A DNA stretch of 24,000 nucleotides, from positions 2,015,888 to 2,039,887 of the forward strand of contig NZ_CP068983.1 in assembly GCF_016801025.1 (NCBI RefSeq), given 5' to 3'. Under the pieces are notes generated by a model that was given only the letters and a program-made list of their open reading frames with translations, ran no database searches and was not told the origin of the DNA. Source of the DNA: Paradevosia shaoguanensis. GTDB lineage: Bacteria; Pseudomonadota; Alphaproteobacteria; Rhizobiales; Devosiaceae. Positions within the stretch are counted from its first letter, which is position 1. Each line of letters opens with the position of its first letter. The position numbers were made by a program, and so were the translations under genes. This document shows positions 1 to 24,000 of the stretch, piece by piece.

Positions 1-519
1 CCGGCCTTCATCGCCAAGAAGGAGCTGATGAACATTCCGTTCTTCGGCTGGGCGGCGTCCTCGCTCGATACCATCACCATCGATCGTTCCCGCGGCGGGC
101 AGGCCATTCCCGCCATGATGGACGATGCGCGCGGCGCGCTGGCGCGGGGCTGCCGCATCATCATCTTCCCCGAGGGGACGCGCCGGGCGCCGCTGGCCGA
201 GCCCGACTACAAATACGGCCTCGCCCGCATGTATGTGGAGCTGGGCGTGCCCGTCGTGCCGGTGGCGCTCAATTCCGGGCTCTTCTGGGGGCGCAATTCG
301 CTGATCCTCTGGCCGGGCACCGCCCGCGCCCAGTTCCTGCCGCCCATCCAGCCGGGCCTGTCGCTCGAAGAATTTCAGCGCCAACTCATTGAGAGCATTG
401 AAACCAATTCGGACCGGCTCGCGTTGGATGCCGTAGACAAGGGGCTGAGCCGCCCGATGACGCCCGAGCTCGAGGCGCGTATCGCGGCGGCGCGGCTTCG
501 GAACGGTCGTTCGGCCTGA
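1..519 (+). CDS. Lysophospholipid (1-acyl-sn-glycerol-3-phosphate) acyltransferase family protein, C-terminal part; 5' end lies outside the window
   Basis: Frame 1 is open from base 1 (PAFIAKKELMNIPFFGW...). It contains the FPEGTRR acyltransferase block and the downstream VPVVPVAL block typical of PlsC-like enzymes. Stop TGA at 517-519. Confidence 0.8.
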   Translation, partial: PAFIAKKELMNIPFFGWAASSLDTITIDRSRGGQAIPAMMDDARGALARGCRIIIFPEGTRRAPLAEPDYKYGLARMYVELGVPVVPVALNSGLFWGRNSLILWPGTARAQFLPPIQPGLSLEEFQRQLIESIETNSDRLALDAVDKGLSRPMTPELEARIAAARLRNGRSA

Positions 520-579
520 TACTACATATTGACAGCGATTGGCTGCAAAGCCATACATGTAGCTGTCATTGTAGCGGAC

Positions 580-615
580 CTTGACACGAACGTTCAATTT
601 GTTCTATTTTTGTTC
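580..615 (+). promoter_or_regulatory. Candidate sigma70-type promoter (CTTGAC 580-585, N18, CTATTT 604-609) overlapped by an alphaproteobacterial-type LexA/SOS box GTTC-N7-GTTC (601-615)
   Basis: Read directly: ccTTGACAcgaacgttcaatttGTTCtatttttGTTCtc. Extra GAAC/GTTC half sites lie at 588-595. The site is in an AT-rich intergenic tract about 25 nt upstream of the SD/ATG at 639. Confidence 0.45.
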
Positions 616-638
616 TCTTCGCGATGCAGGGGGCAGTC

Positions 639-980
639 ATGGTGCCGGCGCTCGACCAGATCAGTAAGGTTTCCGTCTTTCCGCGGGGCGTGAGCTGGAA
701 AGGCAAATCCGGCCGCGCCTATGGGCTGGTTGTCGAGCGCTTCGACAATTTCGCGCTCGTCCCCGGCAAGCTCTATGTCATCGCCAGCGGTTCGCTCGTC
801 CTCTGGGTCGGCTCGATCGACGATGTCATCAACGACCAGCAGAGCCGCGCCCGTTTCCGCCTCGCCATGGATTGCGCCGATCGCGTCTTCAGCCTTGCCG
901 CGCCCGATGACGAAGTGGCCCGCATGACGGTGATCTGGGATCTCGAAGGGGCCGAGCCCGCCACGCTTTCGGCCGCCTGA
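639..980 (+). CDS. Hypothetical protein (113 aa from ATG 639; the ORF track starts at ATG 624)
   Basis: Open frame with GC3-rich codons. ATG 639 is preceded by AGGGGG (629-634), whereas ATG 624 would sit almost on the predicted transcription start. I recognise no family. Confidence 0.6.
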   Translation: MVPALDQISKVSVFPRGVSWKGKSGRAYGLVVERFDNFALVPGKLYVIASGSLVLWVGSIDDVINDQQSRARFRLAMDCADRVFSLAAPDDEVARMTVIWDLEGAEPATLSAA

Positions 981-992
981 GCTTCAGGCGGC
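972..992. terminator. 9-bp stem / 3-nt loop palindrome formed by the 3' ends of two convergent genes
   Basis: GCCGCCTGA (972-980) gct TCAGGCGGC (984-992). The TGA of the + gene and the TCA (TGA on the - strand) of chaC lie in opposite arms. There is no U tract. Confidence 0.3.
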
Positions 993-1538
993 TTCGCTTG
1001 CGCCGTTCCTGAGCAGGCGCGTCAGTTCCAGCAATCCCCGGTCGCGTATGCCCAGCCGTTCGAGGTGATCGGCGGTGTTGACCACGTATTCCGTATTGGG
1101 GCCTGACGAGCCGGCGCTGTGCCGCACGAGGCGCAATTGCTCCTCGACCGCCAGCCGCCCGGCGAACTGGATATGGCTTTCATCCACGAGATAGGTCAGC
1201 GCCGCAACCGAGCGGCCATCGGCCAGTTGCACGGGCCGCAGCGCCTCGCGATAGACCGCCGTCACCTGCTCGCGCTCGCGCAGGTAGGCGTTGACTGCAC
1301 TCCAGTCCTCATGGCTCACCTCGAAGGCCATGCCCTGGCATGAGCCGCCATGGACGAGGCCGAAAACCAGGCCCGGCTGCTCGGGCGTGCCGCGATGGTG
1401 GGTGGAATAGATGCACAGGCTCCTGTGCGCCCCGCGCAGCAGCGCCAGCTGGCTGCGGGCGAAGCGGAAGCCCGGATTCCAGATGAGGGAACCGTAGCCG
1501 AAAACCCAGTGCGAAGTCGTATCGTATGGCGCGTCCAT
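984..1538 (-). CDS. chaC: ChaC-family glutathione-specific gamma-glutamylcyclotransferase
   Basis: N-terminal WVFGYGSLIWNPGF motif (YGSL core of gamma-glutamylcyclotransferase/ChaC). 184 aa, ATG at 1536-1538 (- strand). Confidence 0.85.
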   Translation of the reverse strand: MDAPYDTTSHWVFGYGSLIWNPGFRFARSQLALLRGAHRSLCIYSTHHRGTPEQPGLVFGLVHGGSCQGMAFEVSHEDWSAVNAYLREREQVTAVYREALRPVQLADGRSVAALTYLVDESHIQFAGRLAVEEQLRLVRHSAGSSGPNTEYVVNTADHLERLGIRDRGLLELTRLLRNGASEAA

Positions 1539-1624
1539 GTCTCTAACCTGAACCTGTTCGCTTGCGCGATCAATCTGGCGCCGGAGCGTGACGAGCGCAG
1601 GGCGGCCAGATAGAAAGATGAGCC

Positions 1625-2593
1625 ATGAAGCGAATCATCATCCTAGCCGTCATCGTTGCCCTGGTCGTGCTCGCCTGGACCGGCGCCTGGCTTTTCGTTG
1701 CAAGCCAAGTCGAAAAGCAGGTGGCGAACCTGGCAAATGGCGATGGCGTCAGCGACCCGAAAATCACCTGTGCGGAGCTGTCGACCGGTGGTTATCCCTT
1801 CGCCATGGATGTGGTGTGCAAGGGCGCGACGGTCCAGATGCAGGATGTGACCGCCCAGCTCGCCGAGATCCGCGGCAGCGTGCTCGTCTACCAGCCCACC
1901 CACGCCCTCTTCATCGCCAGCTCCCCGCTCGTCCTCAAGGATGCGTTCTCGGGCAATGAGCAGCGGCTCGATTTCGGCCTCGCGCAGGCCAGCGTGCGGC
2001 TCGACAGCTGGCGCATCGCGCGCGTCTCGGTGCATGTCGAGAACCTTGCCTTCTACAACACGCTGCCGAGCGACGAGCTCATCGCCAAGGCGAGCCTGGC
2101 CGAACTCCACCTCATCGATATTCCCGAGCGCCACGAGCCCGCCAAGGGCCTGGCGGCGCTGGCGGTCTATGCGCCGCTCGAAAACCTCGTCATGCCCGGC
2201 CTGCAGATCGCCGACGGCAAGGTGAGCGTCGAGGCCGAGATCAATGGCCTGCCCGACGACGTGCGGCTCATGGCCGAGGGCGACGCCATCCGCCGCTGGC
2301 AGGGCGCCGGCGGCACGGTCAAGCTCGTCAACGTCCAGGCCAGCGATGGCGAGAACTTCATCAGGACCTCGGGCGATGTCGGGCTCGACGAACAGATGCG
2401 CCCGCAGGGCCAGCTGCAGCTCTCCTCGCGCGGCATCGTCGAGCGGCTGGGCGATCGCATTCCGGCGCAGGTTCGCAACATCATGCTGGGCCAGCAGGCG
2501 CCCGATGGCTCCTATGGGCAGACCATCACCATGCGCGGCGGCGTCGTGCTGGTCGGCCTCATCCCCGTCGGCATGGTCCCGCCGCTGCTCTAG
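1625..2593 (+). CDS. Membrane-anchored hypothetical protein (possibly DUF2125 family)
   Basis: 322 aa. N-terminal hydrophobic anchor MKRIIILAVIVALVVLAWTGAWLFV, then a soluble GC3-rich body. The family assignment is from memory of similar alphaproteobacterial proteins and is tentative. Confidence 0.75.
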   Translation: MKRIIILAVIVALVVLAWTGAWLFVASQVEKQVANLANGDGVSDPKITCAELSTGGYPFAMDVVCKGATVQMQDVTAQLAEIRGSVLVYQPTHALFIASSPLVLKDAFSGNEQRLDFGLAQASVRLDSWRIARVSVHVENLAFYNTLPSDELIAKASLAELHLIDIPERHEPAKGLAALAVYAPLENLVMPGLQIADGKVSVEAEINGLPDDVRLMAEGDAIRRWQGAGGTVKLVNVQASDGENFIRTSGDVGLDEQMRPQGQLQLSSRGIVERLGDRIPAQVRNIMLGQQAPDGSYGQTITMRGGVVLVGLIPVGMVPPLL

Positions 2594-2686
2594 GGCAGCC
2601 TAGGGCCCGTACTCAATAAGTCCCGGCGCCCCCAGAGCGCTTATTTCCTCATCCGATTCCAACGGAAGCGCTGTCCGTCTGCCGCG

Positions 2687-2742
2687 CCACAACCACTGAA
2701 CTTCCCCGGATCAAGTCCGGGGAAGTCCGGTGGGTGGGGAGG
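2687..2742. repeat. Short form of the CTTCCCCGG...CCGGGGAAG intergenic repeat family; probable bidirectional terminator between convergent genes
   Basis: CTTCCCCGG (2701-2709) atcaagt CCGGGGAAG (2717-2725), flanked by CCAC...GGTGG. The 17-nt left arm ccactgaacttccccgg is identical to the outer arm of the long copy at 8106-8135 (rc). Confidence 0.6.
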
Positions 2743-2782
2743 CCATCGCAACCTCATCTACCGGTGCAATTGAGCACGGCCC

Positions 2783-3757
2783 CTAGGCGTCCTCGCCACC
2801 ACCGTGGTCGCGCTGTACCGTCTCGGCCGGCGCCGGGGCAGGCGTATCGGTCCCGTGCGGGCGCCCGAAATCGGCGGCGGCGGTTTCCTGGCCGGCATTG
2901 ATGATCGAGCGGCGGATGGCGCGGGTGCGGGTGAAGAGCGCTTCGAGCGCCGGCCCGTCGCCGTTGCGCACGGCGCGCTGGAGCGAGGACAGGTCCTCGT
3001 TGAAGCGCCCGAGCATTTCGAGCACCGCGTCGCGATTGGTAAGGAACACGTCGCGCCACATCACCGGATCGCTGGCGGCGATGCGGGTGAAGTCGCGGAA
3101 GCCCGAGGCCGAGAACTTGATGACTTCGGACTTGGTCGACGTTTCTAGATCCGCCACCGTGCCCACGATGTTGTAGGCGATGAGGTGCGGAATGTGGCTG
3201 GTAATGGCCAGCACCATGTCATGGTGCGCCGGGTCCATCACTTCGACGTTCGAGCCAAGGGCCCGCCAGAAGCCGACGAGCTTGTCGATCGCCTCGGGAT
3301 CGGTCCCCGCCTCGGGCGTCAGCACGCACCAGCGGTTGATGAAGAGTTCCGGGAAGCCCGCCGACGGCCCCGAATGCTCGGTGCCGGCAATGGGGTGGCC
3401 GGGGATGAAGTGGACATTGGCGGGAAGCAGCGGCTTCATCACCTTGACCACGTGCTCCTTGACCGAGCCTACGTCCGACACGATGGCTCCGGGCATCAGG
3501 GCGGCGGCGATGGCGCGGGTCACGGCCTCGTAGGCGCCCACAGGCGTGCAGAGGATGACGAGGTCGGCGCCTTCGACGGCCCTGGCCGGGTCGCGCTCAT
3601 AGATGTCGCCCAAGCCAAGCGCTTTGGCTTCATCGAGCGTCGCCTGGCTGCGGGTCGAGATGGCAATTGTTCTGGCCAGGCCATGCTGGCGCACGGCGCG
3701 GGCGATCGAGGAGCCGATGAGGCCGATGCCGATCAGGGCGAGCTTTTCGAACGTCAC
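2783..3757 (-). CDS. tyrC: Prephenate/arogenate (cyclohexadienyl) dehydrogenase
   Basis: Rossmann N-terminus KLALIGIGLIGSSIARAV, then GSVK...HFIPGHPIAG...HD..LA.TSHIPH blocks of the TyrA family. I place the start at GTG 3755-3757, overlapping the hisC stop (GTGA). The 409-aa track ORF is an over-extension into hisC. Confidence 0.85.
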   Translation of the reverse strand: MTFEKLALIGIGLIGSSIARAVRQHGLARTIAISTRSQATLDEAKALGLGDIYERDPARAVEGADLVILCTPVGAYEAVTRAIAAALMPGAIVSDVGSVKEHVVKVMKPLLPANVHFIPGHPIAGTEHSGPSAGFPELFINRWCVLTPEAGTDPEAIDKLVGFWRALGSNVEVMDPAHHDMVLAITSHIPHLIAYNIVGTVADLETSTKSEVIKFSASGFRDFTRIAASDPVMWRDVFLTNRDAVLEMLGRFNEDLSSLQRAVRNGDGPALEALFTRTRAIRRSIINAGQETAAADFGRPHGTDTPAPAPAETVQRDHGGGEDA

Positions 3758-4848
3758 GGGCGACCCCCAAAATCCTTCAAGATCCCGACCACCCGGCGCA
3801 TGGCGTCCTCGGGGCCGATGCTGATGCGCAGCCCGTTGGGAATGCCGTAGCTGTCCCCTACCTCGCGCACGATGAGGCCCTGCTGGTAGAGCGCCTGGAA
3901 GGCCGCGGAGGCCCGGGCGGCGTCGGGGAACAGCAAGAGGATGAAATTGCCCTGACTGGGCACGACGCGCATCTCGTTGGAATTGAGGCTCTGGGTCAGC
4001 CAGTCGCGCCAATCGGCATTGTATTCGCGCAGGCGCGTATTGAATTCGATATCGCGCGCCGCTTCGGCCGCGGCATACTGGGCCGGGCGGTTGAGGTTGA
4101 AGGGGCTGCGGATGCGGTTGACCAGGTCCACGATCTCGCGCCGGCCATACATCCAGCCAACGCGCGCCGCGGCGAGCCCGATCTTGGAGAAGGTGCGGAC
4201 CATGACGACATTGCGCGCATTGTCGACCAGCTCGATGCCGGCCGTGTAGTCGCCGGCGGTGACGAAGTCGGCATAGGCGCTGTCGATGACCAGCAGGATA
4301 TCGGGGCGCAGGCCCCTGTGCAGCCGCTCGAGTTCGGCGGCCGGCAGGTAGGTGCCGGTGGGGTTATTGGGGTTGGCCAGGAACACCATTTTGGTGCGCT
4401 CGGTCACCGCCGCCAGCATGGCGTCGACATCGGCCGTGTAGTCGGTCTCCTCGGCAACCACCAGCGTGGCGCCTGCCGCCGCGGTGATGATCGGATAGAC
4501 CGAAAAGCCATAGCGGCTCATGATCGCCTCGTGCCCGACATCGAGGAACGATTGGGCGAGAAGGTGCAGGATATCGTCCGAGCCGTTGCCGCAAAGGATC
4601 TGGTCGGGGTCCAGCCCGTTCACCTCGCCCAAAGCCACGCGCAGGTGTTTTGAGGTCCCCTCCGGATAGATTTCGAGGCCTTCGGAAACCGCCTGGTTGA
4701 AGGCATGCAGCGCGCGCGGGCTCGTGCCCAGCGGGCTCTCATTGGCCGAAAGCTTCACCGGAGCAACCCCCGGCGCCGCCTGCGAGCGGCCGGGAACGTA
4801 GGGCGCAATGGTCAGCAGGCCTGGACGGGGTACGGGACGGTCGGACAT
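3754..4848 (-). CDS. hisC: Histidinol-phosphate (aromatic-type) aminotransferase
   Basis: LSANESPLG, NPNNPTG and SKIGLAA(R) (PLP-lysine region) blocks of class II aminotransferases. ATG 4846-4848 gives MSDRPVPRPG...; the track start GTG 4860 is an alternative. Confidence 0.88.
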   Translation of the reverse strand: MSDRPVPRPGLLTIAPYVPGRSQAAPGVAPVKLSANESPLGTSPRALHAFNQAVSEGLEIYPEGTSKHLRVALGEVNGLDPDQILCGNGSDDILHLLAQSFLDVGHEAIMSRYGFSVYPIITAAAGATLVVAEETDYTADVDAMLAAVTERTKMVFLANPNNPTGTYLPAAELERLHRGLRPDILLVIDSAYADFVTAGDYTAGIELVDNARNVVMVRTFSKIGLAAARVGWMYGRREIVDLVNRIRSPFNLNRPAQYAAAEAARDIEFNTRLREYNADWRDWLTQSLNSNEMRVVPSQGNFILLLFPDAARASAAFQALYQQGLIVREVGDSYGIPNGLRISIGPEDAMRRVVGILKDFGGRP

Positions 4849-5002
4849 GGATGGATTCACGAAAGGTGGATGGACCGGGCCGGACCATATTCAAAGGTCG
4901 CCGCGAACGCAAAGAAAAGCCGGAGGGGAGGGTGGAAAGTCGCGGGGGAGCGAGCCGGGGTAAATCTCCACCCTCGTCCCTCGTCCTGCCTCACACCCCA
5001 CT

Positions 5003-5094
5003 CTCACCCCACCCTCCCCACCACCGCACTTCCCCGGGCGAAGACCCGGGGTCTATTGCACCCCTCCACCCGAGTGGAGGTATCCGTGGGCCCC
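5003..5094 (+). repeat. Left part of a long-form structured intergenic repeat, interrupted by the IS
   Basis: 5029-5094 aligns to the reverse complement of 8057-8122 with 3 mismatches. It contains hairpins CCCCGGG/CCCGGGG and CCTCCAC/GTGGAGG. Confidence 0.8.
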
Positions 5095-5124
5095 TGTGTA
5101 ATTGTGCTGTGCCATATTGGGTAC

Positions 5125-5249
5125 GGGCGGGAGACCGTTGGGCCCCAGGTTTAAAGACCGAGAGCCGGCACGGGTCCCCGCCCGCTTTGACAAACACCTG
5201 AACAGTTGCACGAGGCCGCTTGAGACGGACCTCGGATCACAGGGACAGG
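5125..5249 (+). ncRNA. Candidate bridge RNA (target-binding module 5125-5183, donor-binding module 5197-5249)
   Basis: Hand-folded. Stems are 5125-5136/5173-5183 and 5197-5200/5246-5249, with a capping hairpin 5211-5217/5227-5234. Loop arms are TGGGCCCC (5139-5146, same as left flank), AGAGCCGG (5161-5168, rc of core + right flank), ACAGTTGC (5202-5209, same as IS right end) and CACAGG (5238-5243, rc of core + IS left end). Confidence 0.55.
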
Positions 5250-5252
5250 CCC

Positions 5253-6185
5253 ATGACCCTATCACCGACCTGGATTGGAATCGACGTTTCGAAAGCCTGG
5301 CTGGATATCGCCTCTTCCGGCGGGGAGGGCGTGCAGCGGATCGCCAACACGATGGACGCCATCGCCGCATTCGCCGCCACGCTGGAGCGGGAGGGCACTC
5401 TCGTGGTGCTGGAGGCGAGCGGGGTTTACGACAGGAGCTTGCGCGCCGGACTGGCGCTGGCCGGGATCGGCCATGTCCGGGTCAATCCGCTGCGGGCCCG
5501 TGACTTTGCGCGGGCCAGCGGCCAGCTCGCCAAGACCGATGCGCTCGATGCGGCCATGCTTGCCGAAATGGGCCGGGCCCTGCGCCTCGTGGCCGACCCG
5601 CTGCCCGAGGCCGGACGCGAGCGGCTCGGCCTGCTCAGCCGCCGCCGCGACCAGTTGGTGGCCATGCGCACCCAGGAAAAGCAGCGCCGGATCGAGATAA
5701 CCGATTCCTTCATCGGCGCCGACCTGGACCGGCACCTGGCCGGTCTCAACCAGGCCATCGCCGCCATCGAGGTCGAAATCCAGAACCAGATCGGCAGCGA
5801 TGCCGCCCTGGCACAGGACCAGGCCCTGATCCGCTCGGTGCCCGGCATCGGCCCGGTCACCGCCTCTGTCCTGGCCGCCCTGATGCCCGAACTGGGCCGG
5901 CGCTCGGGCAAGCAGATCGCCACCCTGGCCGGGTTGGCCCCGCTCAACAACGATAGCGGCCTACGGCGCGGACAGCGCTCCATCCGCGGTGGCCGCCGCC
6001 GCGTCCGCCAGGCCCTCTACATGGCCGCCGTCGCATCCTTGCGAACACAATCGCCTCTCAACGCCTTCTACCACCGCCTGCGCCAGGCCGGAAAACCACC
6101 CAAGCCTGCCCTCGTTGCCCTCGCCAGAAAGCTCCTCGTCACCATCAACGCCATCATGAAAAACCGAACAAGCTTCGCAACCTGA
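5253..6185 (+). CDS. IS110-family transposase/recombinase (DEDD RuvC-like N-domain plus Tnp C-domain)
   Basis: MTLSPTWIGIDVSKAWLD..., VVLEASGVY, AKTDALDAAMLA (DEDD residues), helix-hairpin-helix IRSVPGIGPVTASVL, and LAPLNNDSG with the conserved Ser. ATG 5253 is preceded by AGGGA (5241-5245). The track start TTG 5220 is unlikely. Confidence 0.92.
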   Translation: MTLSPTWIGIDVSKAWLDIASSGGEGVQRIANTMDAIAAFAATLEREGTLVVLEASGVYDRSLRAGLALAGIGHVRVNPLRARDFARASGQLAKTDALDAAMLAEMGRALRLVADPLPEAGRERLGLLSRRRDQLVAMRTQEKQRRIEITDSFIGADLDRHLAGLNQAIAAIEVEIQNQIGSDAALAQDQALIRSVPGIGPVTASVLAALMPELGRRSGKQIATLAGLAPLNNDSGLRRGQRSIRGGRRRVRQALYMAAVASLRTQSPLNAFYHRLRQAGKPPKPALVALARKLLVTINAIMKNRTSFAT

Positions 6186-6197
6186 ATTACAGTTGCC

Positions 6198-6234
6198 GGC
6201 TCTGCGGCCGGGGAAGTCCTGTGGTGATGGCGGG
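6198..6234 (+). repeat. Right part of the interrupted long-form repeat
   Basis: GGCTCTGCGGCCGGGGAAG (6198-6216) is identical to rc of 8038-8056. The following tcctgtggtg pairs with the caccac arm at the left end. Confidence 0.8.
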
Positions 6235-6277
6235 ATTAGCAAGAAGCTGCCGGCGGCGATCACCCGGCGCCGCCGCC

Positions 6278-7021
6278 CTAAACCTTCGGCGGCAATTGCA
6301 TGATCGTCTGCGGCGCCAGGTCCGGCACACGGATATAGCGTTCGACCCGCAGCCGCCGGGGCACCGCCGGGAATGCCTCTTTGCGCGCTTTCACAATCGT
6401 AACCCCCGCAAAGGTCGGCCCGAAAACCCGCAGCCCGCGTTCGAACAGGCGCGTGGATTTGAGCACGAGCCCGGTATGAAAAGGCGGCAGGAACAGCGCG
6501 TCGCGCCAGGCTTCAGGCGTGAAGGAATGGTCGCGCAGCAGCTTTTCGAGCTGGGGCCCCGAGAACGGATTGCCCGTGCCGAAGGGCGTGTTGTCCCGTT
6601 GCGCCCACATGCCGCGCCGACGCGGCACCACCACGATCAACCGCGCATTGGGCGCCGAAATGCGCCAGAGCTCGCGCATCAATTCCTCGGCATCCGCAAT
6701 GTGCTCGAAGGCGTGGACCGCAATGGTGAGGTCCACCGCCGCATCGGTCAGCGGCATTTCGAGCGGGTCGCAGAGCACGGTATGCGACGGGCCCTCGCGT
6801 GGCCAGGCCGAGGCGCCCTGGCGCGCCGGCATGAAGGCAAGCACGCGCTCGGCAGGCTCCAGCGCGAAGCGCAGATAGGGCGAGGCGAAACCGAGGCCCA
6901 GCACGCGCAGGCCGCGCACCTCGCCGGCCAGCGCCATGATCTGCTCGCGCACCAGCGCCCGCGCGATCCGGCCCAGCGGGGTCTTGTAGAAATCGATGAG
7001 TCGGCGAACGTCCTGGGCCAT
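6278..7021 (-). CDS. Class I SAM-dependent methyltransferase
   Basis: Motif I-like RVLGLGFASPYL and downstream blocks. ATG 7019-7021 is preceded by GGAG (aattGGAGccATG). The track start at 7087 is an alternative. Confidence 0.78.
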   Translation of the reverse strand: MAQDVRRLIDFYKTPLGRIARALVREQIMALAGEVRGLRVLGLGFASPYLRFALEPAERVLAFMPARQGASAWPREGPSHTVLCDPLEMPLTDAAVDLTIAVHAFEHIADAEELMRELWRISAPNARLIVVVPRRRGMWAQRDNTPFGTGNPFSGPQLEKLLRDHSFTPEAWRDALFLPPFHTGLVLKSTRLFERGLRVFGPTFAGVTIVKARKEAFPAVPRRLRVERYIRVPDLAPQTIMQLPPKV

Positions 7022-7111
7022 GGCTCCAATTTGCGTGAAGTCGTTCCGCTTGTCATCTAGGTGCCCCGTCCCTAACTTCCCACCCATCGCTCACAAGGAT
7101 GGAACGGAACA

Positions 7112-7885
7112 GTGACCCTGATCGTCGACGTCTTCCAGGCTCGCCAGGACAATTACGGCTACCTCGCCCACGATACCCAGACCGGCAGGACGGCCGCCAT
7201 CGATGCTCCCGAGGCCCTGGCGATCAAGACGGCGCTGCTTCACCGCGGCTGGACGCTCTCCGACATCTTCATCACCCACCACCACACGGATCACGTCGAG
7301 GGCATTGCCGAGCTCAAGCGCGATTTCGGCGTCACTGTCACCGGCCCGCGCGCCGAGGCCGACAAGATCGACGGGCTCGACGTTCTGGTCGGCCCCGGCG
7401 AGCCGCTGGCCCTGGGCAAGACCGCGTTCGAGATCATTGCCACGCCCGGGCACACGCTCGGCCATATCGCCTATTTCGACCGTGCCGGGCTGCATCTCTT
7501 CACCGGTGACGCGCTCTTCTCGCTGGGCTGCGGGCGCATGTTCGAGGGAACGCCGGAGCCGATGTGGGAGGGGCTCAAGCGCCTGCGGGCGCTGCCCGAT
7601 GACACGCTCATCTATTGCGGGCACGAATACACTGCCGCCAATGCCCGCTACGCGCTCGCCGTCGATCCGGACAATCTCGATCTCAAGCTGCGCGCCGGGC
7701 AGGTCAACACCCTGCGCCAGGCCGGCCGCTTCACGGTGCCCTCGCGGCTGGGCGAAGAGAAGCGCGCCAATCCCTTCCTGCGCGCCGACGACCCAGGCAT
7801 AGCCGCAGCCATGGGCCTGCGCGGCGCCGAACCTTTTGCGGTTTTCGCGGCGCTTCGGAAGGGCAAGGACGAGTTCAAGGGGTAG
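7112..7885 (+). CDS. gloB: Hydroxyacylglutathione hydrolase (glyoxalase II)
   Basis: THHHTDHVEG metallo-beta-lactamase motif, TPGHTLGH, GDALF..GCGR and C-terminal NPFLR blocks characteristic of GloB. GTG start at 7112. Confidence 0.9.
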   Translation: MTLIVDVFQARQDNYGYLAHDTQTGRTAAIDAPEALAIKTALLHRGWTLSDIFITHHHTDHVEGIAELKRDFGVTVTGPRAEADKIDGLDVLVGPGEPLALGKTAFEIIATPGHTLGHIAYFDRAGLHLFTGDALFSLGCGRMFEGTPEPMWEGLKRLRALPDDTLIYCGHEYTAANARYALAVDPDNLDLKLRAGQVNTLRQAGRFTVPSRLGEEKRANPFLRADDPGIAAAMGLRGAEPFAVFAALRKGKDEFKG

Positions 7886-8011
7886 GGGCGCAACGGGAGC
7901 GCGGCCAGGGGCCGCCCACTGCTTCCAAATTCGCAACCCCAGCTCTTCGCCTCTCGGCTCCTATCCGCTGTCCGCGCCTTCTATTCCCCTGTCCTACCCA
8001 GCGCCACCGTC

Positions 8012-8150
8012 GCCACCAGGCGCACCACCCCCACGATCTTCCCCGGCCGCAGAGCCGGGGCCCACGGATGCCTCCACTCGAGTGGAGGGGTGCAATAGGC
8101 CCCGGGTCTTCGCCCGGGGAAGTTCAGTGGTGGGGTGGGATTGGGTGGTG
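8012..8150 (-). repeat. Intact long-form copy of the structured repeat (three 7-bp hairpins closed by an outer stem), inverted relative to the 5003-6234 copy
   Basis: The 85-nt core 8038-8122 matches 5029-5094 plus 6198-6216 (rc) with 3 mismatches. The outer arms CACCAC...GTGGTG are also conserved. Confidence 0.8.
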
Positions 8151-8463
8151 CCACGACAAGACGGGTTGCTCCGTTCGAGCCGGGCACCGGATCTCTCCAC
8201 CCTCCTGGCGGCCGGCGTAGAATAGCTGCGCCGCCGGCCCGGGCTCTCACCTCGAGCTACCCGGCTCTATGAGGAGGACGGACCGATCAATGCCCGAAAA
8301 GCACCGAGAAACCGCGCAAAACCCGCGCAGGATCGGCAAAGATGACCCGAAATTGAGTCAAAATTTAACGATTTGGGCGGGATGAGCGGTCAAAATCCGC
8401 TGCAAAGTCAGCTGGTTAGCTGAATTTTCCCCGCCAAAAACCCTCAAAAACACGCCTCTTCTC

Positions 8464-8487
8464 CGTGAAACAAAAATGTTTCACGGC
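8464..8487 (-). terminator. Perfect 10-bp palindrome CCGTGAAACA aaaa TGTTTCACGG downstream of dedA (terminator or operator)
   Basis: Read directly. It lies 25 nt past the dedA stop. There is no clear U tract on either strand. Confidence 0.35.
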
Positions 8488-8511
8488 AAGGCGCCCGAAA
8501 AGTCGCGCCGA

Positions 8512-9114
8512 TCAGGCGTCCGAGCGTTTCCAGGTCACGAAGCGGTAGAGGTAGATACCCACCAGGGCCACGACGATCACCTTGGTGGCCGGGTCGATCC
8601 AGGCCTCGACGATCGAATAGCTTTCGTGGAGCAGGTAGCCGGAGGCGGTGAGGATCAGGGTCCAGACGAAGCTGCCGATGGCCGTGCAGGCGACGAACGG
8701 CGTGAAGGGCATCGAGGCGAGGCCGGCGGGGATCGAGATCAGCGTGCGGATGGCCGGGATGAGGCGGCCGAAGAGCACGGTCAGTCGGCCGTATCTGGAG
8801 AACCAGCGGTTGGCGTCGTCGATATCGGCAGTCGAGATGGTGGCGACGCGCCCGAAGCGGTCGGCGAGCTTCTTCAGCCGTTCGAGGCCGAGCCAGCGCG
8901 CGACGAAATACCAGGGCAGGGTGCCGACGAGCGAACCGAGGACGCCGGCGATGACGACGCCGCCGAAGCCGAGGTTACCCTCTGCTGCGGCAAAGCCGGC
9001 AAAGGGCATGATCAGCTCGGACGGGATGGGTGGGAAGAGGTTTTCCAGGACCATCAGCATGAAGATGCCGACATAACCCTGTTCGGTGATGAAACCGATA
9101 ATCCACTCACTCAT
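8512..9114 (-). CDS. DedA/SNARE-associated family inner-membrane protein
   Basis: VLENLFPPIPSE signature near the N-terminus, multiple hydrophobic segments, 200 aa. Confidence 0.85.
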   Translation of the reverse strand: MSEWIIGFITEQGYVGIFMLMVLENLFPPIPSELIMPFAGFAAAEGNLGFGGVVIAGVLGSLVGTLPWYFVARWLGLERLKKLADRFGRVATISTADIDDANRWFSRYGRLTVLFGRLIPAIRTLISIPAGLASMPFTPFVACTAIGSFVWTLILTASGYLLHESYSIVEAWIDPATKVIVVALVGIYLYRFVTWKRSDA

Positions 9115-9220
9115 GCCGTCCGTCGCTCCTCGCTCGTTTCACGGTATCTCAGGTCGCTGTCCGTGCCCGATTCTCGAAAGTGCTCCCCCGGCAGAGGCCG
9201 GAAGAGCGGTGTCGAAAATC

Positions 9221-11035
9221 TTAGCTGGCGGCCTTGGCGCGCGACAGCTTCTTGCGCTCGTTGGGGTCGAGGGCGATCTTGCGCAGGCGGATCGACTTGG
9301 GCGTCACCTCGACATATTCGTCGTCGGCGATATAGCCGAGCGACTGTTCGAGAGTGAGCTTCTTCGGTGTCGTAAGTTTGACCGCCTCGTCCTTGGACGT
9401 GGTGCGGATGTTGGTCAGCTGCTTGCCCTTGAGCGGGTTCACTTCCAGGTCGTTTTCCCGGTTGTGCTCGCCGATGATCATGCCTTCGTAGACGTCGACG
9501 CCGCCCTCGATCATCATCGGGCCACGGTCTTCCAGGTTCCAGAGCGCATAGGTCACCGAAACGCCGGTGGCGTTCGAGATCAGCACGCCCGTGCGGCGAC
9601 CCGGCAGCGCGCCCTTGTAGGGAGCGTATTCGTGGAAGAGGCGGTTGAAGATCGCGGTGCCACGGGTGTCCGACAGCAGTTCGGGCTGGTAGCCGATGAG
9701 CGAGCGGGTCGGCACGAAGAAGCGCAGGCGGGTGCGGTTGACGCCCGAGGGGCGCATGTCCACCAGCTCGCCCTTGCGCTCGGTGAGCTTCTGGACGACG
9801 ACGCCGGAATGCTCGTCATCGACGTCGATGATGACTTCCTCGATCGGCTCGAGCTTCTGGCCGTTCTCCTCGCGCAGCACGACCTTCGGGCGACCGATGG
9901 TGAGCTCGAACCCTTCGCGGCGCATGTTCTCGATGAGAACGGCGAGCTGGAGTTCGCCGCGGCCGGCGACGTCGAACGAATCGTTGTCCTCGCCTTCGGT
10001 CACGCGGATGGCGACATTGCCTTCGGCTTCGCGCAGCAGGCGCTCGCGGATGACGCGGGACTGCACCTTGTCGCCTTCGCGGCCGGCCAGCGGGCCGTCA
10101 TTGATGCGGAAGGTGACCGAGAGGGTCGGCGGGTCGATCGGCTTGGTCTCGACCGGCTGGGTAACCTGCGGGGCGCAGATGGTGTTGGCGACGGTCGAAT
10201 CCTCAAGGCCTGCAATAGCAACGATGTCGCCGGCCTCGCCGACCTCGATCGGGGTGCGCTCAAGGCCGCGGAAGGCGAGAACCTTACTGACGCGGGCCTT
10301 CTCGACTTCCTTGCCGGTCCGGTCGAGCGTGTGGACGGCGTCGCCCGCCTTGACCGTGCCCGAGGTGATGCGGCCGGTGAGAACGCGGCCGAGGAACGGG
10401 TTGCGCTCGATGGTGGTGACGAGCATGCGGAACGGGCCCTCTTCCACCTTGGGCTCGGGCACGTATTCGACGACCTTGTCCAGCAGCGGGGCCATGGATT
10501 CGCGGGCGCCGCCGGGTTCGGTAGCCATCCAGCCATTGCGGCCCGAACCGTAGAGCACGGGGAAGTCGAGCTGCTCGGGGGTGGCGTCGAGCGCGATGAA
10601 GAGGTCGAAGATTTCCTCGAGCACTTCGAGGTGCCGCTCGTCGGTACGGTCGATCTTGTTGATCGCCACGATGGGCCGCAGGCCCTGGGCCAGCGCCTTG
10701 CCGAGCACGAACTTGGTCTGGGGCATCGGGCCTTCGGCCGCGTCCACCAGGATCACCACGCCATCCACCATCGAGAGGATGCGCTCGACTTCGCCGCCGA
10801 AATCGGCGTGGCCGGGCGTGTCCACGATATTGATGCGGGTGTCCTTCCAGACGAGGGAGGTCACCTTGGCCAGGATCGTGATGCCGCGCTCGCGCTCGAT
10901 ATCGTTGGAGTCCATGACGCGTTCTTCGACGCGCTGGTTCTCGCGGAAGGAGCCGGACTGCTTGAGCAGCACGTCAATGAGGGTCGTCTTGCCATGGTCG
11001 ACGTGGGCGATGATGGCGATATTGCGCAGGGACAT
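9221..11035 (-). CDS. typA: Translational GTPase TypA/BipA
   Basis: [31 protein letters not shown] and NKID G-motifs, plus EF-G-like domains and a TypA-specific C-terminus. Start at ATG 11033-11035 (604 aa); the track ORF is extended by 35 codons. Confidence 0.93.
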
Positions 11036-11189
11036 CGAAAGGGTCACCAGTCTTGGCACGATTCCCAAAGGAAACGGTATTCCGGTCGGCTCGTGCTGGA
11101 ACAACAAAGCGCCAAGGTCCCCCGGGACGCAGTGGCGCATTTTTCGCTGCTGGCCTTACCGAAAAGATGTGTCGGAAACAAGATATTTC

Positions 11190-11210
11190 GGCGCAGGGCA
11201 GCCCTGCGCC
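11190..11210 (-). terminator. Hairpin GGCGCAGGG cag CCCTGCGCC immediately after the GGDEF-EAL gene stop
   Basis: 9-bp GC stem. On the - strand it is followed by gaaatatcttgttt. Confidence 0.55.
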
Positions 11211-11215
11211 CCATA

Positions 11216-13345
11216 TCAGGACGCCTTGCGCATGGCCCCGAGGCGGTCGGCTTCCGTGGCGAGAAGCTTGCGGATGGCGCTCGCTTCGATGGGCGGGCTG
11301 AACAGGAAGCCCTGCACTTCGTTGCAACCCTGGTCGCGCACGGCCTTCAACTGCTCCTCGGTTTCGACCCCTTCGGCGGTGGTCGACATGCCGAGCGAAT
11401 GCCCCAGCCCGATCACCGCCTTGATGATGGCTAGGCTATCGCTGCGCCCGTCGAGGTCGCGCATGAAGGAGCGGTCGATCTTGATCTTGTCGAAGGGGAA
11501 GGAGCGCAGGTAGGAGAGCGAGGAATAGCCGGTGCCGAAATCGTCCATCGAGATGCGCACGCCCAAGGCGCGCAGTTCGTGGAGGGTCTTGAGCGTGGAT
11601 TCGTTGTCGGCCAGGAGCAGCGATTCCGTGATTTCGAGTTCGAGCCGGGTCGCCGGCAGGCCGGTTTCGGCGAGAACCGCACGGACCGTTTCCCCGAGCT
11701 TGCGGTTCTTAAACTGGATGGGCGAGAGATTGACCGCCACCCGGATACCGGACGGCCAGGTGGCGGCGGCGCGGCAGGCCTGGCGCAGCACCCATTCCCC
11801 GATCTGGACGATGAGGCCGGTCTCCTCGGCGATGGGAATGAACTCGGCCGGCGAGATGGTGCCGAGCTCGGCGTGGTCCCAGCGCAGCAGCGCCTCGAAG
11901 CACGTGACGCGGTTTTCCTTGAGGCCGACCAGCGGCTGGAACACGAGACGCAGCTCGTCGCGCGACAGCGCCACACGCAGGCCCTGCTCGATCGTGCGGC
12001 GCTTCTGGAGGTCGGCATCCATGCCGGGCTCGAAGAAGTGATAGGCCGAGCGGCCCTCGCTCTTGGCCTTGTAGCAGGCGAGATCGGCATTCTTCATCAG
12101 CGTATCGGTCAGGGCGCCATCGCCGGGCGCCATGGCGATGCCGACGCTGGCGCCGATAAGGATATGGTGGCCCTGGATCTGGAAGGGTGCCGCGATCACC
12201 TTGACGATGCGCTCGGCCACCCGCGCCGCATCGGCCGGATGCTCGACCGGGCGCAGCAGCAGGGAGAATTCGTCTCCCCCGAGCCGGGCGAGGATATCGG
12301 TCTCGCGCGTCGTGCCCCAGAGGCGGGCGGAGACCTGCTTTAGGACCTCGTCGCCGATGGCGTGGCCCAGGGTATCGTTGACTGCCTTGAAGTGGTCGAG
12401 GTCGATGCAGAGCACGGCCGCCTTCTCGCCGCGCTTGAGCCCGCTTTCGAGCGAAGCCATCTCCTCGAGGAACTGGATGCGGTTGGGCAGGTCCGTCAGC
12501 GCGTCATGGCGCGCCAGGTGGCGGATGCGTGCCTCGGTCTGGCGCTGCTCGGTTATGTCCTCGTGGGTCGAGACCCAGCCGCCATCCTTCATGGGATGGT
12601 GCTGCATCATGATGGTGCGGCCGTAGAGCTCGTGGATGTTCTTGCCGTATTCGCCCTTGGCGATGACGTCGCGGCGCCACTGGATATAGCCCTCGCGATC
12701 TTCCATCGCGCTCATGCCCTGGTCGAACAGCCAGCCGAGGATGTCCTCGAGCTGCGTGCCTGGGCGCAGATAGTCCTCGGGCAGGTTGTAGATGCGCTGG
12801 TAGGGCTGGTTGCAGATGACGAGCCGACCCTTGGGGTCGTACATGCAAAGGCCCTGCGAGATATTGTTGACCGCCGCGTCCAGCCGGATGTTCTGCCGTT
12901 CGAGTTCGCGGCGGCGACGCTGGACGATCTCGTTCTTTTCAAGCTCTTCGGTCACGTCCTCGTGCGTCACCACCCAACCGAGGCCGGGCGCGAAGACATG
13001 GGCGCTCTCGACCGTGCGGCCGCCGGCCAGCGTCTCGCGCTCCTTGGCGCGGGCGCCGCTGCGATTGGCCAGCAATTGATGGGTATAGGCTTCGTAGAAC
13101 TCGGAAACGCCCTGTCCCGGGTGGTTGCCCAGGCGCGCGGAGAGCTCGACGATCTCCTCCAGCGTCATGCCCTTGCGGATGGCCTTGGCCGAGAAGCCAT
13201 AGATGTCCAGGTAGTGCCGGTTCCACATCACGAGGCGGAACTTCGGACTCCAGACACAGAAGCCATATGGAATGCTTTCGAGGGCCGCATCGAGCAAAAG
13301 CCCGCCGGCCTCCCCTGCCTGCTGGTCCCCCAAACCCGCCTGCAT
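11216..13345 (-). CDS. PAS-PAS-GGDEF-EAL c-di-GMP signalling protein
   Basis: Two PAS-like segments. [14 protein letters not shown] (GGDEF A-site with RxxD I-site 5 residues upstream). EAL-domain motifs [38 protein letters not shown]. The first ATG (13343-13345) has SD GAGGA 7 nt upstream; the track start at 13375 is a TTG. Confidence 0.9.
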
Positions 13346-13403
13346 CCGGTCATCCTCGATTTTTCGTTCCCCCAAAACGAGCGGCTAGGCTAGCCGCCCC
13401 GAC

Positions 13404-13418
13404 TTAATGGGTACTTAA
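13404..13418. promoter_or_regulatory. Full CtrA-type box TTAA-N7-TTAA(C)
   Basis: TTAAtgggtacTTAAc read directly. It lies about 60-75 nt upstream of ATG 13345 of the GGDEF-EAL gene. Confidence 0.45.
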
Positions 13419-13454
13419 CCGGAGAGGATGACCACGACCCCATGTAAATGGGGA

Positions 13455-13474
13455 GGCCCGCCGGGAGGCGGGCC
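13455..13474 (-). terminator. argG terminator hairpin GGCCCGCC ggga GGCGGGCC (a second hairpin CCCCAT gtaa ATGGGG lies at 13437-13452)
   Basis: 8-bp GC stem starting 7 nt after the argG stop. On the - strand it is followed by tccccattt. Confidence 0.6.
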
Positions 13475-13480
13475 TTATGG

Positions 13481-14704
<1,224 letters not shown>

Positions 14705-14834
14705 GGTGATGGTCTGTTTCCCGTTCTGATCGCGACACGATACACCAGCGGCAAAGCAATATTCTTGCGATAACGTCAAGCCTGGGCCACAAGGTGGCAT
14801 TATCTGCCAATGCCGCATGCCTGAAAGCCGGAAT

Positions 14835-15302
14835 ATGCCAGATTCGCTCGATGCCATCGATCGCCGCATCCTCAAAGCATTGCAGCGCAACGCGCGCATG
14901 TCCAATGTCGAGTTGGCCAACGAGGTCGGCCTCTCGCCCTCGCCGTGCCTCAGGCGGGTGCGCCTGCTCGAGGAATCTGGGGTCATCGACCAATATGTGG
15001 CGGTGCTCAACGGCGCCAAGGTCGGCATTGGTCTCACCGTCTTCGTGCGGGTGTGGTTCAAGACCCAGGATGCAGCCGTGACCCATCAGTTCGCCGAGAC
15101 GGTGCGCAACTTCCCCGAAGTGGTCGAGTGCTACCTCACCACTGGCGAATGCGACGCAATCATGCGAGTGGTAACCGCAGATCTTCATGCCTATTGGCGC
15201 TTCCAGGCCGACTATCTCACCCGTATTCCAAGCGTGCAGAGCGTCAAGACCGACGTGCCGATGGAAACCATCAAGCGAAGCTACGAGCTGCCTCTGGGTT
15301 GA
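14835..15302 (+). CDS. Lrp/AsnC family transcriptional regulator
   Basis: [50 protein letters not shown] region plus an AsnC-type C-terminal domain. ATG 14817 is an alternative start. Confidence 0.85.
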
Positions 15303-15330
15303 GGCCGGCGCGGGCCGAGCGGAGCCGACA

Positions 15331-15981
15331 ATGCCCCCATTCCTTCCCGATCCCTCGGTGATCCTGGCCTTTGCGCTGGCAACGATCGTGCTGGCCATCA
15401 CGCCCGGCCCCGACATGGCCCTGCAATTGAGCCGCGCCATCAATTACGGCCGCGCCCATGGCGTGGCGGCGATGTTCGGCGCCATGACTGGAATTCTCGT
15501 GCACACGACGCTCGTCGCCTTCGGCATTTCCGTCCTCATCATCGCCGCCCCGCCGCTGTTCCTGGCGCTCAAGATCGTGGGCGCGCTTTATCTCCTCTGG
15601 CTCGCCTATCAGGCCATCGTCCATGGCGGCGGGCTGCGCATCGCCGAGGCTGCCAAGAAACCGCCGACGGTCTGGCAGAGCTTCATGACCGGCATCGGCA
15701 TCAATCTGCTCAACCCCAAGGTCGTGCTGTTCTTCGTGACCTTCCTGCCCCAGTTCGTGGATGCCCACGATCCGGCGGCGACCGGCAAGCTCTTCTTCCT
15801 CGGCGGCGAATTCGTGCTGCTCTCGATCCCGCTGGGGCTCCTCACCGTGCTCATGGCCGATTGGCTCGCCGCGGCCTTCAAGCGTACCAAGTGGGTCGAG
15901 CGCGCGCTCAACTGGTCGTTCGCCGCCATCTTCACGGCCTTCGCGGCCACCATTCTCACCGCACAGGCGCGCCACGGATGA
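15331..15981 (+). CDS. LysE/RhtB family amino-acid exporter
   Basis: ITPGPDM near the N-terminus, NPKVVLFF motif, six hydrophobic segments, 216 aa. ATG 15331 has GGAG 6 nt upstream. Confidence 0.85.
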   Translation: MPPFLPDPSVILAFALATIVLAITPGPDMALQLSRAINYGRAHGVAAMFGAMTGILVHTTLVAFGISVLIIAAPPLFLALKIVGALYLLWLAYQAIVHGGGLRIAEAAKKPPTVWQSFMTGIGINLLNPKVVLFFVTFLPQFVDAHDPAATGKLFFLGGEFVLLSIPLGLLTVLMADWLAAAFKRTKWVERALNWSFAAIFTAFAATILTAQARHG

Positions 15982-16826
15982 ATTATCGCCACGCCTTCCA
16001 TGCCGGCAATTTCGCCGACGTGGTCAAGCACCTGATCCTCACCCGCATCCTGGCCTACCTGGCCCTGAAGCCGGCCGCCTACCGCGTGCTCGATACCCAT
16101 TCGGGCGTTGGTCTCTACGACCTGCGGGGCGAGAAGGCCTCCAAGACTGGTGAGTGGGAGGAAGGGATCAAGCGCGTTTTCGACCGACCGCTCGAAGGCG
16201 AGGCGGCGAATCTGGCCGCGCCCTACCTCGATATCGTGCGCAGCTTCAATCCGAATGGCGGGCTGCGCTACTACCCGGGCTCGCCCTTCATCACCCGCCG
16301 AATGCTGCGTGAGCAGGACCGGCTCTTCGCCCTCGAACTCCATCCGCGTGACGTCATGGCGCTCAAGGAGAATTTCGCCGGTGACATCCAGGTGCGTGTC
16401 ACCGAACTCGACGGCTGGGCGGCTCTGGGCACGCATCTGCCGCCCAAGGAAAAGCGCGGCCTGGTGCTCATCGACCCGCCCTTCGAGGAGCCCAACGAAT
16501 ACCCGCGCATGGTCAGCGCCCTCGAAAAGGCCCACAAGCGCTTTCCCAACGGGGTCTTCGCGCTCTGGTATCCGATCAAGGACCCGCGCGATGCCGAACG
16601 CTTCGCCGCCGATCTCAAGGCCACCGGCATCCCGAAGATCCTGCGCACGGAACTGACCATCCGCGCCGCCTCGACGCCGCCGCGCCTTCACGGCACCGGC
16701 ATGGTGATCGTCAACCCACCCTATACGCTTGAAAGCGAACTCAAGGTGCTGTTTCCGGCGCTGGCCGGGCTGCTGGCGGACGAGGGCAGGGGACGCTATC
16801 GTATCGACTGGCTGGTGGGGGAATAG
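15978..16826 (+). CDS. rlmJ: 23S rRNA (adenine2030-N6)-methyltransferase
   Basis: MNYRHAFHAGNFADVVKH N-terminus and LIDPPFE catalytic motif typical of RlmJ. Its ATG overlaps the lysE stop (ATGA at 15978-15981). Confidence 0.85.
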   Translation: MNYRHAFHAGNFADVVKHLILTRILAYLALKPAAYRVLDTHSGVGLYDLRGEKASKTGEWEEGIKRVFDRPLEGEAANLAAPYLDIVRSFNPNGGLRYYPGSPFITRRMLREQDRLFALELHPRDVMALKENFAGDIQVRVTELDGWAALGTHLPPKEKRGLVLIDPPFEEPNEYPRMVSALEKAHKRFPNGVFALWYPIKDPRDAERFAADLKATGIPKILRTELTIRAASTPPRLHGTGMVIVNPPYTLESELKVLFPALAGLLADEGRGRYRIDWLVGE

Positions 16827-16877
16827 GAGCTTCCGGCGCCCGCCGACGTTATGGGGCAGGTGTGGGAGAGAGCATCT

Positions 16878-17501
16878 ATGTCCGTACTGCCCCGATTGGC
16901 CAATGCGCTCGGCCGCAATGACGAAGCGCCCAATGTCGCGCTGGCCGAGAGCCTGGCGGCAAGCGGAGACGAGGCCGGCATTGCCGAATTGGTCGGCGCT
17001 ATCGGCTCGGGTCCGCAGGCGGTGCGCAACGATGCCATCAAGGCGCTCTACGAGTTGGGCGAACGCCGCCCGGAGCTTCTGGCGCCGCATTGGCAGGCGC
17101 TCTTCGCCGCGCTCAAGTCCCGCAATAACCGCATGGTCTGGGGTGCACTCACCGCCATTGATACCATCACCGCCGAGCGCAGCGCCGATATTGCCGCGCG
17201 CCTTCCCGAAGTCCTCGAGGCGGCCGCCGGCAGTTCGGTGATCGCGCGGGATAGGACGGTCTCGATCCTCGTCAAGCTCGCCGAGGCCGGGCATCAGGCG
17301 CGGACGCTGCCCATCCTCCTCGATACGCTGCGCACTGCGCCGGACAACCAGTTGCCGTCCTACGCCGAAGCTGTCGGGCCAATCATCGGCCGCGACAATA
17401 TCGAGGAGTTTCGCGCCATTCTCGAAACACGCCTCCGCGGTATGGAGCAGAAATCCAAGCGGGTGCGCATCGAGAAAGTGCTGCGGCGTCTGCCGCGTTG
17501 A
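16878..17501 (+). CDS. Hypothetical alpha-helical (HEAT/ARM-repeat-like) protein
   Basis: Leu/Ala-rich helical repeats with GC3-rich codons. ATG 16878 is preceded by GGGAGAG; the track start 16851 lacks an SD. Confidence 0.6.
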   Translation: MSVLPRLANALGRNDEAPNVALAESLAASGDEAGIAELVGAIGSGPQAVRNDAIKALYELGERRPELLAPHWQALFAALKSRNNRMVWGALTAIDTITAERSADIAARLPEVLEAAAGSSVIARDRTVSILVKLAEAGHQARTLPILLDTLRTAPDNQLPSYAEAVGPIIGRDNIEEFRAILETRLRGMEQKSKRVRIEKVLRRLPR

Positions 17502-17544
17502 AACCGGGTCGCCTGACCCTCAGCATTCCGGCAGGGTTTTGGCC

Positions 17545-18114
17545 ATGACCACGACCGTTTCCAAAAAGCTCGACTTCCGCCCCGTCACCGCCATCAATGC
17601 CGCCGATTTCGAGGCGCTGTTCATGGCGCCCGGCGGTCCCAAATTCTGCTGGTGCATGGTCTGGCGCGCTACCGCGGCAGAGGGGCGCGGGCGGAACACG
17701 TCGAGCGAGAAGCGCCATGGCCAGATGTCGGGGCGCATTGCCGGCGGTATGCCGGTTGGCCTCCTCGCCTACGACGCAGGCCTGCCGGTCGCCTGGGTAT
17801 CGATCGCGCCCAAGGCGACCTATCAGCGCCTCAAGGGCCCAGATCCCTCGCCGGGCGAAGTCGTGTGGTCATTGGCCTGCATGTTCGCGCGGCGGCAATG
17901 GCGCGGGCAGGGCATCGCCCACCAGCTCATCGCCGCCGCCGTCGCCCATGCCCGCTCCGAGGGTGCCAATGTGGTCGAGGCCTATCCGGTGGCGCCCGAC
18001 GCACCGTCCTATCGGTTCATGGGTTTCGTCCCGGCTTTCGAACGAGCCGGGTTCGAGGCCGCCGGCATGGCCGGCAAGCGGCGTCACGTCATGCGATTGA
18101 GCATGGGCCGTTAA
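17545..18114 (+). CDS. GNAT family N-acetyltransferase
   Basis: Acetyl-CoA binding motif A RRQWRGQGIAHQLI followed by the AHARSEGA helix. First ATG at 17545; the track start at 17539 is a TTG. Confidence 0.8.
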   Translation: MTTTVSKKLDFRPVTAINAADFEALFMAPGGPKFCWCMVWRATAAEGRGRNTSSEKRHGQMSGRIAGGMPVGLLAYDAGLPVAWVSIAPKATYQRLKGPDPSPGEVVWSLACMFARRQWRGQGIAHQLIAAAVAHARSEGANVVEAYPVAPDAPSYRFMGFVPAFERAGFEAAGMAGKRRHVMRLSMGR

Positions 18115-18179
18115 GAAAACGGCAACCATAAGCAATAGTTTTCCAAAGCCGGTACAAAGTCTTAACAAGACCTTTACGT

Positions 18180-18197
18180 TTGGCACGTTGGCTGCAA
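18180..18197 (+). promoter_or_regulatory. Near-consensus sigma54 (RpoN) -24/-12 promoter tTGGCACGttggCTGCAa
   Basis: GG (18182-18183) and GC (18194-18195) are separated by exactly 10 nt. TGGCACG-N4-cTGCA has one mismatch to TGGCACG-N4-TTGCW. It is about 75 nt upstream of ATG 18273. Confidence 0.45.
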
Positions 18198-18272
18198 CGT
18201 AGCGGGTAGGGCCGCGTTTCGGGTGATCCGGGACGAAACACTTGGCCCGAACCGATACAGGAACGGCCAAAC

Positions 18273-18539
18273 ATGTCCCAAAACGAGACAAGCCACAGCC
18301 AGGACTTTTCCCGCTACCTCCCCGTGGCCACCGAGGCGCGCGCCGAGCGCCCGTCCTTGGTCCGCATCAGTTCGGATGCGACGTTTCTCAGTCAGATGAT
18401 TGCAGAGCGCCAGCGCCTGCCGCTGCAGCGCGAAAAGCGCCGTGCACCGGTGGACGAAGCCGTCGGCGCCTACGCGACCGGCGCCACCCGCTCGGTTCGC
18501 CGCATGCCGGCGGGCTATCGCCACACGGGCGTCGCCTGA
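18273..18539 (+). CDS. Hypothetical small protein (88 aa)
   Basis: GC3-rich codons, AGGAA about 9 nt upstream of the ATG. The overlapping - strand ORFs look like Arg/Ala-rich shadow frames. I recognise no family. Confidence 0.5.
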   Translation: MSQNETSHSQDFSRYLPVATEARAERPSLVRISSDATFLSQMIAERQRLPLQREKRRAPVDEAVGAYATGATRSVRRMPAGYRHTGVA

Positions 18540-18675
18540 GGTTTTTGGCTTTTAAGTGCGGTGGTTGGCGCAGCGCGCCTGGTACACGCTCCACCCCCGC
18601 AAGGGGGCTAGGCTCGAGCAACAAACCTCACCCTGGGGAGGGCCAGGGAGGGGAAAGGCCACGCGCCCTGTCGTC

Positions 18676-19530
18676 CTACCCGAACACCACCGTCTTGCGC
18701 CCATTGAGCATGACCCGGCTCTCGAGGTGCAGTTTCACCGCCCGCGCCAGCACCCGGCTCTCGACGTCACGTCCCGTCGCAATCAGGTCGTCCGGGCTCA
18801 TGGCGTGGTTCACGCGTTCGATTTCCTGCTCGATGATCGGACCTTCATCCAGGTCCGGCGTCACGTAATGCGCCGTCGCCCCGATGATCTTGACCCCGCG
18901 CTCATGGGCCTGGTGATAGGGCTTTGCGCCCTTGAAGCTGGGCAGGAACGAGTGGTGGATATTGATCACCTGCCCATAGAGTCGCGTCGAGAGCTTGTCC
19001 GAAAGGATCTGCATGTAGCGCGCCAGCACGACGAGATCTGCCCCCGTTTCCTTGAAGAGTTTTAGGACTTCCTCTTCCTGGGCGGCCTTGTTGTCCTTGC
19101 TGACCGGCAGCACGTGATAGGGAATGCCTTCGTATTCTGCGGTCTTGCGCGAATCCTCGTGGTTGGAGATGATGGCCACCACCTCGGCATCCAGCCAGCC
19201 GACCCGGATCTGGTAGAGCAGGTGCAGCAGCGCATGGTCGAACTTGGAGACCATGACCAGGATTTTCTTCTTCTGGCTCTGGTCGATCAGTTCGGTCCGC
19301 ATGCCGAAGCGCTCGATGGCCGGCTTGAGCGCCTTGTCGATTGCCTCGCGCGCCTCGCCATCTGGCGCAGTGAACGCCAGACGCATGAAGAAGCGCCCGG
19401 TCTCGCGATCCCAGAACTGGTTGGATTCGGCGATATTGGCATTGAGGGCGGCGAGTTCGGTCGTGACCGCCGCCACGATACCCGGCCGGTCCTCGCAGGA
19501 GAGGGTGAGGATGAAATTGCTGGCCGGCAT
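18676..19530 (-). CDS. purU: Formyltetrahydrofolate deformylase
   Basis: N-terminal ACT domain (ILTLSCEDRPGIVAAVT), then a formyltransferase domain (NIHHSFLPSFKGAKPYHQA). ATG 19528-19530 is preceded by GGGGAG. Confidence 0.9.
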   Translation of the reverse strand: MPASNFILTLSCEDRPGIVAAVTTELAALNANIAESNQFWDRETGRFFMRLAFTAPDGEAREAIDKALKPAIERFGMRTELIDQSQKKKILVMVSKFDHALLHLLYQIRVGWLDAEVVAIISNHEDSRKTAEYEGIPYHVLPVSKDNKAAQEEEVLKLFKETGADLVVLARYMQILSDKLSTRLYGQVINIHHSFLPSFKGAKPYHQAHERGVKIIGATAHYVTPDLDEGPIIEQEIERVNHAMSPDDLIATGRDVESRVLARAVKLHLESRVMLNGRKTVVFG

Positions 19531-19700
19531 GTGTGCGCTCCCCATAGTGATCGGCGGCGATATGCGAGCCTAGAGCAGCAACAGTCAAGGGGAAGCCCCA
19601 GTCACTGATCTTGCTCACTGACCGCGCCCACATGCCGCCTTAACTTCCCGACGTGCCCGGCCTATATCTCCCCCACTGCCACCGAACCCAAGTCCCAAAA

Positions 19701-20201
19701 ATGTTCCAACCCGCTCCCGCCGCCGATGCCTTTGCCAGCAAATCCGAGCTCTACGCCGAACTCGCGCTGCAACTCACTGGCCTCTTCACCGGCGAGCGCG
19801 ACAGGATCGCCAATGCCGCCAACATGTCGGCGCTGATCTTCGCCATGCTGCCCGATCTCAACTGGGCCGGGTTCTACTTCCTCAACGCGGCGGGCGACGA
19901 GCTGGTCGTCGGGCCCTTCCAGGGCAAGCCGGCCTGCGTGCGCATCGCCATCGGGCGCGGCGTCTGCGGCACCTCGGTGGCCGAAAAGCGCTCCATCGTC
20001 GTCCCCGACGTTTTCGCCTTCCCCGGCCACATCGCCTGCGACGCCGCCTCGCGCTCCGAACTGGTGGTGCCGCTGCTTAAGGACGGCAAGGTCATCGGCG
20101 TTCTCGACCTCGACAGCCCCAATCCGGGCCGGTTTGATGAAGAAGATCGCGCCGGGCTGGAGAAGGCCGCGGCGATTTTCTTGGACGCCAGCGACTTCTA
20201 G
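19701..20201 (+). CDS. GAF domain protein of the free methionine-(R)-sulfoxide reductase (YebR/MsrC-like) family
   Basis: WAGFYF...GPFQGKPACVRIAIGRGVCG...FPGHIACD..SRSELVVPL pattern typical of fRMsr GAF proteins. 166 aa from ATG 19701. Confidence 0.8.
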   Translation: MFQPAPAADAFASKSELYAELALQLTGLFTGERDRIANAANMSALIFAMLPDLNWAGFYFLNAAGDELVVGPFQGKPACVRIAIGRGVCGTSVAEKRSIVVPDVFAFPGHIACDAASRSELVVPLLKDGKVIGVLDLDSPNPGRFDEEDRAGLEKAAAIFLDASDF

Positions 20202-20204
20202 AAA

Positions 20205-20345
20205 GACCCCTCATCCGGCCTTCGGCCACCTTCTCCCCGACGGGGCGAAGGCGATGATGCACGATCGCGCCCCACCACCCACCTCGCCCCCTCGGGGAGA
20301 GGTCGCCGCGGAGCGGCGGGTGAGGGGTGGCCAGCAACACCGGCC
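20205..20345. repeat. GC-rich intergenic hairpin repeats between convergent genes
   Basis: CCTTCTCCCC gac GGGGCGAAGG (20229-20251) and ACCTCGCCCC ctc GGGGAGAGGT (20281-20303), plus GGCCttcGGCC (20217-20227). Their translations give the spurious ORFs 20092-20364(-) and 20134-20385(+). Confidence 0.5.
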
Positions 20346-20348
20346 GGC

Positions 20349-21143
20349 CTACTTCACCAGCCACTCATGCTCAGGCGCATTGTAGAATTTCCACGTGCGC
20401 TTCGGCCCGGCCATAACGTTGAGGTAATAAAGATCATACCCGTGCGTCGCCGCCACCGGATGATAGCCCTTGGGCACCAGCGTCACGTCGCCGTCTTCCA
20501 CCACCATCGCCTCATCGAGGCTGCGGTCATCGGTATAGACCCGCTGAAACCCGAAACCCTGCGGCGGGTTGAGCCGGTGGTAGTAGGTCTCTTCCAGAAA
20601 GCTTTCGTGCGGCAGGTTGTCGGTATCGTGCTTGTGCGGCGGATAGCTCGACGTATGGCCGCCCGGCGTAATCACTTCCACCACCAACAGAGAGTCCGCC
20701 GGGTCGGTCTCAGGCAGGATATTGGTCACGTAGCGGGTATTGGTGCCGGTGCCGCGCGTGATCTGCGGATTGGTCCCCGGCGGGATCAGTCGGGCCGGCA
20801 GCGTGCCGCCGGCGCCCGGCGCCGAGCACACGGCCAGTTCCAGCTCCGTCGTCGCCTCGACGCTCCACTCGGCCCCGGCCGGCACATAGACCGCATAGGG
20901 TGCGCCCTCGAAGGGCGACATGCGCTCGCCGATCTCGCCGAAATCTTCGCCGCCGCCCGAGATTTTCGCCCGGCCCGAAACCAGCACGAGGCAAACCTCG
21001 CGGGTGCCGGTCTTCTCGCTCGCCGTCTCGCCGGGTTTGAGCTTGAAAAGCTCGAACCCGACATAGGTCCAGCCCGCGCTTTCCGGCGTCACCGACACCA
21101 CGCGGCCGGAAGTCCCCTTCGGCCTAACTTTTAGGTTTGGCAT
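20349..21143 (-). CDS. iolB: 5-deoxy-glucuronate isomerase
   Basis: SYPPHKHD..NLP.ESFLEETYYH....QGFGFQRVYTDDRSLDE and YYLNVMAGP..WKF blocks match IolB. ATG 21141-21143 gives 264 aa; the track ORF is extended by 19 codons. Confidence 0.88.
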   Translation of the reverse strand: MPNLKVRPKGTSGRVVSVTPESAGWTYVGFELFKLKPGETASEKTGTREVCLVLVSGRAKISGGGEDFGEIGERMSPFEGAPYAVYVPAGAEWSVEATTELELAVCSAPGAGGTLPARLIPPGTNPQITRGTGTNTRYVTNILPETDPADSLLVVEVITPGGHTSSYPPHKHDTDNLPHESFLEETYYHRLNPPQGFGFQRVYTDDRSLDEAMVVEDGDVTLVPKGYHPVAATHGYDLYYLNVMAGPKRTWKFYNAPEHEWLVK

Positions 21144-21369
21144 TCTTGCGGGCCTCCTCGAGCGCCTTGTCGAAATTGATGAAGAAGGTCCAGACGCCAT
21201 AGACCAGCATCACCAGCGAGATGAGGCCCCAGAACTGGTCGTGGTTGTAAAGCCATTCCCAGAGCGTCCAGCAGGCGATGGCGGCGACCACGATCACCCG
21301 GCGATAGACCGGTTCGAACCAGCCCAGCGTCATGAAACCCGGCTTTTCCGGCTGCTTGTCGTCCGTCAT
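21124..21369 (-). CDS. Small two-TM membrane protein (81 aa; possibly DUF3329-like) between iolE and iolB
   Basis: Strong SD GGAGGA 5 nt upstream of the ATG, GC3-rich codons, and two hydrophobic helices (VIVVAAIACWTLWEWL, FWGLISLVMLVYGVWTFFINF). Its 3' end overlaps the iolB start by 20 nt. Confidence 0.65.
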   Translation of the reverse strand: MTDDKQPEKPGFMTLGWFEPVYRRVIVVAAIACWTLWEWLYNHDQFWGLISLVMLVYGVWTFFINFDKALEEARKNAKPKS

Positions 21370-21407
21370 CGCATCCTCCTCGGTGGAAAGGGCTTTCTAG
21401 CCCTCCC

Positions 21408-22325
21408 TCAGCGGGTCGGAAAGCCCTGCGTCTCGACCGTATAGCCGGCGGCGTTCATCACCCGCATCAGTTCGGCATGCCCGACCTGCGCCATTCTGAG
21501 CGGCGGGTTCTTCTTGGGGTCCTGCTCGGCCTCGACCACGAACCAGCCTTCATAGCCATGGTCCGCAAAGCGCTGCACGATGGCGCCGAAGTCCAAAGAA
21601 CCATCGCCCGGCACGGTGAAGGCGCCGAGTGCCACGGCATCGAGGAAGCTCTGCTTGCTGCGATCCAGCCCATCCACCACGGCGCGGCGAATGTCCTTCA
21701 CGTGCACGTGGTTGATGCGCGCATGGTGATTGTCGATGGCCCGCAGCACGTCCCCGCCGGCAAAGGCCAGGTGCCCGGCATCGAGCAGCAGCGGAATGCC
21801 CGGACCCGACGCCGCCATGAAGGCATCCAGCTCCGGCTCGGTCTCGACCACGGCCGCCATATGGTGGTGATAGGAAAGCGGCATGCCCTGCTCGGCGCAC
21901 CATTCCCCGAAGGCCGTCACCTTTTTGGCATAGGCCTTCATCTCGTCGTCCGAAAGCTTCGGCTTGGTCGCCAGCGGCTTCGACCGATCCCCCTGGATCG
22001 AGCGGCCGACTTCGCCATAGACGATGCAGGGTGCGTCGACGGCCTTGAAGAGCTCGATCATCGGCGCGATGCGGTCCTTGTTGGCCGCCAGCTCCTCGTT
22101 GACCAGCGTGCCGGAAAACCAGCCGCCGCACAGCGTCACGTCGGCGGCGCGCAGGATCGGCAGCATTACCTCGGGATCGTCCGGGAAGCGCCGCCCCTTC
22201 TCCATGCCGGTGAACCCGGCCGAGCGCGACTGGCGCAGGCATTCCTCGAGCGAAACGTCGTCGCTCAGCTCCACCAGGTCGTCATTCCACCAGGCGATCG
22301 GGGACATCCCCAGTTTGGCTTTCAT
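21408..22325 (-). CDS. iolE: myo-Inosose-2 dehydratase
   Basis: MKAKLGMSPIAWWNDDL N-terminus and xylose-isomerase-like TIM barrel blocks typical of IolE. 305 aa. Confidence 0.88.
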   Translation of the reverse strand: MKAKLGMSPIAWWNDDLVELSDDVSLEECLRQSRSAGFTGMEKGRRFPDDPEVMLPILRAADVTLCGGWFSGTLVNEELAANKDRIAPMIELFKAVDAPCIVYGEVGRSIQGDRSKPLATKPKLSDDEMKAYAKKVTAFGEWCAEQGMPLSYHHHMAAVVETEPELDAFMAASGPGIPLLLDAGHLAFAGGDVLRAIDNHHARINHVHVKDIRRAVVDGLDRSKQSFLDAVALGAFTVPGDGSLDFGAIVQRFADHGYEGWFVVEAEQDPKKNPPLRMAQVGHAELMRVMNAAGYTVETQGFPTR

Positions 22326-22335
22326 GCTTTTGGTC

Positions 22336-24000
22336 CTAAACGTGCTTTTGGTCTTTTAGCGCCTGCTCGTAGTCTTTTCGCGCCGCATTCACCTGCTTGC
22401 GGTCCGAGACTTCGGGCACCGCCACATCCCACCAGGCGCCGCCCGCCTCGGTGGTGATCAGCGGATCGGTGTCGATGACCAGCACCGTGGTCCGCGTCTC
22501 CCGCTCGGTCTCTTTCAGCGCCGCTTCGAGCTCGGCAATCGAGGCCACCTTCCTGGCTACCGCCCCCATCGAGGCGGCGTGCGCCGCAAAATCGATCTGC
22601 GGCAGCACCTCGTGATAGGTGTCCTTGAGCAGATTGTTGAAGTTGGCCCCGCCGGTGGCCATCTGCAGCCGGTTGATGCAGCCATAGCCGGCATTGTCGA
22701 GCAGCACGATGGTGAGCTTGGCCCCCAGCATGATCGAGGAGGCGATCTCCGAGTTCAGCATCATGTAGCTGCCGTCGCCCACCATCACCACGACGTCGTC
22801 ATAGGGCCGCGCCAGCTTGACGCCCAGGCCCCCCGCGATCTCGTAGCCCATGGTCGAAAAGCCGTATTCGAGGTGATAGCTCCCCGGCCCCTTGGCCTGC
22901 CAGAGCTTGTGTAGCTCCCCCGGCAGCCCGCCCGCCGCGCAGACGAGAATGGCATTGTCCCGCGCCCGCTGTACCGCGCCGATCACCTGCGCGTCGGACG
23001 GCAGTTCATTGGTCGGCGCCGTCGCCCGCCCCGCCGCTTCCAGCCATTCGGCCTTGCCCTTGAGGGCGCTGTCGGTCCAGTCCTGGTCGGCCTGCCAGCC
23101 GCCGAGCGAAGCATCGAGCGCTTCGAGCGTCGTGCGCGCATCGCCCACCAGCGGCATGGCCCCGTGCTTGCCGGCGTCGAATGGCTGCACGTTGAGCCCG
23201 ACGATTTCGAGATCCGCGTTGCGGAACAGCGCCCAGCTGCCGGTGGTGAAGTCCTGGAGGCGCGTGCCCACCGCCAGCACCAGGTCGGCTTCTTCCGCCA
23301 GCTGGTTGGCCGCCGATGTTCCGGTCACGCCCACCGAGCCCATATTGAGATAATGGTCGTGCGGCAGGCTCGATTTGCCCGCCTGCGTCTCCATCACCGG
23401 CAGTCCGTGGTTTTCCGCAAAGGTGCGCAGCGCGTCGGAGGCTTCCGAATAGAGCACCCCGCCGCCCGCGATGATCACCGGTTTTTTGGCCTTTTGCAGC
23501 GCTACAGCCGCCGCGGCGAACTCGTCGGCGTCCGGCAGCACCCGCCGCGTCCGCCAGACTTTTTCCTCGAAAAAACTCTCCGGGTAGTCATAGGCCTCGG
23601 CCTGCACATCCTGGCAGAGGCTGAGCGTCACCGGCCCGCACTCGGCGGGGTCCGTGAGAACCTCCATCGCCCGCCGCAAGGCCGGCATGATCTGCTCCGG
23701 CCGCGTGATGCGGTCGAAATAGCGCGAGACGGTCCGAAAACAGTCATTGGCCGAAACCGTGCCGTCGCCAAAATTCTCGATTTGCTGGAGCACCGGGTCG
23801 GGTCCGCGATTGGCGAAGACATCGCCCGGCAGCAGCAGGATCGGCAGGCGGTTGACATGGGCGAGCGCCGCCGCCGTCACCATGTTGAGCGCGCCCGGCC
23901 CGATCGAGGACGTCGCCGCCATGAACCGCCGCCGGAAACTCGCCTTGGCGAAGGCGATGGCGGCATGGGCCATGCCCTGCTCGTTCTGGGCGCGAAAAGT
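22336..24000 (-). CDS. iolD: 3D-(3,5/4)-trihydroxycyclohexane-1,2-dione acylhydrolase (TPP-dependent), N-terminus outside the window
   Basis: TPP-enzyme architecture with GDGSYMMLN (TPP-binding motif) and NEQGMAHAAIAFAK in the N-terminal Pyr domain. The frame stays open to base 24000. Confidence 0.9.
   Translation of the reverse strand, partial: TFRAQNEQGMAHAAIAFAKASFRRRFMAATSSIGPGALNMVTAAALAHVNRLPILLLPGDVFANRGPDPVLQQIENFGDGTVSANDCFRTVSRYFDRITRPEQIMPALRRAMEVLTDPAECGPVTLSLCQDVQAEAYDYPESFFEEKVWRTRRVLPDADEFAAAAVALQKAKKPVIIAGGGVLYSEASDALRTFAENHGLPVMETQAGKSSLPHDHYLNMGSVGVTGTSAANQLAEEADLVLAVGTRLQDFTTGSWALFRNADLEIVGLNVQPFDAGKHGAMPLVGDARTTLEALDASLGGWQADQDWTDSALKGKAEWLEAAGRATAPTNELPSDAQVIGAVQRARDNAILVCAAGGLPGELHKLWQAKGPGSYHLEYGFSTMGYEIAGGLGVKLARPYDDVVVMVGDGSYMMLNSEIASSIMLGAKLTIVLLDNAGYGCINRLQMATGGANFNNLLKDTYHEVLPQIDFAAHAASMGAVARKVASIAELEAALKETERETRTTVLVIDTDPLITTEAGGAWWDVAVPEVSDRKQVNAARKDYEQALKDQKHV

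What the first reader, a model, noticed from the sequence alone, without database searches (positions are those of the whole stretch)
5095..5252. Candidate bridge RNA in the left end of the IS110-family element, with all four guide segments readable against sequences in this window
Seen directly: the 158-nt non-coding left end can be drawn as two consecutive stem/internal-loop/hairpin modules. Module 1 has a closing stem GGGCGGG(A)GACC 5125-5136 with GGTCCCCGCCC 5173-5183 (11 bp, one bulge). Its 5' loop arm contains TGGGCCCC (5139-5146), identical to the 8 host nt abutting the IS (5087-5094, including the CC core). Its 3' loop arm AGAGCCGG (5161-5168) is the exact reverse complement of CCGGCTCT (6196-6203, core plus right flank). 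Module 2 is closed by CCTG 5197-5200 / CAGG 5246-5249 and capped by the hairpin CGAGGCC 5211-5217 / GG(A)CCTCG 5227-5234. Its 5' arm ACAGTTGC (5202-5209) equals 8 nt at the IS right end, 6189-6196 (the terminal ACAGTTG plus the first core C). Its 3' arm CACAGG (5238-5243) is the reverse complement of CC+TGTG (5093-5098, core plus the first 4 nt of the IS). Established knowledge: IS110-group elements such as IS621 encode a bridge RNA in the left end. It has a target-binding loop followed by a donor-binding loop, each with split guides addressing opposite strands either side of a dinucleotide core (Durrant et al. 2024; Hiraizumi et al. 2024, Nature). Inference: this is an uncharacterised, unusually compact ortholog (RNA core about 125 nt) programmed to target a host repeat hairpin. 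The 3' donor guide overlaps the transposase SD (AGGGA 5241-5245), so RNA folding and translation may compete. Caveats: the fold is by hand with no energy calculation, the left target guide has one extra T relative to the flank, and the right donor guide is only 6 nt.
Basis: partly seen in the sequence, partly recalled or inferred. Interest (0 to 1): 0.88.

Follow-up and report, generated by a model that had tools for sequence, protein, structure and literature searches.

The report
Bridge RNA of a compact IS110 element
The stretch encodes the guide ("bridge") RNA of a small jumping gene of the IS110 family, programmed to insert into a repeated hairpin of its host; this is a clear but ordinary example of a mechanism described in 2024.

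Summary
Window 5095-6195 is a 1,101-bp IS110-group insertion sequence flanked by a CC core. Its 158-nt left end encodes a two-module RNA (about 5125-5250) homologous to the IS621 bridge RNA.

- **Structure:** across 57 orthologous left ends, all four helices are supported by compensatory changes (97% paired; 25 of 28 pairs covary).
- **Guides:** the loop arms track their own flanks and ends. Cognate matches average 6.4 and 6.0 nt, against 2.9 for mismatched pairs. The "handshake" nucleotides obey the published cross-pairing rule.
- **Homology:** a covariance model built only from this element's relatives finds the validated IS621 bridge RNA in register (31 bits).
- **Target:** an unoccupied copy of the target lies in the same window at 8051-8064(-), inside a ~95-nt host repeat. 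This fixes the element's borders.

Two corrections apply. The compactness is a property of the whole CC-core clade: the junction promoter has moved inward and there is no 5' stem-loop. The overlap with the ribosome-binding region is also seen in IS621.

Expression and activity are untested. This is a new member of a known kind, of modest interest.

The parts
5087..5094 (+). Left target half (TGGGCC) plus the CC core copy (5093-5094)
   Evidence: Identical to left target guide 5139-5146. The empty site at 8051-8064(-) shows a single CC between the halves.
5095..6195 (+). IS110-group insertion sequence, 1,101 bp
   Evidence: Borders are fixed by comparison with the unoccupied repeat copy and with 98-99% identical copies at other sites (L083, L094, L095).
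5097..5103 (+). Left subterminal inverted repeat TGTAATT (partner AATTACA at 6186-6192)
   Evidence: 3-7 bp repeats in the CC-core clade that change together on both ends. This explains the alternative pairing.
5110..5118 (+). Predicted extended -10 (TG 5110-5111, CATATT 5113-5118) of the circle-junction promoter
   Evidence: The circle junction reads TTGCCT, 17 nt, CATATT. The same hexamers and the fixed 17-nt spacing occur in all 20 CC-core loci despite divergent spacers. No promoter is found in the integrated form. Inferred, not measured.
5123..5185 (+). Target-binding loop module: closing stem 5123-5136 / 5173-5185 with bulged A5132, and inner hairpin 5148-5159
   Evidence: 13 + 4 pairs, all with compensatory changes, 98-100% paired. 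The bulged A aligns with the flipped-out A43 of IS621 (PMC11208158).
5139..5146 (+). Left target guide (UGGGCCCC)
   Evidence: Equals flank plus core. It changes with the flank in relatives: GGGTC, GGATC, GACC, GCAATCC.
5161..5168 (+). Right target guide (AGAGCCGG)
   Evidence: Reverse complement of core plus right flank. It covaries with the right flank, including within one genome (L149/L150).
5169..5170 (+). Handshake guide of the target loop (CA)
   Evidence: Complementary to the last two bases of the right end (TG 6194-6195), not to the target. The first position pairs with donor position 7 in 34/34 relatives.
5186..5196 (+). Linker between the two modules
   Evidence: Variable in sequence and length in the alignments.
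5197..5249 (+). Donor-binding loop module: closing stem 5197-5200 / 5246-5249, and inner hairpin 5211-5234 with bulged A5229
   Evidence: Both helices are 95% paired. The closing stem switches between CCUG/CAGG and CCCG/CGGG (28 versus 26 sequences).
5202..5209 (+). Left donor guide (ACAGUUGC)
   Evidence: Equals the last 7 nt of the IS plus the first core base. Variants ACAGUCG, ACGGUUG, ACCGUUG and ACAGCCG each match their own right end.
5238..5243 (+). Right donor guide (CACAGG)
   Evidence: Reverse complement of core plus TGTG. CT-core relatives carry CAAG opposite CT+TG.
5244..5245 (+). Handshake guide of the donor loop (GA)
   Evidence: G5244 is complementary to target position 7 (C5092), not to the donor. 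It pairs in 34/38 relatives, with G:C 27 and A:T 7.
5253..6185 (+). Recombinase gene, 310 aa
   Evidence: Pfam DEDD_Tnp_IS110 and Transposase_20. NCBIfam NF033542 'IS110 family RNA-guided transposase', 211.8 bits against a cut-off of 140. Full-length matches to ISCro4 (9t56) and IS621 (8wt6) recombinases. D11, E54, D96, D99 and S235 are invariant.
6186..6195 (+). Right end, only 10 nt. It contains the left donor sequence ACAGTTG (6189-6195) and the TTG of the junction -35
6196..6213 (+). Second CC core copy (6196-6197), right target half GGCTCT (6198-6203), and the rest of the split host hairpin
8030..8147 (-). Unoccupied copy of the host repeat, carrying a perfect 14-nt target (8051-8064)
   Evidence: Zero mismatches to TGGGCCCCGGCTCT. 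92% identical over 125 nt to the reconstructed empty site.

Best explanation
Window 5095-6195 is an IS110-group insertion sequence, and the region from about 5125 to 5250 encodes its bridge RNA.

**Likely mechanism**
1. When the element excises as a circle, its right end (TTG), the CC core and the first base of the left end form a -35 box (TTGCCT).
2. This -35 box lies 17 nt upstream of the -10 box CATATT (5113-5118). Transcription would therefore start near G5125.
3. The RNA folds into two modules. The first carries the left target guide UGGGCCCC and the right target guide AGAGCCGG. These pair with opposite strands of the host site TGGGCC-CC-GGCTCT, which is the 5' arm of a hairpin in a repeated host element.
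4. The second module carries ACAGUUGC and CACAGG, which pair with the circle junction ACAGTTG-CC-TGTG.
5. The recombinase, with a DEDD domain and a catalytic serine, binds both modules and exchanges strands at the CC core. Two handshake nucleotides in each loop help by pairing with the other DNA after exchange.

**Shown here:** the sequence matches, the conserved fold, the guide-flank covariation, homology to IS621, and the borders of the element.

**Inferred:** the transcription start, the 3' end of the RNA, RNA accumulation, and recombination activity.
For: - **Sequence matches:** all strings verified. None of 20,000 shuffles reproduced the four guide matches.
- **Recombinase:** it passes Pfam and NCBIfam IS110 thresholds and aligns end to end with the IS621 and ISCro4 recombinases.
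- **Conserved position:** a covariance model from 10 close left ends hits directly upstream of the recombinase gene in most orthologous loci from many phyla.
- **Fold:** on 57 hits, 97% of cells pair and 25 of 28 pairs show compensatory changes. Slid controls pair at 37-48%.
- **Guide-flank covariation:** cognate contiguous matches average 6.35 nt (left) and 5.98 nt (right), against 2.9 for mismatched pairs with the same core. Matches of at least 7 nt occur in 42% and 62% of cognate pairs, against 1.3% and 4.6%.
- **Donor guide:** it changes together with the right end.
- **Handshake rule:** met in 34/34 and 34/38 relatives, with G:C to A:T covariation.
- **Homology:** model R2, built only from this family, finds the validated IS621 bridge RNA in register (31 bits, E = 3.5e-6).
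- **Borders:** an empty target copy lies in the window.
- **Natural retargeting:** two copies in one genome with an identical protein differ at 6 of 1,095 nt. Two of those are in the right target guide, and each guide matches its own flank.
Against: - No expression or activity data exist for this element.
- The integrated copy has no recognisable promoter, so the RNA may be scarce unless the element is circular. IS621 shows the same weak expression from chromosomal copies (PMC13626964).
- The promoter and the start site are consensus-based inferences.
- The covariation alignment was fitted to the model structure, which biases pair counts upward. The slid and shuffled controls argue that this bias is small.
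- The right donor guide is short (6 nt contiguous).
- The left and right target guides can partly pair with each other, because the target is palindromic.
- Rfam gives no hit. However, it gives none for the validated IS621 RNA either, so this is uninformative.
Confidence: 0.93

Rival explanations
1. The region is only DNA-level machinery plus a leader: a promoter, recombinase-binding terminal sequences and a 5' untranslated region. The loop-to-flank matches would be by-products of terminal repeats and of a palindromic GC-rich target, with no guide RNA involved.
For: The element has real subterminal inverted repeats. The target is palindromic, so the left and right target guides resemble each other's complement. 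No RNA has been observed.
Against: Compensatory base changes in four helices only make sense for an RNA. Guides follow their flanks across unrelated target sequences. The handshake positions covary with the opposite DNA. The region is homologous, in register, to an RNA shown to be necessary for IS621 recombination (PMC11208160).
Confidence: 0.02
2. The RNA gene is intact in sequence, but this copy is a resident relic. It no longer moves, either because the bridge RNA is not expressed from the integrated copy or because the recombinase is impaired.
For: No promoter is present in the integrated configuration. Only one copy lies in the 24-kb window. A relative occupies the same intergenic locus in a host whose neighbouring gene is 73% identical, which would fit long residence. 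The Devosia sp. D6-9 copy carries a donor-guide mutation that mismatches its own end.
Against: The reading frame is intact and all catalytic residues are present. All four guides match perfectly. Copies 98-99% identical sit at different sites in other genomes (L083, L095). A 70% relative has at least six identical copies in one genome. A perfect empty target lies only 2 kb away, which neither supports nor excludes activity.
Confidence: 0.12
3. The structured leader acts mainly in cis to control translation of the recombinase. The donor-loop 3' half would sequester the ribosome-binding region, and guiding would be secondary.
For: The donor module ends 3 nt before the ATG, and the purine-rich AGGGACAGG lies inside it. 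In close relatives the model always ends at the ATG.
Against: The same abutment occurs in IS621, whose RNA is a proven guide. In more distant relatives the RNA ends 10-60 nt upstream of the start codon, yet keeps the same fold and guides. A cis role would be additional, not an alternative.
Confidence: 0.05

Closest known systems
IS621 bridge RNA and recombinase (Escherichia coli; Durrant et al. 2024, PMC11208160; Hiraizumi et al. 2024, PMC11208158)
   Same: - Encoded in the left end, with the target-binding loop followed by the donor-binding loop.
- Each loop has a 5' guide identical to the top strand and a 3' guide complementary to it, overlapping a dinucleotide core.
- The left donor guide covers 7 nt plus only the first core base in both (ACAGUAUC versus ACAGUUGC).
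- Bulged adenines sit at homologous positions.
- Handshake dinucleotides follow the core complement.
- The RNA ends at the start codon.
- The promoter exists only in the circle.
- The target is a repeated extragenic palindrome.
- The recombinases align over their full length (E = 3e-28).
   Different: - Core CC instead of CT.
- No 5' stem-loop (33 nt in IS621).
- RNA of about 125 nt against 177 nt, with a donor module of 53 nt against 68 nt.
- The -35 box is assembled from right end + core + left end, and the -10 sits at left-end positions 19-24. In IS621-like relatives the -35 lies inside a longer right end and the -10 at positions 3-8.
- Right end of 10 nt. The element is 1,101 bp; IS621's length was not measured here, only its recombinase gene (981 bp).
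- Subterminal inverted repeat of 7 bp, against the 2-3 bp reported for the IS110 group.
ISCro4 recombinase (PDB 9t56)
   Same: It is the best solved-structure match (E = 2.8e-31, residues 7-308 aligned). The DEDD and serine motifs align.
   Different: Only the protein was compared. Its RNA and target were not examined here.
ISPpu10 / ISPpu9 of Pseudomonas putida (bioRxiv 10.64898/2026.03.19.712850; PMC12288879)
   Same: These are IS110 elements that insert into repeated intergenic palindromic sequences whose stem-loop accompanies the guide match. Here too the target lies in the 5' arm of a GC-rich hairpin within a repeated element.
   Different: The host group and target sequence differ. Whether the hairpin itself contributes to recognition here is untested.
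IS1111-group elements and seekRNA
   Same: Same recombinase family and the same RNA-guided logic.
   Different: Those elements carry the RNA in the right end, downstream of the gene, with long subterminal repeats. Here the RNA is upstream, in the left end.

Membership tests
IS110-group bridge RNA | Encoded in the non-coding left end, upstream of a DEDD/serine IS110 recombinase | tested here: met
   The RNA model hit at 5116-5255 abuts the ATG at 5253. The protein passes Pfam PF01548 and PF02371 and NCBIfam NF033542.
IS110-group bridge RNA | Two consecutive stem / internal-loop / hairpin modules supported by covariation | tested here: met
   Four helices, 97% paired, 25 of 28 pairs with compensatory changes, controls at 37-48%. 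The minimum-energy fold of 5125-5252 gives the same architecture.
IS110-group bridge RNA | The first loop carries a 5' arm identical to left target + core and a 3' arm complementary to core + right target | tested here: met
   8 + 8 nt exact in the window. Cognate versus mismatched comparison across 40 loci.
IS110-group bridge RNA | The second loop carries a 5' arm identical to the right end + core and a 3' arm complementary to core + left end | tested here: met
   8 + 6 nt in the window. Donor-guide variants track their own right ends.
IS110-group bridge RNA | Handshake guides pair with the non-cognate DNA and avoid the cognate DNA at position 7 | tested here: met
   C5169 is complementary to G6195. 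G5244 is complementary to C5092. Across relatives: 34/34 and 34/38 pair with the non-cognate DNA, and 0 pair with the cognate DNA.
IS110-group bridge RNA | Sequence and structure homology to an experimentally validated bridge RNA | tested here: met
   Model R2, built from this family, hits the IS621 bridge RNA in register at 31 bits, E = 3.5e-6. R1 gives 13 bits as the top hit. The published covariance models themselves were not available.
IS110-group bridge RNA | 5' stem-loop preceding the target-binding loop (described as structurally conserved among orthologues, PMC11208158) | tested here: not met
   Only 28-33 nt lie between the IS end and the first stem, and they hold the predicted -10 box. 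No hairpin is conserved in 19 CC-core relatives (energies 0 to -5 kcal/mol, differing shapes). In IS621 this part enhances the reaction but is not required for it, so this is an accessory feature.
IS110-group bridge RNA | Promoter reconstituted across the circle junction | tested here: met
   TTGCCT, 17 nt, CATATT with a TG extension, conserved in 20/20 CC-core loci and absent from the integrated form. This is sequence-level evidence only.
IS110-group bridge RNA | The RNA is expressed, binds the recombinase and is required for recombination | not testable with these tools
   Needs small-RNA sequencing, binding assays and recombination assays.
IS110 family recombinase | DEDD catalytic residues and a conserved serine | tested here: met
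   D11, E54, D96, D99 and S235 are invariant in 29 relatives. They align with the motifs of ISCro4 and IS621 (IS621 residues D11, E60, D102, D105, S241 per PMC11208158).
IS1111 group | Guide RNA in a long right end downstream of the gene | tested here: not met
   The right end is 10 nt (6186-6195). The RNA lies upstream of the gene.

The most novel reading that the evidence does not exclude
The CC-core clade to which this element belongs may be a naturally minimised bridge system, with four linked features.

- The element is about 1.1 kb and its right end is only about 10 nt.
- The -35 box is made literally from right end + core + left end, so the guide RNA is produced only after excision.
- The RNA is about 125 nt, has no 5' stem-loop, and doubles as the complete leader of the recombinase mRNA.
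- On this reading, folding into the donor module and translation initiation would be mutually exclusive on each transcript.

The evidence establishes the anatomy but not the expression or the competition.
Probability: 0.3. Interest if true: 0.45.

Novelty: new member of a known kind. Interest (0 to 1): 0.3.

Why it matters
This case shows that a bridge RNA, its four guides and its handshake nucleotides can be read directly from raw sequence. It also shows they can be confirmed without experiments, here with the help of an empty target site in the same window.

**Biology.** It adds an alphaproteobacterial (Devosia-like) member that targets a host palindromic repeat. It also documents natural retargeting by two point changes in a guide.

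**Engineering.** A clade with a ~125-nt RNA and a 310-aa recombinase is a candidate for smaller bridge editors. That requires showing that the missing 5' stem-loop costs no activity.

None of this changes the known mechanism.

Tried and rejected
- **Rfam search.** Searches at gathering and permissive thresholds gave only chance-level hits. This is not evidence against the RNA, because the validated IS621 bridge RNA also has no Rfam hit.
- **Exact look-up of the window's recombinase.** It found nothing, so near-identical proteins were used instead.
- **Genome-collection scan with a protein alignment.** Closer relatives came from look-ups of individual proteins.
- **Plasmid collection.** It holds no copy of this element.
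- **5' hairpin at 5109-5124.** It appeared in the first fold and was considered as the counterpart of the IS621 5' stem-loop. It was rejected because it overlaps the conserved -10 box and is not conserved in relatives.
- **Weak model hit at 19844-19952(-).** It lies in coding sequence with no recombinase nearby and is noise.
- **First automatic border calls.** They were off by one base in CCC runs and wrong for a few distant loci. They were corrected by requiring the left end to start with TGT or TAT.

Full report
**1. Checking the observation**

All fifteen strings and coordinates in the finding were reproduced exactly.
- The closing stem of module 1 is 11 bp with a bulged A5132.
- The hairpin of module 2 is 7 bp with a bulged A5229.

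These matches are not chance. In 20,000 dinucleotide-preserving shuffles of the 158-nt left end, the individual guide strings appeared at frequencies of 0.017, 0.006, 0.005 and 0.085. All four never appeared together.

An energy calculation on 5095-5260 gave -69.1 kcal/mol (z = -2.7). It recovered module 1, but paired the IS terminus with the left donor guide rather than forming CCUG/CAGG. That alternative comes from a 7-bp subterminal inverted repeat, AATTACA 6186-6192 with TGTAATT 5097-5103.

**2. The element**

The ORF at 5253-6185 encodes a 310-aa protein.
- It carries Pfam DEDD_Tnp_IS110 and Transposase_20.
- It passes the NCBIfam model named 'IS110 family RNA-guided transposase' (211.8 bits, cut-off 140).
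- It aligns over residues 7-308 with the solved ISCro4 and IS621 recombinases (E = 3e-31 and 3e-28).
- D11, E54, D96, D99 and S235 are invariant among 29 relatives. They correspond to the IS621 catalytic residues D11, E60, D102, D105 and S241 (PMC11208158).

The borders are fixed independently. The window contains an unoccupied copy of the same host repeat at 8030-8147 on the minus strand. It is 92% identical over 125 nt to the site reconstructed by removing 5095-6197. It has a perfect TGGGCCCCGGCTCT at 8051-8064 and a single CC where the occupied site has one CC on each side.

The element is therefore 5095-6195, 1,101 bp, with a 158-nt left end and a 10-nt right end. It is the only copy in the window.

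**3. The target**

The host repeat is a composite of two GC-rich hairpins, CCCCGG-loop-CCGGGG, separated by a third small hairpin. Four such hairpins occur in the window, against 0.11 expected.

The insertion point lies in the 5' arm of the second hairpin. Copies of this element that are 98-99% identical, from other genomes, sit in different members of the same repeat family:
- Devosia sp. D6-9, L083: AATGGGCC|CC ... CC|GGATCAAG.
- L095: AATAGGCC|CC ... CC|GGCTCTGC.

**4. Is it an RNA?**

I collected left ends from relatives between 99% and about 40% protein identity.

The model hits directly upstream of the recombinase gene in most orthologous loci. These come from Alphaproteobacteria, Dehalococcoidia, Nitrospira, Planctomycetota, Deinococcus and Cyanobacteria.

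On the 57 best hits:
- 97% of cells form standard pairs.
- 25 of 28 pairs show changes on both sides.
- The covariation score is 0.577, against 0.206 for shuffles (0 of 500 reach it) and 0.04-0.10 when the partners are slid by 1-3 columns.
- Even the short CCUG/CAGG stem alternates with CCCG/CGGG (28 versus 26 sequences).

The alignment was fitted to the model, which favours the structure. The gap to the slid controls is far larger than such bias explains.

**5. Do the loops guide?**

For 40 distinct loci I located the borders from the donor guides and compared the target-loop arms with the flanks.

| Comparison | Left arm | Right arm |
|---|---|---|
| Cognate pairs, mean contiguous match | 6.35 nt | 5.98 nt |
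| Mismatched pairs with the same core, mean | 2.92 nt | 2.86 nt |
| Cognate pairs with a match of at least 7 nt | 42% | 62% |
| Mismatched pairs with a match of at least 7 nt | 1.3% | 4.6% |

Close relatives make the point visually.
- **Left guide and flank:** GGGCCCC with flank GGGCC|CC; GGGUCC with GGGTC|CC; GGAUCCC with GGATC|CC.
- **Right guide and flank:** GAGAGCCGG with CCGGCTCT; GUGACCCGG with CCGGGTCA.
- **Donor guide and right end:** ACAGUCG, ACGGUUG, ACCGUUG and ACAGCCG each match their own right end.

The sharpest case is L149 versus L150. They come from the same genome and encode an identical protein. They differ at six of 1,095 nt, and two of those fall in the 9-nt right target guide. 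Each version matches its own right flank.

**6. Handshake guides**

Hiraizumi et al. showed that the two nucleotides 3' of the core complement in each loop pair with the other DNA after strand exchange, and must not pair with their own DNA (PMC11208158).
- C5169-A5170 is the exact complement of the last two bases of the right end (TG), not of the target (CC).
- G5244 is complementary to target position 7 (C5092), not to donor position 7 (G).

Across relatives, the first handshake position of the target loop pairs with the donor in 34/34 cases. That of the donor loop pairs with the target in 34/38 cases, with G:C in 27 and A:T in 7. Neither ever pairs with its cognate DNA.

**7. Link to the validated RNA**

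Rfam 15 gives nothing for the window. It also gives nothing for the IS621 bridge RNA itself, so it holds no such family.

I took the 177-nt IS621 RNA sequence from the supplement of PMC11208158. I located it in an E. coli genome and searched that locus with my models.
- The model built from 57 relatives of the window element (R2) finds the IS621 RNA at 31 bits, E = 3.5e-6.
- It is the top hit and is in register. Guide aligns with guide, and the bulged adenines align with the flipped-out A43 and A150.
- The hit begins just after the IS621 5' stem-loop and ends at the ATG.

**8. What differs from IS621**

*Promoter.* The circle junction of this element reads TTGCCT, 17 nt, CATATT. The -35 box is assembled from right end TTG, core CC and left-end T. 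A TG lies upstream of the -10 box.
- All 20 CC-core relatives keep these hexamers and the 17-nt spacing, although the spacers diverge.
- The integrated form has no promoter.
- The -10 box ends 5 nt before the first paired base, which puts the start near G5125.

*No 5' stem-loop.* There is no room for one, and none is conserved in 19 relatives.

*Contrast with CT-core relatives.* These IS621-like elements keep a TTGACA -35 box inside a longer right end and a -10 box at left-end positions 3-8.

The compactness is therefore real: an RNA of about 125 nt against 177 nt. It is a clade property with a structural cause, not a peculiarity of this copy. CC-core elements measure 1,094-1,112 bp with left ends of 154-170 nt.

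*Overlap with the ribosome-binding region.* The donor loop does overlap it, but the IS621 RNA also ends at the base before its ATG.

**9. Verdict**

This is a bridge RNA gene of an uncatalogued IS110-group element, probably from a Devosia-like alphaproteobacterium. Every sequence-level defining feature of the family is met except the accessory 5' stem-loop.

Expression, the RNA's 3' end and activity remain untested. It is a new member of a known kind. The mechanism was established in 2024 and bridge RNAs were predicted for 85.7% of IS110-group elements (PMC11208160), so interest is modest.

Noticed in passing
window 2704-2722, 5032-5051, 8041-8060, 8100-8119: A host family of GC-rich hairpins (CCCCGG-loop-CCGGGG) is arranged in a ~95-nt composite intergenic repeat. 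Four occur in 24 kb, against 0.11 expected. One composite copy is occupied by the IS and one is empty.
   Followed up: partly
L086 1-3945 (ERZ25074488 contig_4) versus window 3754-7885: A relative of the IS (70% protein identity) lies in the same intergenic locus (aminotransferase / methyltransferase / glyoxalase II-like gene) in another genome. The neighbouring methyltransferase there is 73% identical. This means either an old, vertically inherited insertion or independent hits on a conserved repeat.
   Followed up: partly
L149 and L150 (JGI 3300058952, same contig): Two copies encoding the identical recombinase differ at 6 of 1,095 nt. Two of the differences lie in the right target guide, and each guide matches its own right flank (CCGGGTCA versus CCGGCTCA). 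This is natural retargeting by point mutation.
   Followed up: yes
L083 (Devosia sp. D6-9, CP045919.1 3527967-3532046): This 98% identical copy has a G-to-A change in the left donor guide (ACAATTGC), so it no longer matches its own right end. Its recombinase is annotated with a 49-residue N-terminal extension that runs through the bridge RNA.
   Followed up: partly
window 5097-5103 and 6186-6192: A 7-bp subterminal inverted repeat (TGTAATT / AATTACA). Relatives have 3-7 bp repeats that change together on both ends. This is longer than the 2-3 bp reported for the IS110 group.
   Followed up: partly
L024, L033, L040, L053 and other CT-core loci (right ends): IS621-like relatives carry a consensus TTGACA about 13-18 nt before the end of a longer right end. 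This gives TTGACA-17-TATCTT across the junction. The CC-core clade has lost this and builds its -35 box at the junction itself.
   Followed up: partly
L170 1588-1713 (E. coli NZ_CP151045.1): Upstream of a complete IS621 there is a partial tandem copy of its left end. It is cut inside the hairpin of the target-binding loop and followed directly by the IS621 left terminus.
   Followed up: no
window 5139-5146 with 5161-5168: Because the target is palindromic, the left and right target guides are partly complementary to each other. They pair in the minimum-energy fold, which could compete with target binding.
   Followed up: no
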